Source of the DNA: Escherichia coli O157:H7
GTDB lineage: Bacteria; Pseudomonadota; Gammaproteobacteria; Enterobacterales; Enterobacteriaceae
NCBI RefSeq assembly: GCF_013167455.1
Contig: NZ_CP038328.1
Strand: one strand, 5' to 3'
Length of the DNA stretch: 64,000 nucleotides
Shown: piece after piece, positions 1 through 64,000 of the stretch
Layout of the letters: each line of letters starts with the position of its first letter
Numbering within the stretch: position 1 is the first letter of the stretch
The notes under the pieces: generated by a model
Databases searched by the model: none
What the model was told of the DNA's origin: nothing
Seen by the model: only the letters and a program-made list of their open reading frames with translations
Made by a program: the position numbers and the translations under genes

Positions 1-1
1 T

Positions 2-346
<345 letters not shown>

Positions 347-652
347 CCCTGAATAGTATAAAAAATGAACGATTACCGCGATCTGTTGAGCGGGTGACAG
401 TGCACATAGCGTTGTGCTAAAAATATTTTATATATTCACATTAATTATGTGATTTAAATTGCTAAAACTGACAAATATATATTCTAAATAACAACTGGAT
501 TATTCCTTAGCAATTAATGATTACATTGTAATAAATCATATTCTTTAGCGATTATTTCAGGCAGTGTTGTGCCGAATTAAGCAAGTAGTCAATTCGTTGT
601 GTATTTATTTATACAATGATTTCGGTGTTCTGGAATTTAATTAGAGGAATCT

Positions 653-1753
653 ATGCGAGGGAAAAAACGCATTGGGTTATTGTTTTTGCTGATAGCGGTT
701 GTGGTTGGTGGTGGCGGGTTCTTGATGGCGCAAAAAGCCTTACATAAAACGTCGGATACAGCATTTTGCCTTTCCTGCCACTCGATGAGTAAACCTTTTG
801 AGGAATATCAGGGAACTGTCCACTTTTCGAACCAGAAAGGGATACGTGCGGAATGTGCCGATTGCCATATTCCAAAGTCAGGGATGGATTATTTATTCGC
901 TAAATTAAAAGCATCTAAAGATATTTATCATGAATTTGTTAGCGGCAAAATAGACAGTGACGATAAGTTCGAAGCTCATCGCCAGGAAATGGCCGAAACA
1001 GTATGGAAAGAATTAAAAGCAACTGACTCTGCAACGTGCCGTAGTTGCCATTCTTTTGATGCCATGGATATTGCCTCGCAAAGTGAATCTGCGCAGAAAA
1101 TGCATAACAAAGCACAAAAGGGCGGCGAAACCTGTATCGATTGTCATAAAGGCATTGCCCATTTTCCGCCAGAAATAAAAATGGATGACAACGCGGCGCA
1201 TGAGCTGGAAAGTCAGGCCGCTACTTCAGTGACTAATGGCGCACATATTTATCCTTTCAAAACTTCTCGCATAGGCGAGCTGGCTACCGTGAATCCTGGT
1301 ACCGATCTCACCGTCGTTGATGCCAGTGGCAAACAGCCGATCGTTCTGTTGCAGGGTTATCAAATGCAGGGCAGTGAAAACACGCTCTACCTGGCGGCAG
1401 GTCAACGGCTGGCGCTAGCCACATTAAGTGAAGAAGGTATCAAGGCGCTCACGGTAAACGGGGAATGGCAGGCTGACGAATACGGCAATCAATGGCGTCA
1501 GGCGTCTTTACAGGGTGCGCTTACCGATCCCGCATTAGCGGACCGTAAACTGCTATGGCAATACGCTGAAAAACTTGACGATACCTATTGCGCTGGTTGT
1601 CATGCCCCTATTGCCGCCGACCATTACACCGTCAATGCGTGGCCGTCCATTGCCAAAGGAATGGGGGCACGAACCAGCATGAGCGAAAACGAACTGGACA
1701 TTTTAACGCGGTATTTCCAGTACAACGCCAAAGATATTACCGAGAAACAGTGA
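653..1753 (+). CDS. torY: Pentaheme c-type cytochrome TorY (NapC/NirT family), membrane-anchored
   Basis: 366-aa ORF; N-terminal hydrophobic anchor; five CxxCH motifs (CLSCH, CADCH, CRSCH, CIDCH, CAGCH). Confidence 0.9.
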
Positions 1754-1777
1754 TCCTCGTTGATCAGGGAGGAAGTT

Positions 1778-4207
1778 ATGACATTAACAAGACGTGAATT
1801 TATTAAACACAGCGGTATTGCCGCTGGAGCGCTGGTGGTGACATCGGCAGCACCGCTACCCGCATGGGCAGAAGAGAAGGGCGGTAAAATCCTCACCGCG
1901 GGACGTTGGGGAGCGATGAACGTAGAAGTGAAGGACGGCAAGATTGTTTCTTCGACAGGCGCGCTGGCGAAAACCATACCGAACTCCTTACAGTCTACGG
2001 CGGCGGATCAGGTACACACCACGGCGCGTATTCAGCATCCGATGGTGAGAAAAAGCTATCTCGACAATCCACTGCAACCGGCGAAAGGTCGTGGCGAAGA
2101 TACCTATGTACAGGTGAGCTGGGAACAGGCATTAAAACTGATTCATGAGCAACATGAGCGTATTCGTAAAGCTAACGGACCATCGGCCATTTTTGCCGGA
2201 TCTTACGGCTGGCGCTCTTCTGGCGTGTTGCATAAAGCGCAAACCTTACTGCAACGTTATATGAACCTGGCGGGCGGTTATTCCGGGCATAGCGGCGATT
2301 ATTCAACCGGGGCAGCACAGGTGATCATGCCGCATGTGGTCGGTTCTGTAGAGGTGTATGAACAGCAGACCTCCTGGCCGCTGATTCTGGAAAACAGCCA
2401 GGTTGTGGTGCTGTGGGGAATGAACCCGCTGAATACCTTAAAAATTGCCTGGAGCAGTACCGATGAGCAAGGGCTGGAATACTTCCATCAGCTGAAAAAA
2501 TCTGGCAAACCAGTGATTGCCATTGATCCTATCCGCTCTGAAACCATCGAGTTCTTTGGCTATAATGCCACCTGGATCGCGCCGAATATGGGCACCGACG
2601 TGGCACTGATGTTAGGGATTGCGCATACCCTGATGACACAAGGCAAACACGATAAAGTGTTCCTTGAAAAATACACCACCGGGTATCCGCAGTTTGAAGA
2701 GTATCTGACAGGTAAGAGCGATAATACTCCGAAGAGCGCGGCCTGGACGGCGGAAATTACTGGCGTACCGGAAGCGCAGATAGTCAAACTCGCTGAACTG
2801 ATGGCGGCGAATCGCACAATGCTGATGGCAGGCTGGGGAATTCAGCGCCAGCAATATGGTGAACAGAAACACTGGATGCTGGTGACGCTGGCGGCGATGT
2901 TAGGGCAGATTGGTACACCGGGCGGCGGTTTTGGTTTCTCTTATCATTACTCCAACGGTGGCAACCCGACGCGTGTTGGCGGCGTGCTGCCGGAAATGTC
3001 TGCGGCGATTGCCGGACAGGCCAGCGAGGCCGCTGATGATGGCGGAATGACGGCGATTCCTGTTGCCCGTATCGTCGATGCGCTGGAAAATCCTGGCGGC
3101 AAATATCAGCATAACGGTAAAGAACAAACGTATCCGAATATCAAAATGATCTGGTGGGCGGGTGGCGGTAACTTTACCCATCACCAGGATACTAATCGTC
3201 TGATCAAAGCATGGCAGAAACCGGAGATGATCGTCGTTTCTGAATGCTACTGGACCGCAGCTGCTAAACATGCAGATATCGTATTACCGATCACCACATC
3301 GTTTGAGCGCAATGACTTGACGATGACCGGTGATTACAGCAACCAGCATATTGTACCGATGAAGCAGGCTGTCGCTCCGCAATTTGAAGCGCGAAACGAT
3401 TTTGACGTGTTTGCCGAACTTGCGGAATTACTGAAACCAGGCGGAAAAGAGATCTATACCGAAGGTAAAGATGAAATGGCGTGGCTGAAATTTTTCTATG
3501 ATGCCGCTCAGAAAGGTGCCCGTGCGCAACGCGTCACTATGCCAATGTTTAATGCCTTCTGGCAGCAAAATAAACTGATCGAAATGCGCCGCAGCGAGAA
3601 GAACGAACAGTACGTTCGTTATGGTGATTTCCGCGCCGATCCGGTGAAAAATGCGCTGGGTACGCCAAGCGGCAAAATTGAGATTTACTCCAAAACGCTG
3701 GAAAAATTTGGCTATAAGGATTGCCCGGCACACCCAACCTGGCTTGCGCCTGATGAGTGGAAAGGTACCGCCGACGAGAAGCAGTTACAGCTTCTGACCG
3801 CACATCCGGCACACCGTTTACACAGTCAGCTTAACTATGCGCAACTGCGTAAAAAATATGCGGTTGCCGATCGTGAACCAATCACTATTCACACCGAAGA
3901 TGCTGCTCGCTTTGGTATTGCGAATGGCGATCTGGTCCGTGTCTGGAACAAACGTGGTCAGATTTTGACAGGCGCTGTGGTGACTGACGGGATCAAAAAA
4001 GGCGTGGTATGCGTGCATGAAGGTGCATGGCCAGATCTGGAAAATGGCTTGTGTAAAAACGGCAGTGCGAACGTGTTAACGGCGGATATCCCCAGCTCGC
4101 AGCTGGCAAATGCCTGTGCCGGTAACTCTGCGCTGGTGTATATCGAAAAATATACGGGTAACGCACCGAAGTTAACGGCGTTTGATCAGCCAGCTGTTCA
4201 GGCATAA
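1778..4207 (+). CDS. torZ: Trimethylamine N-oxide / S-oxide reductase TorZ (BisZ), molybdopterin enzyme with Tat signal
   Basis: Twin-arginine motif TRREFIK at the N-terminus; about 809 aa from ATG at 1778 (ORF track starts 18 nt earlier at 1760); 7-nt gap after torY. Confidence 0.9.
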
Positions 4208-4254
4208 GACGTGAAAAGCGCCCGGAAACGGGCGCTGAGGTTATGCAAACATAA

Positions 4255-4360
4255 AGCTGCCTGATGCGCTATGCTTATCAGGCCTACATAGTCCCTGCAA
4301 TATATTGAATTAGCAAGGTTTTGTAGGCTGGATAAGGCGTTCACGCCGCATCCGGCAGTA
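4255..4360. repeat. REP (repetitive extragenic palindrome) pair between convergent torZ and cmoB
   Basis: gcctgatgcg...cttatcaggcctac and taggctggataaggcgttcacgccgcatccggca are classic REP sequences. Confidence 0.7.
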
Positions 4361-4371
4361 ATACCAGACCT

Positions 4372-6519
<2,148 letters not shown>

Positions 6520-6571
6520 ACAAACTCCCTTTAAAATGGCCGATGGCACCTGTCTATGATAGGTGGCAAAT

Positions 6572-7390
6572 TCAGAAAAGAGAAGATTGCTGTGGAATAG
6601 CCGGAACTGCTCCGATCTCTGGAAGCGTTTTACGTAAGTCTTCCCACAGGGTATGTACCAGTTCCGGGGCCTGGGCAATATCTGGCGTATGTAAAAAAAG
6701 ATAAGGCGTAGTGGTCTGATGCCACTGCGCTAATTTTTGTAACCAGACCTGAAATAATTCCCGGTTTTGCGTCATATCATCACTACCGATAAAACGGATC
6801 AGCGGATTTGTCGCCGTCAGTACAGCATGTACCGGAACTTTAGGTTTTTTTCGTTGAGCGTCGCGAATAGCTTCACTGTGTGGACGTGCTGCATGAACCG
6901 GGCGGCTGTCTAAAATCACCTGATTAACGCCGCGCTGATGTAAACCGCGATTAAGCGTTTGTTCCTCTTCCCCTTTGGCGAAAAACTGTGGATGGCGGAC
7001 TTCCACACCATAATTAAATTCGCCAGGGAGAGAATCGAGAAAATGCCAAAGCGCAGGCAGCTCCCGTGGGCCGAATGTGGCAGGCAGTTGCAGCCAGTAT
7101 TGCCCAATGCGCGGAGCCAACGGTGACATGCGGGTCAAAAATTCAGTCACTAAATCATCGCAATGTCGTAATGCTGCCTGATGCGAAATGGTCGCCGGAA
7201 ACTTAAAACAGAAGCGGAAGTCATCTGTGGTCTGTTCACGCCAGCGCAGGACAACCTCGGGTTTCGGCAGGGCGTAAAGCGTGGTGTTGCCCTCCACGCA
7301 GTTAAAGTGACGGGCATACTCTTCAAGGCTGGTGATCCCCAACCGCACCCATTTAGGATGCGACCATTGCGGTAGACCGATGTAAATCAT
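6572..7390 (-). CDS. yecE: DUF72 family protein YecE
   Basis: 272-aa ORF; start overlaps yecD stop by 4 nt. Confidence 0.8.
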
Positions 7391-7953
7391 AACGCGTTGA
7401 GGATCTCTTCCACGCTACGCACACGGGCGATGCGCGGGTAGATATGGTTGATACTGTTATTGTGCTGCTCGGCGCTAGCGGCACTACAGGCATCTTCGGC
7501 AATCACCAGATTAAAGCCAAGTTCCCAGGCATTGCGGGCGGTGGATTCAACTCCGATATTGGTCGAGATCCCACATAACACTATTGTATCGATACCTCGG
7601 CGGCGTAATTGCAACTCCAGATCCGTACCGTAAAACGCACCCCACTGACGTTTGATTATTTCGATATCACTGTCAGTTGCACCTAATGCAGCTGGATGTT
7701 GCCACCAGTTTTCGGGCAACACTTTAGCGGGGGAAGGGGCATCAACCGGCTGTTTTAATGCTTCGGCGTAATCGGCAGACCAGCCAACGCGCACCAGAAA
7801 CACGGGCTGACCGCTGGCGCGAAATTTCGCCGCCAGCTTCCCGGCGCGATTAACTACCTCATCGGCAGTATGTGGACCACCGGCAAAAGGTAAGATGCCT
7901 TCTTGTAAATCGATCACCACCAGCGCAGTGGTTTTAGCATTAAGTTCAAGCAT
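7387..7953 (-). CDS. yecD: Isochorismatase-family hydrolase YecD
   Basis: 188 aa from internal ATG (MLELNAK...); isochorismatase-like residues. Confidence 0.8.
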
Positions 7954-8262
7954 GATGACTCCTGAAAAAACAAAATCGTGCCTCACACCTTAATGCGATT
8001 AGCCGATGGCGGAACGACAAATTTTGTTAATTTGTATGAGTTCGGGCAACACCTTTATAGCAAACTGGCGTAGAGTCTGATTTCAGGCCCGATATAAAGT
8101 GGTAACGAGGCGTTCCAGCGCGGGCCAGGCTCTTACGGTGCGGCAGAATTTCCAGTATAATAGCCGCCTTTTTTCATTCAGTTGTGACATACAGCTAACG
8201 CTGCGACTTGGTCACCTGCGCAGCAGGGGGCATCCGCCGGCAGCTAAGTTAAGGGATATCTC

Positions 8263-10035
8263 ATGCGTACAGAATATTGTGGACAGCTCCGTTTGTCCCA
8301 CGTGGGGCAGCAGGTGACTCTGTGTGGTTGGGTCAACCGTCGTCGTGATCTTGGTAGCCTGATCTTCATCGATATGCGCGACCGCGAAGGTATCGTGCAG
8401 GTATTTTTCGATCCGGATCGTGCGGACGCGTTAAAGCTGGCCTCTGAACTGCGTAATGAGTTCTGCATTCAGGTCACGGGCACCGTACGTGCGCGTGACG
8501 AAAAAAATATTAACCGCGATATGGCGACCGGCGAAATCGAAGTGCTGGCGTCCTCGCTGACTATCATCAACCGCGCAGATGTTCTGCCGCTTGACTCTAA
8601 CCACGTCAACACCGAAGAAGCGCGTCTGAAATACCGCTACCTCGACCTGCGTCGTCCGGAAATGGCTCAGCGCCTGAAAACCCGCGCTAAAATCACCAGC
8701 CTGGTGCGCCGTTTTATGGATGACCACGGTTTCCTCGACATCGAAACTCCGATGCTGACCAAAGCCACGCCGGAAGGCGCGCGTGACTACCTGGTGCCTT
8801 CTCGTGTGCACAAAGGTAAATTCTACGCACTGCCGCAATCCCCACAGTTGTTCAAACAGCTGCTGATGATGTCCGGCTTTGACCGCTACTATCAGATCGT
8901 TAAATGCTTCCGTGACGAAGACCTGCGCGCTGATCGTCAGCCTGAATTTACTCAGATCGATGTGGAAACTTCTTTCATGACCGCGCCGCAAGTGCGTGAA
9001 GTGATGGAAGCGCTGGTGCGCCATCTGTGGCTGGAAGTGAAGGGCGTGGATCTGGGCGATTTCCCAGTAATGACCTTTGCGGAAGCCGAACGCCGTTATG
9101 GTTCTGATAAACCGGATCTGCGTAACCCGATGGAACTGACCGACGTTGCTGATCTGCTGAGATCTGTTGAGTTTGCAGTATTTGCAGGTCCGGCGAACGA
9201 TCCGAAAGGTCGCGTTGCCGCTCTGTGTGTTCCGGGTGGCGCATCGCTGACCCGTAAGCAGATCGACGAATACGGTAACTTCGTTAAAATCTACGGCGCG
9301 AAAGGTCTGGCTTACATCAAAGTTAACGAACGCGCGAAAGGTCTGGAAGGTATCAACAGCCCGGTAGCGAAGTTCCTTAATGCAGAAATCATCGAAGCCA
9401 TCCTGGATCGTACTGCCGCGCAAGATGGCGATATGATTTTCTTCGGTGCCGACAACAAGAAAATTGTTGCCGACGCGATGGGCGCACTGCGCCTGAAAGT
9501 GGGTAAAGACCTTGGTCTGACCGACGAAAGCAAATGGGCACCGCTGTGGGTTATCGACTTCCCGATGTTTGAAGACGACGGTGAAGGCGGCCTGACGGCA
9601 ATGCACCATCCGTTCACCTCACCGAAAGACATGACGGCTGCAGAGCTGAAAGCTGCACCGGAAAATGCGGTGGCGAACGCTTACGATATGGTCATCAATG
9701 GTTACGAAGTGGGCGGTGGTTCAGTACGTATCCATAATGGTGATATGCAGCAGACGGTGTTTGGTATTCTGGGTATCAACGAAGAGGAACAGCGCGAGAA
9801 ATTCGGCTTCCTGCTCGACGCTCTGAAATACGGTACTCCGCCGCACGCAGGTCTGGCATTCGGTCTTGACCGTCTGACCATGCTGCTGACCGGCACCGAC
9901 AATATCCGTGACGTTATCGCCTTCCCGAAAACCACGGCGGCAGCGTGTCTGATGACTGAAGCACCGAGCTTTGCTAACCCGGCTGCACTGGCTGAGCTGA
10001 GCATTCAGGTTGTGAAGAAGGCTGAGAATAACTGA
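8263..10035 (+). CDS. aspS: Aspartate--tRNA ligase
   Basis: 590-aa ORF; class II aaRS motifs with N-terminal OB anticodon-binding domain. Confidence 0.95.
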
Positions 10036-10152
10036 TATGACTCAAATACACGAAATCATTCGCGTTGCATCGAGGCGGCAACTGAGTGAACTCCCATGAG
10101 CATAGATAACTATGTGAATGGGATGAGCGAAGGCAGTCAACGAAGAGGCAGC

Positions 10153-10605
10153 GTGAAGGATAAAGTGTATAAGCGTCCCGTTTCGATCTTAGTGGTCATC
10201 TACGCACAAGATACGAAACGGGTGCTGATGTTGCAGCGGCGTGATGACCCCGATTTCTGGCAGTCGGTAACCGGCAGCGTGGAAGAGGGTGAAACCGCGC
10301 CGCAAGCTGCCATGCGCGAAGTAAAGGAAGAGGTCACCATTGATGTTGTCGCTGAACAACTGACCTTAATTGACTGTCAGCGCACGGTAGAGTTTGAAAT
10401 TTTTTCACATTTACGTCATCGCTATGCGCCGGGCGTGACGCGTAATACGGAATCATGGTTCTGTCTTGCGCTTCCGCATGAGCGGCAGATCGTTTTCACT
10501 GAACATCTGGCTTACAAGTGGCTTGATGCGCCTGCTGCGGCGGCGCTCACTAAGTCCTGGAGCAACCGGCAGGCGATTGAACAGTTTGTAATTAACGCTG
10601 CCTGA
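10153..10605 (+). CDS. nudB: Dihydroneopterin triphosphate diphosphatase (Nudix) NudB
   Basis: 150 aa from GTG at 10153; Nudix box [21 protein letters not shown]. Confidence 0.85.
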
Positions 10606-10633
10606 ACAGGCAGGGCTATCTGGAGATATTTTT

Positions 10634-11374
10634 ATGGCAGGTCATAGTAAATGGGCCAACACCAGACATCGTAAAGCTGCGCAGGATGCTAAGCGCGGTA
10701 AAATCTTCACTAAAATCATTCGTGAGCTGGTAACCGCGGCTAAGCTGGGCGGTGGCGATCCGGACGCTAACCCGCGTCTGCGTGCAGCAATTGATAAAGC
10801 ACTGTCTAACAACATGACCCGTGACACTCTGAACCGCGCAATTGCACGTGGTGTGGGCGGTGATGATGATGCGAACATGGAAACCATCATCTACGAAGGT
10901 TACGGTCCTGGCGGCACGGCAATCATGATTGAATGTCTGTCTGACAACCGCAACCGTACCGTTGCTGAAGTGCGTCATGCATTCAGCAAATGTGGCGGTA
11001 ACCTCGGTACTGATGGTTCCGTAGCCTATCTGTTCAGCAAAAAAGGCGTCATCTCCTTCGAGAAAGGCGATGAAGACACCATCATGGAAGCAGCACTGGA
11101 AGCAGGTGCTGAAGACGTTGTGACCTATGATGACGGCGCGATTGATGTCTACACTGCATGGGAAGAAATGGGTAAAGTGCGCGACGCTCTGGAAGCGGCA
11201 GGTCTGAAAGCAGACAGCGCGGAAGTTTCCATGATCCCGTCTACCAAAGCTGATATGGATGCAGAAACCGCACCGAAACTGATGCGTCTGATCGATATGC
11301 TGGAAGATTGCGACGACGTGCAGGAAGTTTACCATAACGGTGAAATCTCTGATGAGGTCGCAGCGACTCTCTGA
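10634..11374 (+). CDS. yebC: YebC/PmpR family transcriptional regulator
   Basis: 246-aa ORF beginning MAGHSKWAN. Confidence 0.9.
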
Positions 11375-11408
11375 TGAGGCCTGCTAAACAGCAAAACGGA
11401 GACGCGTG

Positions 11409-11930
11409 ATGGCTATTATTCTCGGCATTGATCCGGGTTCGCGCGTGACCGGCTACGGCGTCATCCGCCAGGTAGGTAGGCAACTGTCCTACCTGGGTAG
11501 CGGATGCATACGCACCAAAGTGGATGATTTACCGTCTCGTCTGAAACTCATCTATGCGGGCGTGACGGAAATCATCACCCAGTTCCAGCCCGATTATTTC
11601 GCCATTGAACAAGTCTTTATGGCAAAGAACGCTGACTCAGCCCTGAAACTGGGCCAGGCGCGCGGCGTGGCGATTGTGGCGGCGGTGAATCAGGAGTTGC
11701 CAGTATTTGAATACGCGGCACGTCAGGTAAAGCAAACGGTGGTAGGTATTGGTAGTGCCGAAAAAAGCCAGGTGCAGCATATGGTCCGCACCTTGCTGAA
11801 ACTGCCCGCTAATCCACAGGCGGATGCCGCCGATGCGCTGGCGATTGCCATCACCCACTGCCACGTTAGTCAGAATGCGATGCAGATGAGCGAATCGCGG
11901 CTGAACCTGGCGAGAGGGCGACTGCGTTAA
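11409..11930 (+). CDS. ruvC: Holliday junction resolvase RuvC
   Basis: 173 aa from the second ATG ([18 protein letters not shown]). Confidence 0.9.
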
Positions 11931-11931
11931 G

Positions 11932-12534
11932 TTATACCGCCTCGGTCAGTTCCGGCTGAGGCGTTTCCACTCCCTCCGCATGAATCAACACCAAACCTGG
12001 ATGATGCCACAAACTGGCTGGCGTGACGGTTTTACGCTCCCACGGAATAGAACCCAGGAACCAGAATTTCCAGAAAGTGAGTTTTGCATTCGGATTGCTA
12101 TTTAACAATTCTCCAAACGTCTCTATTTCACCCACCGGAATACATAGCGCTTCTTTATAAATATCAAAAACAAATTTTGAACAGAACTGGCGCGAAGATT
12201 CGTATTTAAAACCGGTGTGGTAAAGTTTGCGTAGCCGGGAGGGAACCTGTTCAACAATTCGTTGTTTTTGTTGTTCTGTCAGCCCAGCGTCTAATCGCTT
12301 TATAGCATAGCGTTGATTAGACGAACGTTTAATAAAACGAGATAGCGTGGTGATGGTTGAAAGGGGAACCCGGCTTTCTGCAACCAGGAAGTCTTCACCG
12401 TTATGACCGATAATGATCCCGACGTGATTACTCCAGCAATTTGATGCAGCTGATATTTGACCAAATAAGGCAGCACCTATACATGTAAAGACTTTATCTC
12501 CAATTTCATATTCAGCAGGGTAATTAATATTCAC
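11932..12534 (-). CDS. yebB: Uncharacterised protein YebB
   Basis: About 200 aa if started at GTG 12534 (reverse complement cac at 12532..12534); convergent with ruvC. Confidence 0.7.
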
Positions 12535-12741
12535 GTTGTCATTCCATTGAAATAGATACGAATATACGTAATAGCATAAAAAATTTATTTTTTCAGGAGG
12601 CGCAATGTATATTTTTATTACGCATTTCTTCACTGAATATGTAATATTAAAATATTTACTTCCAATATAACCTGTAGAATAAATTATACTGTGCCATTTT
12701 TCAGTTCATCGAGACACCTCGCAAGTTTTTTTCATCCTTCG

Positions 12742-12757
12742 CTGGATATCTATCCAG
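12742..12757 (+). promoter_or_regulatory. LexA (SOS) box upstream of ruvAB
   Basis: CTGGATATCTATCCAG, palindromic CTG-N10-CAG, 52 nt upstream of the ruvA start. Confidence 0.75.
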
Positions 12758-12808
12758 CATTTTTTTATCATACAGCATTATCTTTGATTCATTACGCAGG
12801 AGCGTCAT

Positions 12809-13420
12809 GTGATAGGCAGACTCAGAGGCATCATCATTGAAAAACAACCCCCGCTGGTGTTAATTGAAGTGGGCGGCGTAGGCTATGAAGTGCATATGCC
12901 GATGACCTGTTTTTATGAACTCCCTGAAGCGGGTCAGGAAGCGATCGTTTTCACCCACTTTGTGGTGCGTGAAGACGCGCAACTGCTGTACGGTTTTAAC
13001 AATAAACAAGAGCGCACGTTGTTCAAAGAGTTGATCAAAACCAACGGCGTCGGCCCGAAGTTGGCGCTGGCGATCCTCTCCGGAATGTCAGCGCAGCAGT
13101 TCGTTAATGCCGTTGAGCGTGAAGAAGTGGGGGCACTGGTGAAACTGCCGGGTATTGGCAAAAAAACCGCCGAACGCTTGATTGTTGAAATGAAAGACCG
13201 ATTTAAAGGTTTGCATGGCGATCTCTTTACGCCAGCCGCCGACCTGGTACTCACGTCTCCTGCCAGCCCGGCGACCGACGATGCTGAACAAGAAGCGGTT
13301 GCCGCGCTGGTGGCGCTGGGCTATAAACCACAAGAAGCAAGCCGCATGGTGAGCAAAATCGCTCGCCCTGACGCCAGCAGTGAAACATTAATTCGCGAAG
13401 CCCTACGCGCCGCGTTATGA
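12809..13420 (+). CDS. ruvA: Holliday junction branch migration protein RuvA
   Basis: 203-aa ORF. Confidence 0.95.
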
Positions 13421-13425
13421 GGTAA

Positions 13426-14439
<1,014 letters not shown>

Positions 14440-14440
14440 G

Positions 14441-14675
14441 TCGGATTGGTCGCTCGCACCGCATCCGACATTGGCAGTGTGCCTGATGCGACGCTATTCG
14501 CGTCTTATCAGGCATATACCAGAGATAGCGAACCGTAGGTCGGAAAAGGCGCTCGCGCCGCATCCGACATTGGCAGTGTGCCTGATGCGACGCTGTTCGC
14601 GTCTTACCAGGCCTACCAGAGATAGCGAACCGTAGGTCGGATAAGGCGCTCGCGCCGCATCCGACAAATGTGTTC
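14441..14675. repeat. BIME-like cluster: tandem 98-bp units each carrying REP palindromes
   Basis: catccgacattggcagtgtgcctgatgcgacgct recurs at 14463 and 14561 (period 98 bp), with a partial third copy near 14655. Confidence 0.8.
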
Positions 14676-14684
14676 AGCGATAGA

Positions 14685-15470
14685 TTAGCTGGCCTGCTTT
14701 TTCATCATACTGATAATAAATAACAGTGCCGCACATAGCACCACCGACGGACCCGCCGGCGTATCGTAAAACGCGGAAAAGGTTAAACCGTCAGTTACTG
14801 CCACCATCCCCACCAAAACAGCGACACCAGCCATCTGTTCCGGCGTACGGGCAAAGCGACGCGCAGTAGCTGCAGGAATAATCAGCAACGAAGTAATAAT
14901 CAACGCACCGACAAATTTCATCGCTACACCAATCGTCAATGCCGTCACCAGCATCAACAACAATTTCACTCGCTGTAATTTCACACCATCAACAAACGCC
15001 AGATCCGGGCTAATCGTCATCGACAGCAAATTGCGCCATTGCCAGAACAAAATAGCCACCACGATGACCACGCCAATTGCAATAGAGATGAGATCTTCTG
15101 GCGTCACTGCCAGTAAATCACCGAACAGGTAAGCCATCAAATCAACACGAATGTTAGACATCAGACTAACGACCACCAGGCCCAGCGACAGGGCACTGTG
15201 CGCCATAATCCCTAATAACGTGTCGATCGCCAGCTGTGGACGCTTCTCCAGCCATACCAGACCGCCCGCCAGCAGCAGCGTAACGGCAATCACCGCATAG
15301 AATGGATTCACGTCCAGCAACAAACCAAACGCGACACCAAGTAATGAGGCATGAGCCAGCGTATCACCGAAATAAGACATACGACGCCAGACTACAAACG
15401 AACCCAGCGGACCCGCGGCACAGGCGAGCATGATCCCGGCTAACCAACCGGGAAATAATAATTCAATCAT
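14685..15470 (-). CDS. znuB: Zinc ABC transporter permease ZnuB
   Basis: 261-aa ORF, polytopic membrane protein; 4-nt overlap with znuC. Confidence 0.9.
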
Positions 15471-16222
15471 GAGCGATCATTTCCCCGACGCAAAACAATT
15501 CGTCCCTGTAAATCGTGACGATGATTATGATGATGGCGATAGATACCCAGTTGTTCAGCACCACGAGGACCAAACATTGAAATAAACTCCGGATGCAGGG
15601 AAACAACTTCCGGTGTGCCGGAACAACAAATGTGATGATTCAGGCACAGCACTTCATCGGTTTTTGCCATCACCAGATGAAGATCGTGAGAAACCATTAA
15701 AACGCCACAATCCAGTTCACGACGCAGTTGGTCAATAAGGTCATATAACGCCACCTGGCCATTTACATCCACGCCTTGAGTGGGTTCATCCAGCACTAAT
15801 AATTGCGGGCGATTTAACAATGCTCGCGCTAACAGTACACGCTGCGTTTCGCCACCAGAGAGCTTTTGCATCGGTGCGTTAATCAGGTGCCCGGCCTGGA
15901 CACGTTTCAGTGCAGGCAAAATATCTTCTTTATGTGTACCAGGGCGTAAGCGTAAAAAACGGTTTACGGTCAGTGGCAACGTGGTGTCGAGATACAGCTT
16001 CTGCGGTACATAGCCGATGCGCAGTTTTCCGTTGCGCTTGATAACCCCTTCATCGGGTGTTACCAGCCCGAGCACTACCCGTACCAGTGTCGACTTACCT
16101 GCGCCATTTGGCCCAAGTAAAGTCAAAATTTTTCCAGGTTTAAGTTCCAGCGACACATCAGAGAGGACGCGGCGTTGGCCAAAAGAAACCGAGACATTTT
16201 CCAGGGAAACCAGACTTGTCAT
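15467..16222 (-). CDS. znuC: Zinc ABC transporter ATP-binding protein ZnuC
   Basis: 251-aa ORF; Walker [13 protein letters not shown] signature LSGGETQR. Confidence 0.9.
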
Positions 16223-16246
16223 GTTAATTTTAGTCTTGCAGTAGTC

Positions 16247-16269
16247 ATGAAATGTTATAATATCACACT
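16247..16269. promoter_or_regulatory. Zur operator in the divergent znuCB/znuA promoter
   Basis: Imperfect palindrome gaaatgttataatatcacacttc between the divergent starts. Confidence 0.7.
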
Positions 16270-16300
16270 TCTCATATTCATTACGATGATTGGTCGCATT

Positions 16301-17233
16301 ATGTTACATAAAAAAACGCTTCTTTTCGCAGCATTATTCGCCGCTCTCTGGGGCGGTGCAACACAGGCCGCAGATGCCGCCGTTGTCGCTTCGCTTAAAC
16401 CCGTTGGGTTCATCGCTTCTGCCATTGCTGATGGGGTAACAGAAACGGAGGTTTTACTTCCTGACGGCGCTTCAGAACATGATTATTCACTGCGTCCATC
16501 GGATGTAAAACGCTTACAGAACGCGGACTTAGTCGTTTGGGTTGGCCCGGAGATGGAAGCGTTTATGCAAAAACCGGTAAGCAAATTACCAGAAGCGAAG
16601 CAGGTAACGATTGCGCAGCTTGAAGATGTGAAACCGCTACTGATGAAAAGTATTAACGGCGATGATGATGATCACGACCACGCGGAAAAAAGTGACGAAG
16701 ATCACCATCACGGCGATTTCAACATGCATCTTTGGCTTTCCCCAGAGATAGCGCGGGCTACAGCGGTTGCAATCCATGGAAAATTAGTGGAACTTATGCC
16801 GCAAAGTCGAGCCAAACTTGACGCCAACCTGAAGGATTTTGAGGCACAATTAGCCTCAACCGAAACGCAGGTTGGTAACGAGCTCGCGCCGCTCAAGGGG
16901 AAAGGTTATTTCGTTTTTCACGATGCTTACGGCTATTTCGAAAAACAGTTCGGACTGACACCGCTTGGTCATTTTACCGTTAACCCTGAGATTCAACCTG
17001 GCGCGCAGCGTTTACATGAAATAAGAACACAGTTGGTTGAGCAAAAAGCAACCTGCGTTTTTGCTGAGCCACAGTTCAGGCCAGCGGTCGTTGAGAGCGT
17101 CGCACGAGGGACATCCGTTCGTATGGGAACGTTGGATCCCTTGGGGACGAATATCAAACTGGGTAAAACAAGCTATTCAGAATTCCTGAGTCAATTAGCC
17201 AACCAGTATGCGAGCTGCCTGAAAGGAGATTAA
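16301..17233 (+). CDS. znuA: Zinc ABC transporter periplasmic binding protein ZnuA
   Basis: 310 aa from ATG 16301 ([14 protein letters not shown] signal peptide); His/Asp/Glu-rich loop [19 protein letters not shown]. Confidence 0.9.
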
Positions 17234-17248
17234 TGAGGAAGTGATTAC

Positions 17249-18571
17249 GTGCAACAGATAGCCCGCTCTGTCGCCCTGGCGTTTAATAATTTACCGCGAC
17301 CACACCGCGTTATGTTGGGGTCGCTCACCGTTCTTACTCTGGCCGTCGCTGTCTGGCGGCCCTATGTTTATCACCGCGATGCCACGCCAATTGTCAAAAC
17401 CATTGAGCTGGAACAGAACGAAATTCGTTCGCTCTTACCTGAAGCCAGTGAGCCGATTGATCAAGCTGCACAAGAAGATGAAGCCATTCCCCAGGACGAA
17501 CTGGATGACAAAATCGCCGGTGAAGCGGGCGTGCATGAATATGTTGTTTCCACTGGCGATACGCTAAGCAGCATTCTCAATCAGTATGGTATTGATATGG
17601 GTGATATCACCCAACTGGCTGCGGCCGACAAAGAATTGCGTAACCTGAAAATCGGTCAACAACTCTCCTGGACATTAACCGCGGACGGCGAACTGCAGCG
17701 CCTCACCTGGGAAGTGTCTCGTCGTGAAACCCGAACCTATGACCGTACTGCCGCTAACGGTTTTAAAATGACCAGCGAAATGCAGCAAGGAGAGTGGGTT
17801 AACAATCTGCTGAAAGGTACCGTCGGGGGGAGCTTTGTTGCCAGCGCCAGAAACGCCGGTTTGACCAGCGCCGAAGTGAGCGCAGTGATTAAAGCCATGC
17901 AGTGGCAAATGGATTTCCGCAAACTGAAAAAAGGCGATGAATTTGCGGTATTAATGTCTCGAGAAATGCTTGATGGTAAACGTGAGCAAAGCCAGCTGCT
18001 GGGCGTACGTTTGCGTTCAGAAGGTAAAGATTATTACGCTATCCGCGCTGAAGATGGCAAATTCTACGATCGTAACGGTACTGGTCTGGCGAAAGGATTC
18101 TTGCGATTCCCGACGGCGAAACAGTTCCGTATCTCGTCTAACTTTAACCCGCGTCGTACTAATCCGGTGACCGGTCGCGTTGCACCACACAGAGGTGTTG
18201 ATTTCGCCATGCCGCAGGGTACGCCAGTGCTTTCAGTGGGTGACGGTGAAGTGGTGGTTGCCAAACGCAGTGGCGCAGCAGGTTATTATGTGGCTATTCG
18301 TCATGGTCGCAGCTACACCACGCGTTATATGCACTTGCGCAAGATTCTGGTGAAACCGGGGCAGAAGGTGAAACGTGGCGACCGTATCGCGCTTTCCGGT
18401 AATACCGGACGTTCAACCGGGCCGCATCTGCACTATGAAGTATGGATAAACCAGCAGGCCGTAAACCCGCTGACGGCAAAACTGCCGCGTACCGAAGGGC
18501 TGACCGGCTCCGATCGTCGCGAATTCCTGGCGCAGGCCAAAGAGATTGTGCCGCAGCTACGGTTTGATTAA
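17249..18571 (+). CDS. mepM: Murein DD-endopeptidase MepM (YebA), LysM + M23 peptidase
   Basis: 440 aa, GTG start; M23 motif near the C-terminus (HLHYEVW). Confidence 0.9.
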
Positions 18572-18587
18572 TTAACATCCATTCGCA

Positions 18588-18618
18588 GCCGGTACGCAGT
18601 CAGTACCGGCTTTTTTTA
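18588..18618 (+). terminator. Rho-independent terminator after mepM
   Basis: Stem gccggtac / gtaccggc followed by a T7 run. Confidence 0.75.
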
Positions 18619-18690
18619 TTTGGTGCGGGGCAAGTTGCGCCGCTACACTATCACCAGATTGATTTTTGCCTTATCCGAAACTGGAAAAGC

Positions 18691-19662
18691 ATGGAAACGA
18701 AAAAAAATAATAGCGAATACATTCCTGAGTTTGATAAATCCTTTCGCCACCCGCGCTACTGGGGAGCATGGCTGGGCGTAGCAGCGATGGCGGGTATCGC
18801 TTTAACGCCGCCAAAGTTCCGTGATCCCATTCTGGCACGGCTGGGACGTATTGCCGGACGACTGGGAAAAAGCTCACGCCGTCGTGCGTTAATCAATCTG
18901 TCGCTCTGCTTTCCAGAACGTAGTGAAGCTGAACGCGAAGCGATTGTTGATGAGATGTTTGCCACCGCGCCGCAAGCGATGGCAATGATGGCTGAGTTGG
19001 CAATACGCGGGCCGGAGAAAATTCAGCCGCGCGTTGACTGGCAAGGGCTGGAGATCATCGAAGAGATGCGGCGTAATAACGAGAAAGTTATCTTTCTAGT
19101 GCCGCACGGTTGGGCCGTCGATATTCCTGCCATGCTGATGGCCTCGCAAGGGCAGAAAATGGCAGCGATGTTCCATAATCAGGGCAACCCGGTTTTTGAT
19201 TATGTCTGGAACACGGTGCGTCGTCGCTTTGGCGGTCGTCTGCATGCGAGAAATGACGGTATTAAACCATTCATCCAGTCGGTACGTCAGGGGTACTGGG
19301 GATATTATTTACCCGATCAGGATCATGGCCCAGAGCACAGCGAATTTGTGGATTTCTTTGCCACCTATAAAGCGACGTTGCCCGCGATTGGTCGTTTGAT
19401 GAAAGTGTGCCGTGCGCGCGTTGTACCGCTGTTTCCGATTTATGATGGCAAGACGCATCGTCTGACGATTCAGGTGCGCCCACCGATGGATGATCTGTTA
19501 GAGGCGGATGATCATACGATTGCGCGGCGGATGAATGAAGAAGTCGAGATTTTTGTTGGTCCGCGACCAGAACAATACACCTGGATACTAAAATTGCTGA
19601 AAACTCGCAAACCGGGCGAAATCCAGCCGTATAAGCGCAAAGATCTTTATCCCATCAAATAA
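18691..19662 (+). CDS. lpxM: Lipid A myristoyltransferase LpxM (MsbB)
   Basis: 323-aa ORF. Confidence 0.9.
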
Positions 19663-19663
19663 A

Positions 19664-19692
19664 AAAGCCTCTCGCGAGGAGAGGCCTTCGCC
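19664..19692 (-). terminator. Hairpin with U-run on the minus strand; likely pykA terminator, placed right after the lpxM stop
   Basis: gcctctcgcgaggagaggc stem preceded by aaaaaa on the plus strand. Confidence 0.55.
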
Positions 19693-19737
19693 TGATGATA
19701 AGTTCAAGTTTGCTTCAGAATATTCGAAATCTGTTGA

Positions 19738-19785
19738 ACTATCATTGAACTGTAGGCCGGATGTGGCGTTTTCGCCGCATCCGGC
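19738..19785. repeat. REP element
   Basis: gtaggccggatgtggcgttttcgccgcatccggcaacg. Confidence 0.7.
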
Positions 19786-19792
19786 AACGTAC

Positions 19793-21235
19793 TTACTCTA
19801 CCGTTAAAATACGCGTGGTATTAGTAGAACCCACGGTACTCATCACGTCGCCCTGGGTGACAATCACCAGGTCACCAGACATCAAGTAACCTTTATCGCG
19901 CAGCAGATTAACCGCTTCGCTGGCAGCTGCTACGCCGTCATTAGCGCTATCAAAGTGCACCGGCGTAACGCCACGATAGAGAGCAGTCAGGTTCAGCGTA
20001 CGTTCATGGCGCGACATGGCGAAAATTGGTAGACCAGAGCTGATACGGGAGGTCATCAGCGCGGTACGACCCGATTCGGTCATGGTAATGATCGCCGTAA
20101 CGCCTTTCAGGTGGTTAGCTGCGTACATTGCTGACATGGCAATAGCTTCTTCCACATTGTCGAACTGAACGTCCAGACGGTGTTTAGAAACGTTGATGCT
20201 CGGGATTTTTTCCGCACCCAGGCAAACGCGCGCCATGGCTGCAACAGTTTCTGACGGATACTGCCCAGCGGCAGTTTCTGCAGACAGCATCACAGCGTCA
20301 GTACCATCCAGAACGGCGTTTGCTACGTCCATGACTTCTGCACGCGTCGGCATCGGGTTAGTAATCATTGACTCCATCATCTGGGTCGCCGTGATTACCG
20401 CTCGGTTTAGCTGACGCGCACGACGGATCAACGCTTTCTGAATGCCGACCAGTTCCGGGTCGCCAATTTCCACACCGAGGTCGCCACGTGCAACCATTAC
20501 CACGTCAGAGGCGAGGATGATGTCATCCATTGCATCCTGGCTGCAAACGGCTTCCGCACGTTCAACCTTGGCAACAATTTTCGCATCACATCCTGCATCG
20601 CGTGCCAGGCGACGGGCATAGTTCAGATCTTCGCCACAGCGTGGGAAGGAGACAGCCAGGTAATCTACGCCAATCAACGCCGCAGTCTTAATGTCTGCTT
20701 TGTCTTTTTCGGTCAGCGCTTCAGCCGACAAACCGCCGCCAAGTTTGTTGATACCTTTATTGTTGGAGAGGGGACCACCGACGGTGACTTCGGTGAACAC
20801 TTTCATGCCCTGAACTTCCAGTACTTTTAACTGGACGCGACCATCGTCCAGCAGCAGGATGTCACCAGGCACGACGTCAGCAGGCAGGCCTTTGTAGTTG
20901 ATACCGACTTTTTCTTTGTCGCCTTCACCTTTACCCAGGTTGGCGTCGAGCAGGAATTTATCCCCAATATTGAGGAAAACTTTGCCTTCTTTAAAGGTGG
21001 ATACACGGATTTTGGGCCCCTGGAGGTCACCCAGAATAGCCACATGACGCCCCAGTTTTGCGGCAATCTCACGAACTTTATCCGCGCGCATTTTGTGATC
21101 TTCAGGCGAGCCGTGAGAAAAGTTCATACGTACAACGTTGGCACCCGCCGCGATAACTTTTTCAAGATTATTATCGCGATCTGTTGCTGGGCCTAACGTG
21201 GTAACGATTTTTGTTCTGCGAAGCCTTCTGGACAT
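19793..21235 (-). CDS. pykA: Pyruvate kinase II
   Basis: 480 aa from the internal ATG ([16 protein letters not shown]); upstream 47 codons of the ORF-track entry are read-through. Confidence 0.9.
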
Positions 21236-21362
21236 GTAATACTCCGTTGACTGAAACAACCAGGTGTTGCTTGAACATGAAATCCGAATGAAATAACGCC
21301 GCGATGGCGATAAAATAATCTCATTCGGATGTCGTATAAGATTAGAACAGTGACAGTCGCTT

Positions 21363-22232
21363 TTAGCGATCGTCACTTAAATTAAGTAACTGCTTATCAA
21401 AACGCGATTCCTTCAGCGCTTCCTTGACCCGCTTCAAGTTATCTCTGAATTTTGCACCGCGTCGCAAAGTAAATCCTGTCGCCAGCACATCTATCACGGT
21501 CAGCTGTGCAAGTCGAGAAACCATGGGCATATAAATGTCAGTATCTTCCGGTACGTCGAGGGTAATTGCCAGCGTTGCTTCCCGGGCGAGCGGGGTACCC
21601 GCAGAGGTGAGGGCAATCACCATAGCGTCGTTTTCGCGTGCCAGCTGCGCCAGCTCGACCAGATTTTTTGTTCTTCCGGTGTGAGAAATCAGCACCACCA
21701 CGTCTCCGTCGCTACAATTCATACAACTCATGCGTTGCAGCACAATATCATCGGAGTACACCACCGGAACATTAAAACGAAAGAACTTATTCATCGCATC
21801 GTGGGCAACGGCGGCTGAAGAGCCTAATCCGAAAAAGGCGATTTTTTTTGCCTGAGTGAGCAAGTCGACGGCGCGGTTGATGGCAGATTTATCCAGTGAA
21901 TGACGGACATGATCGAGCGTTGCCATTGCGGACTCAAATATTTTCCCTGTGTATGATTCAACGCTGTCATCTTCATTGACGTTGCGATTAACATAGGGAG
22001 TGCCATTCGCCAGACTCTGTGCCAGATGAAGTTTAAAATCAGGAAAACCGCGCGTGTCCATGCTGCGACAGAAACGATTCACCGTCGGTTCGCTAACATT
22101 GGCTTCCAGTGCCAGAGCAGCAATACTCGAATGGATCGCGTTATCGGGCGAAGCCAGAATGACCTCGGCAACTTTGCGCTCTGATTTGCTCAAATGTTCC
22201 AGCTGAGACTGGATTTTTTCCAGCATATTCAT
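21363..22232 (-). CDS. hexR: RpiR/HexR family transcriptional regulator (HTH + SIS domain)
   Basis: 289-aa ORF. Confidence 0.85.
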
Positions 22233-22569
22233 GATGTAAAGAGACTCACGGGTAATGACGATTTCCGCACTGAAAGAAATCGAAATGCAGTTTTGTCAGA
22301 TATTACGCCTGTGTGCTGTGTTAATGACAAAAGCAGATAAAAAAGTTGTTATTTTTTTTCATAACATGATCAGTGTCAGATTTTTACCCAATGGAAAACG
22401 ATGATTTTTTTATCAGTTTTGCCGCACTTTGCGCGCTTTTACCGTAATCGCACGGGTGGATAAGCGTTTACAGTTTTCGCAAGCTCGTAAAAGCAGTACA
22501 GTGCACCGTAAGAAAATTACAAGTATACCCTGGCTTAAGTACCGGGTTAGTTAACTTAAGGAGAATGAC

Positions 22570-24045
22570 ATGGCGGTAACGCAAACAGCCCAGGTCTGTG
22601 ACTTGGTCATTTTCGGCGCGAAAGGCGACCTTGCGCGTCGTAAATTGCTGCCTTCCCTGTATCAACTGGAAAAAGCCGGTCAGCTCAACCCGGACACCCG
22701 GATTATCGGCGTAGGGCGTGCTGACTGGGATAAAGCGGCATATACCAAAGTTGTCCGCGAGGCGCTCGAAACTTTCATGAAAGAAACCATTGATGAAGGT
22801 TTATGGGACACCCTGAGCGCACGTCTGGATTTTTGTAATCTCGATGTCAATGACACTGCTGCATTCAGCCGTCTCGGCGCGATGCTGGATCAAAAAAATC
22901 GTATCACCATTAACTACTTTGCCATGCCGCCCAGCACTTTTGGCGCAATTTGCAAAGGGCTTGGCGAGGCAAAACTGAATGCTAAACCGGCACGCGTAGT
23001 CATGGAGAAACCGCTGGGGACGTCGCTGGCGACCTCGCAGGAAATCAATGATCAGGTTGGCGAATACTTCGAGGAGTGCCAGGTTTACCGTATCGACCAC
23101 TATCTTGGTAAAGAAACGGTGCTGAACCTGTTGGCGCTGCGTTTTGCTAACTCCCTGTTTGTGAATAACTGGGACAATCGCACCATTGATCATGTTGAGA
23201 TTACCGTGGCAGAAGAAGTGGGGATCGAAGGGCGCTGGGGCTATTTTGATAAAGCCGGTCAGATGCGCGACATGATCCAGAACCACCTGCTGCAAATTCT
23301 TTGCATGATTGCGATGTCTCCGCCGTCTGACCTGAGCGCAGACAGCATCCGCGATGAAAAAGTGAAAGTACTGAAGTCTCTGCGCCGCATCGACCGCTCC
23401 AACGTACGCGAAAAAACCGTACGCGGGCAATATACTGCGGGCTTCGCCCAGGGCAAAAAAGTGCCGGGATATCTGGAAGAAGAGGGCGCGAACAAGAGCA
23501 GCAATACAGAAACCTTCGTGGCGATCCGCGTCGACATTGATAACTGGCGCTGGGCCGGTGTGCCATTCTACCTGCGTACTGGTAAACGTCTGCCGACCAA
23601 ATGTTCTGAAGTCGTGGTCTATTTCAAAACACCTGAACTGAATCTGTTTAAAGAGTCGTGGCAGGATCTGCCGCAGAATAAACTGACTATCCGTCTGCAA
23701 CCTGATGAAGGCGTGGATATCCAGGTACTGAATAAAGTTCCTGGCCTTGACCACAAACATAACCTGCAAATCACCAAGCTGGATCTGAGCTATTCAGAAA
23801 CCTTTAATCAGACGCATCTGGCGGATGCCTATGAACGTTTGCTGCTGGAAACCATGCGTGGTATTCAGGCACTGTTTGTACGTCGCGATGAAGTGGAAGA
23901 AGCCTGGAAATGGGTAGACTCCATTACTGAGGCGTGGGCGATGGACAATGATGCGCCGAAACCGTATCAGGCCGGAACCTGGGGACCCGTTGCCTCGGTG
24001 GCGATGATTACCCGTGATGGTCGTTCCTGGAATGAGTTTGAGTAA
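22570..24045 (+). CDS. zwf: Glucose-6-phosphate 1-dehydrogenase
   Basis: 491-aa ORF; G6PD signature RIDHYLGKE. Confidence 0.95.
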
Positions 24046-24072
24046 TATCTGCGCTTATCCTTTATGGTTATT

Positions 24073-24082
24073 TTACCGGTAA
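24073..24082. promoter_or_regulatory. Candidate GntR operator of the edd-eda promoter
   Basis: Perfect palindrome TTACCGGTAA in the zwf-edd intergenic region. Confidence 0.45.
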
Positions 24083-24125
24083 CATGATCTTGCACAGATT
24101 GTAGAACAATTTTTACACTTTCAGG

Positions 24126-24158
24126 CCTCGTGCGGATTCACCCACGAGGCTTTTTTTA
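24126..24158 (+). terminator. Rho-independent terminator after zwf
   Basis: cctcgtgcggattcacccacgagg stem followed by a T7 run. Confidence 0.7.
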
Positions 24159-24279
24159 TTACACTGACTGAAACGTTTTTGCCCTATGAGCTCCGGTTAC
24201 AGGCGTTTCACTCATAAATCCTCTGAATGAAACGCGTTGTGAATCATCCTGCTCTGACAACTCAATTTCAGGAGCCTTT

Positions 24280-26091
24280 ATGAATCCACAATTGTTACGC
24301 GTAACAAATCGAATCATTGAACGTTCGCGCGAGACTCGCTCTGCTTATCTCGCCCGGATAGAACAAGCGAAAACGTCGACCGTTCATCGTTCGCAGTTGG
24401 CATGCGGTAACCTGGCACACGGTTTCGCTGCCTGCCAGCCAGAAGACAAAGCCTCTTTGAAAAGCATGTTGCGTAACAATATCGCCATCATCACCTCCTA
24501 TAACGACATGCTCTCCGCTCACCAGCCTTATGAACACTATCCAGAAATCATTCGTAAAGCCCTGCATGAAGCGAATGCGGTTGGTCAGGTTGCGGGCGGT
24601 GTTCCGGCGATGTGTGATGGTGTCACCCAGGGGCAGGATGGAATGGAATTGTCGCTGCTAAGCCGCGAAGTGATAGCGATGTCTGCGGCTGTCGGGCTGT
24701 CCCATAACATGTTTGATGGTGCTCTGTTCCTCGGGGTGTGCGACAAGATTGTCCCGGGTCTGACGATGGCAGCCCTGTCGTTTGGTCATTTGCCTGCGGT
24801 GTTTGTGCCGTCTGGACCGATGGCAAGCGGTTTGCCAAATAAAGAAAAAGTGCGTATTCGCCAGCTTTATGCCGAAGGTAAAGTGGACCGCATGGCCTTA
24901 CTGGAGTCAGAAGCCGCGTCTTACCATGCGCCGGGAACATGTACTTTCTACGGTACTGCCAACACCAACCAGATGGTGGTGGAGTTTATGGGGATGCAGT
25001 TGCCAGGCTCTTCTTTTGTTCATCCGGATTCTCCGCTGCGCGATGCTTTGACCGCTGCCGCTGCGCGTCAGGTTACACGCATGACCGGTAATGGTAATGA
25101 ATGGATGCCGATCGGTAAGATGATCGATGAGAAAGTGGTGGTGAACGGTATCGTTGCACTGCTGGCGACCGGTGGTTCCACTAACCACACCATGCACCTG
25201 GTGGCGATGGCGCGCGCGGCCGGTATTCAGATTAACTGGGATGACTTCTCTGACCTTTCTGATGTTGTACCGCTGATGGCACGTCTCTACCCGAACGGTC
25301 CGGCCGATATTAACCACTTCCAGGCGGCAGGTGGCGTACCGGTTCTGGTGCGTGAACTGCTCAAAGCAGGCCTGCTGCATGAAGATGTCAATACGGTGGC
25401 AGGCTTTGGTCTGTCTCGTTATACCCTTGAACCATGGCTGAATAATGGTGAACTGGACTGGCGGGAAGGGGCGGAAAAATCACTCGACAGCAATGTGATC
25501 GCTTCCTTCGAACAACCTTTCTCTCATCATGGTGGGACAAAAGTGTTAAGCGGTAACCTGGGCCGTGCGGTTATGAAAACCTCTGCCGTGCCGGTTGAGA
25601 ACCAGGTGATTGAAGCGCCAGCGGTTGTTTTTGAAAGCCAGCATGACGTTATGCCGGCCTTTGAAGCGGGTTTGCTGGACCGCGATTGTGTCGTTGTTGT
25701 CCGTCATCAGGGGCCAAAAGCGAACGGAATGCCAGAATTACATAAACTCATGCCGCCACTTGGTGTATTATTGGACCGGTGTTTCAAAATTGCGTTAGTT
25801 ACCGATGGACGACTCTCCGGCGCTTCAGGTAAAGTGCCGTCAGCTATCCACGTAACACCAGAAGCTTACGATGGCGGGCTGCTGGCAAAAGTGCGCGACG
25901 GGGACATCATTCGTGTGAATGGACAGACAGGCGAACTGACGCTGCTGGTAGACGAAGCGGAATTGGCTGCTCGCGAACCACACATTCCTGACCTGAGCGC
26001 GTCACGCGTGGGAACAGGACGTGAATTATTCAGCGCCTTGCGTGAAAAACTGTCCGGTGCCGAACAGGGCGCAACCTGTATCACTTTTTAA
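24280..26091 (+). CDS. edd: Phosphogluconate dehydratase (Entner-Doudoroff)
   Basis: 603-aa ORF, IlvD/Edd family. Confidence 0.95.
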
Positions 26092-26127
26092 GACGACAAA
26101 TTTGTAATCAGGCGAGAGAAAACTCTG

Positions 26128-26769
26128 ATGAAAAACTGGAAAACAAGTGCAGAATCAATCCTGACCACCGGCCCGGTTGTACCGGTTATCGTGGTAAAAA
26201 AACTGGAACACGCGGTGCCGATGGCAAAAGCGTTGGTTGCTGGTGGGGTGCGCGTTCTGGAAGTGACTCTGCGTACCGAGTGTGCAGTTGACGCTATCCG
26301 TGCTATCGCCAAAGAAGTGCCTGAAGCGATTGTGGGTGCCGGTACGGTGCTGAATCCACAGCAGCTGGCAGAAGTCACTGAAGCGGGTGCACAGTTCGCA
26401 ATTAGCCCGGGTCTGACCGAGCCGCTGCTGAAAGCTGCTACCGAAGGGACTATTCCGCTGATTCCGGGGATCAGCACTGTTTCCGAACTGATGCTGGGTA
26501 TGGACTACGGTTTGAAAGAGTTCAAATTCTTCCCGGCTGAAGCTAACGGCGGCGTGAAAGCCCTGCAGGCGATCGCGGGTCCGTTCTCCCAGGTCCGTTT
26601 CTGCCCGACGGGTGGTATTTCTCCGGCTAACTACCGTGACTACCTGGCGCTGAAAAGCGTGCTGTGCATCGGTGGTTCCTGGCTGGTTCCGGCAGATGCG
26701 CTGGAAGCGGGCGATTACGACCGCATTACTAAGCTGGCGCGTGAAGCTGTAGAAGGCGCTAAGCTGTAA
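26128..26769 (+). CDS. eda: KDPG / KHG aldolase
   Basis: 213-aa ORF. Confidence 0.95.
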
Positions 26770-26777
26770 AAGTCAAA

Positions 26778-26805
26778 ATGCCCGATCGAGGATCGGGCAT
26801 TTTTG
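26778..26805. terminator. Bidirectional hairpin terminator between convergent eda and purT
   Basis: gcccgatcgaggatcgggc flanked by A-run and T-run. Confidence 0.7.
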
Positions 26806-26824
26806 TAGCGTTTATTTGCCGGGT

Positions 26825-28003
26825 TTAACCCTGTACTTTTACCTGTCCGGCGGCGTGCTTCGCGCGTTCAATGGCGTCAACAACACTCTCTGCAGTAGCC
26901 AGTGCCACCCCCAGACGACGGCTGCCATCAATTTCCGGCTTACCAAATAAACGAATCTGCAAATCTGCGCCTACGGCATTCTGCACATTATCAAACGTGA
27001 CATTCTGACTGGTCAGTTGTGGCAGAATAACGGCAGAAGCTGCAGGACCATACTGACGGATCCCGCCAACCGGAAGTCCGAGGAAGGCACGTACATGCAG
27101 GGCAAACTCTGAGAGATCTTGAGAAATTAACGTCACCATCCCGGTATCATGTGGACGAGGGGAGACCTCACTGAAAATCACCTCATCACCACAGACAAAC
27201 AGCTCGACACCAAACAGACCATAACCGCCCAGTGCCAGCACCACTTTACGGGCAATCTCCTGCGCACGTTCAAGGGCAAGCGGGCTCATTTGCTGTGGTT
27301 GCCAGGATTCACAGTAGTCGCCATCTTCCTGGCGATGACCTACTGGTGCACAGAAATGGACGCCATCCACCGCGCTGACGGTTAGCAGGGTAATTTCGAA
27401 GTCAAACTTAACGACGCCTTCAACAATTACGCGGCCCGCTCCGGCGCGACCGCCTTGCTGAGCGTATTCCCATGCCTGAGCAAGTTGCTCTGCAGAGCGA
27501 ATAAACGTCTGCCCCTTGCCGGAAGAGCTCATCACCGGTTTTACAATGCAGGGATAGCCAATGGCGGCAACCGCCTCGCGGAAAAGGCTTTCGCTATCGG
27601 CAAAACGATAAGTGGAAGTGGGCAGCTGCAGCTCTTCTGCCGCCAGGCGACGGATACCCTCGCGATTCATCGTTAATTTCGTTGCGCGAGCGCAGGGGAC
27701 AACATTCAGTCCTTCCTCTTCAAGTTGGATCAGCATATCGGTGGCAATAGCTTCGATCTCCGGCACGATATAATGTGGTTTTTCCAGTTCAACCACACGG
27801 CGTAATGCATCACCATCAAGCATATTAATGACATGGGAGCGATGCGCGACATGCATGGCTGGTGCGTCGGCATAGCGATCGACGGCAATCACCTCTACGC
27901 CGAGACGCTGACACTCGATTGCCACTTCTTTACCCAGTTCACCGGAGCCTAATAACATCACGCGAGTTGCTGCCGGACGCAGCGCAGTGCCTAATAACGT
28001 CAT
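26825..28003 (-). CDS. purT: Formate-dependent phosphoribosylglycinamide formyltransferase PurT
   Basis: 392-aa ORF, ATP-grasp. Confidence 0.95.
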
Positions 28004-28040
28004 AACGAATATCCCCTGATTAATTCCGCGCGCAGTATAA

Positions 28041-28056
28041 ACGAAAACGTTTGCGT
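28041..28056. promoter_or_regulatory. PurR box upstream of purT
   Basis: acgaaaacgtttgcgt matches the PurR operator core (aaacgtttgcgt). Confidence 0.6.
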
Positions 28057-28101
28057 GTGTCTTTATTGCTGGTGTTGATCTCTCAACCGAAAAGAAATAT
28101 A

Positions 28102-28117
28102 CTGTATAGAATCACAG
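28102..28117 (+). promoter_or_regulatory. LexA (SOS) box upstream of yebG
   Basis: CTGTATAGAATCACAG = CTGT-N8-ACAG, 20 nt before the yebG start. Confidence 0.75.
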
Positions 28118-28136
28118 TTATTATGAGAGGCTGCAA

Positions 28137-28427
28137 ATGGCGGTTGAAGTTAAATACGTAGTCATTCGTGAGGGCGAAGAGAAAATGTCGTTTACCAGCA
28201 AAAAGGAAGCCGATGCTTATGACAAAATGCTTGATACGGCGGATCTGCTTGACACCTGGCTGACAAATTCTCCAGTGCAAATGGAAGACGAGCAACGTGA
28301 AGCCCTTTCGCTATGGCTGGCAGAACAAAAAGATGTGCTGAGCACCATTCTGAAAACCGGCAAATTACCGTCCCCACAGGTCGTCGGTGCTGAATCCGAA
28401 GAGGAAGATGCCTCACACGCGGCCTGA
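28137..28427 (+). CDS. yebG: DNA damage-inducible protein YebG
   Basis: 96-aa ORF. Confidence 0.85.
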   Translation: MAVEVKYVVIREGEEKMSFTSKKEADAYDKMLDTADLLDTWLTNSPVQMEDEQREALSLWLAEQKDVLSTILKTGKLPSPQVVGAESEEEDASHAA

Positions 28428-28445
28428 AGCAACTTGCGCTCCTGA

Positions 28446-28850
<405 letters not shown>

Positions 28851-28867
28851 TGGGTTCTGATAATTCG

Positions 28868-28965
28868 ATTGACCGTTGGCGGATGCGGCGCGAGTGCCTT
28901 GTCCGCCCCAGAACGCACCACAATCGTAGGCCTGAGAAGACGCAACAGCGTCGCATCGGGCAATC
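28868..28965. repeat. REP elements in the yebF-yebE intergenic region
   Basis: ggcggatgcggcgcgagtgccttgtccgcc and gtaggcctgagaagacgcaacagcgtcgcatcgggc. Confidence 0.6.
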
Positions 28966-29176
28966 AGCATCAAACAATGCCACTCAAAACGACAAACTAC
29001 TTTCACCTAAAATACCCTTATCACCTGATATACAGTAAATACCTTACCTGGCGCGAATTTCTTTGAATAACGGCCTACCGCCCCGCTTATTTGCGCATCT
29101 TTTGTCTCGATATACATTTTCTGACATCCTCATCCTCTATGCTACAGGCACTAAAAATGGTTATTGAGGAGCAAAT

Positions 29177-29836
29177 ATGGCTAACTGGTTAAATCAACTG
29201 CAATCCCTGCTTGGGCAAAGCAGTTCTTCTACCTCCTCGTCTGCGGATCAGGGATTGGGCAAACTTTTAGTGCCGGGCGCATTAGGCGGACTGGCTGGAC
29301 TGCTGGTCGCAAATAAATCAGCACGTAAACTTCTTACGAAATATGGCACCAACGCGTTGCTGATTGGCGGCGGAGCGGTAGCGGGTACGGTGCTGTGGAA
29401 TAAATACAAAGATAAAATTCGCGCGGCGCATCAGGACGAACCGCAGTTTGGCTCGCAAAGTACGCCGCTGGATGAGCGTACGGAACGTTTGATCCTTGCG
29501 CTAGTCTTTGCCGCTAAAAGTGATGGTCATATTGATGCCAAAGAACGTGCGGCAATCGACCAGCAATTGCGTGAAGCCGGCGTGGAAGAGCAGGGGCGGG
29601 TACTCATTGAGCAGGCAATCGAACAACCGCTGGATCCACAACGCCTGGCTACCGGGGTCCGCAATGAAGAAGAGGCGCTGGAAATCTATTTCCTGAGCTG
29701 CGCGGCTATTGATATTGACCATTTTATGGAACGCAGTTACCTGAATGCACTGGGTGACGCGCTGAAAATCCCCCAGGATGTTCGTGAAGGCATTGAACGC
29801 GATCTCGAACAGCAAAAACGCACTTTGGCGGAATAA
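29177..29836 (+). CDS. yebE: DUF533 inner membrane protein YebE
   Basis: 219-aa ORF. Confidence 0.85.
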
Positions 29837-30017
29837 TTCCGCTCTCTGGATAGCCTGAAGTTGACTATTTCGGGCTATCCAGAACAGCACAGCCATTTGA
29901 ACAGGCTGATTTTCTCTGTCTGCATAACATTCGATATTCGCGCCATTACCTGTCATCATCTAAGCAATGACTGCCCTGTTTCGCTTGCATCCCCGGTGAG
30001 TTTTGCCACCCTTATAA

Positions 30018-32764
<2,747 letters not shown>

Positions 32765-32787
32765 GGCATGCTCCAGGCCGAAAAAGC

Positions 32788-33444
32788 CTAGCGTAATGGA
32801 ATGATATCGCCTTGCCAACCCTGTGATGAACGCTGACCGACTAACAATAATGAACCACGATCGGCGCGAACGATGAGACGACCATGTTCATCCCATAGTG
32901 CACTGTTACCACGGGCATTTGCCATCAGCACAGCAATCGAGTACTGATGTGAAAAAAATTGTAAGCGACGGGCCGATGCCAGCAGGTCGGGTTCTCCCAG
33001 ACATTGCCCTGTCGTAAACAGTGAACAGGTCGGGTCCATATCCATACCTTGCGGTTGTTCATCGACCACCGTGATGGTTCTGGAACGACGGCCCAGACAT
33101 GCACCATGACTCTGATGGTAGATCCCAGGCGTTTTTCGCCACGGTGCGAACACCGCAATTCCACGAATAAAGCGATCGTTATATTCAACGGGAAGGCCGG
33201 CAATGATGGTCATTCGCCAGGTCGTTGCGGCATAACAAAGCGGGTCTAACAGTGAGAGATCGGGTGGGGCAGGAAGGGCACGTCGCGAATAATCACACCC
33301 CAGTAAAGAAAGCGATGGAAAAACTAACAGCTGACATTGTTGCCTGGCGGCGGCCCTCACAAACTCCAGATGATGAGCTACCTGTTCGGTGAGTGAGGTT
33401 TTACGAGGCTCATATTGCGCTGCTGCAACTTTCCAGAACGACAT
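32788..33444 (-). CDS. yobB: Carbon-nitrogen hydrolase family protein YobB
   Basis: 218-aa ORF. Confidence 0.8.
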   Translation of the reverse strand: MSFWKVAAAQYEPRKTSLTEQVAHHLEFVRAAARQQCQLLVFPSLSLLGCDYSRRALPAPPDLSLLDPLCYAATTWRMTIIAGLPVEYNDRFIRGIAVFAPWRKTPGIYHQSHGACLGRRSRTITVVDEQPQGMDMDPTCSLFTTGQCLGEPDLLASARRLQFFSHQYSIAVLMANARGNSALWDEHGRLIVRADRGSLLLVGQRSSQGWQGDIIPLR

Positions 33445-33545
33445 AATGACTTCCTTTTCAAAATGACTGCAAATTATGGGTGCGGTTTAGAAAATACTCA
33501 TAATTTAGCAGGCGTTATGTAAGAAAGTGTAACTCTGTATAAGTT

Positions 33546-33776
33546 TTATTTAAGTTTGGGCTCGTAAGGTAAACGTGACAGATTGACCGAAGCCAAACGG
33601 TGGGCAATAAGCCGCTCGCGAAACCAGCTGCGCAAATGTTCAGGCTGTTCACGTTCAACCGCTTCAGCGATCACTGGCATATTGTAGCGTTCTTTAAATG
33701 CCACCCCGGCCGCCGCCAAATCGACATTCACTTTATCCATTTCTGTTTGATCCAGTTTAGCCAGATTCTTCAGCAT
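33546..33776 (-). CDS. holE: DNA polymerase III theta subunit
   Basis: 76 aa from the internal ATG ([27 protein letters not shown]). Confidence 0.85.
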
Positions 33777-33914
33777 TCTTAATCTCCTCATCATTCGCGG
33801 GCAAAAGTTACTAAGAGTGAGCCTGGATGGCAAGCCGGAATTGATGATCCTCGACTCAGACATTAGACAAGGTTATGCTCTGTAAAAAAGTTATTACAAA
33901 AAGGAATAGATAAT

Positions 33915-34289
33915 ATGGCTTCAACTGCACGCTCCCTTCGCTACGCGCTGGCAATCCTGACCACTTCGTTGGTGACACCTTCCGTCTGGGCACATGCGCA
34001 TTTAACGCATCAGTATCCTGCGGCAAACGCGCAAGTGACAGCTGCACCGCAGGCAATCACTTTAAACTTCTCGGAAGGTGTTGAAACAGGATTCAGTGGT
34101 GCAAAAATCACGGGGCCAAAAAACGAAAATATTAAAACATTACCGGCGAAGCGAAATGAGCAGGACCAAAAGCGACTGATTGTTCCACTGGCCGATTCGC
34201 TGAAACCCGGAACCTACACCGTTGACTGGCATGTTGTTTCGGTGGACGGGCATAAAACGAAAGGACACTACACCTTTAGCGTGAAATAA
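33915..34289 (+). CDS. yobA: CopC-family periplasmic copper-binding protein YobA
   Basis: 124 aa; signal peptide ending VWA then mature N-terminus HAHL. Confidence 0.85.
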   Translation: MASTARSLRYALAILTTSLVTPSVWAHAHLTHQYPAANAQVTAAPQAITLNFSEGVETGFSGAKITGPKNENIKTLPAKRNEQDQKRLIVPLADSLKPGTYTVDWHVVSVDGHKTKGHYTFSVK

Positions 34290-34292
34290 ATC

Positions 34293-35165
34293 ATGCTGGC
34301 GTTTACCTGGATCGCGCTGCGATTTATCCATTTCACCTCGCTGATGCTGGTCTTTGGCTTCGCAATGTACGGTGCCTGGCTGGCACCCTTAACGATTCGT
34401 CGCTTGCTGACGAAGCGTTTTCTGCGTTTACAACAGCACGCTGCCGTCTGGAGTTTGATCAGTGCCACTGCAATGCTCGCCGTTCAGGGCGGGTTGATGG
34501 GAACGGGATGGAAAGATGTATTTTCGCCAAACATTTGGCAGGCTGTTTTGCAAACGCAGTTTGGTGGCGTCTGGTTATGGCAAATTGTTCTCGCCCTCGT
34601 AACGTTGATCGTCGCCCTTATGCAACCGCGGAATATGCCACGTTTGCTGTTTATGCTCACTACCGCGCAATTTATTCTGCTGGCGGGAGTGGGGCATGCG
34701 ACGCTGAATGAAGGGGTAACGGCGAAAATCCATCAGACTAATCACGCGATTCACCTGATTTGTGCGGCGGCGTGGTTTGGGGGATTACTGCCGGTGCTCT
34801 GGTGTATGCAACTCATCAAAGGCCGTTGGCGACACCAGGCTATTCAGGCGCTGATGCGTTTTTCCTGGTGCGGGCATTTTGCGGTGATCGGCGTACTGGC
34901 AAGCGGCGTGCTTAATGCATTGTTGATTACCGGATTTCCCCCCACGCTTACGACTTACTGGGGCCAACTCTTATTGCTCAAAGCCATCCTGGTGATGATT
35001 ATGGTGGTCATTGCGCTGGCTAATCGTTATGTTCTTGTACCGCGCATGAGGCAGGATGAAGATCGTGCGGCACCCTGGTTTGTGTGGATGACTAAACTCG
35101 AATGGGCGATAGGTGCGGTAGTGCTGCTGATCATCAGCCTGCTTGCGACTCTCGAACCTTTTTGA
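34293..35165 (+). CDS. yebZ: CopD-family inner membrane protein YebZ
   Basis: 290-aa polytopic membrane ORF, 3 nt after yobA. Confidence 0.85.
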   Translation: MLAFTWIALRFIHFTSLMLVFGFAMYGAWLAPLTIRRLLTKRFLRLQQHAAVWSLISATAMLAVQGGLMGTGWKDVFSPNIWQAVLQTQFGGVWLWQIVLALVTLIVALMQPRNMPRLLFMLTTAQFILLAGVGHATLNEGVTAKIHQTNHAIHLICAAAWFGGLLPVLWCMQLIKGRWRHQAIQALMRFSWCGHFAVIGVLASGVLNALLITGFPPTLTTYWGQLLLLKAILVMIMVVIALANRYVLVPRMRQDEDRAAPWFVWMTKLEWAIGAVVLLIISLLATLEPF

Positions 35166-35177
35166 TGGATTACGAAA

Positions 35178-35519
35178 ATGATGAAAAAAAGTATTCTGGC
35201 GTTTCTGTTACTCACCAGTTCTGCAGCGGCGCTGGCTGCACCGCAGGTGATTACCGTCAGCCGTTTTGAAGTGGGTAAAGACAAATGGGCGTTTAATCGC
35301 GAAGAGGTGATGCTGACTTGCCGACCGGGTAATGCTTTGTATGTCATCAACCCAAGTACCCTCGTGCAGTATCCTTTAAACGATGTCGCACAGAAGGAAG
35401 TTGCCAGTGGGAAGACTAAAGCCCAACCCATTTCGGTGATTCAGATTGATGATCCCAACAATCCCGGCGAAAAAATGAGTCTGGCACCGTTTATAGAACG
35501 AGCTGAAAAACTCTGTTAA
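35178..35519 (+). CDS. yebY: Periplasmic DUF2511 protein YebY
   Basis: 113-aa ORF with signal peptide. Confidence 0.8.
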
Positions 35520-35549
35520 TTACCTAAAATAGCCTTTTGATTTCCAATA

Positions 35550-35592
35550 AAAAAACCGCCTCAGTTCTTTCACCAGAACGGGCGGTTTTTAA
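35550..35592. terminator. Bidirectional rho-independent terminator (yebY on plus, probably RyeA on minus)
   Basis: aaaaaaaccgcc...ggcggttttt: GC stem flanked by A-run and T-run. Confidence 0.7.
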
Positions 35593-35677
35593 CATTTAAG
35601 CTGATGACCACCGCGCTTTTTATTGACCATTTTGCACGCAAACTGGAAAACCTGGCGTCGTCATCTATTCTTAAAGG

Positions 35678-35780
35678 GCAAGGCAACTAAGCCTGCATTA
35701 ATGCCAACTTTTAGCGCACGGCTCTCTCCCAAGAGCCATTTCCCTGGACCGAATACAGGAATCGTGTTCGGTCTCTTTTT
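35678..35780 (+). ncRNA. sdsR: SdsR (RyeB) sigma-S-dependent sRNA
   Basis: Sequence gcaaggcaactaagcctgcattaatgcc...gaccgaatacaggaatcgtgttcggtctcttttt recognised; sigma-S-like -10 CTATTCT at 35665..35671; terminal hairpin GACCGAA/TTCGGTC plus U-run. Confidence 0.8.
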
Positions 35781-35914
35781 ATCTGTTAAAAGCCAGAAGC
35801 ATTTCCTTCGCTGACTTTATAGTCAACCATAACACACACTCTACTGTCTGAGTCCAGCGTTTTTTAACATTCTTGTTAAGATTATGTGATCTTTAGCGCG
35901 GGAGGAAAATATTG

Positions 35915-36571
35915 ATGAAACAGCCTGCGCCCGTTTATCAGAGAATTGCGGGTCATCAATGGCGACATATCTGGCTTTCTGGCGATATACACGGTTGTCT
36001 TGAGCAGTTGCGCCGCAAATTATGGCATTGTCGTTTTGATCCGTGGCGAGATTTACTTATCTCAGTGGGAGACGTTATCGATCGTGGGCCGCAAAGTTTA
36101 CGTTGTCTGCAGTTACTGGAACAACATTGGGTTCGTGCGGTAAGAGGCAATCATGAACAGATGGCGATGGATGCGCTGGCATCCCAGCAGATGTCTTTGT
36201 GGTTGATGAATGGCGGCGACTGGTTTATTGCGCTGGCAGATAATCAACAGAAACAAGCGAAAACGGCGCTGGAAAAATGTCAGCATTTGCCCTTTATTCT
36301 TGAAGTACACAGCCGCACCGGCAAACATGTTATTGCTCATGCCGATTATCCAGATGATGTTTATGAATGGCAAAAGGACGTTGATTTGCATCAGGTCTTG
36401 TGGAGCCGCTCGCGATTAAGTGAACGCCAAAAAGGGCAGGGAATTACAGGTGCTGATCATTTCTGGTTTGGTCATACACCGTTGCGCCATCGCGTGGATA
36501 TTGGCAACCTGCATTATATTGATACCGGCGCTGTCTTTGGGGGCGAACTGACTTTCGTGCAATTGCAATAA
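35915..36571 (+). CDS. pphA: Serine/threonine protein phosphatase 1
   Basis: 218 aa; calcineurin-like metallophosphatase motifs GDIHG, GDVIDRG, GNHE. Confidence 0.85.
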   Translation: MKQPAPVYQRIAGHQWRHIWLSGDIHGCLEQLRRKLWHCRFDPWRDLLISVGDVIDRGPQSLRCLQLLEQHWVRAVRGNHEQMAMDALASQQMSLWLMNGGDWFIALADNQQKQAKTALEKCQHLPFILEVHSRTGKHVIAHADYPDDVYEWQKDVDLHQVLWSRSRLSERQKGQGITGADHFWFGHTPLRHRVDIGNLHYIDTGAVFGGELTFVQLQ

Positions 36572-36763
36572 TTAAAAATCACCATACTCCTGTGCTGGTC
36601 GCCAGAAACCATCTATAAAATCCTCAATCGGAAAACAACCGCCATGACGGATCCGTTGATCGCTCATAGAATAAAGACACTGCTGTTCCGTGTTGTAGAC
36701 ATCCACAACAATATCTTCACAACCGCCATCCAGGTAGCAAACAAAAAGTACCAGCGCGAACAT
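36572..36763 (-). CDS. yebW: Uncharacterised protein YebW
   Basis: 63 aa from the internal ATG; stop abuts the pphA stop. Confidence 0.65.
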   Translation of the reverse strand: MFALVLFVCYLDGGCEDIVVDVYNTEQQCLYSMSDQRIRHGGCFPIEDFIDGFWRPAQEYGDF

Positions 36764-36867
36764 TTCATCCCCGAAGTGTGGTGCCGTACCGTTAAGTTTA
36801 GGAGAGATTTTACAACGGGGGAATAACCAGGACAAATAACCCGCCATGCCGACGGGTTCTTTTTGGA

Positions 36868-37104
36868 TCAGGCAAGACGCATAATCCAGGCATCAGATTG
36901 TTGATCGTAACGGGTACGGTAAAGGACAGAGTGTTCGCCATTTAGCAGGGCAGGGATACTGGTTTCAGCATCCCAGGCATCCAGTTGCATACATAAATCG
37001 GGGTCTGATTTACAAGGAATGGTTAACGTTCGATCACCCGGCGATTCACCGTGTAATTCGCCGTCGTCGATTTCAAAAGCGCCTATGCGCACACTGGTTT
37101 TCAT
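36868..37104 (-). CDS. yebV: Uncharacterised protein YebV
   Basis: 78 aa from the internal ATG (MKTSVRIGAFEIDDGELHGE). Confidence 0.7.
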   Translation of the reverse strand: MKTSVRIGAFEIDDGELHGESPGDRTLTIPCKSDPDLCMQLDAWDAETSIPALLNGEHSVLYRTRYDQQSDAWIMRLA

Positions 37105-37221
37105 CTTCGTGCTCTCCATTTAGCTGCCGGTTGTGGTACGACCAGTCCGATCGCACCATTTTTCAGCCTAGTTGAGGCCGCCGAATGTGCCAGTCAAAAA
37201 GTGCGCTTTTTTTGTGCGCTG

Positions 37222-38661
37222 TCATGCGTTACTGGTAAAAAGTTTCCCGTCCCGCACCAGTTCACGCGGGTAGCTGTTTTTCAGTCGCGAACCAATCCGT
37301 TTGGCTAAACCAATCGGCTGATGCTGGAAAGTAACCAACACGTCATCCGCCACTGGCGCGGCTTGCGGGTAAACATCGCGCCCGCGATACCACTCCTCCG
37401 CTTCTTGCGGTGTCAGTTCAAAAGCGTTCTCGTTGTCGGGGGAGGCAAGGGCAATAACCGCTTCATGCTGCCAGCGATAACCTTTGTTGTGCGTTTCGGC
37501 AAGTTTAATCCCCAGGCGAGAAAATCGGACTTTACCGATCAGGGCTTCAATGCCTACCGGAAACAACCACACTTCTTTGTCGCGCTGCCAGAGTCGCAGG
37601 TTTCCATCCCAGTTTAAGCCAACACTTGCAGCCGCCTGACGAATTTGTGCGGCTTCGCGATCTTTCACCGGGCTGAACGGGAAATTGCCCACTTTGTATT
37701 TTGGGGTGGGTAAGGCGGGAATGGCCTGAGTTTTACGCAGACGAGCAACGAAGAAGCCTTCGCAGTCGTAAATTTGTGGGAAAACATGCAAAAAGCCTTC
37801 TTCGGTCAGCGCTTTGTTTGCACCAGGGAAGAGATCGCCAAGTGGTAAAAACTCTACTGCGTCGGGGTAAGTCTCTTTAAGCCACAGGCAAACGGATTCG
37901 TTTTCTTCCCGGTTTAAGGTACAGGTCGAGTAAACCAGTGTACCGCCAGAGCGTAATGCATGAAAGGCACTGTCGATCAGTTCCCGTTGGGTAGCTGCGA
38001 TTTCCTGATTGCTTTCTGGTGACCAATTTTTTAGCGCATCGGGATCTTTACGCACCACGCCTTCGCCGGAGCAGGGAGCGTCCAGCAAAATGGCATCGAA
38101 CATTTCTGGCAATGCCGCACCAAACACGCGGCCATCAAAATGTGTGAGCGCAACATTACTGATACCACAGCGGCTGATATTGGCATGTAACACTTTTACC
38201 CGACTGGCGGAAAACTCATTGGCAAGGATTGCCCCTTCGTTATTCATCCGCGCGGCAATTTGCGTCGTTTTGGAGCCTGGCGCAGCAGCGACATCCATCA
38301 CCCGCTGTGGTGCATTACCGTCAGCAAACAAGGCGGCGACGGGCAACATTGAACTGGCTTCCTGAATATAAAACAGGCCACTTAAATGCTCGGCGGTACT
38401 ACCCAATGGCAATGCATCTTCATCGTCGCGTTCAATCCAGAAACCTTCTTCACACCACGGAATTGGCGTAAGCGTCCAGCCATAAGGAGCGGTTAATCGC
38501 AGGAAATCAGCAACGGAGGTTTTCAGCGTATTAACGCGAATGCTGCGGCGCAACGGGCGCTGACAGGCGGCAAGAAAATCATCAAAAGAGAGCGTCGAAG
38601 GCATTGCTTCGCGCATTTGCGTCAGAAAGGCGTCCGGGAAATAAACGGTGTGTTGGGCCAC
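37222..38661 (-). CDS. rsmF: 16S rRNA m5C1407 methyltransferase RsmF (YebU)
   Basis: 479 aa from GTG 38661; SAM-binding motif and catalytic Cys region. Confidence 0.85.
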
Positions 38662-38741
38662 GAGCATATACCACTGGCAAAAAAAACAGGCGCGCAGTTT
38701 AGCATAAACGCTCCGGCGCAGGCACGCCGGAGCAGTGGGCA

Positions 38742-41375
38742 TTATTTGGGAAGCGCAGTTCCCCATTCACGCCACTCTTTCGGTTCACTTTCCTGCAACA
38801 GGAAGTGCTTGCCTTCCTGGGCTTTCGGTGCCAGTGGCGTACCCGGAGGCGTGGCGAAGGCGATGCCGCCACGGATAAACTGGTTAAAGGTGCCGGTTTT
38901 CACTACGCCGCCCGTCAGACCAAAGTCCAGACTGTAACCCGATGCCAACCAGAAGACGGAATTGTTACGCACCAGGTGTTGATAGCGTTTACTGATGCGC
39001 ATCGCAATCATCACGCGATCTGACAATGTCCCCAGCGTCATTCCGGTAACCGTACCGACTTCCAGACCACGGAACAGCACAGGCGTACCGATGCCTAACG
39101 AACAGGCTTCCGGCGCTTCAACAATAATGCTTAAACCATCCAGGTAACGCGAATCAGTAATGGTGGCCTCTTGTAATTCAAAGTCGCGACGAGGATTGCC
39201 ACGGCCTGGTTCGACGTTGATATACGGCTGGAGGATAGTATCAAGATGCTCAACGCCAGCTGCCGAAATTTGCGGTGTGACCACTGAGAAGCGCGTACCA
39301 CCGCGAGCAAAGGTCTGGACATATTCCGGATAGAGCACCGCCTTTGCCTGTACTTCATTGCGCGCGGTAATCAGATCCAGCGTCTGGATTTGCCCGATAT
39401 CAATACCGAGATAGCGAATTGGCATCCCGACCGCCAGTTTTCCGGCATCGAAAGCATGAAGCGTAATCTGCCCGCCAACCGCACGGGCCGCTGTTTCGGA
39501 AGCATACAGAATACGCTTATCGCCTTTACGCTGACTGGCGCTGGCACCGCTGAGGTTATCGAAGCTAATGGCTCCCTTTAATGCTCTGGAGAGTGGGGAT
39601 GCCTGTACGGTCAGGCCACTACCATTCAGCTGAACTTTCGCCCCGCCTTCTGCCCAGAACACGCTATTGTTGGTCAGAAGGTTGCGATACTCCGGCTTAA
39701 TATGCAGATCGATATCAAACGCGTTAGCTCGCGGACGCACGGTAATAACTTCACCAACTTCAAATTTACGGTACAGCACTACCGATCCTGCCTGCACATC
39801 CGGCAGCGTCTCTGCACTCAAACTCACGGTTGTGGTGGGTAAATCGCTAAGGCTGTTCTCCAGCGCTTTTTCCAGATTGGCATACAGTGGATAGCTGGCT
39901 TTCATCTCACCTTTATCGCCCGGCAGAATACGTATCCCGCCATTGATCCATTCTGAGGCGCTGGCACCGAGAAACTCAACGCCATCCAGCCCCACCTTCA
40001 CATCGACACGGCTGTTGACGACAAATTTGCTATCGCCTTTTACCAGTTCGCGATGCTGAGGCTCAATGGCGACGGTAAAGGTAACGCCTTTGCTGGTGAG
40101 TTTACGATCAATAACCTGGCCTACCTGCACGCCGTGAAGAATGAGCGGCTGACCAGCATCAATACCGTAACTTTCCGGTGCTGTCAGGGTCAGTGTCAGA
40201 ACATCAGGTTCATGCAGCAGTGCTTTTTCGCCTGGCACAACAACGAACTCTTTGCGTGGCTCGCCATCGCCAGGCACCAACTCAAAGGTTTTTCCGGTCA
40301 GCAGGGCGCTGAGATTGGCATCGCTAAGGGATAATTTCGGGTTGCGTAATTCGATGCGGGTATTTTCCCGTAACAGCGTAACGACGCTGGGATCAACGGT
40401 CATTTCTCCGGTGACTTTACCACCAGGATTTAAATCCAGTTTAGTCAGCTGTCCGACTTCCAGCCCCTGATACATTAACGGCGTCGAGTCGGCGGTTAAT
40501 CCGGCCCCACTCGGCAGTTCCAGTTTTATTATTACGCCACGCTGGCTGTGGGCCAGATCTTCATACAGACCAAAGGTATCTTCCGCCTCGGCAGGTTTCG
40601 ACTCTTCTGGTGAATCGAAGGCAATCGCACCGTTAACCAGTGCCGCCAGACTTTCCAGTTTCACCTTCGCGCCACTGATACTGACGTTGGCATCAACGCC
40701 TGAAACGTTCCAGAAACGGCTACCTTTTTTCACCAGGTCGGTAAAACGCCGCTCGATCAGGACATCAATCACCACGCCTTGTTTATTGGGATTGATGGCA
40801 TAGTCGTAGACTTTTCCCACCGGGATCTTGCGGAAATAGACCAATGAACCGCTGTTCAGCGAACCGAGATCGGGAGCTTGCAGGTGGATCATCAGATCGC
40901 CGTTATCCAGCCGATACTTCGGTTGGGTATCGAGCGCGACAAAGTGATCCTGCTCTTTACCTTTACCTGGCATCATGCCGATATAGTTACCACCGACGAG
41001 GGCGTCCAGCCCGGAGACACCTGCCAACGATGCTTTTGGCGTCACCAGCCAGAACTGAGTCTCTTCGCGCAGCGCATCTTTCATATCGGACTTGATGCTG
41101 ACCTTGACTTCAATCTTACGAAGATCGTCGCTGAGGCTGATATCCTGCACTGTTCCGACTTCAACGCCCTGATAACGAACAGGCGTACGGCCCGGGACAA
41201 TACCATCCGCCGACATAAAGTCGATGGTGACGGTATTACCCCGGTCCTGATAACTGTCCCAAATCAGCCAACCGGCAATCATTAGCGCGATGAACGGCAG
41301 CAGCCAGAAAGGTGAGATACGGCGTTTATTTTTAATCTGCGCTTCAGTCGTCGAAGCGGGCGTTTCCTGACTCAT
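38742..41375 (-). CDS. letB: Lipophilic envelope-spanning tunnel protein LetB (YebT), multi-MCE-domain
   Basis: 877 aa from the internal ATG ([10 protein letters not shown]); N-terminal TM helix then repeated MCE-like modules. Confidence 0.85.
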
Positions 41376-42627
41376 GTGCATCCCAAAGTAAGCGGCTGTC
41401 CAGCCATTCCACAGCAAGAATAGTCAAAATTACCGCTGCGCCGAAATAAAACGCAGCCGGTCCCATAGTAAAAGCGAGGATCTGATCGCGATTAATCAGC
41501 GACATGGTTAAAGATATGACAAACAGGTCGAGCATCGACCAGCGACCAATCCAGGTCACCATCCGCAGTAACAGAATGCGTGTGCGTAAACCTTGCTGGC
41601 ATTTAAAATGAATGCTCAACAGTAAAGTGAACATGACGATCACTTTAGTAAACGGTACCAGAATACTGGCGATAAACACGATTCCTGCAACCGCAATGTT
41701 GCTACTTGCCAGCGACATAATTCCGGAAAGAATTGTATCTTCCTGCCGTCCTCCGTTCAGATAAATGATAGAAATAGGCAACAGGTTGGCAGGTAACAAT
41801 AAAACGATTGACGCTAACAGCGCCGCCCAGCATTTTTGCAGACTATGACGGCGACGCAGGCGTAGCGGAATATGACAACGCGGGCAGCGACCACGCTGAT
41901 CAGGATAGCCGGTAAAATGGCACCCAAGACAGACACGAAGTTTCTCGTCCCTACGCGTAGCGGGGCGCTGCGGATAAAATCGCTCCCACAGCTCCTCGAC
42001 ATTAAGATGTGACAACGTCACCGTCGTTAAAATCACCAACGCCACAAAAGAGAACAAGCCGACACCCGCCTGGATATGGGCATAATCCTGTACCTTTATA
42101 GAAGCAACGCCAATGCCGACCAGGTAGATATCGAGCATTACCCACTCTTTAAGTCGCTCAAGCATCAGCAGTACCGGGCGTAGATTCATTCCCAGTCGGT
42201 TACCAAACCATAAATAAGCTATGGAGGTCACCAGAATGAGCGGGGCACCAATAACGCAGAAAAAGACCATCGACCCCGTTATCGCATCGCCCTGTTTGGT
42301 CATTTGCCAGATGCCTTGCATAACGTTGGCGTCAATACGAATGCCTAACAGCCAGATATGCAACAGCGGTTCGCCCCAGGCAAACGGCATCAGCAACAGC
42401 ATGGTGAAGGCCATTGCCGCCAGGCGCGTTAGCGACCAGTCGCGCCCGTCACGAATTTTTGCCTGACAGCGCGGACAATAGGCACTTTGATGAGAATTTA
42501 TCTCGGGCAGGCTAAACAGCATGTCACATTGCGGGCAACGTTGGTAATCACCACGCGGCAGTTCCTCGCCGATTGCCCTCACTGTTATCTTTTTTGTCGG
42601 CGTAATTTGTGGTGTGTTAAGAGCCAT
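41344..42627 (-). CDS. letA: PqiA-family inner membrane protein LetA (YebS)
   Basis: 427 aa; two Cys4 clusters (CPQCDMLF...CPRCQ and CLGCHF...CPRCH); 3' end overlaps the letB start by 32 nt. Confidence 0.85.
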
Positions 42628-42756
42628 GACGTGCCAAATGTAATAAGAATTAACATTAATCTTAACCCATGATGGGAATGATCTTGAGCATTAACGCATT
42701 TAATGCTTATTTTAATAGGCTGGCAGTTCCAGGTAAGACAACCAAGTGATTATATA

Positions 42757-43254
42757 ATGAACAAAACAGAATTTTACGCGGATTTAAATCGCGACTTTAA
42801 CGCGCTGATGGCGGGAGAAACCAGTTTTCTGGCAACGCTTGCGAACACCAGTGCGTTGTTATATGAGCGTCTCACTGACGTAAACTGGGCAGGTTTTTAT
42901 TTGCTTGAGGACGATACACTGGTGCTCGGACCATTTCAGGGCAAAATTGCCTGTGTCCGGATACCCGTCGGGCGTGGCGTGTGCGGCACTGCGGTTGCCC
43001 GCAATCAAGTGCAGCGTATCGAGGATGTTCATGCGTTTGACGGGCATATTGCCTGTGATGCGGCGAGTAATTCTGAAATTGTTCTGCCGCTGGTGGTGAA
43101 AAATCAGATTATTGGTGTTCTCGACATCGATAGTACCGTCTTCGGTCGCTTTACAGACGAGGACGAGCAAGGCTTACGTCAGCTTGTGGCACAGCTTGAA
43201 AAAGTGCTTGCAACGACGGATTACAAAAAATTCTTTGCGAGCGTCGCAGGATAA
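42757..43254 (+). CDS. msrC: Free methionine-(R)-sulfoxide reductase (GAF domain)
   Basis: 165 aa from the internal ATG (MNKTEFYADL). Confidence 0.85.
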   Translation: MNKTEFYADLNRDFNALMAGETSFLATLANTSALLYERLTDVNWAGFYLLEDDTLVLGPFQGKIACVRIPVGRGVCGTAVARNQVQRIEDVHAFDGHIACDAASNSEIVLPLVVKNQIIGVLDIDSTVFGRFTDEDEQGLRQLVAQLEKVLATTDYKKFFASVAG

Positions 43255-43350
43255 TCAACGGATAACGTAGCATTTACTGATAGCGTCATTATAATGACGC
43301 CTGTTCATGCCTGCGCTTGTTGGCTACGTCCGTTGTAATCAGGAAATTTC

Positions 43351-44049
43351 ATGGAAAATCAACCTAAGTTGAATAGCAGTAAAGAAGTAATCGCGTTTCT
43401 GGCCGAACGTTTTCCCCACTGTTTCAGTGCGGAAGGTGAAGCGCGTCCGCTGAAAATCGGTATTTTTCAGGATTTGGTCGATCGTGTTGCCGGGGAAATG
43501 AACCTGAGCAAAACGCAATTACGATCCGCTTTACGTCTCTACACTTCGAGCTGGCGTTACCTTTACGGTGTTAAACCCGGCGCAACGCGTGTCGATCTTG
43601 ACGGCAACCCATGCGGTGAGCTGGACGAGCAACATGTAGAGCATGCTCGCAAGCAGCTTGAAGAAGCGAAAGCGCGTGTTCAGGCACAGCGTGCTGAACA
43701 GCAAGCGAAAAAACGCGAAGCTGCCGCAGCTGCTGGTGAGAAAGAAGACGCACCGCGTCGCGAACGCAAGCCACGTCCGACCACGCCACGCCGCAAAGAA
43801 GGCGCTGAACGTAAACCTCGTGCGCAAAAGCCGGTAGAGAAAGCGCCAAAAACAGCAAAAGCACCTCGCGAAGAACAGCACACCCCAGTTTCTGACATTT
43901 CAGCTCTGACTGTCGGACAAGCCCTGAAGGTGAAAGCGGGTCAAAACGCGATGGATGCCACCGTATTAGAAATCACCAAAGACGGCGTCCGCGTCCAGCT
44001 GAATTCGGGTATGTCTTTGATTGTGCGCGCAGAACACCTGGTGTTCTGA
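43351..44049 (+). CDS. proQ: RNA chaperone ProQ
   Basis: 232 aa; FinO-like N-domain, Lys/Arg/Ala-rich linker, C-terminal Tudor-like domain. Confidence 0.9.
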
Positions 44050-44068
44050 AACGGAGGCCGGGCCAGGC

Positions 44069-46117
44069 ATGAACATGTTTTTTAGGCTTACCGCGTTAGC
44101 TGGCCTGCTTGCAATAGCAGGCCAGACCTTCGCTGTAGAAGATATCACGCGTGCTGATCAAATTCCGGTATTAAAGGAAGAGACGCAGCATGCGACGGTG
44201 AGTGAGCGCGTAACGTCGCGCTTCACCCGTTCTCATTATCGCCAGTTCGACCTCGATCAGGCATTTTCGGCCAAAATCTTTGACCGCTACCTGAATCTGC
44301 TCGATTACAGCCACAACGTGCTGCTGGCAAGCGATGTTGAACAGTTCGCGAAAAAGAAAACCGAGTTAGGCGATGAACTGCGTTCAGGCAAACTCGACGT
44401 TTTCTACGATCTCTACAATCTGGCGCAAAAGCGTCGTTTTGAACGTTACCAATACGCTTTGTCGGTACTGGAAAAGCCGATGGATTTCACCGGCAACGAC
44501 ACTTATAACCTTGACCGCAGCAAAGCGCCCTGGCCGAAAAACGAGGCTGAGTTGAACGCGCTGTGGGACAGTAAAGTCAAATTCGACGAGTTAAGCCTGA
44601 AGCTGGCAGGAAAAACGGATAAAGAAATTCGTGAAACCCTGACTCGCCGCTACAAATTTGCCATTCGTCGTCTGGCGCAAACCAACAGCGAAGATGTTTT
44701 CTCGCTGGCAATGACGGCGTTTGCGCGTGAAATCGACCCGCATACCAACTATCTTTCCCCGCGTAATACCGAACAGTTCAACACTGAAATGAGTTTGTCG
44801 CTGGAAGGTATTGGCGCAGTGCTGCAAATGGATGATGACTACACCGTTATCAATTCGATGGTGGCAGGTGGTCCGGCAGCGAAGAGTAAAGCTATCAGCG
44901 TTGGTGACAAAATTGTCGGTGTTGGTCAAACAGGCAAGCCGATGGTTGACGTGATTGGCTGGCGTCTTGATGATGTGGTTGCCTTAATTAAAGGGCCGAA
45001 GGGCAGTAAAGTTCGTCTGGAAATTTTACCTGCTGGTAAAGGGACCAAGACCCGCACTGTAACATTGACCCGTGAACGTATTCGTCTCGAAGACCGCGCG
45101 GTTAAAATGTCGGTGAAGACCGTCGGTAAAGAGAAAGTCGGCGTGCTGGATATTCCTGGCTTCTATGTGGGTTTGACAGACGATGTCAAAGTGCAACTGC
45201 AGAAACTGGAAAAACAGAATGTCAGCAGTGTGATCATCGATCTGCGTAGCAATGGTGGTGGGGCGCTGACCGAAGCGGTATCGCTCTCAGGTCTGTTTAT
45301 TCCTGCGGGTCCTATTGTTCAGGTCCGTGATAACAACGGTAAAGTTCGTGAAGACAGCGATACCGACGGACAGGTTTTCTATAAAGGCCCGCTGGTGGTA
45401 CTGGTTGACCGCTTCAGTGCTTCGGCTTCAGAAATCTTTGCCGCGGCAATGCAGGATTACGGTCGTGCACTGGTTGTGGGTGAACCGACGTTTGGTAAAG
45501 GCACCGTTCAGCAATACCGTTCATTGAACCGTATTTACGATCAGATGTTACGTCCTGAATGGCCAGCGCTGGGTTCTGTGCAGTACACGATCCAGAAATT
45601 CTATCGCGTTAACGGCGGCAGTACGCAACGTAAAGGCGTAACGCCAGACATCATCATGCCGACGGGTAATGAAGAAACGGAAACGGGTGAGAAATTCGAA
45701 GATAACGCGCTGCCGTGGGATAGCATTGATGCCGCGACTTATGTGAAATCAGGCGATTTAACGGCCTTTGAACCGGAGCTACTGAAGGAACATAATGCGC
45801 GTATCGCGAAAGATCCTGAGTTCCAGAACATCATGAAGGATATCGCGCGCTTCAACGCTATGAAGGACAAGCGCAATATCGTTTCTCTGAATTACGCTGT
45901 GCGTGAGAAAGAGAATAATGAAGATGATGCGACGCGTTTGGCGCGTTTGAACGAACGCTTTAAACGCGAAGGTAAACCGGAGTTGAAGAAACTGGATGAT
46001 CTACCGAAAGATTACCAGGAGCCGGATCCTTATCTGGATGAGACGGTGAATATCGCACTCGATCTGGCGAAGCTTGAAAAAGCCAGACCCGCGGAACAAC
46101 CCGCACCCGTCAAGTAA
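44069..46117 (+). CDS. prc: Tail-specific protease Prc (Tsp)
   Basis: 682 aa from the internal ATG (MNMFFRLTALAGLLA signal peptide); PDZ + S41 peptidase. Confidence 0.9.
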   Translation: MNMFFRLTALAGLLAIAGQTFAVEDITRADQIPVLKEETQHATVSERVTSRFTRSHYRQFDLDQAFSAKIFDRYLNLLDYSHNVLLASDVEQFAKKKTELGDELRSGKLDVFYDLYNLAQKRRFERYQYALSVLEKPMDFTGNDTYNLDRSKAPWPKNEAELNALWDSKVKFDELSLKLAGKTDKEIRETLTRRYKFAIRRLAQTNSEDVFSLAMTAFAREIDPHTNYLSPRNTEQFNTEMSLSLEGIGAVLQMDDDYTVINSMVAGGPAAKSKAISVGDKIVGVGQTGKPMVDVIGWRLDDVVALIKGPKGSKVRLEILPAGKGTKTRTVTLTRERIRLEDRAVKMSVKTVGKEKVGVLDIPGFYVGLTDDVKVQLQKLEKQNVSSVIIDLRSNGGGALTEAVSLSGLFIPAGPIVQVRDNNGKVREDSDTDGQVFYKGPLVVLVDRFSASASEIFAAAMQDYGRALVVGEPTFGKGTVQQYRSLNRIYDQMLRPEWPALGSVQYTIQKFYRVNGGSTQRKGVTPDIIMPTGNEETETGEKFEDNALPWDSIDAATYVKSGDLTAFEPELLKEHNARIAKDPEFQNIMKDIARFNAMKDKRNIVSLNYAVREKENNEDDATRLARLNERFKREGKPELKKLDDLPKDYQEPDPYLDETVNIALDLAKLEKARPAEQPAPVK

Positions 46118-46123
46118 TATCAA

Positions 46124-46152
46124 TCAGGCACAAGAAATTGTGCCTGATTTTT
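46124..46152 (+). terminator. Rho-independent terminator after prc
   Basis: aatcaggcacaagaaattgtgcctgatt followed by a T-run. Confidence 0.7.
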
Positions 46153-46231
46153 TAACAGCGGCAAGATGCCGTAAATCAGATGCTACAAAATGTAAAGTTG
46201 TGTCTTTCTGGTGACTTACGCACTATCCAGA

Positions 46232-46258
46232 CTTGAAAATAGTCGCGTAACCCATACG
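46232..46258 (+). promoter_or_regulatory. Sigma-32 (heat shock) promoter of htpX
   Basis: CTTGAAA at 46232..46238, 12-nt spacer, CCCATACG at 46251..46258; close to the sigma-32 consensus. Confidence 0.6.
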
Positions 46259-46308
46259 ATGTGGGTATCGCATATTGCGTTTTGTTAAACTGAGGTAAAA
46301 AGAAAATT

Positions 46309-47190
46309 ATGATGCGAATCGCGCTCTTCCTGCTAACGAACCTGGCCGTAATGGTCGTTTTCGGGCTGGTACTGAGCCTGACAGGGATACAGTCGAGCAG
46401 CGTTCAGGGGCTGATGATCATGGCCTTGCTGTTCGGTTTTGGTGGTTCCTTCGTTTCGCTTCTGATGTCCAAATGGATGGCATTACGATCTGTTGGCGGG
46501 GAAGTGATCGAGCAACCGCGTAACGAAAGGGAACGTTGGCTGGTCAATACTGTAGCAACCCAGGCTCGTCAGGCGGGGATCGCTATGCCGCAAGTGGCTA
46601 TCTACCATGCGCCGGACATCAACGCTTTTGCAACCGGTGCGCGCCGTGATGCCTCTCTGGTTGCTGTCAGCACCGGTTTGCTGCAGAACATGAGCCCGGA
46701 TGAAGCCGAGGCGGTAATTGCTCACGAAATCAGCCACATCGCCAATGGTGATATGGTCACCATGACGCTGATTCAGGGCGTGGTGAACACCTTCGTTATC
46801 TTTATTTCCCGTATCCTGGCGCAGCTTGCCGCGGGTTTTATGGGCGGAAATCGTGATGAAGGTGAAGAGAGCAACGGCAACCCGCTGATCTACTTTGCGG
46901 TTGCAACGGTTCTGGAACTGGTGTTTGGTATTCTGGCGAGCATTATCACCATGTGGTTCTCGCGTCATCGTGAATTCCATGCTGATGCCGGTTCGGCAAA
47001 ACTGGTTGGTCGCGAGAAAATGATTGCCGCGCTGCAGCGCCTGAAAACCAGCTATGAACCGCAAGAAGCAACCAGCATGATGGCTTTCTGCATTAACGGT
47101 AAGTCGAAATCGCTCAGTGAGTTGTTTATGACTCACCCGCCGCTGGATAAACGTATTGAAGCTCTGCGTACGGGTGAATACCTGAAGTAA
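46309..47190 (+). CDS. htpX: Heat-shock membrane zinc metalloprotease HtpX (M48)
   Basis: 293 aa; HEISH zinc motif. Confidence 0.95.
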
Positions 47191-47206
47191 TATGAAGTAA
47201 ATACTA

Positions 47207-47238
47207 AAAAGCGCGTCCTGCTCGACGCGCTTTTTTTA
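47207..47238. terminator. Bidirectional terminator between convergent htpX and yebQ
   Basis: aaaagcgcgtcctgctcgacgcgcttttttt. Confidence 0.75.
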
Positions 47239-48609
47239 TGCCCTGGATCTTGGCTGAGTGATACGTAACCCACTGATACAGGCAGCAATCACTGCCAGAA
47301 TAGCCGCAGCCATCAGCGAGACGTGTGTACCATTATCTCCAAACTGATTTAGCATCAGCGCCACCAGCGCCGCGCCGCTACTCTGACCCAGTAGACGAGC
47401 CGTTCCTAACATGCCACTGGCTCCACCGCTACGTTCGCGAGGCGCGGAGGTAATAATGGTGTGGTTATTGGGTGACTGGAACAAGCCAAATCCAGCGCCA
47501 CATAAGATCATCGGCCAGATAATATTGATATCCGCAGGTGACGCGGGCAGCAGAACCAGGGAAAAAAGCCCCGCAGCCATGATGAATAATCCTAAAGCAC
47601 CCAGCAATCCTGCATGTACGCGTTCAATCAAATAGCCTGCCAACGGAGCCATCACCATCGTTGCTAACGGCCACGGTGTCAGAAGTAAACCTGTTTCGAC
47701 TTCACTACGCCCGAGCACGGTTTGCAGGTAAAAGGGCAGGGAAACCATTGCCAGCATTTGTGCGCAGAAAGAGCAAACAGATGTGCAAATAGAAAGTGAA
47801 AACAGCGGGATACGCAGTAAATCCACCGGTAGCAGCGGTACTGGAAGAGAAAGCTGGCGGCGAATAAAGAAAATACCAACGACAACCATTACAACCAGTT
47901 CCGCAGCAATTAACGTCAGCGATTGCCCCTGAGCGAAACCACTCAACGCAGTGATAAGCAGGCCGAAGGTTAACGCGTTCATCACGGCGCTGGGCAGGTC
48001 GAAACGGGGTTTACTGGCGCGAGAACCATTGGGTGGCAGAAAACGCATCGCCAGAAGCAGGGCGATAATACCCAACGGTACGTTGATTAAAAATAACCAT
48101 TTCCAGGATGCGATGGAGAGGATTGCTGCAGCAATTGTCGGCCCGGCAGCAGAAGAGACGGCAACAATAAACGAGTTTATGCCCATCCCTCTACCCAGAA
48201 AACGTTGTGGATAGATCAGGCGGATAAGGGCGGTATTAACGCTCATCAACGCTGCACCGCCGAAACCTTGTATGACACGCGCAAGGGTGAGTATTTGCAG
48301 CGAATCAGAAAGGGCGCAGAACAGTGAAGACAACAGAAAAACGACCAGACCGCATTTATAAATACGTCGATAGCCAAACATATCACCCAGAAACGAAAAC
48401 GAGAGCAGGGAGATGACAATGGCGATTTGATAGGCGTTCACTACCCAGATGGAACTGGCTGGCGTGGCATGAAGGTCCGTGGCGATTGTTGGCAGGGCGA
48501 CGTTGGCGATTGCGCCGTCAAGGACAGCCATCGAAATACCAATCACAATGGTTAATATCGCACCGTATCGCTGGGGCAATGGCAGGCCGTCGGCCTGAAC
48601 TTTTGGCAT
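47236..48609 (-). CDS. yebQ: MFS transporter YebQ
   Basis: 457 aa from the internal ATG (MPKVQADGLP); 14-TM-type MFS. Confidence 0.85.
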   Translation of the reverse strand: MPKVQADGLPLPQRYGAILTIVIGISMAVLDGAIANVALPTIATDLHATPASSIWVVNAYQIAIVISLLSFSFLGDMFGYRRIYKCGLVVFLLSSLFCALSDSLQILTLARVIQGFGGAALMSVNTALIRLIYPQRFLGRGMGINSFIVAVSSAAGPTIAAAILSIASWKWLFLINVPLGIIALLLAMRFLPPNGSRASKPRFDLPSAVMNALTFGLLITALSGFAQGQSLTLIAAELVVMVVVGIFFIRRQLSLPVPLLPVDLLRIPLFSLSICTSVCSFCAQMLAMVSLPFYLQTVLGRSEVETGLLLTPWPLATMVMAPLAGYLIERVHAGLLGALGLFIMAAGLFSLVLLPASPADINIIWPMILCGAGFGLFQSPNNHTIITSAPRERSGGASGMLGTARLLGQSSGAALVALMLNQFGDNGTHVSLMAAAILAVIAACISGLRITQPRSRA

Positions 48610-48785
48610 AGGAATTTTAAATCTTTGGTGAATAATCAACAGGGGTATGATTCTAGCACTGATATTCACGGTGGATGTCGCAGAATTGTAACTAACCGGC
48701 AAAAGATGGATTGCGACCACCCTGGTGCGAAATTATAATAAAAAACAGTTCTGATTTTTATAAAACACTCGCAATGAGGTGATAA

Positions 48786-49577
48786 ATGGCTAACGCAGAT
48801 CTGGATAAACAGCCTGATTCTGTATCTTCCGTGCTAAAAGTTTTTGGCATTTTGCAGGCGCTGGGTGAAGAGCGCGAAATAGGGATAACCGAGCTGTCGC
48901 AGCGCGTCATGATGTCAAAAAGCACCGTTTATCGCTTTTTACAGACCATGAAAACCTTAGGTTATGTGGCGCAGGAAGGGGAGTCGGAGAAATATTCCCT
49001 GACCCTGAAATTGTTTGAACTGGGCGCTCGCGCGTTACAAAACGTCGATTTAATTCGTAGCGCAGATATCCAGATGCGTGAGATCTCCCGCCTGACCAAA
49101 GAAACTATCCACCTCGGCGCACTGGACGAAGACAGTATTGTTTACATTCACAAAATTGACTCTATGTACAATTTGCGCATGTATTCACGGATTGGGCGTC
49201 GTAATCCACTGTACAGCACCGCGATTGGTAAGGTACTGCTGGCATGGCGCGATCGCGATGAAGTGAAGCAAATTCTTGAGGGCGTGGAGTATAAACGCAG
49301 TACCGAGCGGACCATCACCAGTACAGAAGCGTTATTACCGGTTCTGGACCAGGTGCGCGAGCAGGGGTATGGCGAAGATAACGAAGAGCAGGAAGAAGGG
49401 CTGCGATGCATTGCGGTTCCGGTATTTGATCGCTTTGGCGTGGTCATTGCCGGTTTGAGCATCTCCTTCCCGACGTTGCGTTTCTCTGAAGAGCGTTTAC
49501 AGGAATATGTCGCAATGTTGCATACCGCAGCGCGCAAAATTTCTGCCCAAATGGGTTATCACGACTATCCGTTCTGA
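48786..49577 (+). CDS. kdgR: IclR-family transcriptional regulator KdgR
   Basis: 263-aa ORF; N-terminal HTH. Confidence 0.9.
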   Translation: MANADLDKQPDSVSSVLKVFGILQALGEEREIGITELSQRVMMSKSTVYRFLQTMKTLGYVAQEGESEKYSLTLKLFELGARALQNVDLIRSADIQMREISRLTKETIHLGALDEDSIVYIHKIDSMYNLRMYSRIGRRNPLYSTAIGKVLLAWRDRDEVKQILEGVEYKRSTERTITSTEALLPVLDQVREQGYGEDNEEQEEGLRCIAVPVFDRFGVVIAGLSISFPTLRFSEERLQEYVAMLHTAARKISAQMGYHDYPF

Positions 49578-49586
49578 TGAGAGTAA

Positions 49587-49624
49587 GAACCTGTCGGAAT
49601 ATCAAACAGACAGGTTCTTTATTT
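49587..49624 (+). terminator. Rho-independent terminator after kdgR
   Basis: gaacctgtc...gacaggttc followed by a T-run. Confidence 0.75.
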
Positions 49625-49720
49625 AGCATGAGAAAAATAAAGTTGAAGGTGGCGTTAGATTAAACGCAGTTGATATAAGAATATTTTACTCATGAGTGAG
49701 AATCTGGTTATTTATTACAC

Positions 49721-49960
49721 TTAACCATTATCGACCACGATATTGCTTTTGCGTAACAGCGGGCAATCTGTTATCCCCAAAAAACCACTTTTAGTGTGCA
49801 AGTATTGTACCGTGCTGGTGCCTCTGGCAGTCAGATAGGTACATTGCAAACCTAATTCTGCGGCATTCTCTTTGCTTCCAATCAAAACGCCATATCCGCT
49901 GAGTAATAATCCTATCCATACCAGTGCTATCAGCATAACTGTGCGAATGATGAATCGCAT
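49721..49960 (-). CDS. yobH: Small protein YobH (signal/TM peptide)
   Basis: 79-aa ORF. Confidence 0.75.
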   Translation of the reverse strand: MRFIIRTVMLIALVWIGLLLSGYGVLIGSKENAAELGLQCTYLTARGTSTVQYLHTKSGFLGITDCPLLRKSNIVVDNG

Positions 49961-50052
49961 TACAACCTCTTCTCTTTTTTATGTTCGCTTAATCGTAGCG
50001 GCAATATGCGCTGAAGCAAGCGACTCATTCCGAAAAAGCACGAATATCGACA

Positions 50053-50069
50053 TAGTTAGACGCTGTTTA
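50053..50069 (+). promoter_or_regulatory. Candidate PhoP box at the -35 position of the mgrB promoter
   Basis: TAGTTA gacgc TGTTTA: direct repeat with 5-nt spacer, 4/6 and 6/6 matches to the TGTTTA half-site; TTTAAT -10 candidate at 50085..50090. Confidence 0.45.
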
Positions 50070-50119
50070 ACTAACGCATGGTAGTTTAATGACATAAGGT
50101 AGGTGAAACGGAGATTGGA

Positions 50120-50263
50120 GTGAAAAAGTTTCGATGGGTCGTTTTGGTTGTCGTGGTGTTGGCTTGCTTGCTGCTTTGGGCGCAGGTATTCAACATGATG
50201 TGCGATCAGGATGTACAATTTTTCAGCGGAATTTGTGCCATTAACCAGTTTATCCCGTGGTGA
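50120..50263 (+). CDS. mgrB: MgrB, 47-aa membrane peptide (PhoQ feedback inhibitor); below the ORF-track size cutoff
   Basis: GTG start with GGAG SD 6 nt upstream; translation [47 protein letters not shown]. Confidence 0.85.
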
Positions 50264-50337
50264 TATCATTTTTTCAGCACTAGATTTTCTTCCTCTCCAG
50301 CAGTGGTAGAATAGCGCCTCTACTCAGAGGTGGTGAA

Positions 50338-50625
50338 ATGAACGAAGTTGTAAATTCAGGCGTGATGAACATTGCGTCTTTGGTTGTATCGGTGGTGGTT
50401 CTTCTTATCGGGCTCATCTTGTGGTTTTTTATTAATCGTGCCAGTTCTCGGACTAACGAACAGATTGAACTGCTTGAGGCGTTGCTGGATCAGCAAAAAC
50501 GTCAAAATGCACTGTTACGTCGTTTGTGCGAAGCAAACGAACCAGAGAAAGCAGATAAAAAGACTATTGAGAGTCAAAAATCGGTTGAAGACGAAGATAT
50601 TATTCGCCTGGTCGCCGAACGATAA
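50338..50625 (+). CDS. yebO: Small membrane protein YebO
   Basis: 95-aa ORF with N-terminal TM helix. Confidence 0.75.
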   Translation: MNEVVNSGVMNIASLVVSVVVLLIGLILWFFINRASSRTNEQIELLEALLDQQKRQNALLRRLCEANEPEKADKKTIESQKSVEDEDIIRLVAER

Positions 50626-50640
50626 TCCTTCCTCAATCTT

Positions 50641-50668
50641 GAGTAACCCCGTCGTTGAAGGGTTACTC
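50641..50668 (+). terminator. Hairpin after yebO (no clear U-run)
   Basis: gagtaaccc cgtcgttgaa gggttactc. Confidence 0.4.
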
Positions 50669-51293
50669 AATTCATCCTGATTATACGCACTGTCATGGTG
50701 CAACTGCTTCAAATTAAAACTCTGGTCTGACTTCAAATAATTATCATATTATTTATTTGCGTAACGGGATATCAGAAAAAGATATTTACCCCATTAATTT
50801 ATTAGGATGTTTACATCGGATTTGTGATTAAGCGTGGTATTATTTATTAGCGAAACGTTTCTCTCTTGATTTTTTTTGCTTATTCATCAATTTTTCTTAT
50901 TTTAAATTTCCAATTCCTTTGGGATTGACTTCTCTTTGGGGTGATTGAGAGCCGTTAACTGCCTGTTTTATGAGAAAAAGTGATATAACTTTTTATTCAT
51001 TGCATAGCAGAAAATGTGATATTGCACGCACTATGTAATAACTTCTCCCACTGACCTGGAACAACTGAACTTATTGAACTATGTTAGAAACTACGTCAGT
51101 TTAAGTATCTGCGGAACTGACAAGGTTAAGCACAATGATATATCGGCGCGTATTCCGTTGCATAAGTGTGCAAAAAAAGTGGAAGACGTATCGAGATTTG
51201 TGCGTCTGATCGAGACATGTTTAAAAATGGCTTGCCATAATTAACGTTGTATGTGATAACAGATTTCGGGTTAAACGAGGTACAGTTCTGTTT

Positions 51294-51437
51294 ATGTGTG
51301 GCATTTTCAGTAAAGAAGTCCTGAGTAAACACGTTGACGTTGAATACCGCTTCTCTGCCGAGCCTTATATTGGTGCCTCATGCAGTAATGTGTCAGTTTT
51401 ATCTATGTTATGCCTGCGGGCGAAGAAAACAATCTAA
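51294..51437 (+). CDS. yobF: YobF, 47-aa small protein in the cspC leader; below the ORF-track size cutoff
   Basis: ATG 51294 to TAA 51435..51437; translation [47 protein letters not shown]; 12 nt before cspC. Confidence 0.8.
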
Positions 51438-51449
51438 GGAATTTTTCAA

Positions 51450-51659
51450 ATGGCAAAGATTAAAGGTCAGGTTAAGTGGTTCAACGAGTCTAAAGGTTTT
51501 GGCTTCATTACTCCTGCTGATGGCAGCAAAGACGTGTTCGTACACTTCTCCGCTATCCAGGGTAATGGCTTCAAAACTCTGGCTGAAGGTCAGAACGTTG
51601 AGTTCGAAATTCAGGACGGCCAGAAAGGTCCGGCAGCTGTTAACGTAACAGCTATCTGA
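51450..51659 (+). CDS. cspC: Cold-shock-domain protein CspC
   Basis: 69 aa; RNP1 motif KGFGFI. Confidence 0.95.
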
Positions 51660-51703
51660 TCGAATCCACTGATCTGAAGTGTGAATACGCTTCAATCTCG
51701 CTA

Positions 51704-51732
51704 TAAAGCCTCGTCGAATGCGAGGCTTTTTA
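51704..51732 (+). terminator. Rho-independent terminator after cspC
   Basis: aaagcctcgtcgaatgcgaggcttttt. Confidence 0.75.
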
Positions 51733-51824
51733 CTATGCTTTATCTTCGCTCCTGGCGTTCGGATATTTGCCCGCCGCGTGATTCGCGTTACACTTGCGGC
51801 CTTTAGTATCCTGCCGGAGTTGTC

Positions 51825-52634
51825 ATGTCGTTTTCCTGTCCACTTTGCCATCAGCCTCTTACGCGTGAAAAAAACAGCTATATCTGTCCCCAACGACATC
51901 AGTTTGATATGGCGAAAGAAGGGTATGTCAATCTGCTGCCCGTTCAGCATAAACGGTCTCGTGATCCGGGCGACAGCGCGGAAATGATGCAAGCACGCCG
52001 CGCATTCTTAGATGCCGGACATTATCAGCCGCTGCGTGATGCAATTGTCGCCCAACTGCGTGAACGGCTTAATGAAAAGGCCACGGCGGTGCTGGATATT
52101 GGCTGTGGTGAAGGGTATTACACACACGCATTTGCCGATGCGTTGCCCGAAATCACCACGTTTGGTCTGGATGTTTCGAAGGTAGCGATAAAAGCGGCGG
52201 CGAAACGCTATCCGCAGGTCACTCTTTGTGTCGCTTCCAGCCACCGTTTGCCGTTTTCCGATACCAGTATGGACGCCATAATACGTATTTACGCGCCGTG
52301 TAAAGCAGAAGAATTAGCACGAGTAGTGAAGCCCGGCGGCTGGGTCATTACTGCCACGCCGGGACCGCGACATTTGATGGAGCTGAAGGGGCTGATTTAC
52401 AATGAAGTACATCTTCATGCACCTCATGCAGAACAACTGGAAGGTTTTACATTACAGAAGAGTGATGAGTTGTGTTATCCGATGCGTCTTCGCGGTGATG
52501 AAGCCGTCGCATTATTGCAGATGACGCCGTTTGCCTGGCGTGCGAAGCCAGAAGTCTGGCAAATACTGGCAGCAAAAGAAGTGTTCGACTGCCAGACGGA
52601 CTTTAATATTCACCTCTGGCAGCGTTCTTATTAA
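51825..52634 (+). CDS. rlmA: 23S rRNA m1G745 methyltransferase RlmA
   Basis: 269 aa; N-terminal Cys4 zinc motif (CPLC...CPQRH), SAM motif DIGCGEGY. Confidence 0.9.
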
Positions 52635-53197
52635 CCGTGGAAGTGCGTCCAGAGGATCTGGACGCCGATGCCGATCAGCACCAGCCCGCCGAGAATTTCC
52701 GCTTTTTTCCCAATAATTGAGCCGATAAAGCGACCAACCATCATCCCTAATGTCGACATAATCAAGGTTGCACAACCAATGGCCAATGCGGTCGCGATAA
52801 TGTTGACCTGAAGGAAAGCAAGACCAACACCCACAGCCATGGCATCCAGGCTGGTGGCAATCGCGGTGGTTACCAGTAGCCAGAAACCGTGCCGACGGCG
52901 CGGCTCTTCATCTTCATCATCTGCGCCACGAAAACCCTCAATAATCATTCGCCCGCCGAGGAATATCAGCAGCACAAACGCAATCCAGTGATTCCATTCA
53001 AGGACAAACCGGCTGGCTAACATGCCCATTCCCCAGCCGATCAGCGGCGTCAGGGTTTCGACGGCACCAAAAATAAGGCCGGTTCGCAATGCTTCAGAAA
53101 ATTTCGGTTTATGGAGGGTGGCACCTTTACCGATTGATGCAGCAAATGCATCCATCGACATACCAAACGCAAGAAGAACAGTAGCAGTGATATTCAT
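52631..53197 (-). CDS. mntP: Manganese exporter MntP
   Basis: 188 aa from the internal ATG ([18 protein letters not shown]); the 81 upstream codons of the ORF-track entry read through the riboswitch leader. Confidence 0.85.
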
Positions 53198-53435
53198 GAC
53201 AACGTCCTGACCGGGGTATCCATAAAACACATCATCGCCCCCAGCAAACATGCATACATGAACAACAAGCCGCGATGGGTTTTCGCGTTCATGCAGGCAT
53301 AGCGATTGATGTGCATATGGTCTCGCCTGACTGAAAGTCTTCAGTCCGTACGTGCCACGTTTTGCAACGAGTATGTTGACACGTACATTTCCGGAATCTG
53401 GAAATTGGCTACTCCCCAAATGAGGGCGCAACCTT
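53198..53435 (-). ncRNA. sraF: yybP-ykoY Mn2+ riboswitch (SraF) in the mntP 5' leader; 5' bound approximate
   Basis: Reverse complement of 53409..53418 reads GGGGAGUAGC, the hallmark yybP-ykoY motif; roughly 240-nt leader ahead of the mntP ATG. Confidence 0.7.
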
Positions 53436-53561
53436 AACATATTTTGAGAATATAAAACAACTGTTGGAATATATTATTTTATTGCTTTGTTGATAACGAT
53501 TTTCATTTAGATTTATATATCAATGAAACGTTATAATAAATAACAAATAAGGGAAGAGGTA

Positions 53562-53620
53562 ATATAGCCTAAGCTATGTCTGATTATTAAAAATACACTA
53601 AACATAGCTTTGGCTAAATT
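53562..53620. promoter_or_regulatory. Two candidate MntR operators upstream of the mntP promoter
   Basis: atatagcctaagctatgt (53562..53579) and aacatagctttggctaaa (53601..53618) resemble the MntR palindrome AACATAGC-N4-GCTATGTT. Confidence 0.55.
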
Positions 53621-53626
53621 AATAAC

Positions 53627-54085
53627 TCATTGAGTTGAAACGAGAAGTTTATAAATTCTTTCCAGATCGTCGATATTTCGAACGCGGATTAACAGCCGAC
53701 GCTGTTCTAATTGCATCACCAACACGCCATCTTCCGACAAGTTCATCGCTTTGATTCGGCTATATTCAATCCAGACATTGGCGAAGAAAAAACCTTTTTG
53801 TTTAAAGATGATCTTCGGAACGCGGATCCAGAATATATAAAAACCCATCAGAGCCAGTGCGCTTAATAACCATGTCGTTATTAACGCACCATGATTCGTG
53901 ACGTTGTTATAGATAAGAATGACAATCAATCCGACGAAGATAACGCTATCGATGCGACCACGCCGGAGCAAAGGAATTGCCAGCAGGGTGGGGCCGTTAC
54001 GGCGGGGCATGATGAACTGATCGTAGATCGCGAAGGCCAGGAGTGCGGCGATGAAAAGAATCAGTACCAGGTCCGTGATTGTCAT
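53627..54085 (-). CDS. yobD: DUF986 inner membrane protein YobD
   Basis: 152-aa ORF. Confidence 0.8.
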
Positions 54086-54097
54086 TAATCCTCCAGA

Positions 54098-54124
54098 TAA
54101 AAAAACGGGGCCAAAAGGCCCCGG
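54098..54124 (-). terminator. Rho-independent terminator of the manXYZ operon
   Basis: ggggcc aaaa ggcccc with U-run on the minus strand. Confidence 0.75.
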
Positions 54125-54139
54125 TAGTGTACAACAGTC

Positions 54140-55000
54140 TTACAGTCCCAGCAGGCCGCAAGCGTAACCAGCGATACCGATGACGAAGAAGCCAACGATG
54201 ATCCACAGCGGGTTAACTTTTTTGCGCAGTAGCCACATACAAGCAAAGGTCAGCAGCAGTGGTACCAGGCCTGGCATTAACTGGTCCAGAATAGTCTGGA
54301 CAGTAGTAACGTGTTCTTTGCCCGTCTGGTCAGTAATGCGAGAGACAACCAGCGGGATGTTGACATGTGTCCACTTGTTAACCAATGCCCCCATGACAAA
54401 CAGGCCGAGGATAGACGCCCCTTCCGTCAGTTTTTGCAGGAAGCCACCACCCATATCTTTAACGATATCGATACCTTTGGAGTAACCATACGCTACGCCG
54501 TAGTAACGGGTTGCCAGACGCACCAGGTTAAACAGGATGAAGAACAGCAGCGGACCTAACAGGCTGCCGCTCATCGCGATACCGGCACCCAGTGCTGCAA
54601 ATACCGGACGTACGGTTCCCCAGAAGATCGGGTCGCCTACACCAGCCAGCGGCCCCATCAAACCGACTTTGATACCGTTGATAGCACCGTCGTCGATCTC
54701 TGCGCCATTAGCACGCTGTTCTTCCAGCGCCAGGGTTACGCCGAGAATCGGCGCAGCCACGAACGGCTGGGTGTTAAAGAACTCCAGGTGACGGCGAATA
54801 GCTTGTTTACGAGCTTCGTTGTTCTCAGGGTAGAGGCGACGAATTGCCGGTACCATAGAGAAGCAGAAACCCAGTGCCTGCATACGTTCGAAGTTCCATG
54901 AACCCTGGAAGAGGTTAGAACGCAGGAAGACGCCACGAATATCACTTTGAGTGAGTTTTTTCTCGGTGGTAGTTTGAGTTGTATCAACCATTTCGCTCAC
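54140..55000 (-). CDS. manZ: Mannose PTS EIID component
   Basis: 286-aa ORF. Confidence 0.9.
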   Translation of the reverse strand: MSEMVDTTQTTTEKKLTQSDIRGVFLRSNLFQGSWNFERMQALGFCFSMVPAIRRLYPENNEARKQAIRRHLEFFNTQPFVAAPILGVTLALEEQRANGAEIDDGAINGIKVGLMGPLAGVGDPIFWGTVRPVFAALGAGIAMSGSLLGPLLFFILFNLVRLATRYYGVAYGYSKGIDIVKDMGGGFLQKLTEGASILGLFVMGALVNKWTHVNIPLVVSRITDQTGKEHVTTVQTILDQLMPGLVPLLLTFACMWLLRKKVNPLWIIVGFFVIGIAGYACGLLGL

Positions 55001-55003
55001 CTG

Positions 55004-55804
55004 TTAGTCCAGTTCGTTATCGAGATCGTTGTTACCAGCTGCCTGAGCAGGCGCACCGGCTACGCGGTTGTATTTCGGGCTAAGTTGGATGTAGAGCACT
55101 GCCATAACAGTACCAATCACACCCAGAGCAACCAGGTTAAAGTTGGTGAATGCTGCGGTTACGAAGCCGAGGTAGAAGAACGGCATCAGGTAGCCAGCAC
55201 GCATCATGTTGATAACCATCGCATAACCAACCACCACGATCATGCCACCGGCGATATTCAGACCATTGGTCACCACTTCCGGAATCGCATTCAGCATGTT
55301 CTGTACTTCGCTGGTACCTACAGACAGCGCAACGATGACGGCCGGAATAGCCACACGCATTGCTTGCAGGAACAGAGAAGAAACGTGGATCCAGGAAATC
55401 GCTGTCAGGTTGCCGTTATCAGCAGCCTTATCCGCAGCGTGCTGGAAAGCAACGGTAATAGTACGAACGATGATGGTCAGTACCTGGCCCGCAGCGGCCA
55501 GAGGGATTGCCAGTGCAATACCTGCACCAATGCTCTGATGACCTGCGATAACCAGAATGGTAGAAATGATAGATGCCAGAGCGGCGTCAGGCGCAACTGC
55601 AGCACCGATGTTCATCCAGCCCAGCGCGATCATTTCCAGCGTACCACCGATAATAATACCGGTTTTCATATCCCCAAGAACGATACCCACCAGGGTACAC
55701 GCGATTAGCGGACGGTGAAACTGAAATTCATCGAGGATTGATCCCATACCTGCGATACAGGCTACGATAAATACCAGCACAATTTGAAGAGTGGTAATCT
55801 CCAT
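55004..55804 (-). CDS. manY: Mannose PTS EIIC component
   Basis: 266-aa ORF. Confidence 0.9.
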   Translation of the reverse strand: MEITTLQIVLVFIVACIAGMGSILDEFQFHRPLIACTLVGIVLGDMKTGIIIGGTLEMIALGWMNIGAAVAPDAALASIISTILVIAGHQSIGAGIALAIPLAAAGQVLTIIVRTITVAFQHAADKAADNGNLTAISWIHVSSLFLQAMRVAIPAVIVALSVGTSEVQNMLNAIPEVVTNGLNIAGGMIVVVGYAMVINMMRAGYLMPFFYLGFVTAAFTNFNLVALGVIGTVMAVLYIQLSPKYNRVAGAPAQAAGNNDLDNELD

Positions 55805-55866
55805 TGTACTTCTCCTGTTTACGTATGACTAAAGTGTGAAAACTGACTGATAATCAACACAATACG

Positions 55867-56838
55867 TTACTTATCGATTTTGCTGATCAGATCCATCATT
55901 TTCAGTTTCGGATCGGTGGAAACCTTACGGACTTCCAGCTCAATACCGCGTGCATTCAGTTTTTTGAACGCCTCGATATCTTTTTCATCAACCGAAACCG
56001 CGTTATTCACTTGGGTTTTACCCTGACGGAATGCCATACCACCGACGTTAACAGAGGTGATTTTCACGCCGCCTTCAACGAGACGCTCTACATCTGTTGG
56101 GTTGGTAAATAACAGCATTACACGTTCGCCAGCATATTTCGGGTTGTTGTAGACGCGAATCATTTTGGCAACATCAACTACGTGTGCTGTTACGCCCGGA
56201 GGTGCAACCTGGGTGAGCAGTGTCTTACGAACAGTATCCGCAGCCACTTCATCACTAACAACAATAATACGGGAGACATTGGTTTCTTTGGTCCAGCGGG
56301 TGGCGACCTGACCGTGAATCAGACGGTCGTCGATACGCGCAAGGCCAATAACCATGTAGTCGTTTGGCCCCATTGGTTTTGCCGGAGTTGGAGCCGCTTT
56401 GGGTGCTGCGGCAGCGGGTGCTGGCGCGGCTTTTTCAACCGGTTTGGCTTTCAGTGCTTTCACGCCTTCACGGCCTGTTTCTACTGCCAGCGCAACCAGT
56501 TCATCAAAGCTTGGGTCATCATCACGAGCCATTAACGTTTCCACGAGCATTGGAATGTTAACGCCTGCAATGACTTCATAATGCTCTTTGTCGACGACAA
56601 TGCGGCTGGCAGCATTGAACGGGCTGCCTCCCCATGTATCAACGAGAAACAGCACGCCTTTAGTGGTGTCGAGTTTTGCCAACTGAGCGTTGTACTTTTC
56701 AATCAGCGTTTCGGCATTTTCACCTGGAACGAAATCGATCCAGCCGACGTTTTCCTGCTCGCCTAACAGCATTTCTGCCGTTTTAAGCAACTGCTCTGCA
56801 GCCCAACCATGTGTGCCTATAACAATAGCAATGGTCAC
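55867..56838 (-). CDS. manX: Mannose PTS EIIAB component
   Basis: 323 aa; Ala/Pro-rich linker between IIA and IIB domains. Confidence 0.95.
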   Translation of the reverse strand: MTIAIVIGTHGWAAEQLLKTAEMLLGEQENVGWIDFVPGENAETLIEKYNAQLAKLDTTKGVLFLVDTWGGSPFNAASRIVVDKEHYEVIAGVNIPMLVETLMARDDDPSFDELVALAVETGREGVKALKAKPVEKAAPAPAAAAPKAAPTPAKPMGPNDYMVIGLARIDDRLIHGQVATRWTKETNVSRIIVVSDEVAADTVRKTLLTQVAPPGVTAHVVDVAKMIRVYNNPKYAGERVMLLFTNPTDVERLVEGGVKITSVNVGGMAFRQGKTQVNNAVSVDEKDIEAFKKLNARGIELEVRKVSTDPKLKMMDLISKIDK

Positions 56839-57300
56839 TTGCTACCTCCTTTATTATCGTTAACACCTCAACGTGCCAGATGTATTTTTGAATCGTCGTC
56901 CACAATCGAATCGATTCAGATAAGGGCTACAACCAAAAACCCCTGCGTTTCGCGATTTATTTTAGATATCGAAAAAATTATTTTATGTGATGAAGATCCG
57001 TAATTTAACTTTCGATTAGCAGAAATTTCGAAAGGTAAAATATCCTTGTCACATTCGTTTGCAAAGGAAGGTAAATCTTTGCCAAATCAGAGGCGTCTCT
57101 GATATGTTTAACTCCCGTTTAACAATCATGGAGTATAGGGCAGTAGCCCGCAGTATGGATCGTCACCGACGTCATTTCAGCATCAGGCCTTTTAACGCCT
57201 GCCTTTCTGGCACTCTATGCCGCACCTTTCGTTTGCATTTTGTCGTTACGCCTGCATTATTTCTGGCGTCGAATAGCTATTCCTTAAGCAGGAGCTTGTC

Positions 57301-58857
57301 ATGGAATTCTTAATGGACCCCTCAATTTGGGCGGGGCTACTCACGCTTGTTGTTCTCGAAATTGTGCTGGGTATCGATAACCTGGTCTTCATCGCCATTC
57401 TTGCTGACAAACTGCCGCCAAAACAACGCGATAAAGCGCGTTTGCTGGGGTTATCACTGGCGCTGATTATGCGTCTGGGGCTGCTGTCGCTGATTTCATG
57501 GATGGTCACGCTGACCAAACCGCTATTTACCGTCATGGATTTCTCCTTCTCCGGACGCGACCTGATTATGTTGTTCGGGGGGATATTCTTGCTGTTCAAA
57601 GCAACAACCGAACTGCATGAACGGCTGGAAAACCGCGATCATGATTCCGGCCACGGTAAAGGCTACGCCAGTTTCTGGGTGGTCGTCACACAGATTGTCA
57701 TCCTTGACGCCGTCTTCTCGTTGGATGCGGTAATTACTGCAGTAGGGATGGTTAACCATCTGCCGGTGATGATGGCGGCGGTAGTGATTGCGATGGCGGT
57801 TATGTTGCTGGCATCCAAACCGCTGACGCGATTCGTTAACCAGCACCCCACGGTGGTGGTGCTCTGTCTGAGCTTCCTGTTAATGATTGGTCTGAGTCTG
57901 GTGGCAGAAGGTTTCGGTTTCCACATTCCGAAAGGTTACCTGTATGCCGCGATTGGCTTCTCGATCATCATCGAAGTGTTTAACCAGATTGCGCGTCGCA
58001 ACTTTATTCGTCACCAGTCGACTTTGCCGCTGCGAGCGCGTACTGCCGATGCCATCCTGCGTTTGATGGGCGGGAAACGTCAGGCCAATGTTCAGCACGA
58101 TGCCGATAACCCGATGCCGATGCCGATCCCGGAAGGTGCATTTGCCGAAGAAGAACGTTACATGATTAACGGCGTACTGACGCTGGCGTCGCGTTCTCTG
58201 CGCGGGATCATGACGCCGCGCGGTGAAATAAGCTGGGTTGACGCTAATCTCGGGGTCGATGAAATCCGCGAGCAGCTGCTCTCCTCACCGCACAGCCTGT
58301 TCCCGGTATGTCGCGGTGAACTGGATGAAATCATCGGAATCGTACGTGCTAAAGAACTGCTGGTGGCGCTGGAAGAGGGCGTTGATGTGGCGGCGATTGC
58401 TTCGGCGTCTCCGGCGATTATCGTCCCTGAAACCCTCGATCCGATCAACCTGCTGGGCGTGCTGCGTCGTGCTCGCGGGAGCTTTGTTATCGTGACCAAC
58501 GAGTTTGGTGTGGTACAAGGCTTGGTCACGCCGCTGGATGTGCTGGAAGCCATTGCGGGTGAATTCCCGGACGCTGACGAAACGCCGGAAATCATTACTG
58601 ATGGTGACGGCTGGCTGGTAAAAGGCGGTACAGATTTGCATGCCTTGCAGCAGGCGCTTGATGTTGAGCACCTTGCCGATGACGATGATATCGCGACGGT
58701 CGCGGGCCTCGTGATCTCGGCAAATGGTCACATTCCCCGTGTGGGCGATGTGATTGATGTAGGGCCACTGCATATCACCATCATTGAAGCCAATGATTAT
58801 CGTGTTGATCTGGTTCGCATTGTTAAAGAGCAACCGGCGCACGATGAAGATGAGTAA
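57301..58857 (+). CDS. yoaE: TerC-family membrane protein with C-terminal CBS / CorC domains, YoaE
   Basis: 518-aa ORF. Confidence 0.85.
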
Positions 58858-58860
58858 GCG

Positions 58861-60459
58861 TTAACGTAACGGCATAATGGGCGTGATATGTCCATTATGC
58901 CGGGCGGGCGGCGGTTGGCTGCCCGCCAGCCATTTGGGAAAATCACGTAGCGGCATCGGCTGTGCGTACAAATACCCTTGCAAAATATGCACGCCATGAC
59001 GGCGCAAATACTTCGCCTGTTCTTGCGTTTCCACGCCCTCCGCCACCAGTTCAATATTCAGTCTTTGCCCCAGCGCGATGATGATATCGGTCACCGTCGA
59101 GTTAACCGCGTCAGAACCTATAGCTGCGGTAAATGACTTATCAATTTTCAGCACGTCAGGACGTAATGTTTCAAGCCAGGAAAATGAACTGTTGCCGGTG
59201 CCGAAGTCATCAATCGCCAGTTTGACGTTTTTACGATGTAGCTCGCGGGCAATCCGATAATCAACATCCAGTAAGGCATCGCGTTCGGTGATTTCGAGGA
59301 TCAGTTGCTGAATCGGGTGAGCGCTAAACCAGTACTGATTGAGATCTTTTATCAGCACACCACGGCGAAAATGGCTGGGTGCGACGTTAATGCCAACATG
59401 AAACTGACTACTCATCGGGAAAACATGGCGCTGACGAATGGTTTCTGCCATCACATAGCGGGTCAGTGGCACAATTAAATGATGTTCTTCCGCGATAGGA
59501 ATAAACACATCCGGTGAAATCCAGCCCTGACGCGGATTGTTCCAGCGCAGCAAAATCTCTACACCAATACATTGCTGGCTGCGCGCATTAAGCAAAGGCT
59601 GACAGAACAATTCGAACTCATGTTGCGCCAGGCCCAGATTGATTTCGCGGGAAAAGCTCATTCGGTAAGCGGTCGCCAGCCAGGCGATGTAGCCCACCAG
59701 TAAACTTAGCAGTACCGCCAGCGGTAATTGTGTTGGAAGATAGTGCCATGCCAGCGCCGGAGCCCCCGGACCATTAACGTTAATGGTAAAAGAAAAGCGT
59801 TGCGAAGAAACCTGATAGTTTTCATTGTCTTCAGGTTGTGGAAGGGAATCTACCAGCCCATTACCATAGAGCAAATGCCGTTTGTCCACCGTCAGGCTGG
59901 CGCTACTGATTTGCGGCAGTTGTGGCTCAAGCAGCATTGCCGTCAGTAAGTCGATGTTAATCATCTCCATGACCCCAGCATTGCTACTGCTCGCTGCAGG
60001 CGTCCATTGAATCAAAACCGGACTGCCTTTAATCAGGACACGGTCGGTCGTCAGGCGTAAAAGTGGTTGCGGTGCAGGAAGTTCAGCCAGAATGTCCACG
60101 ACGGGCACATTGCGATAACCAAAAATGCTGGAGCAATAAAGTGTGCCGTCTTGCACCAGGCCAATGGATCGCACAGTTTGGAGTTTTGCCGCCTGTTTAC
60201 GTAATGGCAAATGGGCGACAGAGCAGGGCAGACCAATCAGCGGAAGCAAGACTTCGCTACCTGCCTGTAGGGGAAGCAGTACTTTATCTAATTCCTCTAC
60301 AGCGTGATTGGCGAATTGTACTACCCGTTGTTGATTTAAGTTACGCTGTGAAATAAATCGCACGCTCAGGGTCGAAGCGAGCGTAACGAGTGCGCAAATC
60401 GTACAAACAATCATTCGATTACGGCGATAGGTTTTAATGATCCGTTGTGCTTTTTGCAT
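58861..60459 (-). CDS. pdeD: c-di-GMP phosphodiesterase PdeD (YoaD), CSS-EAL type
   Basis: 532 aa from the internal ATG (MQKAQRIIK); EAL-domain motifs incl. EITER at the usual EAL position. Confidence 0.85.
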   Translation of the reverse strand: MQKAQRIIKTYRRNRMIVCTICALVTLASTLSVRFISQRNLNQQRVVQFANHAVEELDKVLLPLQAGSEVLLPLIGLPCSVAHLPLRKQAAKLQTVRSIGLVQDGTLYCSSIFGYRNVPVVDILAELPAPQPLLRLTTDRVLIKGSPVLIQWTPAASSSNAGVMEMINIDLLTAMLLEPQLPQISSASLTVDKRHLLYGNGLVDSLPQPEDNENYQVSSQRFSFTINVNGPGAPALAWHYLPTQLPLAVLLSLLVGYIAWLATAYRMSFSREINLGLAQHEFELFCQPLLNARSQQCIGVEILLRWNNPRQGWISPDVFIPIAEEHHLIVPLTRYVMAETIRQRHVFPMSSQFHVGINVAPSHFRRGVLIKDLNQYWFSAHPIQQLILEITERDALLDVDYRIARELHRKNVKLAIDDFGTGNSSFSWLETLRPDVLKIDKSFTAAIGSDAVNSTVTDIIIALGQRLNIELVAEGVETQEQAKYLRRHGVHILQGYLYAQPMPLRDFPKWLAGSQPPPARHNGHITPIMPLR

Positions 60460-60589
60460 GCGGGCCACTCTGTAAGCGTATGGCGACAAACGCCTGACGC
60501 AACAGTGGAAGTGTAGTGGGGAATATTACAGCAGACGAGAAAGCGGGGATAAATTCGCCCATCCGTTGCAGATGGGCGAGTAAGAAGTA

Positions 60590-61954
60590 TTAGTCACACT
60601 GGACTTTGATTGCCAGACCACCGCGTGAGGTTTCGCGGTATTTGGCGTTCATGTCCTTACCGGTTTCGTACATCGTTTCGATGACCTTATCCAGCGAGAC
60701 GCGCGGTGCACTGGTGCGGCGCAGAGCCATCCGTGCGGCGTTAATCGCCTTCACAGAGGCAATGGCATTACGCTCAATGCACGGCACCTGAACCTGCCCT
60801 GCAACCGGGTCGCAGGTTAAACCAAGGTTGTGTTCCATGCCAATTTCCGCCGCCACGCAAACCTGTTCCGGGCTACCGCCCAGCAGTTCTGCAAGACCCG
60901 CAGCAGCCATTGAACAGGCAACACCCACTTCGCCCTGGCAACCAACTTCCGCACCGGAAATAGAGGCGTTCATTTTATACAATGCACCAATCGCGCCCGC
61001 TGCCATAAAGTAACGGGTATAGATGTCCGGGCTGACCGATTCAATAAAGTGGTCATAGTAAGCCAGCACTGCCGGAACGATACCGCAGGCACCGTTGGTT
61101 GGCGCAGTTACCACACGACCACCGGCGGCGTTTTCTTCGTTAACTGCCAGCGCAAACATGTTTACCCAGTCAATGACATTCATCGGATCGTTAGACAGTT
61201 TATCGCTGGAAACCAGCATCCGGCGCAGGGCAGACGCACGACGTGGCACGCGCAGCGGGCCTGGCAGTACACCTTCGGTGTTCATCCCGCGATCGATACA
61301 TGCCTGCATGGTTTGCCAGACATGCGCGAAATACTCGTCGATCTCTTTCTTGCTGTGCAGCGCCAGTTCGTTCTGCATAGCGAGACCAGACAGCGAATAG
61401 CCGGTTTCATTACAGTACGCGAGCAGTTCGGTGGCAGATTTGAACGGATACGGCACGCTCACTTCGTTGGCAGTATCCTGACCAAAGTGTTCTTCATCGA
61501 CGATAAAACCGCCGCCGATGGAATAATAAGTTTTGCTGTAGACGACTTCATCGCCGTTATAGGCGTGGATTTGCATACCGTTTTCATGCAGCGGCAGGTT
61601 GCCGTTATGAAAACGCATCCCGTTGTCGCGCGGGAAATCCACTTCATGCCGTCCCTGTGCCAGCAGCAGACGTTCGCGCTCTTCTACGTCGCGAATAAAA
61701 CCGGGAATACTGTCGATATCCACGGTGGCAGGTTCGTTACCTGCAAGACCCATAATAATGGCGATATCGGTGTGGTGGCCTTTACCCGTCAGCGACAGTG
61801 AACCATAAACGTCCACGGCAACGCGAGTAACGCTATCCAGTAAGCCTTTTTCGACCAGATCATCGACGAACTGTTTACCCGCCTTCATAGGCCCTACGGT
61901 ATGGGAAGATGAGGGACCAATCCCCACCTTAAACATGTCGAATAGACTAATCAC
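60590..61954 (-). CDS. sdaA: L-serine dehydratase 1
   Basis: 454-aa ORF. Confidence 0.95.
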
Positions 61955-62137
61955 GATAATACTCCTGACAAGGTGACTGGACTTCCAGTAACGAACTAAT
62001 AACAGCGCATAGTGTAAGAGGGAACGCGGCGACTGGCTTAACTATTCACATGAATTAAACTAATCAAAAACCGCGATTTAACTAATATTGCGATGATTGT
62101 CTCAAGTAGTGTTTTGTAGATGTAAAGATAAGTATAG

Positions 62138-62716
62138 TCAGGGTTTCACACCAATTTGCAGCGCCAGCTCACGAATTATGCCTGCGGTCATTCCCCATAC
62201 AAAATACTGTTCGTACCAGGATAGCCATACCCGATGTGAATCGCCGCGGCGGTAGATATCTAAAGGGTGATAACGACCCAGATGTAATGCCTGGGCGAGC
62301 GGCATTTCAAACACAGCGGAAACTTCATCTTCACTGGCGCGATACGGCAGATCGGGCGGGATAATGCCGACCACTGGGGTTACCTGGTAGCCAGTTACGC
62401 TATCGACGGGCGGCAGCACGCCGATAACTTCAACGGCGGAAGGCGGTATAGCAACCTCTTCTTCAGCTTCGCGCAGCGCGGCGGCGATAACTGATGCGTC
62501 CGTGTCATCGACTGCACCTCCAGGGAATGCCACTTGTCCAGCGTGTTTACGCAGATGAATTGAACGCTGAGTCAGCAACAACCCCGGTTGCGGTCGACGG
62601 ACGATGGGGATTAACACGGCAGCCTGACGATGATTTAGGGTTTCCCGGTTAATTTGCGGGCGCAAAAGTTGAAAGCGCGATAAAAAATCATCAAGCGTCA
62701 GGCTACGGTATTCCAC
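62138..62716 (-). CDS. nudL: CoA pyrophosphatase NudL (YeaB), Nudix
   Basis: 192 aa; Nudix box [14 protein letters not shown]. Confidence 0.85.
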
Positions 62717-62719
62717 GTC

Positions 62720-64000
62720 TTACTTCTCCAGTTGGCGTAATATCTTATTAACTTTATCAAAAGTTTCCTGATATTCCGCTTCTTCCTGGCTATCGGCGAC
62801 AATTCCACCTCCCGCAGAGCAGTATATTTGTCCGTTAATGGCAGTCAGCGTGCGGATAGTAATGCTGGTATCCATGTTGCCGCAAAAGCTCAAATAGCCA
62901 ATGCTGCCGCACCAGGCATTACGTCGCTGCGGTTCCAGTTCGTCGATAATTTCCATAGCCCGTACTTTCGGAGCCCCGGTTATTGAGCCACCAGGAAAAG
63001 CTGCGCGCAGCAGATCGCTGGCGTGTAACTGTTCTGGTAGTTGCGCCGTTATGGTGCTGACCAGATGATGCACGGCAGGGAAGGGTTCCACCACGAACAG
63101 CTCTGGTACTTTTACCGAACCTGCTACGGCAACACGACCGATATCATTACGCATTAAATCGACAATCATCAGATTTTCGGCACGATCTTTCGCTGAGTTC
63201 GCCAGTTTTTCTGCTTGTTTGCTATCTTCCTGAGGAGCGGGCAGGCGTGGTAGCGTGCCTTTAATCGGGCGGGTCTGGATTTCACTATTATCACAAAGAA
63301 TAAACCGCTCTGGCGAAAGGCTTAAAATTGCACCCTGTTCAAGACGTAAAAAAGCGCTAAATGGCGCGCGGTTGGCCTGATTAAGCTGAAGGAATGCCTG
63401 CCATTCATCGCCAGAATAGGTCGCATGAAAACGCTGGGCGAGATTCACCTGATAGCAATCACCGCTGTGCAGATATTCCTGTACCCGGCGAAATTTTTCG
63501 CCGTACTGCTCGCGGGTCATATTGGATTGCCAGTCGGAAGTGAGCGTGAAATCTTCCTGCGGTGAGAATTGCTGGCTTTCCAGCCAGGCCCGACGGGCAT
63601 TGACATCATTATGACTCAGCAAAGAAACTGTATGACGCTGGTGGTCGACAATGAGCGCCCAATCGTAGATACCCACTGCCATATCCGGCAGAACGATATC
63701 TTGTTCCGCAATTTCTGGCAGTGACTCAAAACGGCGGCCCAGATCGTAGCCAAACAACCCCAGTGCGCCGCCCTGAAATGGCAAATCTTCGTTATGCGTT
63801 GGGCGAATGTCTGCGCGATCCAGCACCTGCTGGAGCACCTGTAGCGGGTCATCAGTGGTCGTTGTGCGTTTTTCGCTTTCACTAACAACGGTTTCTTTAC
63901 CTAAAGTGGTTAAAGTGCAAATCGGATCGGCGACCACAATATCAAAGCGGCTATACGGATGATCGGCATAGCCGGAGTGTAAAAGCATCGCCCACGGCAG
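62720..64000 (-). CDS. pabB: Aminodeoxychorismate synthase component I PabB; 5' end (about 31 codons) lies beyond the window
   Basis: ORF open to the window edge; chorismate-utilising enzyme motifs. Confidence 0.9.
   Translation of the reverse strand: MPWAMLLHSGYADHPYSRFDIVVADPICTLTTLGKETVVSESEKRTTTTDDPLQVLQQVLDRADIRPTHNEDLPFQGGALGLFGYDLGRRFESLPEIAEQDIVLPDMAVGIYDWALIVDHQRHTVSLLSHNDVNARRAWLESQQFSPQEDFTLTSDWQSNMTREQYGEKFRRVQEYLHSGDCYQVNLAQRFHATYSGDEWQAFLQLNQANRAPFSAFLRLEQGAILSLSPERFILCDNSEIQTRPIKGTLPRLPAPQEDSKQAEKLANSAKDRAENLMIVDLMRNDIGRVAVAGSVKVPELFVVEPFPAVHHLVSTITAQLPEQLHASDLLRAAFPGGSITGAPKVRAMEIIDELEPQRRNAWCGSIGYLSFCGNMDTSITIRTLTAINGQIYCSAGGGIVADSQEEAEYQETFDKVNKILRQLEK

Follow-up and report, generated by a model that had tools for sequence, protein, structure and literature searches.

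The mgrB gene and its product

The window analysed here, a 64,000-nt stretch of contig NZ_CP038328.1 of Escherichia coli O157:H7 (GCF_013167455.1), carries a short frame at 50120..50263 (+) that starts with GTG, comprises 47 codons and ends with a TGA stop at 50261-63. Almost certainly, this locus comprises mgrB and its PhoP-activated promoter, from an O157:H7-like E. coli. Re-translation of 50120..50263 yielded 47 codons without interruption; neither a frameshift nor a premature stop, set beforehand as the findings that would count against the gene, was present. The product matched Pfam family PF13998 with a score of 66.3 bits against a cut-off of 27 (residues 19-47; profile positions 1-29 of 29) and, over its full length (1-47 of 47), the NCBIfam equivalog NF007635 with 89.9 bits against a cut-off of 40. 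RefSeq places mgrB ('PhoP/PhoQ regulator MgrB') at exactly 50120..50263 in a genome that is 100% identical to the window, and the protein is 100% identical to K-12 b1826. These data bear out the first-pass annotation, which had recognized a GTG-initiated, 47-aa MgrB from the sequence.

Many chromosomes of O157:H7-type E. coli match the 1.1-kb stretch around mgrB with 100% identity, and 5424 of the 5426 complete genomes of E. coli contain it. In the 100%-identical genome, the neighbours of the gene are kdgR, the divergent yobH, yebO, yobF and cspC, the last labelled cspE by PGAP; the arrangement in K-12 is the same. The gene, formerly yobG, has been named, annotated and heavily studied since 1999-2009. 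What lies in the window is this already known gene, correctly re-identified, and no novelty attaches to it. Its absence from the ORF track is due only to the 60-aa cut-off of that track and is not an annotation gap.

To describe the conservation of the locus, one genome per species was scanned, which yielded 80 mgrB loci from ∼25 enterobacterial genera; alignments comprised 81 species-representative loci of the Enterobacteriaceae. The order and strands of kdgR-yobH<>mgrB-yebO were kept in 78-80 of the 80 loci. As expected from the first-pass annotation, which had proposed alignment to MgrB homologues as a check, the ORF was intact throughout the enterobacterial species sample, with 47 or 48 codons in every locus. 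Among 74 distinct 47-codon sequences, variable sites numbered 28, 20 and 43 of 48 at codon positions 1, 2 and 3, respectively. This predominance of third-position variability is a signature of purifying selection on the mgrB frame. Residues K3, W20, Q22, C28, D29, D31, F34, G37, C39 and P46 were invariant in 78/78 47-aa orthologues, and all of the residues required by mutagenesis (K2/K3, W20, F24, C28, D31, F34, G37, C39 and W47) are present in the window peptide.

Many aberrant 'MgrB' entries are also found in public databases; some carry stop-loss extensions at the C terminus, and others have an N or C terminus altered by a frameshift. They have the look of inactivated alleles, not of isoforms, in keeping with the frequent loss of mgrB that is known to occur under antibiotic selection. 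Entries of 58-81 aa were considered as products of alternative starts and rejected: they either extend further upstream, reading through the GTG (Klebsiella aerogenes, Lelliottia), or are alleles with a stop loss or a frameshift. Loss of mgrB makes Klebsiella resistant to colistin and E. coli tolerant to trimethoprim.

MgrB has a basic N terminus (K2, K3 and R5), one transmembrane helix and a short periplasmic tail containing C28 and C39. The best 19-residue hydrophobic window, residues 6-24, had a mean Kyte-Doolittle value of 2.74 and was the sole strongly hydrophobic window, in agreement with the single-TM peptide first proposed. The N-terminal MKKFR lies on the cytoplasmic side, the transmembrane helix spans residues 6-24 and residues 25-47 are periplasmic. 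A sequence search of the PDB found no solved MgrB structure in the copy searched. In K-12, MgrB fractionates with the envelope and is described as an N-in inner-membrane peptide; an N-terminal GFP-MgrB fusion was functional, uncleaved and fluorescent at the cell boundary (PMC2789325). The uncleaved, fluorescent fusion indicates that the N terminus is cytoplasmic and that MgrB is neither secreted nor lipidated.

A competing view of the peptide is that it is a lipoprotein, cleaved and lipidated at C16 within the lipobox-like VLAC. We consider this very unlikely. The L-A-C at residues 14-16 does resemble a lipobox, and the description of the NCBIfam model reads 'regulatory lipoprotein'. However, C16 is replaced in 4 of the 78 47-aa orthologues, by G in three and by F in one, whereas C28 and C39 are invariant. 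Moreover, the C16A substitution was without effect on function (PMC8404706), and in the functional, membrane-localized GFP fusion the N terminus stays in the cytoplasm (PMC2789325). The 'lipoprotein' label of the NCBIfam model is not supported for MgrB.

Promoter and translation start of mgrB

Upstream of the gene, a direct repeat with the sequence TAGTTA-GACGC-TGTTTA occupies 50053..50069 (+), with half-sites at 50053-58 and 50064-69. Compared with the PhoP-box pattern (T/G)GTTTA-N5-(T/G)GTTTA, the downstream half-site is perfect and the upstream half-site has two mismatches (S2-type). The PhoP motif scan suggested by the first-pass annotation was performed as a search of the whole window for this pattern with 1 or 2 mismatches. 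The mgrB box was not recovered at 1 mismatch. At 2 mismatches, it was among 24 matches in the window, for which 14.3 were expected. The scan thus returned the box at the looser setting and did not distinguish it from chance: by motif statistics the box is not significant, and the motif alone is not evidence.

In view of the weak motif statistics, phylogenetic footprinting was used instead. In the 81 loci, the half-sites xxGTTA and xGTTTA were at least 95% conserved and the flanks were mostly not conserved; the conservation of the half-sites between such flanks raises the PhoP box above chance. The box is also the base-for-base counterpart of the direct box of Salmonella yobG/mgrB, ACAGTTACTCCTGGTTTAA, which was footprinted with DNase by PhoP (PMC3335776). 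In addition, PhoP binds the mgrB promoter in EMSA, where the promoter was used as a positive control (PMC8355897). The TAGTTA-N5-TGTTTA repeat that had been proposed as a PhoP box is therefore present, conserved in its half-sites and homologous to a footprinted site.

Conserved islands in the 81 upstream regions comprised the two half-sites, a TG-n-TA-nnn-T element, a CA dinucleotide, GGAG and the start codon region. The combined pattern NNGT[TG]A-N5-NGTTTA-N9-TGnTAnnnT was matched exactly in 67/81 loci. In the window, the second element is the extended −10 sequence TGgTAGTTT at 50079..50087 (+), whose hexamer TAGTTT (50082-50087) begins after a gap of 12 nt from the end of the box at 50069. 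The transcription start was transferred from K-12, in which 5'-RACE-seq placed it at 1906816(-), with a 26-nt 5' UTR and the promoter string ...CATGCTAGTTTAATGACA (PMC3415461 supplementary file 2). The window and K-12 differ by no indel between this start and the start codon, and +1 would therefore be A50094 (+), 7 nt after the −10 hexamer; the CA dinucleotide at +1 was conserved in the 81-locus alignment. Relative to this start, the hexamer lies at −12..−7 and the PhoP box spans −41 to −25, so that it occupies the place of the −35 element (class II activation). The earlier description of the box as being at the −35 position is thus fair.

The same geometry has been described in Salmonella. 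The S1-mapped leader of yobG is 26 nt and its −10, TAATTT, lies 12 nt from the direct box; by the rule for class II PhoP promoters, the box ends 12 nt before a −10 hexamer in promoters without a usable −35 (PMC3335776). Because TGgTAGTTT is conserved together with the box, is the homologue of the S1-assigned Salmonella −10 and fits the position of the K-12 start, the true −10 of mgrB is this extended element and not TTTAAT.

As first drawn, the promoter consisted of TGTTTA as the −35 and TTTAAT (50086-50091), 16 bp further on, as the −10. That spacing is sigma-70-like, and TTTAAT agrees with TATAAT at 4/6 positions. By contrast, the equivalent of the K-12 start, 50094, puts TTTAAT at −8..−3, which contradicts its assignment as the −10: the hexamer exists, yet the call was 4 bases too far downstream. 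Nor is it conserved, as the equivalent positions read CCTGGT in most genera, whereas the TGnTAnnnT four bases upstream is retained. S1 mapping in Salmonella assigned TAATTT, the homologue of TAGTTT, as the −10 at 12 nt from the box (PMC3335776). Finally, a generic sigma-70 consensus scan detected no promoter upstream of mgrB. We therefore regard the promoter as first drawn as highly improbable and retain TGgTAGTTT. Choosing a −10 by its resemblance to TATAAT erred here; for activator-dependent promoters, conservation and mapped starts are a better guide than consensus matching.

The resulting 5' leader is 26 nt (50094..50119, +) and contains the Shine-Dalgarno sequence GGAG at 50110-50113, 6 nt before the GTG start. 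This sequence, which the first-pass annotation had also picked out, was conserved at 85-95% or more in the 81 loci. Ribosome profiling, named there as a further check, has been published: Ribo-RET under low Mg2+ showed a peak of initiating ribosomes at the start of MgrB (PMC11429745). Studies of Klebsiella likewise number mgrB from the GTG start (PMC6054975).

Across the ∼25 genera, the start codon was GTG in 80/81 species, TTG in 1/81 and never ATG. The retention of a non-ATG start amid variable third positions (43/48) may, as a tentative though reasonable reading, reflect purifying selection that keeps either a weak initiation codon or the overlapping GGAGTGA context, in which a conserved (G/T)TG-GAG-TGA mini-frame runs across the start. 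If so, translation of MgrB would be deliberately held low, setting the gain of the PhoQ/PhoP negative-feedback loop. A narrow literature search found no discussion of the universal non-ATG start of mgrB or of a functional reason for it. A mini-frame, TTG-GAG-TGA at 50115-50123, overlaps the mgrB start codon out of frame; most other genera have GTG-GAG-TGA in its place. It may simply be a side effect of the GGAG-rich ribosome-binding region.

Flanking promoters and overlapping frames

A putative second PhoP box, in reverse orientation and not noticed in the first-pass annotation, lies further upstream at 50020..50038 (minus strand: C TTTTTC GGAAT GAGTCG C), in a conserved block at ∼50017-50037. 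It aligns with the reverse box of Salmonella yobG, GTTTTTAGGAATGATTCAC, which was protected by PhoP-P in DNase footprinting (PMC3335776 Table 1). Its core, ATTCC..AAA, was at least 85-95% conserved in the 81 loci. The E. coli half-sites, TTTTTC and GAGTCG, are degenerate and weaker than those of Salmonella. By analogy with Salmonella, we infer that the reverse box is functional in E. coli; the conserved core could also serve another purpose, such as the divergent yobH promoter.

That promoter appears to be TTGCTT-N16-TACGAT (window 49984-50026, minus strand; −10 at 49997-49992). In K-12, the yobH start gives a 24-nt UTR, from only 2 reads, and corresponds to window position 49984 (PMC3415461). 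The −35-like TTGCTT directly adjoins the reverse PhoP box, so that the two divergent promoters interlock closely. Read on the minus strand, the reverse box has CATATT 12 nt after it. The box was considered as a PhoP box of yobH itself, and this was rejected as its main reading: the K-12 yobH start fits TTGCTT-N16-TACGAT, and Salmonella yobH is reported not to be PhoP-regulated (PMC6726612).

Downstream of mgrB, a terminator scan detected no intrinsic terminator after the gene and no terminator-like hairpin in the mgrB-yebO spacer (50264-50337); the predicted fold of 50240-50345 was unremarkable (z = −0.98). The spacer is 74-75 nt in nearly all genera. With no detectable terminator and a spacer of fixed length, read-through from the PhoP-dependent promoter into yebO seems possible. 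Within the spacer, a strongly conserved extended −10 of yebO, TGgTAGAAT (50304-50312), follows the conserved GATTTCCTT. The K-12 yebO start, with a 19-nt UTR, corresponds to window position 50319 and agrees with TGgTAGAAT (PMC3415461).

Several other features of the window were noted. A second PhoP-regulon promoter is found at 57105-57146, where TATAGG stands 12 nt after a near-consensus box, TGTTTA-ACTCC-CGTTTA; a K-12 start maps to the equivalent of 57146, just upstream of yoaL-yoaE (YoaE being a CNNM/CorC-family cation transport protein). In Shigella flexneri, DNase footprinting showed PhoP on a box of identical sequence (PMC5775216). The annotation of the 100%-identical O157 genome gives yoaE as frameshifted. 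A one-mismatch PhoP-box-like repeat, TGTTTAGTGTATTTTTA, occurs at 53588-53604 (-), in the interval that separates the mntP leader region from the 3' end of yobD; chance alone would place about one such match in a window. Finally, the Rfam 'cspA thermoregulator' RF01766 matched 51274-51734, across the yobF-cspC unit, with 136.9 bits. The K-12 yobF start gives a 202-nt leader (PMC3415461), and yobF is reported to be induced by Mg2+ starvation (PMC11429745).

The ORF track shows two longer frames over the mgrB region: one of 70 aa at 49872..50084 (+), which is the 5' end of yobH read antisense plus promoter DNA, and one of 96 aa at 49979..50269 (-), antisense across mgrB. The first-pass annotation had judged both to be probably spurious, and our data agree. 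A Pfam/NCBIfam search of the two frames gave no match, and neither is present in the RefSeq annotation of O157 or K-12. Neither keeps its full length in K-12, where the antisense ORF is reduced to 62 aa by a SNP and the 70-aa ORF to 39 aa by a 1-bp indel in a T-run. In only 32/81 species does the antisense frame stay open across mgrB, and the sites that vary most would be first codon positions in it, a pattern that favours the mgrB frame. Although both frames are open in the window and exceed 60 aa, we thus see practically no chance that either is a real gene, even in addition to mgrB. The case illustrates how a 60-aa cut-off hides real and functionally important small genes while spurious longer frames are shown over the same DNA, and how a small gene can be recovered without tools from the grammar of its promoter, Shine-Dalgarno sequence and ORF.

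PhoQ/PhoP feedback and comparison with known systems

The proposed role of the locus joins the gene identity, coordinates, cis-element conservation and geometry, coding signature and synteny observed here to a start site, Salmonella PhoP footprints, PhoP dependence, membrane topology and PhoQ inhibition drawn from the literature. Low Mg2+, cationic peptides or acid would be sensed by PhoQ, leading to the phosphorylation of PhoP. PhoP-P would bind the direct repeat at 50053-50069; the reverse box at 50020-50038 is probably a further binding site. As the direct box stands in the −35 position, 12 nt before the extended −10, PhoP is predicted to recruit sigma-70 RNA polymerase in class II fashion. 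Transcription would then start at A50094, and translation would proceed from the GTG at 50120 via GGAG. The peptide is expected to bind PhoQ through its transmembrane helix (W20) and to inhibit it in a manner that also depends on K2/K3 and on the periplasmic C28, C39, G37, D31, F34 and W47. This inhibition would close a negative-feedback loop on PhoQ/PhoP.

Several steps of this scheme have been described in K-12. PmgrB, as PmgrB-yfp, is a PhoP-dependent reporter; deletion of mgrB strongly raises PhoP-dependent transcription and over-expression lowers it; and two-hybrid data indicate direct contact between MgrB and PhoQ (PMC2789325). Mutagenesis showed that binding requires the transmembrane helix, in which W20 is the key residue, and that K2/K3, F24, C28, C39, G37, D31, F34 and W47 matter for inhibition (PMC8404706). 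As these results were obtained with the identical K-12 protein (PMC2789325; PMC8404706), the MgrB of the window would likewise be predicted to inhibit PhoQ.

The closest known system is mgrB/mgrBp of K-12, which the window resembles in the box half-sites, the −10 hexamer, the length of the leader, the Shine-Dalgarno sequence, the GTG start and the neighbours kdgR, yobH, yebO, yobF and cspC. The 377-bp intergenic-plus-gene stretch differs from K-12 by three substitutions: A for G at 50060, in the box spacer; G for C at 50081, the n of TGn in the extended −10; and T for C at 50144, a synonymous TTG/CTG change at Leu9. The window also has one extra T in a T-run at ∼49975. None of these differences falls at a conserved promoter position.

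The promoter also resembles that of Salmonella enterica yobG, described as 'architecture II' (Zwir et al. 2012, PMC3335776), in its direct box 12 nt before the −10, its putative second, reverse box upstream, its 26-nt leader and its weak, S2-type upstream half-site, which reads CAGTTA in Salmonella and TAGTTA in the window. The second upstream box is what separates architecture II from architecture I (PMC3335776). The two promoters differ in the reverse box, TTTTTA/GATTCA in Salmonella versus the more degenerate TTTTTC/GAGTCG in E. coli, and in the −10, TAATTT versus TAGTTT. When aligned with that of S. arizonae, the leader region of E. coli is longer by one base.

At the level of the protein, MgrB is comparable to SafA, which acts on PhoQ, and to MzrA, which acts on EnvZ: each is a small bitopic protein of the inner membrane and modulates a histidine kinase. 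However, MgrB inhibits its kinase rather than activating it, and the proteins share no sequence relationship. They also differ in the use of the membrane segment, as MgrB needs its own transmembrane helix (W20) to bind, whereas the segments of SafA and MzrA serve mainly as anchors (PMC8404706).

Follow-up and report, generated by a model that had tools for sequence, protein, structure and literature searches.

The gap between yebO and yobF in Escherichia coli O157:H7 raises the question of whether this long AT-rich stretch is an untranslated leader of the yobF-cspC mRNA or DNA that lies upstream of its promoters. The window under study (the whole stretch of DNA that was analysed, 64,000 nucleotides) showed 100% identity to an E. 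coli O157:H7 chromosome and has the same layout as K-12. Of 5426 complete E. coli genomes, 5408 contain the stretch 50626-51449 at 95-100% identity, and it is 97.9% identical to K-12-sized genomes. Nothing essential sets it apart from the yobF-cspC operon of K-12, with which it shares the genes in the same order and at the same spacing as well as promoter hexamers and start site, the window being the O157:H7 allele. The GC content of the gap is 35.5%, versus 50.3% for the whole window, and reaches a minimum of 29% at 50707-51006; in a window-wide scan, equally AT-rich 668-nt segments made up 0.16% of all. The longest ORF lying wholly within the gap does not exceed 56 codons according to the ORF list, and the curated record of K-12 holds zero annotations there. 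The initial annotation had described a long, AT-rich and ORF-poor gap of this kind, followed by a 47-codon yobF ending 12 nt ahead of cspC, and both descriptions were borne out by the sequence and the coordinates (Table 1). The joint yobF-cspC mRNA that it had proposed corresponds to a published operon (PMC13162491, PMC8599858). The AT-rich gap is therefore a real and statistically unusual part of a well-studied operon, whose structure, promoters and sRNA targeting are already known.

Table 1. Genes and sequence features of the yebO-cspC region, in window positions
Feature	Positions	Strand	Details or basis
kdgR	48786-49577	+	
yobH	49721-49960	-	
mgrB	50120-50263	+	
yebO	50338-50625	+	
Gap yebO-yobF	50626-51293		668 bp
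Lineage-specific AT-rich filler	50626-50845		first ~220 bp; mostly gap-aligned across 24 genera
Hairpin after yebO	50639-50670	+	11-bp stem (50639-50649 with 50660-50670), 10-nt loop
Palindrome AGCGAAACGTTTCTCT, candidate site for RbsR or other LacI-family protein	50849-50864		15/16 match to K-12 rbsD AGCGAAACGTTTCGCT
Distal promoter-like module, apparently decayed	50873-50901	+	alignment
CRP site aaaTGTGAtattgcACGCAct	51008-51028		in vitro Footprint-seq (PMC12871828)
Conserved island CTGGAcGa..GAAnTTATTGAgCTATGgTAaAAA	51056-51095	+	~0.70 identity at 51066-51085, 24 genera
Conserved dyad TTGCA-N6-TGCAA	51159-51176		cGCATAAnTGTGCAg in other genera; alignment
Near-invariant promoter block: TTTGTGCGnnnGATCGAGACA, A-tract, two sigma-70 promoters	51195-51267	+	0.86-0.91 identity across genera
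Sigma-54 -24-like element TGGCAAGCCATTTTTA / TGGCAAGCC	51222-51237	-	read from sequence
Short yobF 5' UTR	51268-51293	+	GGGUUAAA 51268-51275; ribosome-binding site GAGG 51277-51280
yobF	51294-51437	+	47 codons plus TAA; translated, conserved by base rather than codon
yobF codons 16-29	51340-51378	+	complementary to cspC start region 51451-51485
Small hairpin GCC-ugcg-GGC	51412-51421	+	ahead of cspC ribosome-binding site; Rfam alignment
yobF TAA over cspC ribosome-binding site AAGGA, spacer, cspC ATG	51435-51452	+	AAGGA 51436-51440; 12-nt spacer
yobF-cspC spacer	51438-51449		12 nt
cspC	51450-51659	+	
rlmA	51825-52634	+	

Published transcription data locate the 5' end of the operon mRNA. A sigma-S ChIP-seq table (PMC4447067) lists the yobF start at old K-12 coordinate 1905641, which corresponds to position 51268 of the window, 26 nt 5' of the yobF ATG. 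The yobF promoter is given as TTGCCA-17-GATAAC in an RpoD genomic SELEX table (PMC3946193), and these hexamers were found at 51232-51237 and 51255-51260, the latter with a TG extension (TGtGATAAC) and with the start at 51268. A Salmonella yobF::sfgfp fusion built from the SalCom start site carries an insert that begins with GTTGTATGTGATAAC, whose 5' end maps to 51246, in agreement with a promoter-like site identified by a promoter scan (GAGACA-18-CATAAT, hexamers at 51212-51217 and 51236-51241, start at ~51246). A reading of the Salmonella start coordinate as a leader of 180-390 nt was rejected, as the cloning primer places the start proximally. Promoters yobFp1 and yobFp2 and an internal cspCp8 are described in a 2026 paper, and these are the EcoCyc/RegulonDB names for the promoters of the K-12 operon. 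According to these starts, which come from published tables and a primer and not from raw 5'-end data for the O157 strain, the leader of yobF spans 26-48 nt and that of cspC, which includes yobF, 182-204 nt. Since the published starts are situated just 5' of yobF, the 668 bp lie upstream of the promoters and do not form a leader, contrary to what the initial annotation had suggested; its proposal that cspC itself has a long leader holds. We consider it likely that 50626-51267 is upstream regulatory DNA, and that the true leader of cspC, constrained at the nucleotide level, extends from 51246 or 51268 to 51449. Placing the 668 bp upstream of the promoters averts a wrong model of the operon.

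For the comparison among relatives, 80 Enterobacteriaceae loci were gathered via YobF, Serratia, Brenneria and Rouxiella were added, and a conservation profile was derived from an alignment of 24-25 genera. The order kdgR-yobH-mgrB-yebO-gap-yobF-cspC was kept throughout the Enterobacteriaceae loci. Within the gap, conservation was low from 50846 to 51190, with the exception of four islands (50846-50912, the CRP site at 51008-51028, 51056-51095 and 51160-51175), and identity rose to 0.86-0.99 from 51195 onward. The last ~100 bp (51195-51293), where the promoters are located, were nearly invariant across Enterobacterales, and the near invariance of the promoter, 5' UTR and yobF codons 1-38 extended even to Yersiniaceae and Pectobacteriaceae. 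On a shorter scale, O157 and K-12 differ within 50626-51449 by 17 substitutions or indels, every one of them in 50870-51120, and the comparison with E. albertii revealed heavy divergence at 50638-51137 and almost none from 51188. A start close to yobF together with a lack of conservation over 50700-51290 had been named as evidence against a long leader; the starts are indeed close to yobF, but that interval is not conservation-free, as it includes the islands and the near-invariant 51195-51293 region.

Analysis of the first island revealed the existence of a palindrome with similarity to the sequence AGCGAAACGTTTCGCT that sits directly before the rbsD start codon in K-12, and which we take to be the operator of the LacI-family regulator RbsR. 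This 16-bp site was the sole match with three or fewer mismatches to the rbsD operator in the 64 kb, and the consensus sequences of PurR and Cra, considered as alternative owners, fit it far worse. Allowing up to four mismatches, the palindrome was kept in 67 of 82 loci, mostly 390-470 nt upstream of yobF. In this window it is located ~445 bp upstream of yobF, unlike the rbsD operator, which directly precedes the regulated gene, and in many genera its right half has degenerated. A search for another RbsR-like site that could support looping gave none, and no paper among those searched links RbsR to yobF or cspC; an RbsR SELEX study has been reported with five peaks, targets unlisted, and in one Salmonella screen insertions in rbsR, in cspC and in the yobF-cspC leader share a phenotype.

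The same island contains a promoter-like module. In most other genera this module is found 42-48 nt past the palindrome and consists of TTGATG or TTGTGC, a spacer of 16-17 nt and CATTAT, followed by TTTGGTGCA; only E. coli and E. albertii have CTTATT in place of this second hexamer. A regular-expression search labelled CATTAT in 40 loci; in 18 more it matched CATTAA earlier, with CATTAT downstream in those inspected. From this arrangement we infer that the module would act as a promoter in other genera, and it looks decayed in the Escherichia lineage.

The remaining sites in the gap include several with published binding data. The CRP footprint reported at NC_000913.3 1907867 (PMC12871828) is centred at position 51018 of the window, and a CRP genomic SELEX also includes yobF; this site is conserved solely in the Escherichia-Salmonella-Citrobacter group. 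The island at 51056-51095 is a possible promoter, to judge from a -10-like TATGTT, in which case the CRP site would be near -73. The dyad at 51159-51176 gave a local hairpin z-score of -2.35. On the minus strand, the sigma-54-like element lacks the GC of the -12 element and overlaps the sigma-70 -35 hexamers; RpoN SELEX gave a peak at old coordinate 1905652 (~51257 in the window), which has been described as a repressive site (PMC8743547). With regard to the suggested H-NS sites, the spacer is flagged for H-NS in a genomic SELEX table (PMC3946193) and the GC content of the gap is 29-36%; the high-affinity motif TCGATAAATT is unenriched, with two 2-mismatch matches in 50626-51449.

We then consider the conservation of yobF itself, whose first, second and third codon positions showed 0.94, 0.96 and 0.94 identity to E. 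coli, respectively. At four-fold sites identity was 0.90 in yobF; it was 0.74 in cspC, a highly expressed gene, and ranged from 0.34 to 0.48 in kdgR, yobH, mgrB, yebO and rlmA. Against Serratia, Brenneria and Rouxiella, third positions were conserved at 84-87% in yobF and 60-69% in cspC. Among 66 unique sequences, the variant codons in yobF codons 1-38 comprised 7 synonymous and 41 nonsynonymous changes, with ~21% synonymous expected at random, and the signature of purifying selection on yobF (synonymous excess, relaxed third positions) was not found. The reading frame ends at codon 39 in many genera, at codon 27 in Yersinia and at codon 25 in one genus, and beyond codon 39 in others. Despite frameshifts caused by one-base indels, the GCC-loop-GGC hairpin, an A-rich tract and the ribosome-binding site of cspC persist, and 51435-51452 is conserved whatever the yobF reading frame. 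This codon-blind conservation indicates that the constraint acts on nucleotides. On the other hand, YobF has been detected as a protein, and the low-Mg phenotype of its deletion was complemented only with an intact start codon, so the constraint at the RNA level is not the whole story and the YobF peptide matters in low Mg.

The short 5' UTR of yobF was invariant in the 66 unique sequences, and its first eight nucleotides, GGGUUAAA, are perfectly complementary to the OxyS loop UUUAACCC. Repression of the operon by OxyS, which base-pairs close to the ribosome-binding site of yobF, has been shown (PMC10965054), yobF is a target of CyaR (PMC5861431), and regulation by OxyS and CyaR has been published for E. 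coli and Salmonella; these reports substantiate the idea that the leader is targeted by sRNAs. When the duplex energy of the whole OxyS molecule was computed, 66 of 300 shuffles were as good. The heat induction of YobF has been reported to be post-transcriptional.

Further along the leader, the middle of yobF is complementary to the start region of cspC (51340-51378 with 51451-51485), with a duplex energy of -27.3 kcal/mol versus -17.6 ± 3.2 for shuffles, 1 of 500 being as good. RNAalifold predicted the same helices, pairing mid-yobF with cspC codons 1-11. Across the 66 sequences, 99.8% of cells in this long-range helix were paired, the few variable positions being unpaired or wobble-keeping, and none of its 18 pairs had a compensatory change, a lack of covariation that follows from bases that never vary. 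In the whole RNAalifold structure a compensatory change was observed in 1 of 42 pairs (columns 152/164), in the GCC-ugcg-GGC hairpin, which is the sole helix with such a change. The leader as a whole was no more stable than shuffles (z = +0.86). Between 30 and 45 °C, the predicted unpaired probability in the longer transcript increased from 0.08 to 0.26 at the yobF ribosome-binding site and from 0.13 to 0.27 at the cspC AUG; in the shorter transcript that of the yobF ribosome-binding site stayed at ~0.55. Since cspC is translated much better than yobF, its start can be masked only weakly or transiently, if at all.

Other explanations of the locus have to be weighed against these data. Most of the 668 bp would be 5' UTR if many transcripts started far upstream or read through from mgrB-yebO, which we regard as improbable. 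The hairpin after yebO, described as a terminator in the initial annotation, is stable (-15.5 kcal/mol, z = -3.16), but it is followed by AAUUCAUCC and no U-tract and so departs from the pattern of an intrinsic terminator, and a terminator scan made no call at this site; in addition, the hairpin is unconserved in other genera. Read-through is thus possible, and the several RpoD peaks reported in the spacer (PMC3946193) make additional upstream promoters possible. The distal module conserved in other genera and the TATGTT hexamer, with the CRP site placed near -73, would also fit such transcripts. Against them stand the published starts at ~51246 and 51268, the divergence of 50626-51190 between E. 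coli and E. albertii, which is as fast as that of neutral sequence, the change of the distal -10 from CATTAT to CTTATT in Escherichia, and the fact that no Rfam family matches the gap. An independent small gene hidden in the gap on either strand, encoding an sRNA or a small protein, is the kind of element that the initial annotation had envisaged. In vitro run-off arrays gave a signal preferred by E-sigma70 for probe set IG1905616_1906284-f, which corresponds to the minus strand of the window, and also antisense to cspC, and several ORFs of 20-56 codons exist in the gap. However, none of the gap ORFs of 22, 24 and 56 codons was conserved in the cross-genus alignment, the Rfam search of the gap returned a chance-level match to psRNA2 at the yebO hairpin (E = 0.94), and the terminator-like site at 50911-50927, tried as a candidate, was unconserved with z = -0.73. 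As no conserved sRNA or small ORF emerged from these searches and the gap is blank in the curated record of K-12, such a gene is very unlikely.

The AT-rich part, above all 50626-50845, could alternatively be debris of gene loss silenced by H-NS and devoid of regulatory role, an explanation that we judge rather unlikely. In 33 related loci an ORF of 331-333 aa with a metallo-beta-lactamase fold separates yebO from yobF, and a gene of this fold is likewise found upstream of yobF in Serratia and Rouxiella. It is absent from Escherichia, Salmonella, Citrobacter and Klebsiella, whereas N-terminal fragments alone remain at three Buttiauxella loci. The alignment of 50626-50845 to gaps and the H-NS flag on the spacer point in the same direction. 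However, a tblastn search revealed no relic of the gene at the protein level in this gap, the H-NS high-affinity motif is unenriched, and the conserved islands downstream are left unexplained. Furthermore, ~525 bp of non-coding DNA still precede yobF in the genera that retain the hydrolase gene, and 682-1199 bp in Serratia, Brenneria and Rouxiella; as it is present even where the gene is kept, the long non-coding region upstream of yobF is a conserved trait. As for yobF, its conservation might simply reflect strong purifying selection on the peptide, in line with the detection of the protein, the near invariance of its first 26 residues and the need for an intact start codon in low Mg. This explanation has little chance of being right, since third positions equal the first two in conservation and four-fold sites exceed those of cspC (90% vs 74%), nonsynonymous variants predominate (41 to 7, with ~21% synonymous expected at random), and several genera have a frame that stops at codon 25, 27 or 39 with the downstream bases conserved.

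Returning to upstream regulatory DNA followed by a nucleotide-constrained cspC leader as the preferred reading, the locus may operate as follows. The first ~220 bp would be AT-rich, lineage-specific filler at a place where many relatives carry the metallo-hydrolase gene between yebO and yobF. The fast-evolving middle would contain conserved protein-binding islands, namely the RbsR-type palindrome by the decayed promoter, the CRP site and two further blocks. Two overlapping sigma-70 promoters in the last ~100 bp would start RNA ~48 and 26 nt before yobF, giving a cspC leader with a weakly translated yobF, held constant at the RNA/DNA level, in which OxyS and CyaR would dock at the yobF ribosome-binding site. 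Mid-yobF would pair with the first 12 cspC codons, and temperature, RNA chaperones or ribosomes translating yobF might tune access to the cspC start via this pairing, in a manner resembling that of cspA mRNA. A broader proposal, which we put forward as doubtful, is that the YobF family is conserved mainly as an ultraconserved cis-acting cspC leader whose middle pairs with the cspC start and which works as a cspA-like switch with a weakly translated ORF embedded in it, and that the RbsR-type operator ties ribose and RbsR to CspC and, through CspC, to RpoS-dependent physiology. CspC is an abundant RNA chaperone that shapes stress responses, the regulation of Salmonella virulence and fitness in ageing colonies, in which yobF-cspC is a mutation hotspot. 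At stake are the way in which CspC levels are set and whether the Pfam 'protein family' YobF is an RNA element. Three results, namely that yobF is conserved in a codon-blind manner, that it is complementary to the start of cspC and that an RbsR-type operator is present, go beyond the existing annotation, and the loss of the neighbouring hydrolase gene offers a further lead.

The gene cspC does not belong to the classic cold-shock genes, and its expression takes place at 37 °C. As in the cspA mRNA thermosensor, its csp coding region lies behind a leader longer than 150 nt, for which base pairing with the opening codons is predicted, and the GCC-ugcg-GGC hairpin aligns with the GCCgaaaGGC hairpin of the cspA 5' UTR model; unlike that of cspA, the cspC leader contains a translated ORF. 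The Rfam cspA model (RF01766) matched 51274-51734 with 136.9 bits versus a threshold of 78, the confident part being the coding region plus terminator. With regard to the thermosensor role raised by the initial annotation, the leader alone (51240-51452) gave no cspA match at E ≤ 10. Local alignment of the leader to the cspA 5' UTR was marginal (z = 2.5, 13 of 500 shuffles as good), and no similarity to the region upstream of cspE was found. That the cspC locus works like cspA is our hypothesis, and the leader is at most a candidate member of the family.

The leader also shares traits with other known systems. The match of GGGUUAAA to the OxyS loop UUUAACCC recalls the target sites at which the Hfq-dependent sRNAs OxyS and CyaR block a ribosome-binding site; here, repression acts on an upstream ORF that is poorly translated and probably reduces cspC as well, an effect that polarity, mRNA decay or structure might transmit. 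As in mgtL-mgtA and pyrL-pyrBI, a short ORF is located inside the leader of another gene, and ribosomes translating it might rearrange the leader structure; unlike in those operons, no terminator/antiterminator pair is evident in the yobF-cspC leader. The overlap of the yobF stop with the cspC ribosome-binding site is a feature of some genera only.

In many Enterobacteriaceae, the interval between yebO and yobF was found to hold an ORF with a metallo-beta-lactamase fold, which was present in 33 of the loci collected through YobF (L002 and 32 others). This ORF scores under the NCBIfam cut-offs; its homologs in Serratia and Rouxiella, located upstream of yobF, were assigned to Pfam Lactamase_B_2/B_3. 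Among the loci compared from Escherichia, Salmonella, Citrobacter and Klebsiella, no such ORF was found between yebO and yobF. N-terminal relics of the gene persist in three loci (L003, L017 and L029).

Comparison with complete E. coli genomes revealed that most of the stretch is missing from a few of them, and in at least one of these, NZ_CM132949.1, the alignment covers query positions 1-67 only. Its break at approximately window position 50692 suggests an insertion or deletion just past the yebO hairpin. With regard to base composition, three further 300-bp stretches of the window (395-694, 12486-12785 and 53360-53659) match the core of the yebO-yobF gap in AT-richness (29% GC).

Coordinates of ORFs in and around the yebO-cspC region
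Feature	Size	Coordinates	Strand	Position	Family match
Metallo-beta-lactamase-fold ORF	331-333 aa	L002 1468-2469; L054 1483-2478 (further example)		between yebO and yobF	
FtsI/PBP3 paralog	581 aa	L004 3588-5333		between cspC and rlmA, Salmonella	NCBIfam PRK15105, 915 bits
Antisense ORF	194 codons	window 51408-51992	minus	antisense to cspC, reaching into rlmA start	

The cspC-rlmA interval of E. coli spans only 165 bp (window 51660-51824). In most other loci and genera the spacing is about 2 kb, the same size as in the Salmonella locus L004, this being a comparison of size, with the gene content, an FtsI/PBP3 paralog, read in L004.

The long ORF opposite cspC may be an artefact of codon bias, or it may reflect a real antisense transcript. 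In a published in vitro run-off array, E-sigma70 was reported to transcribe the CFT073 ORF c2230, described as 'antisense of cspC', and also, from the strand that carries c2230, the gap between yebO and yobF.

The length of the yobF ORF differs between genera (about 24, 26, 38, 45-47 and 56 residues) because of early stops and one-base indels, as observed in columns 140-155 of alignment A2 (window about 51400-51415). For E. coli YobF a membrane helix is predicted, and the hydrophobic C-terminal part that would include it is absent from the short forms.

According to the literature, mgrB and yebO (window 50120-50625) form a single polycistronic mRNA that is strongly captured by the sRNA CyaR (339x and 93x); CyaR captures yobF too, and one sRNA thus touches both transcription units flanking the gap.

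Follow-up and report, generated by a model that had tools for sequence, protein, structure and literature searches.

The closest known counterpart of the locus considered here is the mntP (yebN) region of Escherichia coli K-12 (Waters 2011; Dambach 2015; Price 2015, PDB 4Y1M; Prakash 2024; Stephen 2025). The K-12 mntP aptamer has been crystallised (PDB 4Y1M, as cited in PMC12153347), a metal-site role has been described for adenine A48 in its loop L3 (PMC12153347), and both Mn2+ binding and Mn-responsive expression have been published for this allele. The published outcome in K-12 is Mn-dependent activation of translation, that is, an ON switch, and Mn also gives partial escape from a bicyclomycin-sensitive, Rho-dependent termination in the leader and the early ORF. 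The expression platform is a single helix, and without Mn both P1.1 and L1 are disrupted once the transcript is ~205 nt long (PMC12153347). At the promoter, Mn-MntR and Mn-loaded Fur bind and relieve the silencing of mntP by H-NS (PMC8632737), and regulation of mntP by Fur is described in two sources (PMC11647493; PMC8632737). In what follows, Mn binding, the action of MntR, Fur and H-NS, translational control and Rho termination are taken from this literature on the K-12 allele.

We analysed a 64-kb stretch of DNA (hereafter the window) in which 53198..53626 is precisely the stretch between yobD and mntP on the E. coli O157:H7 chromosome. The 601 bases surrounding the mntP control region match E. 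coli O157:H7 chromosomes at 100% identity. Of 5,426 complete genomes of E. coli, 5,422 have the locus, and K-12 shares 99% identity with the window's control region across 455 nt. According to the annotation of identical sequence, the minus-strand gene order is manY, manZ, yobD, mntP, with rlmA convergent. The original prediction named the downstream gene as mntP, and this is borne out: the product matches the NCBIfam equivalog NF008546 at 414.6 bits over residues 1-188 of 188.

52631..53197, minus strand: mntP coding sequence, manganese efflux pump, 188 aa plus stop (NCBIfam equivalog and PGAP annotation of identical sequence)
53197..53195, minus strand: mntP ATG

The convergent mntP (minus strand) and rlmA (plus strand) share 4 nt of their stop codons (52631..52634), and therefore there is zero intergenic room for terminators.

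The K-12 and O157 regions represent one locus of a single species, with L1, L3, all the helices, the switch strand, the Shine-Dalgarno (SD) sequence, the promoter and both MntR boxes identical, and they share the gene order yobD-mntP-rlmA. Within the aptamer O157 departs from K-12 at only two positions, A for G at nt 18 and G for U in the P4 loop, both unpaired. The platform tip of O157 has one extra C and one G-for-A, there is one change in the stretch from the SD to the AUG, and the AT-rich promoter region has a few substitutions. We hold with great confidence that the region is the native, already known layered control region of E. coli mntP, comprising MntR and Fur acting against H-NS, a translational riboswitch, and Rho. 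In the original prediction, control had been described as dual, by protein and RNA; this is correct as far as it goes, but it undercounts the layers just listed. The mntP riboswitch, the promoter control by MntR, Fur and H-NS, and the coupling to Rho are all published, and biologically there is nothing new here. The present analysis itself shows the identity with K-12, the structure and covariation of the aptamer and the non-coding character of the leader, and it shows that the two helices competing for CCAUA, like the MntR and Fur boxes, are conserved.

The extent of the leader follows from the published numbering. With +1 placed at 53423, position A11 falls in L1 and A48 in L3 (numbering of PMC12153347), and both land on adenines; the same placement yields a 225-nt leader in K-12. 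From these sequence landmarks we infer the exact transcription start, 53423, and the promoter hexamers of the O157 strain:

53198..53423, minus strand: mntP 5' untranslated leader, 226 nt (+1 placed from the published A11/A48 numbering)
53205..53208, minus strand: mntP Shine-Dalgarno AGGA, 7 nt 5' of the ATG (read from the sequence)
53431..53439 and 53455..53460, minus strand: putative promoter, with extended -10 TGnTAAGGT at the former, -35 TTGTTT at the latter and an 18-nt spacer (from the transcription start and conservation)

The leader had been estimated at about 240 nt, which overstates its length by about 14 nt, apparently because it was counted from the ORF ATG at 53440, upstream of +1. 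The promoter span 53431..53460 (minus strand) is near-invariant across 77 species. A consensus promoter scanner did not pick up the assigned mntP promoter, because it demands a better hexamer match. Between the -10 element and +1, the heptamer TGCGCCC (53424..53430, minus strand) is likewise near-invariant in 77 species though, by the inferred start, untranscribed; it may represent a conserved discriminator or mark an extra upstream start. Between the MntR boxes and the promoter (53450..53600), GC content drops to 18-23%.

The first half of the leader is occupied by the aptamer, which sits 117 nt 5' of the ATG of mntP, in the leader of a Mn exporter gene. Its elements are as follows:

53314..53422, minus strand: yybP-ykoY Mn2+ aptamer, four-way junction (RF00080 at 40.1 bits, and covariation)
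53416-53422 with 53314-53320, minus strand: helix P1.1 (folding coordinates)
53407-53409 with 53325-53327, minus strand: helix P1.2
53400-53405 with 53387-53392, minus strand: helix P2
53380-53386 with 53348-53354, minus strand: helix P3.1
53366-53369 with 53358-53361, minus strand: helix P3.2
53340-53346 with 53329-53335, minus strand: helix P4
53408..53417, minus strand: L1 5' strand GGGGAGUAGC, the family signature (unique in the window, invariant in 72 species)
53370..53379, minus strand: L3 loop UCAACAUACU, in which metal-site adenine A48 lies at 53376 (little or no variation among 72 species)
53319..53324, minus strand: L1 3' strand GAGA followed by CC that closes P1.1 (GAGACC; GCGAGAC invariant in 72 species)

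To assess conservation, we gathered the mntP locus of 80 species of Enterobacteriaceae, which yielded an alignment of 72 distinct aptamers. The L1 strand GGGGAGUAG, the L3 loop and the 3' GCGAGAC vary little or not at all among the 72. As for the SD, almost all of the 78 orthologous leaders retain GGUC(A/U)GGAC. In the window, GGGGAGTAGC occurs once, on the minus strand at 53408..53417 (chance expectation 0.06), and GGGGAGUAG has its exact match at 53409..53417, unique within the 64 kb. The signature had been predicted at 53409..53418 (minus strand), so the motif was recognised correctly and its coordinates were 1 nt off. The pairing scheme is equally well conserved: standard pairs make up 96.2% of the 2,372 cells of the four-way junction, whereas only 25–46% of cells are paired when partner strands are slid by 1–3 columns as a control. 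Compensatory, double-sided changes affect 18 of the 33 aptamer pairs, including co-variation at all seven pairs of P4 (7/7), and none of 500 shuffles matched the observed values of pairing and covariation. By these sequence comparisons the yybP-ykoY Mn2+ aptamer at 53314..53422 (minus strand) is real. The invariant L1 and L3, the covariation in 72 species and the Rfam results described below all uphold the yybP-ykoY Mn riboswitch put forward in the original prediction.

The Rfam scans call for some care in reading. At the default (gathering) thresholds, six RNAs were reported in the 64-kb window and RF00080 was not among them. A permissive scan of the leader returned RF00080 at 53329..53425 (minus strand) with 40.1 bits (E=2e-9; gathering score 45), as the sole significant Rfam family on the mntP leader. 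The sub-threshold score is a limit of model sensitivity, because the crystallised aptamer of K-12 MG1655 also falls below 45, at 41.6 bits; the threshold is operational, not biological. RF00080 was matched at the homologous position in 16 of 16 orthologous leaders scanned, with scores of 35.5-53.1 for aptamers that align column for column; six of these aptamers reach at least 45 bits, and the other 10 enterobacterial species are missed. The alignment shows that the Rfam 15 model terminates past P4, leaving the conserved 3' GAGACC/P1.1 strand unscored. An RF00080 search over 53198..53435 had been proposed as the check on the riboswitch, with no hit to count against it; the default scan gave no match and the permissive scan did. 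Since the validated K-12 aptamer scores below the threshold, such a check is unsafe at default settings. A riboswitch feature is absent both from the PGAP annotation here and from the K-12 feature tables. For annotation, the lesson is that Rfam at its gathering score misses a validated E. coli riboswitch, K-12 included.

Other Rfam matches lie elsewhere in the window. At gathering thresholds, these include the sRNAs MicL at 37..344 (plus strand), the antisense pair SraC/RyeA–SdsR/RyeB at 35640..35784 (both strands), naRNA4 at 14538..14613 (plus strand) and ES036 at 4280..4322 (minus strand). A 'cspA thermoregulator' match (51274..51734, plus strand, 136.9 bits) lies at a gene named cspE by PGAP and covers a 47-aa upstream ORF (51294..51437) and a 69-aa ORF of the cold-shock family (51450..51659). 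As it lies largely over coding sequence, this match may reflect homology among Csp genes rather than a thermosensor.

Downstream of the aptamer, the leader folds into the expression platform:

53227..53313, minus strand: expression-platform hairpin (folding; Escherichia alignment)
53275..53287, minus strand: hairpin tip of 13 nt, characteristic for E. coli and missing in other Escherichia species
53220..53224, minus strand: switch strand UAUGG, nt 200-204, the 'riboswitching point', which competes with the 5' strand of P1.1

The target contested by UAUGG and the P1.1 5' strand is the invariant CCAUA at 53316..53320. In the unconstrained minimum free energy fold, nt 104–117 (CCAUAUGCACAUCA; from the P1.1 3' strand onward) pair with nt ~190–205 (UGAUGUGUUUUAUGG), and this alternative helix forms the base of one long platform hairpin. 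The helix is conserved, with 88.5% pairing across 47 distinct species versus 23–53% when slid, and its position at nt 190-204 agrees with the published ~205-nt switch point.

We also asked whether the ribosome-binding site (RBS) opens more easily in a mimic of the Mn-bound state. Equilibrium folding of 78 species gave no such effect (mean -0.55 kcal/mol), with the difference in opening energy positive in 14 species and negative in 37, and unpaired probabilities from equilibrium folding likewise indicated no RBS opening in the mimic. These null calculations agree with the published finding that equilibrium-refolded mntP RNA fails to switch (PMC12153347). At the RBS, published probing saw no Mn-dependent reactivity (PMC12153347).

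At the tip of the platform hairpin, the 13-nt segment is present in essentially all E. coli, missing in E. albertii, E. whittamii and other Escherichia, and polymorphic within E. coli through a 1-nt indel, the stem being weaker in K-12. In the window strain the segment folds as a small GC hairpin with GCUUGUUGUU after it, and a terminator scan flagged this structure. We rejected this terminator-like hairpin (53271..53287) as a conserved terminator, because the tip is specific to E. coli, its stem is weakened in K-12 and other Escherichia lack it.

Upstream of the promoter lie the candidate protein-binding sites:

53562..53579: proximal MntR box ATATAGC-CTAA-GCTATGT (plus strand), centred at about -147.5 from +1
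53602..53619: distal MntR box ACATAGC-TTTG-GCTAAAT (plus strand), centred at about -187.5 from +1
53492..53510, minus strand: Fur-box-like site CTAAATGAAAATCGTTATC, 14/19 consensus positions, centred near -78

The palindromes had been predicted at 53562..53579 and 53601..53618; the first position is exact, and the second is 1 nt off its best register. We took as an MntR operator an inverted repeat of the form (A/T)(C/T)ATAGC-N4-GCTAT(G/A)T, as at mntH, and both boxes are of this form. The proximal core ATAGCCTAAGCTAT (53564..53577) has no mismatches to ATAGC-N4-GCTAT and the distal core (53604..53617) has one; elsewhere in the 64-kb window only two more sites occur at one mismatch or fewer. 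Two such sites inside a 429-bp spacer are far beyond chance. In the K-12 genome sequence the mntH operator reads ACATAGC-AAAG-GCTATGT, with the same half-sites and spacer length as the boxes in the window. In 72 of 77 species both boxes occupy fixed places, at about −200 and −160 relative to L1, and 65 of 66 distinct species have them 40-45 bp apart (51 in the remaining one). The half-site columns are ~95-100% conserved and the spacer columns mixed, the pattern of a protein-contact footprint. Judged by sequence and its conservation, the two boxes are MntR-type operators; the assignment to MntR in the original prediction holds, given half-sites and spacing equal to those of the mntH operator and a footprint in 72 of 77 species. 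Binding of Mn-MntR at mntP and its regulatory effect were reportedly described by Waters in 2011 and by Dambach in 2015. Such binding and regulation also feature in PMC9806134, PMC8632737 and PMC11647493.

The Fur-like site matches 14 of the 19 positions of the consensus GATAATGATAATCATTATC; six sites in the window score at least 14/19, so that the score alone is weak, but the site keeps one fixed position in nearly all species. Low GC content and a conserved Fur-like box fit the published model in which H-NS silencing is relieved. A 24-codon ORF at 53531..53605 (minus strand) has its ATG within the distal MntR box (GCTATGTTT) and crosses the proximal box; it is probably meaningless.

Several other readings of the region were weighed. 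Taken as codons, the leader could supply either an 81-aa N-terminal extension of MntP, through the 269-aa ORF present at 52631..53440 (minus strand), or a real 40-aa protein, from a 40-codon ORF at 53194..53316 (minus strand) whose stop overlaps the mntP start as ATGA and would couple the two; we give this next to no credence. Both frames are open in the O157 strain, and PGAP calls the shorter one a 'hypothetical protein' (WP_000547919.1) in genomes identical to the window. However, both frames are scrambled by the 1-nt indel that K-12, like most E. coli, has in the platform loop: K-12 is left with an unfused 81-aa ORF and with a 27-aa ORF whose C-terminus differs, and genomes with this common indel carry no PGAP call of the 40-aa protein. 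Neither ORF is conserved across the 80 species or matches any NCBIfam family; the ATG of the longer one, at 53440, is upstream of the transcription start, that of the shorter one (53314..53316) belongs to helix P1.1, and sequence change in the leader tracks RNA pairing rather than codons. In view of the indel, the missing family and the unconserved frame, both were rejected as genes. It is the extra C of O157 that makes the leader 226 nt long and opens the artefactual 269-aa and 40-aa ORFs. The former had been dismissed as an artefact in the original prediction, rightly so, as the K-12 indel breaks its frame and the extension has no family match. The PGAP call WP_000547919.1 is almost certainly spurious. 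Two lessons for annotation are that a naive ORF track joins the leader to mntP and that PGAP calls a 40-aa protein within the expression platform in some genomes. A much shorter ORF fares a little better, although we still consider it very unlikely to matter: with Mn bound, the closed P1.1 would free the AUG at 53221..53223, and translation of nine codons through the mntP SD would expose the RBS, with translation coupled and Rho blocked as the outcome. This 9-codon ORF would end at a UGA overlapping the mntP AUG, and Escherichia, many Citrobacter and Kosakonia have an ATG at -26 in frame with the ATGA overlap. In folding, the apo structure hides the AUG and the aptamer-enforced structure exposes it, and the gating of the RBS is explained neither by equilibrium folding nor by published probing. 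Against this, UAUGG is universal but lies 25 to 28 nt from the mntP ATG depending on genus, with neither frame nor stop conserved; its pairing with the invariant CCAUA of P1.1 fully accounts for the AUG; and the AUG at 53221..53223 has no SD-like sequence at a suitable distance upstream. In the literature searched, neither yobI nor a uORF in the mntP leader is reported. Because the distance from UAUGG to the ATG, and hence the reading frame, varies among genera, we rejected the short uORF as a conserved feature. Narrowed to Escherichia, Citrobacter and Kosakonia, the idea that Mn-dependent unmasking of the uORF, rather than direct unmasking of the SD, couples the state of the aptamer to mntP translation and Rho escape is, if anything, a shade less probable still; if true, it would fill the RBS-gating step that published probing could not resolve.

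The paired palindromes likewise admit a second reading, in which, besides or instead of binding MntR, they pair with each other into a single long hairpin or cruciform immediately behind yobD, for instance as a 3'-end or stability element of that gene. This is unlikely, though the least far-fetched of these alternatives. The arms (53560-53579 and 53602-53621) are 90% complementary over 20 nt around a 22-nt loop and start 6 nt past the yobD stop, and a permissive Rfam scan gave generic hairpin (miRNA-precursor-like) matches there on both strands. Yet palindromes of the same consensus are necessarily complementary to one another. The 4-nt spacers of the two boxes are mutually complementary at 2.47 of 4 positions versus 1.60 of 4 with shuffled species partners (0/2000), but this control ignores phylogeny, and Klebsiella and Raoultella reach only 0-2 of 4. 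The stem of the box pair is AT-rich and has no T-run, and therefore is not a canonical intrinsic terminator; a terminator scanner found none there. Moreover, conservation falls on the half-sites, just as they stand in the mntH operator, a pattern indicative of recognition by a protein. Given the complementary spacers, the box pair (53560..53621) could nevertheless form a hairpin or cruciform with 20-bp arms.

The reading we prefer, a layered control region with MntR operators upstream and a translational riboswitch in the leader, suggests the following course of events. H-NS would silence the AT-rich mntP promoter region (18-23% GC). As Mn2+ rises, Mn-MntR would occupy the two far-upstream boxes and Mn-loaded Fur would bind nearby, and together they would lift silencing and permit transcription from 53423. 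The first ~110 nt of the transcript would then fold into the four-way-junction aptamer of the yybP-ykoY family, in which Mn2+ held between L1 and L3 would keep P1.1 closed. Without Mn2+, once transcription has passed ~205 nt, the downstream UAUGG would invade P1.1 by pairing with CCAUA, and the aptamer would open. The RBS region would become less available, translation would be uncoupled from transcription, and Rho would terminate the uncoupled transcript in the leader and early coding region. The net result would be a translational switch that Mn turns ON and that affects transcription by way of Rho.

The proposed arrangement can be set against other members of the family and other manganese efflux genes. 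E. coli alx (PRE), the second E. coli yybP-ykoY member, is likewise a translational Mn ON switch on a Mn exporter, although its riboswitch is not located in the window. The alx aptamer differs in L3 and is built as a three-way junction, whereas that of mntP is a four-way junction; alx is also strongly pH-responsive and its platform comprises two helices and an intrinsic terminator, in contrast to the single helix of mntP (PMC12153347). The Gram-positive yybP-ykoY riboswitches (B. subtilis yybP/ykoY, L. lactis yoaB) have the same architecture, the same Mn2+ ligand and the same P1.1 switch helix, but they prevent intrinsic termination, whereas E. coli mntP gates translation and thereby Rho-dependent termination. 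At the promoter, a parallel is provided by B. subtilis mneP/mneS, where Mn-MntR activates an efflux gene through several upstream boxes, as at mntP. The B. subtilis genes differ in having another box sequence, three boxes and no H-NS anti-silencing, while the E. coli mntP boxes, ~147 and ~187 bp upstream of +1, function jointly with Fur. Seen across the comparative set of 72 aptamers and 66 box pairs, the architecture is fixed throughout Enterobacteriaceae, from both MntR boxes and the Fur-like box through promoter, aptamer and switch strand to the SD.

Follow-up and report, generated by a model that had tools for sequence, protein, structure and literature searches.

The region upstream of yoaE (mgpA) in Escherichia coli O157:H7 is very probably the promoter and translated leader of the yoaL-yoaE operon, with a chance palindrome in the promoter spacer

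The DNA analysed here is a single stretch of 64,000 nucleotides from Escherichia coli O157:H7 (the window), and this work concerns the 462-bp interval between manX and yoaE (positions 56839-57300). The interval was 100% identical to E. coli O157:H7, and the region was found in 5422 of the 5426 complete E. coli genomes. The genes at the locus are as follows:

manZ, manY and manX (manX at 55867-56838), minus strand, RefSeq genes
57155-57313, plus strand, yoaL, a 52-codon leader ORF (MDRHRRHF...SRSLSWNS*), RefSeq CDS ending 13 nt inside yoaE
57301-58857, plus strand, yoaE (mgpA), cation transporter, RefSeq gene encoding TerC, CBS and CorC_HlyC domains
after yoaE, minus strand, pdeD, RefSeq gene

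The TerC, CBS and CorC domains, which an earlier prediction made from the sequence (the original prediction) had assigned to YoaE, were all detected. In Salmonella this protein has been renamed MgpA, and it is protective against excess Mg2+ (PMC12421838). The leader was also expected to be relatively GC-rich, and GC content was indeed 46-51% in 57080-57240, compared to 25-34% in the AT-rich manX control region (56920-57079). The promoter region contains the following features:

57061-57075, plus strand, putative CpxR box GCAAAggaagGTAAA, one mismatch (GCAAA-N5-GTAAA) to the consensus GTAAA-N5-GTAAA, directly upstream of the -35 hexamer
57079-57084, plus strand, -35 hexamer TTGCCA of the yoaL-yoaE promoter, from the promoter scan; block CTTTGCCAAA conserved in 79 species
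57086-57103, no strand, inverted repeat ATCAGAG-gcgt-CTCTGAT, arms at 57086-57092 and 57097-57103, gcgt at 57093-57096
57100-57108, plus strand, extended -10 TGaTATGTT, from the promoter scan, 18 bp after the -35 hexamer
57105-57121, plus strand, PhoP box TGTTTA-actcc-CGTTTA (TGTTTAactccCGTTTA), one mismatch, at -12 to +5 of the transcription start
57117, plus strand, yoaL-yoaE transcription start (a G), SMRT-Cappable-seq (PMC6131387, supplementary file 4)

The consensus promoter scan placed the -10 hexamer TATGTT at 57103-57108, with nine of twelve hexamer positions matching and a TG upstream. In the SMRT-Cappable-seq operon table, the start of b1816 (yoaE) is at 1901769 on the reverse strand of NC_000913.3 (PMC6131387), which corresponds to 57117 in the window (K-12 coordinate = 1958886 minus window coordinate). 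This conversion was verified against the published yoaL coordinates (1901573-1901782) and the genome match of the interval. The start is located 8 nt past the -10 hexamer and, together with the hexamer spacing, agrees with what is expected of a sigma-70 promoter (spacing of 16-18 bp, start 5-9 nt downstream). Positions 57079-57108 are the sigma-70 promoter of yoaL-yoaE, with its start at 57117. This start comes from a single dataset of K-12 grown in M9 and rich media, and other conditions could use another start. The 8 nt between the -10 hexamer and the start is above the typical distance.

Conservation was analysed by scanning one genome per species with YoaE, which yielded 80 loci (85-98% protein identity) in Enterobacteriaceae, spread over at least 25 genera. 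The inverted repeat was scored in the 78 loci with sufficient upstream DNA, while conservation of the promoter and leader was counted in an alignment of 79 species. This alignment revealed the promoter pattern GCAAA-N5-GTAAAT-CTTTGCCAAA-(about 10 variable bp)-TCTCTGnTA-TGTTTA-N5-CGTTTAA. The extended -10 (TCTCTGnTATGTTT) was conserved, and the distance from TTGCCA to TATGTT was constant among species while the sequence between them was not; constant distance and variable sequence are the signature of a promoter spacer. Conservation of the leader beyond E. coli had been left as a check, and the leader was kept across these genera.

The PhoP box fits the direct repeat (T/G)GTTTA-N5-(T/G)GTTTA with one mismatch, and its half-sites are conserved while the spacer varies across species. 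Both pentamers of the CpxR box are 90-100% conserved, again around a variable 5-bp spacer (79 species). Motif counts alone were not significant for either regulator (two PhoP matches against 1.06 expected, and 13 one-mismatch CpxR matches, both in the 64-kb window), and we therefore gave weight to half-site conservation and to the published footprints, which were made in Shigella and Salmonella rather than in this O157:H7 strain. In Shigella flexneri, PhoP-P bound the identical sequence aTGTTTAactccCGTTTAa in EMSA and DNase footprinting (PMC5775216). The evidence for CpxR-P binding comes from the Salmonella orthologue: in Salmonella Enteritidis, a CpxR-P DNase footprint (GCAAAGAGATGT) covers the equivalent site, at -235 to -262 from the yoaE ATG, and the induction of yoaE in egg white is cpxR-dependent (PMC6952189). 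Upstream of the PhoP box (11 bp), the sequence CGTCTC at 57094-57099 resembles a third, degenerate PhoP half-site and may possibly act as one.

Most characterised PhoP boxes take the place of the -35 hexamer and activate. The box of yoaE differs in spanning -12 to +5, a position suggestive of repression by occlusion. It resembles the PhoP-repressed promoters with a box over -10/+1 in its direct repeat, in its binding by PhoP-P in vitro and in the increase seen in a phoPQ mutant. The yoaE mutant/wild-type ratios in the Shigella phoPQ deletion were 7.14 (array) and 3.18 (qRT-PCR) (PMC5775216, Table 4), indicating that yoaE expression is higher without PhoPQ. A later paper (PMC6952189, mSphere) calls PhoP an up-regulator of yoaE, the opposite of what its source table in PMC5775216 says, so the sign of this regulation was reversed there.

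If PhoP were nonetheless an activator here, the box could serve as the -35 element of a second promoter, with TATAGG (57134-57139) as the -10 and a start near 57146. A distance of 12 bp from box to hexamer is the usual layout of PhoP-activated promoters. This is the distance from the PhoP box to this TAnnGG hexamer, whose T and A are conserved, and the mSphere description of PhoP would agree with such an arrangement. We consider it quite unlikely, however: the primary data show higher yoaE expression in the phoPQ mutant, TATAGG lacks the final T, and the only mapped start is at 57117. Moreover, a transcript starting at 57146 would lose an invariant GGAG and half of a conserved hairpin (HP0, see below), leaving yoaL with a very short 5' UTR. 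Repression from a box over the mapped start is the reading we follow below.

The inverted repeat was the centre of the original prediction, which described a perfect 7-bp repeat about 200 nt before yoaE, followed by further short palindromes. The sequence agrees on both points: the repeat ATCAGAG-gcgt-CTCTGAT is perfect and lies 198 nt 5' of the yoaE ATG at 57301, and two 6-bp palindromes are present 3' of it (GACGTC at 57168 and AGGCCT at 57185). Its position relative to the promoter points to another interpretation, however. The repeat occupies -31 to -14 of the mapped start, in the promoter spacer between the -35 and -10 elements, with its right arm overlapping the extended -10. Since it is upstream of the start, it is promoter DNA and is absent from the yoaE mRNA; a yoaE transcript starting downstream of 57103, as this one does, had been named in advance as evidence against a leader element.

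The repeat was not in excess of chance, either in shuffles of the intergenic region or in the count over the window. Of 5000 dinucleotide-preserving shuffles of the 462-bp region, 846 (17%) contained a perfect 7-bp repeat with a 3-8 nt loop, and the 64-kb window contains 57 such repeats, about 0.4 per 462 bp. Nor was the repeat conserved. In the left arm, identity to E. coli was 70% for the first position and 10-30% for the remaining six, while the right arm showed 70-90% at six positions and 40% at one (79 species). At the homologous site, the 7-bp repeat was present only in E. coli and E. whittamii (2 of 78 species), Escherichia sp. E1V33 had a 5-bp repeat, and no repeat of at least 4 bp was found in 59 of the 78 species, E. 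albertii, Salmonella, Citrobacter, Enterobacter and Klebsiella among them. Located upstream of the start and with a poorly conserved left arm, the repeat does not qualify as a hairpin of the leader RNA or as a conserved operator. The right arm owes its conservation to the extended -10, to which it belongs, and possibly also to the third PhoP half-site. The complementarity of the left arm probably arose by chance in the lineage of E. coli and E. whittamii, as judged from the alignment, and the repeat most likely has no function of its own.

A dimeric transcription-factor operator, acting on yoaE or divergently on manX in E. coli, is the natural alternative for a perfect palindrome of two 7-bp arms around a 4-bp centre that sits between the -35 and -10 elements, the classic position for a repressor. 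E. whittamii also retains both arms although its centre is different (atct instead of gcgt). We nevertheless regard such an operator as very unlikely. A repeat of this kind appears by chance in a substantial fraction of shuffles (see above), and the half-sites of an operator palindrome should both be conserved in orthologous promoters, whereas the left arm is unconserved in the genera named above while the other promoter blocks are all conserved. The repeat is not known to match an operator consensus, and candidates of this kind were dropped. A MetJ-box-like octamer (7/8) is centred in the repeat; it was rejected, as it has no tandem boxes and is not conserved. The chance palindrome in the promoter spacer therefore remains our reading of the repeat.

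Downstream of the transcription start, the mRNA contains the following features, all of them on the plus strand:

57129-57133, plus strand, putative Shine-Dalgarno-like (A/U)GGAG of yoaL, 21 nt before the AUG
57138-57149, plus strand, HP0, GGGC-agua-GCCC (57138-57141 with 57146-57149), between GGAG and the yoaL AUG, -7.3 kcal/mol
57158-57173, plus strand, near-invariant block GAyCGUCACCGACGyC in yoaL codons 2-6, with a potential 6-bp hairpin, HPa
57184-57201, plus strand, HP1, CAGGC-N8-GCCUG (57184-57188 with 57197-57201), yoaL codons 10-16, changes on both sides
57209-57221, plus strand, HP2, GGCA-N5-UGCC, closing pair AU in 17 and GC in 18 of 40 gap-free sequences
57249-57268, plus strand, HP3, CGCC...GGCG, pair exchanges in the 40 gap-free sequences
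57279-57307, plus strand, HP4, AUUCC...GGAAU, enclosing the yoaE AGGAG (57290-57294) and part of the AUG, consensus fold of 40 sequences
57311-57315, plus strand, UAAUG, the yoaL stop overlapping the AUG of yoaE codon 5; TTAATGGA 90-100% conserved

The leader had been taken for an element without annotation, which was not the case. RefSeq annotates yoaL in 14 of the 14 full-length records sampled, and its peptide matched Pfam PF22867 over the full length (1-52) with 138.1 bits (cut-off 27; E = 9.5e-41). The original yoaL call had 69 codons (K-12 1901573-1901782), and epitope tagging detected the protein (PMC6001520). Ribosome profiling later moved its start downstream, and changing the start codon to a stop codon strongly reduced yoaE-lacZ expression in E. 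coli (Weaver 2019, 10.1101/511675). With the transcription start mapped to 57117, the original upstream ATG (57104) is outside the mRNA, and yoaL is preceded by a 5' UTR of 38 nt. yoaL, its overlap with yoaE and its effect on yoaE expression are thus already known (VanOrsdel 2018; Weaver 2019; PF22867), and the locus, peptide and overlap analysed here are the same. To this, the present analysis adds the preservation of the ORF in 79 species, the near-invariant MDRHRR with its fixed Arg codons, the hairpin between Shine-Dalgarno and AUG, and the covarying hairpins HP1-HP3.

The yoaL ORF, starting with ATGGAyCGTCAyCGACG, was open in 79 of 79 Enterobacteriaceae species. It has 40-55 codons, and all length differences are multiples of three; this conserved frame lends indirect support to the published translation of yoaL. 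The 13-nt overlap between yoaL and yoaE was identical in 77 of the 79. The peptide is variable except at its start and over its final part, which coincides with the yoaE ribosome-binding site. Selection has maintained an open yoaL frame as far as the yoaE start, while only the first six codons and the last ones are fixed. The start MDRHRR was found in 74 species and MDPHRR in the remaining five (Raoultella-type sequences). Codon usage within this start was also fixed: where Arg is kept at codon 3 (74 sequences) it is always encoded by CGT, and the Arg at codon 5 by CGA throughout (79 of 79). This near absence of synonymous change indicates that the constraint is, at least in part, on the nucleotides. 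The GGAG at 57130-57133, probably the Shine-Dalgarno sequence of yoaL, was the same in all but one of the 79 species, which has GGGG.

Next we considered the structure of the leader RNA. The whole E. coli leader was not unusually stable compared to shuffles (z = +0.85), and RNAalifold on the MAFFT alignment of all 79 leaders gave a nearly structureless fold (-7.25 kcal/mol), which we attribute to misalignment of the variable middle. We therefore ran the structure tests on two subsets, the 40 gap-free sequences and a short sub-alignment of the 5' part; each alignment served both to derive and to test its structures, and the sequences are related. HP0 was paired in 100% of the alignment cells (76 distinct sequences), with a variable loop, one CG-to-UA double change and four UG pairs. 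At each of its six modelled pairs, HP1 has changed on both sides, and its stem takes at least seven different forms (among them GGCA/UGCC, GACA/UGUC, GGUG/CACC, GAGUAC/GUACUC, GGGAU/AUCCC and GCACA/UGUGC). Taken jointly, HP0, HPa and HP1 had 88% of cells paired, compared to 19-45% with slid partners, and their covariation was equalled in none of 500 shuffles. HP2 is absent from Klebsiella, Raoultella and Kosakonia-type leaders, which have deletions. In HP3, positions 57249 and 57268 pair as CG in 30 sequences and as UA in 7, and positions 57253 and 57263 as UA in 14 and as CG in 13. The consensus fold of the 40 sequences contains 42 pairs, of which 13 showed double changes; 90% of pairings were canonical, compared to 31-44% when partners were slid. 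Compensatory changes thus appear to go beyond the controls in HP1 and, more weakly, in HP0, HP2 and HP3. The inverted repeat at 57086-57103 is part of no covarying helix.

Two further pairings were not retained. HPa was not accepted as a proven structure, as it shows no compensatory changes and its pairing is broken in the five Raoultella-type sequences. In E. coli, HP1 and HP3 share ACGCCUGC and could instead pair with each other; Enterobacter-type leaders do not conserve this pairing, and it was dropped.

The yoaE initiation region is enclosed by HP4, with an energy of only -6.5 kcal/mol. Over 70 sequences, this region showed no extra stability compared to shuffles (mean z +0.28), and at least two bases of the AUG were paired in 18 of the 70 minimum-energy folds. 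In view of these thermodynamic results we do not claim strong sequestration of the yoaE start; occlusion by HP4, as modelled, would be weak.

Riboswitches of the yybP-ykoY type (RF00080) are carried by TerC-family genes, for example mntP and alx. yoaE is also of the TerC family, and a metal- or metabolite-binding riboswitch in its leader would be a natural extension; one such copy, that of mntP, is in the same window, the hairpins conserved in the yoaE leader show compensatory changes, and yoaE expression is Mg2+-responsive. Unlike the mntP copy, however, the yoaE leader had no match in sequence or structure to this family. An Rfam scan of 55500-59500 (E ≤ 10) found no family matching the leader, only chance-level miRNA, CRISPR and snoRNA matches, none of them within 57060-57300, and scanning the whole window at gathering scores gave nothing near yoaE. 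The same settings detected the mntP Mn2+ riboswitch at 53329-53425 (40.1 bits, E = 6e-09) as a positive control. The original prediction had already failed to see a riboswitch signature here and had proposed an Rfam scan as a check on a cis-regulatory RNA; the scan bears out the former and returned no family for the latter. The hairpins of the leader are short, stand apart from one another and fall within a translated ORF, and several genera lack HP2. A multi-helix junction is absent, the yoaL start is the only unpaired core that is conserved, and the leader fold is no more stable than shuffles. In addition, the PhoP box could already explain the Mg2+ response. A riboswitch is in our view highly improbable. 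A trp-like attenuator was also considered and rejected, as 56700-57500 contains no GC-rich hairpin followed by a U-tract (0 terminator-like sites in the terminator scan).

Finally, the repeat might act as an RNA hairpin in another transcript, either a long manX leader or a condition-specific yoaE transcript from an upstream start; its energy is -8.6 to -8.7 kcal/mol on either strand and a 'novel' manXYZ-yobD start at 1901762 on the forward strand (57124, minus strand, in the window) reads through it (PMC6131387), but the hairpin is not conserved beyond two species, no U-tract follows it on either strand, and the -10 of that start (TATACT, 57137-57132, minus strand) lacks the key A in many species, so that the start is probably minor or lineage-specific and this reading exceedingly improbable.

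We conclude that 57060-57300 is, very probably, the promoter and translated leader of the yoaL-yoaE (mgpA) operon, and that the repeat is a chance palindrome in the spacer. The proposal of an uncharacterised cis-regulatory RNA or operator thus stands in part. The leader of this cation-transporter gene is a conserved cis-regulatory region, with some covarying hairpins and Mg2+-responsive expression, but the repeat itself is upstream of the start and unconserved, no Rfam riboswitch was found, and the PhoP box, the CpxR site and yoaL had all been described. What had drawn attention to the locus would then be a lineage-specific accident in a promoter spacer, next to a leader, a small ORF and two regulator sites that were already published.

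In the model we favour, CpxR-P would activate yoaL-yoaE from just upstream of the -35 hexamer under alkaline or envelope stress, as suggested by the binding and dependence seen in Salmonella. PhoP-P, bound at -12 to +5, would block RNA polymerase at low Mg2+ or acid pH, presumably by steric hindrance. In Salmonella, expression of an mgpA-lacZ fusion was higher at 10 mM Mg2+, only at neutral or alkaline pH (PMC12421838), and relief of PhoP repression may underlie this rise. The observation fits the model because PhoQ is off and Cpx is on under these conditions. The mapped start beside the footprinted PhoP box thus offers a simple account of the de-repression of mgpA/yoaE in the phoPQ mutant, and the position of the box would also account for the restriction of the high-Mg2+ rise to non-acidic pH.

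Translation of yoaL is, according to the E. coli data, required for yoaE expression, and it could act by several routes. Ribosomes might terminate and reinitiate at the yoaL-yoaE overlap, they might open the weak hairpin HP4 around the yoaE start, or translation might shield a C-rich, G-poor, rut-like leader from Rho. Across species, C makes up 32.7% and G 19.6% of the leader interior, a composition that would favour Rho loading. The mgtL-mgtA and corL-corA systems are alike in having a cation-transport gene behind a translated leader ORF, Mg2+-dependent expression and a leader that is likewise C-rich, G-poor and could load Rho. The yoaE leader differs in having no match to an Rfam Mg sensor family. 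Unlike mgtL and corL, yoaL is long (52 codons), is not rich in proline, extends over the entire leader and runs past the start of the downstream gene, and its translation promotes downstream expression instead of attenuating it.

A more speculative reading is that the yoaL leader is a cation-responsive translational or Rho-dependent switch and not only a passive coupling ORF. The codon-fixed MDRHRR (CGU-CAC-CGA-CGU), the hairpin between Shine-Dalgarno and AUG, and HP1-HP3 could set the initiation or traversal of yoaL according to Mg2+ or polyamine. We think this unlikely on present evidence, and the 2025 mBio paper (PMC12421838) offers sensing by the leader peptide as no more than a hypothesis. 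If true, synthesis of the MgpA exporter would be tuned independently of PhoP. The covarying hairpins and the near-invariant yoaL start are concrete targets for analysing how yoaL controls yoaE, and these points are relevant to research on Mg2+ homeostasis.

The spacing between the GGAG and the AUG of yoaL deserves a separate comment. In the split ribosome-binding sites of phage T4 genes 38 and 25, a hairpin brings a distant Shine-Dalgarno sequence beside the start codon. The yoaL GGAG is 21 nt from the AUG, with the conserved 4-bp GC hairpin HP0 between them, and in the structural model folding of HP0 would cut this spacing to about 9 nt; we offer the resemblance as a lead to a possible function of HP0.

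The sign of PhoP regulation at yoaE is reported in two ways. The 2020 mSphere paper describes yoaE in Shigella as up-regulated by PhoP (PMC6952189), but Table 4 of the study cited there gives a mutant/wild-type ratio of 7.14 for yoaE, that is, higher expression without PhoPQ (PMC5775216); the wording and the table point in opposite directions. The hexamer CGTCTC (57094-57099) lies exactly 11 bp upstream of the first half-site of the PhoP box (57105-57121), and the species alignment has TGTCTC as its equivalent in most species. CGTCTC may be a third, degenerate PhoP half-site; a site of this kind would be consistent with the footprint length of 25 nt and would account for the conservation of the right arm of the palindrome (57086-57103). 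The sole other PhoP-box-like match in the window, TGTTTAGTGTATTTTTA (53588-53604, minus strand), is inside a long palindromic stretch (53550-53631) that also gave chance-level matches to miRNA families on both strands.

Published SMRT-Cappable-seq data from K-12 (PMC6131387) place four manX starts on the minus strand:
56952, minus strand, manX start (K-12 1901934)
56973, minus strand, manX start (K-12 1901913)
57030, minus strand, manX start (K-12 1901856)
57124, minus strand, manX start listed as novel (K-12 1901762)
The start at 57124, accompanied by TATACT (57137-57132, minus strand), falls within the yoaL 5' UTR, and its transcript and that of the yoaE start run head-to-head with an 8-nt overlap. 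Conservation was very high in the AT-rich block 5' of manX (56955-57005 and 56958-57042). This block contains TGTGAtgaagaTCCGT, which is CRP-like and centred at about -41.5 relative to the 56952 start. There are also imperfect inverted repeats of 15-17 nt (TATTTTAGATATCGAAA / TTTCGAAAGGTAAAATA), which may be Mlc or NagC operators.

Two in-frame ATGs precede the yoaL start, at 57104 and 57128. ATG 57104, the start of the original 69-codon yoaL call, is upstream of the transcription start, while ATG 57128 is present only where the Shine-Dalgarno sequence is TGGAG (Escherichia). Weaver 2019 placed the likely yoaL start 13 codons downstream of the old one; however, the distance from 57104 to the start at 57155 is 17 codons. 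At the other end of yoaL, its stop codon overlaps the in-frame AUG of yoaE codon 5 (UAAUG, 57311-57315), an arrangement kept in 77 of the 79 species, and this AUG, rather than the annotated one at 57301, could be the reinitiation site.

Just past the yoaE stop (58857), a strong hairpin, CGGCATAATGG...CCATTATGCCG (58870-58902), lies within the final codons of the convergent pdeD. It was ruled out as a canonical intrinsic terminator because no U-tract follows it on either strand.

Gathering-level Rfam matches in the window included:
37-344, MicL sRNA
35640-35784, SraC/RyeA-SdsR/RyeB pair
51274-51734, cspA-type thermoregulator leader
The whole-window scan at gathering thresholds missed a match to RF00080 (yybP-ykoY, Mn2+ riboswitch; 53329-53425, minus strand; E=6e-09), since its 40.1 bits are slightly below the gathering score of 45 bits; this is presumably the known mntP leader.

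Follow-up and report, generated by a model that had tools for sequence, protein, structure and literature searches.

Conserved stem-loops of the yoaE transcript within the last codons of pdeD at a tight convergent junction of Escherichia coli

Among the closest described counterparts of the arrangement reported here is the class of Rho-dependent transcripts with protective 3′ stem-loops, for which a general mechanism has been published (Dar & Sorek 2018, NAR, PMC6061677; model of Peters et al.). Members of this class carry a stem-loop without a U tract soon after the stop codon, an excess of C over G downstream and bicyclomycin-sensitive termination further on. These features recur past the E. 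coli gene yoaE, which converges on pdeD; at two other genes, rlmA and ruvC, the likeness extends to a steady-state 3′ end 5–6 nt past the stem. The difference lies in location. Here both the stem-loops and the sequence presumed to be the rut site are written within the opposing gene’s coding sequence, whereas the described class has them in a 3′ UTR or between genes. The stable 3′ end of yoaE is only predicted.

Three further systems bear comparison. Overlapping bidirectional terminators (Ju et al. 2019), as far as the account of Wang et al. (2022) describes them, also place a palindromic hairpin where convergent genes meet and give overlapping transcripts. However, the class so described is intergenic and Rho-independent, whereas yoaE/pdeD has no usable spacer, its element is in pdeD codons and its read-through is Rho-sensitive. 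Pervasive convergent 3′ overlap and double-stranded RNA (Conway et al. 2014; Lybecker et al. 2014; Huang et al. 2020) likewise involve complementary 3′ ends and RNase III-cleaved duplexes; the loci studied here match that genome-wide pattern, at low abundance and with nothing to distinguish them. Finally, REP elements, dual 3′ UTR regulators of which one is carried by approximately 30% of 704 E. coli convergent pairs (bioRxiv 10.64898/2026.03.23.713779), are also palindromic hairpins at convergent junctions, able to block decay or termination.

Our best explanation, which we consider probable, is that the 3′-end signals of yoaE lie in the facing tail of pdeD, with release by Rho followed by trimming to protective stem-loops, at what are otherwise ordinary compact junctions. 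The architecture is ordinary and known; the dual-use tail of pdeD adds a modest new example and introduces no new mechanism.

Tight convergent junctions in the window

An initial annotation of the window, a 64,000-nucleotide stretch of E. coli O157:H7 DNA (RefSeq assembly GCF_013167455.1, contig NZ_CP038328.1), had reported that the stops of yoaE/pdeD, pphA/yebW and ptrB/exoX fall within a few nucleotides of each other. The open reading frame listing and the RefSeq annotation of identical or near-identical E. coli records agree on this geometry, which is also annotated in K-12 MG1655; all six are annotated as genes in both RefSeq and K-12. Two further tight pairs in the window, rlmA/mntP and ruvC/yebB, were absent from that first list. 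The window lacks the prophage of NZ_AP018488.1, and the coordinate match to that strain fails left of approximately 7.6 kb. The coding sequences are as follows, those of yoaE and pdeD resting on the open reading frame listing, RefSeq and Pfam.

57301..58857, + strand: yoaE (TerC/CBS/CorC-type membrane protein), stop TAA at 58855–58857
58858..58860, no strand: 3-nt spacer GCG separating the yoaE and pdeD stops, from the sequence
58861..60459, − strand: pdeD (yoaD), CSS-motif and EAL domains, 532 aa, stop read as TTA on the + strand at 58861–58863
35915..36571, + strand: pphA, stop TAA at 36569–36571
36572..36763, − strand: yebW, 63 aa, 0-nt gap to pphA (TAA abutting TTA)
30045..32105, + strand: ptrB, stop TAG at 32103–32105
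32102..32764, − strand: exoX, stop overlapping that of ptrB by 4 nt (TTAG at 32102–32105; TAG for ptrB, TTA, i.e. TAA, for exoX)
51825..52634, + strand: rlmA, overlapping mntP by TTAA at 52631–52634
52631..53197, − strand: mntP, convergent partner of rlmA
11409..11930, + strand: ruvC, 1-nt gap (11931) to yebB
11932..12534, − strand: yebB, convergent partner of ruvC

We defined a convergent junction as tight when the gap between the coding sequences is ≤4 nt. By this measure 5 of the 11 convergent junctions in the window are tight, as are 5 of 18 in three arbitrary 50-kb regions of K-12 (gaps in nt: cueR/ybbJ 0, ypdC/fryA 2, yfeH/ypeB −4, asnA/viaA 4 and rbsR/hsrA −35). The window is not enriched (Fisher p = 0.43), and pooling gives 10 of 29 (95% CI 18–54%). 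Tight convergent ends are common in E. coli, and those described here are ordinary tail-to-tail junctions of a compact chromosome. Overlaps of 4 nt arising from complementary stop codons are a known prokaryotic tail-to-tail arrangement; TTAG (ptrB/exoX) and TTAA (rlmA/mntP) do not differ from these textbook shared-stop overlaps, since TTA is the complement of TAA. Overlapping and abutting tail-to-tail genes of prokaryotes have reportedly been treated in comparative-genomics studies by Rogozin (2002), Johnson & Chisholm (2004) and Kingsford (2007).

The initial annotation had concluded that such junctions leave no room for separate terminators. Intergenic room is indeed nil, and a consensus terminator scan of the yoaE/pdeD, pphA/yebW and ptrB/exoX junctions found no terminator at the stops. 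However, the conclusion fails because 3′-end signals sit in the partner’s coding sequence, as with the yoaE stem-loops and the 3′ ends of rlmA and ruvC. A zero-length convergent spacer does not imply that termination or 3′-stability signals are absent, because these can lie in the partner’s codons, and annotation calls for caution on this point.

Stem-loops of the yoaE transcript and their conservation

The 121 nt past the yoaE stop fold into two tandem hairpins (z = −3.98 versus shuffles), identified by folding.

58870..58902, + strand: stem-loop 1 of the yoaE 3′ region, 15 pairs, 3-nt loop
58903..58927, + strand: stem-loop 2 of the yoaE 3′ region, 10 G+C-rich pairs, 5-nt loop, no U tract

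Stem-loop 1 starts 12 nt past the yoaE stop, leaving 6 nt between it and the pdeD stop; its opposite strand encodes PdeD residues approximately 519–530 (RHNGHITPIMP). In stem-loop 2, the 5′ arm overlaps the PdeD PPPA codons and the 3′ arm, GCTGCCCGCC (58918–58927), overlaps the codons for the conserved LAG of the WLAG motif. Both stem-loops (58870–58927) fall within pdeD codons 511–530, beyond the EAL domain, which ends at residue 501 (Pfam). As the stem-loops are written in the last pdeD codons, the PdeD tail (residues approx. 511–532) is a dual-use sequence, and we propose, as part of our best explanation, that it owes its form chiefly to the RNA structure of the transcript from the opposite strand. 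Stem 2 is followed by AGCCAUUUGGG; the G+C-rich stem-loop of an intrinsic terminator is present but its run of 7–8 U is absent. An Rfam scan of the junction yielded only sub-threshold chance matches (mir-2001, scoring 22 bits where the gathering score is 74). Unlike REP elements, the hairpins are single-copy in the window (≤3 mismatches allowed), intragenic, without a REP annotation in K-12 and without a match to the Rfam naRNA4 model, and we rejected that assignment.

The yoaE/pdeD locus is present in 5421 of 5426 E. coli genomes. Among 80 Enterobacteriaceae species, 77 show the convergent arrangement, and 54 have a gap of 0–8 nt. Tandem hairpins recur across genera with differing stems, for example GGCATAATGG/CCATTATGCC, GAAGGCCGG/CCGGTCTTC and AACGGCACCGCA/TGCGGTGCCGTT. 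RNAalifold applied to a codon-anchored alignment recovered only 5 pairs and no one consensus structure, since the register of the stems differs from lineage to lineage; pairs were instead counted in the E. coli register, and each species was folded against synonymous recodings. In that register 75.8% of cells are paired, compared with 31–50% for slid partners. The covariation score is 0.225 (0.06–0.13 for slid partners), and 11 pairs are altered on both sides, although the relatedness of the compared species inflates such counts and the p-values. The last approximately 24 pdeD codons of 53 Enterobacteriaceae species, each set against 200 synonymous recodings of the same peptide, gave a median z of −3.2, with 81% of species below −2.

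In the yoaE sense there are 128 G.U against 33 A.C pairs, a ratio of 3.9 (slid controls 1.0–2.6), and the yoaE-sense fold is the more stable strand in 42 of 53 species. The excess of G.U over A.C pairs, together with the turnover of the stems, disfavours a palindrome acting at the DNA level as a protein binding site or cruciform.

Conservation could instead belong to the protein, the conserved feature being the PdeD C-terminal peptide, or to a structure serving translation of pdeD mRNA, with the hairpins a by-product of the codons. The tail motif PPPARHNGH..P.MPLR is fairly conserved and recognisable from Escherichia to Buttiauxella, and in E. coli even synonymous recodings of the tail fold somewhat better than shuffles (−27.6 versus −23.4 kcal/mol). 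Against this stand the real sequences, which in 81% of species fold far better than their recodings, and stems that persist through non-synonymous changes, such as an N codon changing from AAT to AAC paired with an I to V change. Tails of the Cedecea type (HEDRAIPAFPMR) and of the Franconibacter type (ENGTAVRAVPLR) make entirely different stems, and the tail lies outside the EAL domain and is absent in Klebsiella, Raoultella and Kluyvera. Hairpin 1 also outlasts pdeD itself: a hairpin-1-like stem is kept in two of the three species without the gene. In one, L037, the last 14 pdeD codons alone remain of the deleted gene and correspond to hairpin 1; in the other, L066, the stem is flanked by A and T runs. 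Klebsiella, with its short PdeD, has a canonical hairpin in the spacer, followed in K. spallanzanii (L049) by a T run; a U run was found in other species only where the element is intergenic (L049 and L066). Taken with this evidence, an origin in the peptide or in pdeD translation is very unlikely.

A stronger form of our proposal can be put forward only tentatively, and we think it may well not hold. The C-terminal approximately 20 residues of PdeD may be an overprinted peptide, its reading frame having run through the yoaE stem-loops so that RNA pairing largely set the sequence and coupled the codons (RHNG with PIMP, PPPA with WLAG), an arrangement kept across most Enterobacteriaceae. Most genera keep a distance of 6 nt between the pdeD stop and the base of stem 1, so the same element may cap both mRNAs, which would make it a shared bidirectional 3′-end module without intergenic DNA. 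Whatever its history, yoaE/pdeD is a clean, conserved case of nucleotide-level constraint on a protein tail, of relevance to dN/dS analyses, synonymous recoding, genome refactoring and the engineering of yoaE or pdeD, as truncation or recoding of the pdeD tail could destabilise yoaE mRNA.

Termination, transcript overlap and mapped 3′ ends

Three features beyond the stem-loops bear on the fate of the yoaE transcript. The Rho region and the duplex come from published K-12 data; all expression data used here derive from that strain, which is not the strain of the window.

58968..59100, + strand (yoaE sense): C-rich, G-poor tract (C 35–37%, G 17–19%), candidate rut site
59109, + strand: window equivalent of the published K-12 Rho termination region 1899777(−) past yoaE, antisense to pdeD
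58946..58970, no strand: RNase III-generated, p19-captured 22-bp duplex, both strands recovered (U00096.2 1897940–1897964)

Among 12 785 segments of 78 nt taken along the + strand of the whole 64 kb, only 34 are as skewed as the C-rich tract. C exceeds G at +100 to +250 in 97–99% of 74 species, although this could simply stem from coding constraint on conserved EAL codons. The Rho region is 252 nt past the yoaE stop (score 5.5, p = 1.2e-6; Adams et al. 2021, PMC7815308, supplementary file 2). The same K-12 DirectRNA-seq comparison with and without bicyclomycin (BCM) shows sensitive read-through past exoX (1927253(+), score 6.3), rlmA (1906268(−), 10.2) and ruvC (1946742(−), 7.8).

We envisage the following sequence of events. 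The yoaE transcript would extend beyond its stop codon into sequence antisense to pdeD, where it would fold into the two tandem stem-loops, the reverse complement of the last approximately 20 pdeD codons. Transcription would proceed through the C-rich, G-poor tract, which we infer to serve as the rut site, with Rho probably releasing the RNA approximately 250 nt downstream. Exonucleases acting from the 3′ end would presumably trim the tail back to the stem-loops, which would then protect yoaE mRNA, while the overlap would permit low-level pairing of yoaE and pdeD RNA and cutting by RNase III. Published Term-seq under three growth conditions shows no curated 3′ end within approximately 300 nt of the junction, where reads are low (51/9 untreated). 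The SMRT-Cappable-seq supplements do not mention the genes of yoaE/pdeD, pphA/yebW or ptrB/exoX, and a literature search for yoaE together with yoaD found nothing relevant.

The stem-loops might alternatively act as a collision-type terminator, overlapping and bidirectional, at which polymerases pause in both directions, head-on collisions end both transcripts and the pdeD 3′ end, directly past its stop, is also defined and protected. The mechanism is already published, in so far as Wang et al. (2022) set it out in summarising Ju et al. (2019); hairpins can form on both strands (pdeD-sense fold, mean −33.6 kcal/mol), the 6-nt distance from the pdeD stop to stem 1 is conserved, and no other structure or Rho region was seen for pdeD transcripts inside yoaE. 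On pdeD mRNA, however, the hairpins fall in a translated region, and the G.U excess points, like the difference in stability, to yoaE-sense RNA. Rho-sensitive read-through of yoaE also sits poorly with a class described, in that account, as Rho-independent. Published K-12 data further indicate that Rho apparently halts most pdeD transcription 16 nt into the gene, which should make collisions rare. On balance we regard a collision terminator as unlikely.

Overlap of the convergent transcripts, which the initial annotation had held to be unavoidable, is supported for four of the five tight pairs, each time in a single direction (yoaE into pdeD, exoX into ptrB, rlmA into mntP and ruvC into yebB), while pphA/yebW is without a mapped end. 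At yoaE/pdeD the duplex at 58946–58970 is the yoaE 3′ extension paired with pdeD mRNA, sense with antisense; its abundance is low, 1.0–1.6 RPM (Huang et al. 2020, PMC7373196, Table S3). Convergent overlap is a general and already published property of E. coli, where 276 of 370 convergent operons (approx. 75%) overlap, by a mean of 286 nt, and double-stranded RNA has been reported from most genes.

Such overlap, which the initial annotation suggested may let the transcripts interfere, invites the idea that tight junctions were selected as excludon-like antisense devices, with yoaE/pdeD, pphA/yebW and ptrB/exoX repressing each other reciprocally through collision or RNase III. The overlapping transcripts and the double-stranded cleavage product would fit, as would the pphA antisense reads, which on a tentative reading of the columns of Huang Table S1 (PMC7373196) approximate the sense reads (16.0/12.5, 6.6/9.0 and 6.4/7.1). 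Yet roughly one in four to one in three of the convergent junctions sampled are tight, 75% of convergent operons overlap anyway, double-stranded RNA arises from most genes with the duplex here at only about 1 RPM, and the partner genes show no evident functional opposition. We therefore hold selection for antisense repression to be highly improbable.

At the other junctions the picture divides. At pphA/yebW we found neither a stable structure past either stop nor a mapped 3′ end or Rho region. The exoX-sense Rho region of K-12 corresponds to window position 31631, 471 nt into ptrB antisense; curated Term-seq 3′ ends are lacking near exoX/ptrB, as near pphA/yebW. Folding in the pphA/yebW, pdeD and exoX directions is within the expectation from synonymous recoding (z = +1.15, +0.09, +0.60 and +0.07), and no embedded signal was demonstrated in the pdeD, exoX or ptrB directions. 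These directions would suit a reading in which nothing is functional, the stops having been brought close by deletion bias and chance extension of reading frames, and transcripts ending wherever Rho catches them. As an account of the junctions in general we give it almost no credence: it fails for yoaE, rlmA and ruvC, whose embedded hairpins are conserved and/or at mapped 3′ ends. The published Term-seq and Rho data place the latter two as follows.

52645–52665: rlmA hairpin within mntP, with the primary 3′ end at window position 52671
11938–11963: ruvC hairpin within yebB, with the primary 3′ end at window position 11968 and the Rho region at 12043

These primary ends lie 37 (rlmA) and 38 nt (ruvC) past the stop codon, and the steady-state 3′ ends are 6 and 5 nt past the stem, respectively, with a Rho region near each. 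Since both are mapped inside the partner coding sequences, the convergent transcripts overlap, and the embedded 3′-end architecture is experimentally verified at rlmA and ruvC by published K-12 data.

Convergent gene ends in the window

The initial annotation flagged three junctions (yoaE/pdeD, pphA/yebW and ptrB/exoX) as convergent genes ending within a few nucleotides of each other, and the ORF listing and RefSeq annotation confirmed their coordinates. Two further tight pairs, rlmA/mntP and ruvC/yebB, were absent from that list.

Tight convergent pairs (window coordinates, strand, description; the six single genes are from the ORF listing and RefSeq annotation)
57301..58857, +, yoaE
58861..60459, -, pdeD, 3-nt spacer from yoaE
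35915..36571, +, pphA
36572..36763, -, yebW, zero spacer to pphA (TAA/TTA)
30045..32105, +, ptrB
32102..32764, -, exoX, shared TTAG: TAG ends ptrB, TTA (complement of TAA) ends exoX
51825-53197, rlmA + and mntP -, TTAA overlap at 52631-52634
11409-12534, ruvC + and yebB -, 1-nt gap at 11931 (junction 11930/11932)

Tight junctions (≤4 nt) thus account for 5 of the 11 convergent CDS junctions of the window and, in three arbitrary 50-kb regions of K-12, for 5 of 18 (cueR/ybbJ, ypdC/fryA, yfeH/ypeB, asnA/viaA and rbsR/hsrA), with no enrichment in the window (Fisher p = 0.43). Such ends are ordinary. E. coli has approximately 704 convergent pairs (bioRxiv 10.64898/2026.03.23.713779), and Conway et al. 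(2014) found complementary 3′ ends at 276 of 370 convergent operons, with a mean overlap of 286 nt. Positions 57000-60700 are 100% identical in E. coli O157:H7 chromosomes, and the yoaE/pdeD locus was found in 5421 of 5426 complete E. coli genomes. Elsewhere, the 245-nt znuB/ruvB convergent spacer holds a REP-type element (14538-14613), a usual REP location, which matches Rfam naRNA4 (61.5 bits, gathering score 59.5).

Tandem stem-loops downstream of yoaE

A scan for stem-plus-U-tract terminators yielded no match at the three flagged junctions. The 121 nt 3′ of the yoaE stop nevertheless fold into two tandem stem-loops (z = -3.98 against shuffles), starting 12 nt 3′ of the stop and lying wholly within pdeD codons 511-530, outside the EAL domain of PdeD, which ends at residue 501.

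Stem-loops from folding (window coordinates, strand, description)
58870-58902, yoaE-sense (+), stem-loop 1, 15 pairs
58903-58927, yoaE-sense (+), stem-loop 2, 10 G+C-rich pairs

At the three flagged junctions, no comparable local hairpin formed past the remaining five stops, while the 120 nt 3′ of the ptrB stop have an overall fold better than synonymous recodings (z -3.0). At its other end, yoaE is preceded by the small ORF yoaL (57155-57313), which runs 13 nt into its start codon region and may act as a leader or uORF.

yoaE loci were taken from 80 representative species, and 77 of them carry pdeD next to yoaE in convergent orientation. The two stops lie 0-8 nt apart in 54 loci; wider gaps of 9-90 nt are seen chiefly in Klebsiella, Raoultella and Kluyvera, whose PdeD stops soon after WLA. 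Tandem hairpins directly follow the yoaE stop in multiple genera, with differing stem sequences. In a codon-anchored alignment of 36 species, 75.8% of cells pair in the E. coli register compared with 31-50% for slid partners (covariation scores 0.225 and 0.06-0.13, respectively); RNAalifold found no single consensus in the codon-anchored alignment because stem registers shift between lineages.

The stem-loops could conceivably be a by-product of the PdeD amino-acid sequence. We rejected this explanation because real pdeD tails in 53 species fold far better than 200 synonymous variants encoding the identical peptide (last approx. 24 codons; median z -3.2, 81% below -2). The stems also survive non-synonymous changes, as in tails ending ...HEDRAIPAFPMR and ...ENGTAVRAVPLR. 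The yoaE sense is favoured: G.U pairs outnumber A.C pairs by 128 to 33 (ratio 3.9, against 1.0-2.6 in slid controls), and the yoaE-sense RNA is more stable than the opposite sense in 42 of 53 species. Loss of pdeD was seen in three species. In Intestinirhabdus (locus L037) only its last 14 codons remain, corresponding to hairpin 1, and another (L066) keeps a hairpin-1-like stem between A and T runs, in the form of a canonical bidirectional terminator. Taken together, pairing, recoding, strand asymmetry and pdeD deletions argue from sequence that the tandem element is part of the yoaE 3′ end, with the PdeD tail apparently written over it. This dual-use tail appears to be undescribed so far; the general phenomena behind the junction are already known. 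In K. pneumoniae (L044, 2490-2600), the yoaE hairpin is intergenic and PdeD has an (SE)n-rich tail (SREESESESESEGESETTE) that CTCACT-type hexamer repeats encode.

Rho termination and mapped 3′ ends

Bicyclomycin-sensitive termination regions (Rho regions) mapped in K-12 by Adams et al. (2021; PMC7815308) lie antisense to pdeD, 252 nt past the yoaE stop (1899777(-); window 59109), antisense to ptrB, 471 nt past the exoX stop (1927253(+); window 31631), at the rlmA end (1906268(-); score 10.2) and antisense to yebB (1946742(-); window 12043). Published primary Term-seq 3′ ends of K-12 fall 37 nt past the rlmA stop, inside mntP (1906214; window 52671), and 38 nt past the ruvC stop, inside yebB (1946817; window 11968). 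The former is 6 nt after the hairpin GCGTCCAGA-GGA-TCTGGACGC (52645-52665, inside mntP) and the latter 5 nt after a 10-bp hairpin (11938-11963, inside yebB). These hairpins were the best candidates of a blind scan; synonymous recodings reached the real fold in 0 of 60 cases for rlmA and 7 of 60 for ruvC. No curated K-12 Term-seq 3′ ends were found near yoaE/pdeD, pphA/yebW or exoX/ptrB, where read counts are low.

In the model of Dar & Sorek (2018; PMC6061677), Rho-ended transcripts are trimmed to a stable stem-loop lacking a U tract, with the rut site directly 3′ of it. The rlmA and ruvC ends, just past hairpins and with Rho regions nearby, match this model. Downstream of yoaE, the placement of a C-rich, G-poor tract past the stem-loops (58968-59100, sense strand; C 35-37%, G 17-19%) agrees with that of the rut site. 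The tract runs up to the reported Rho position, and among 12785 windows of 78 nt along this strand of the 64 kb, just 34 show as strong a C>G skew. The tract is kept in 97-99% of 74 species, which coding constraints may explain. For pphA/yebW, we found no structure, mapped end or Rho signal whatever, and diffuse Rho termination may suffice. The initial view that these junctions leave no room for terminators is right about the missing spacer, but terminator and putative stabiliser signals are present within the coding sequence of the facing gene, with Rho ending the transcripts.

A further Rho region lies 16 nt into pdeD (window 60443; K-12 1898443(+); score 9.6, p 3.6e-21), which suggests weak pdeD transcription and premature termination of transcripts entering from sdaA or its own promoter.

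Transcript overlap and duplexes

Huang et al. (2020; PMC7373196) recovered a 22-bp perfectly paired RNase III product at U00096.2 1897940-1897964, each strand being represented (87 and 139 reads; 1.0 and 1.6 RPM). Its sequence, UAGCGGCAUCGGCUGUGCGUAC, corresponds to window 58948-58969, starting 21 nt beyond stem 2. RNA reading through from yoaE therefore pairs with pdeD mRNA in vivo, at a low level; according to the same study, most E. coli genes yield dsRNA. The proposal that convergent transcripts overlap is borne out, in one direction, for four of the five tight pairs (yoaE into pdeD, exoX into ptrB, rlmA into mntP and ruvC into yebB).

RNase III/p19 duplexes near the exoX 5′ end (U00096.2 1924173-1924252, approx. 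30-110 nt into the gene) imply that exoX is covered by antisense RNA, which may come from ptrB transcripts reading through its full length. Antisense and sense reads for pphA are about equal, unlike its neighbours (16.0/12.5, 6.6/9.0 and 6.4/7.1 in Table S1 of Huang et al., with column meaning inferred from the ryeA/ryeB rows), consistent with yebW read-through. Just 5′ of pphA lies the fully complementary sRNA pair SdsR(RyeB)/RyeA(SraC) (35640-35784; Rfam 114, 175 bits), a known RNase III dsRNA hot spot.

At the left end, positions 1-7600 have a K-12-like order (MicL/cutC at 37-344, torYZ, cmoAB) and lack the prophage beside yecD in the otherwise identical O157:H7 chromosome NZ_AP018488.1, from which the coordinates are offset by 1 nt around 12 kb.
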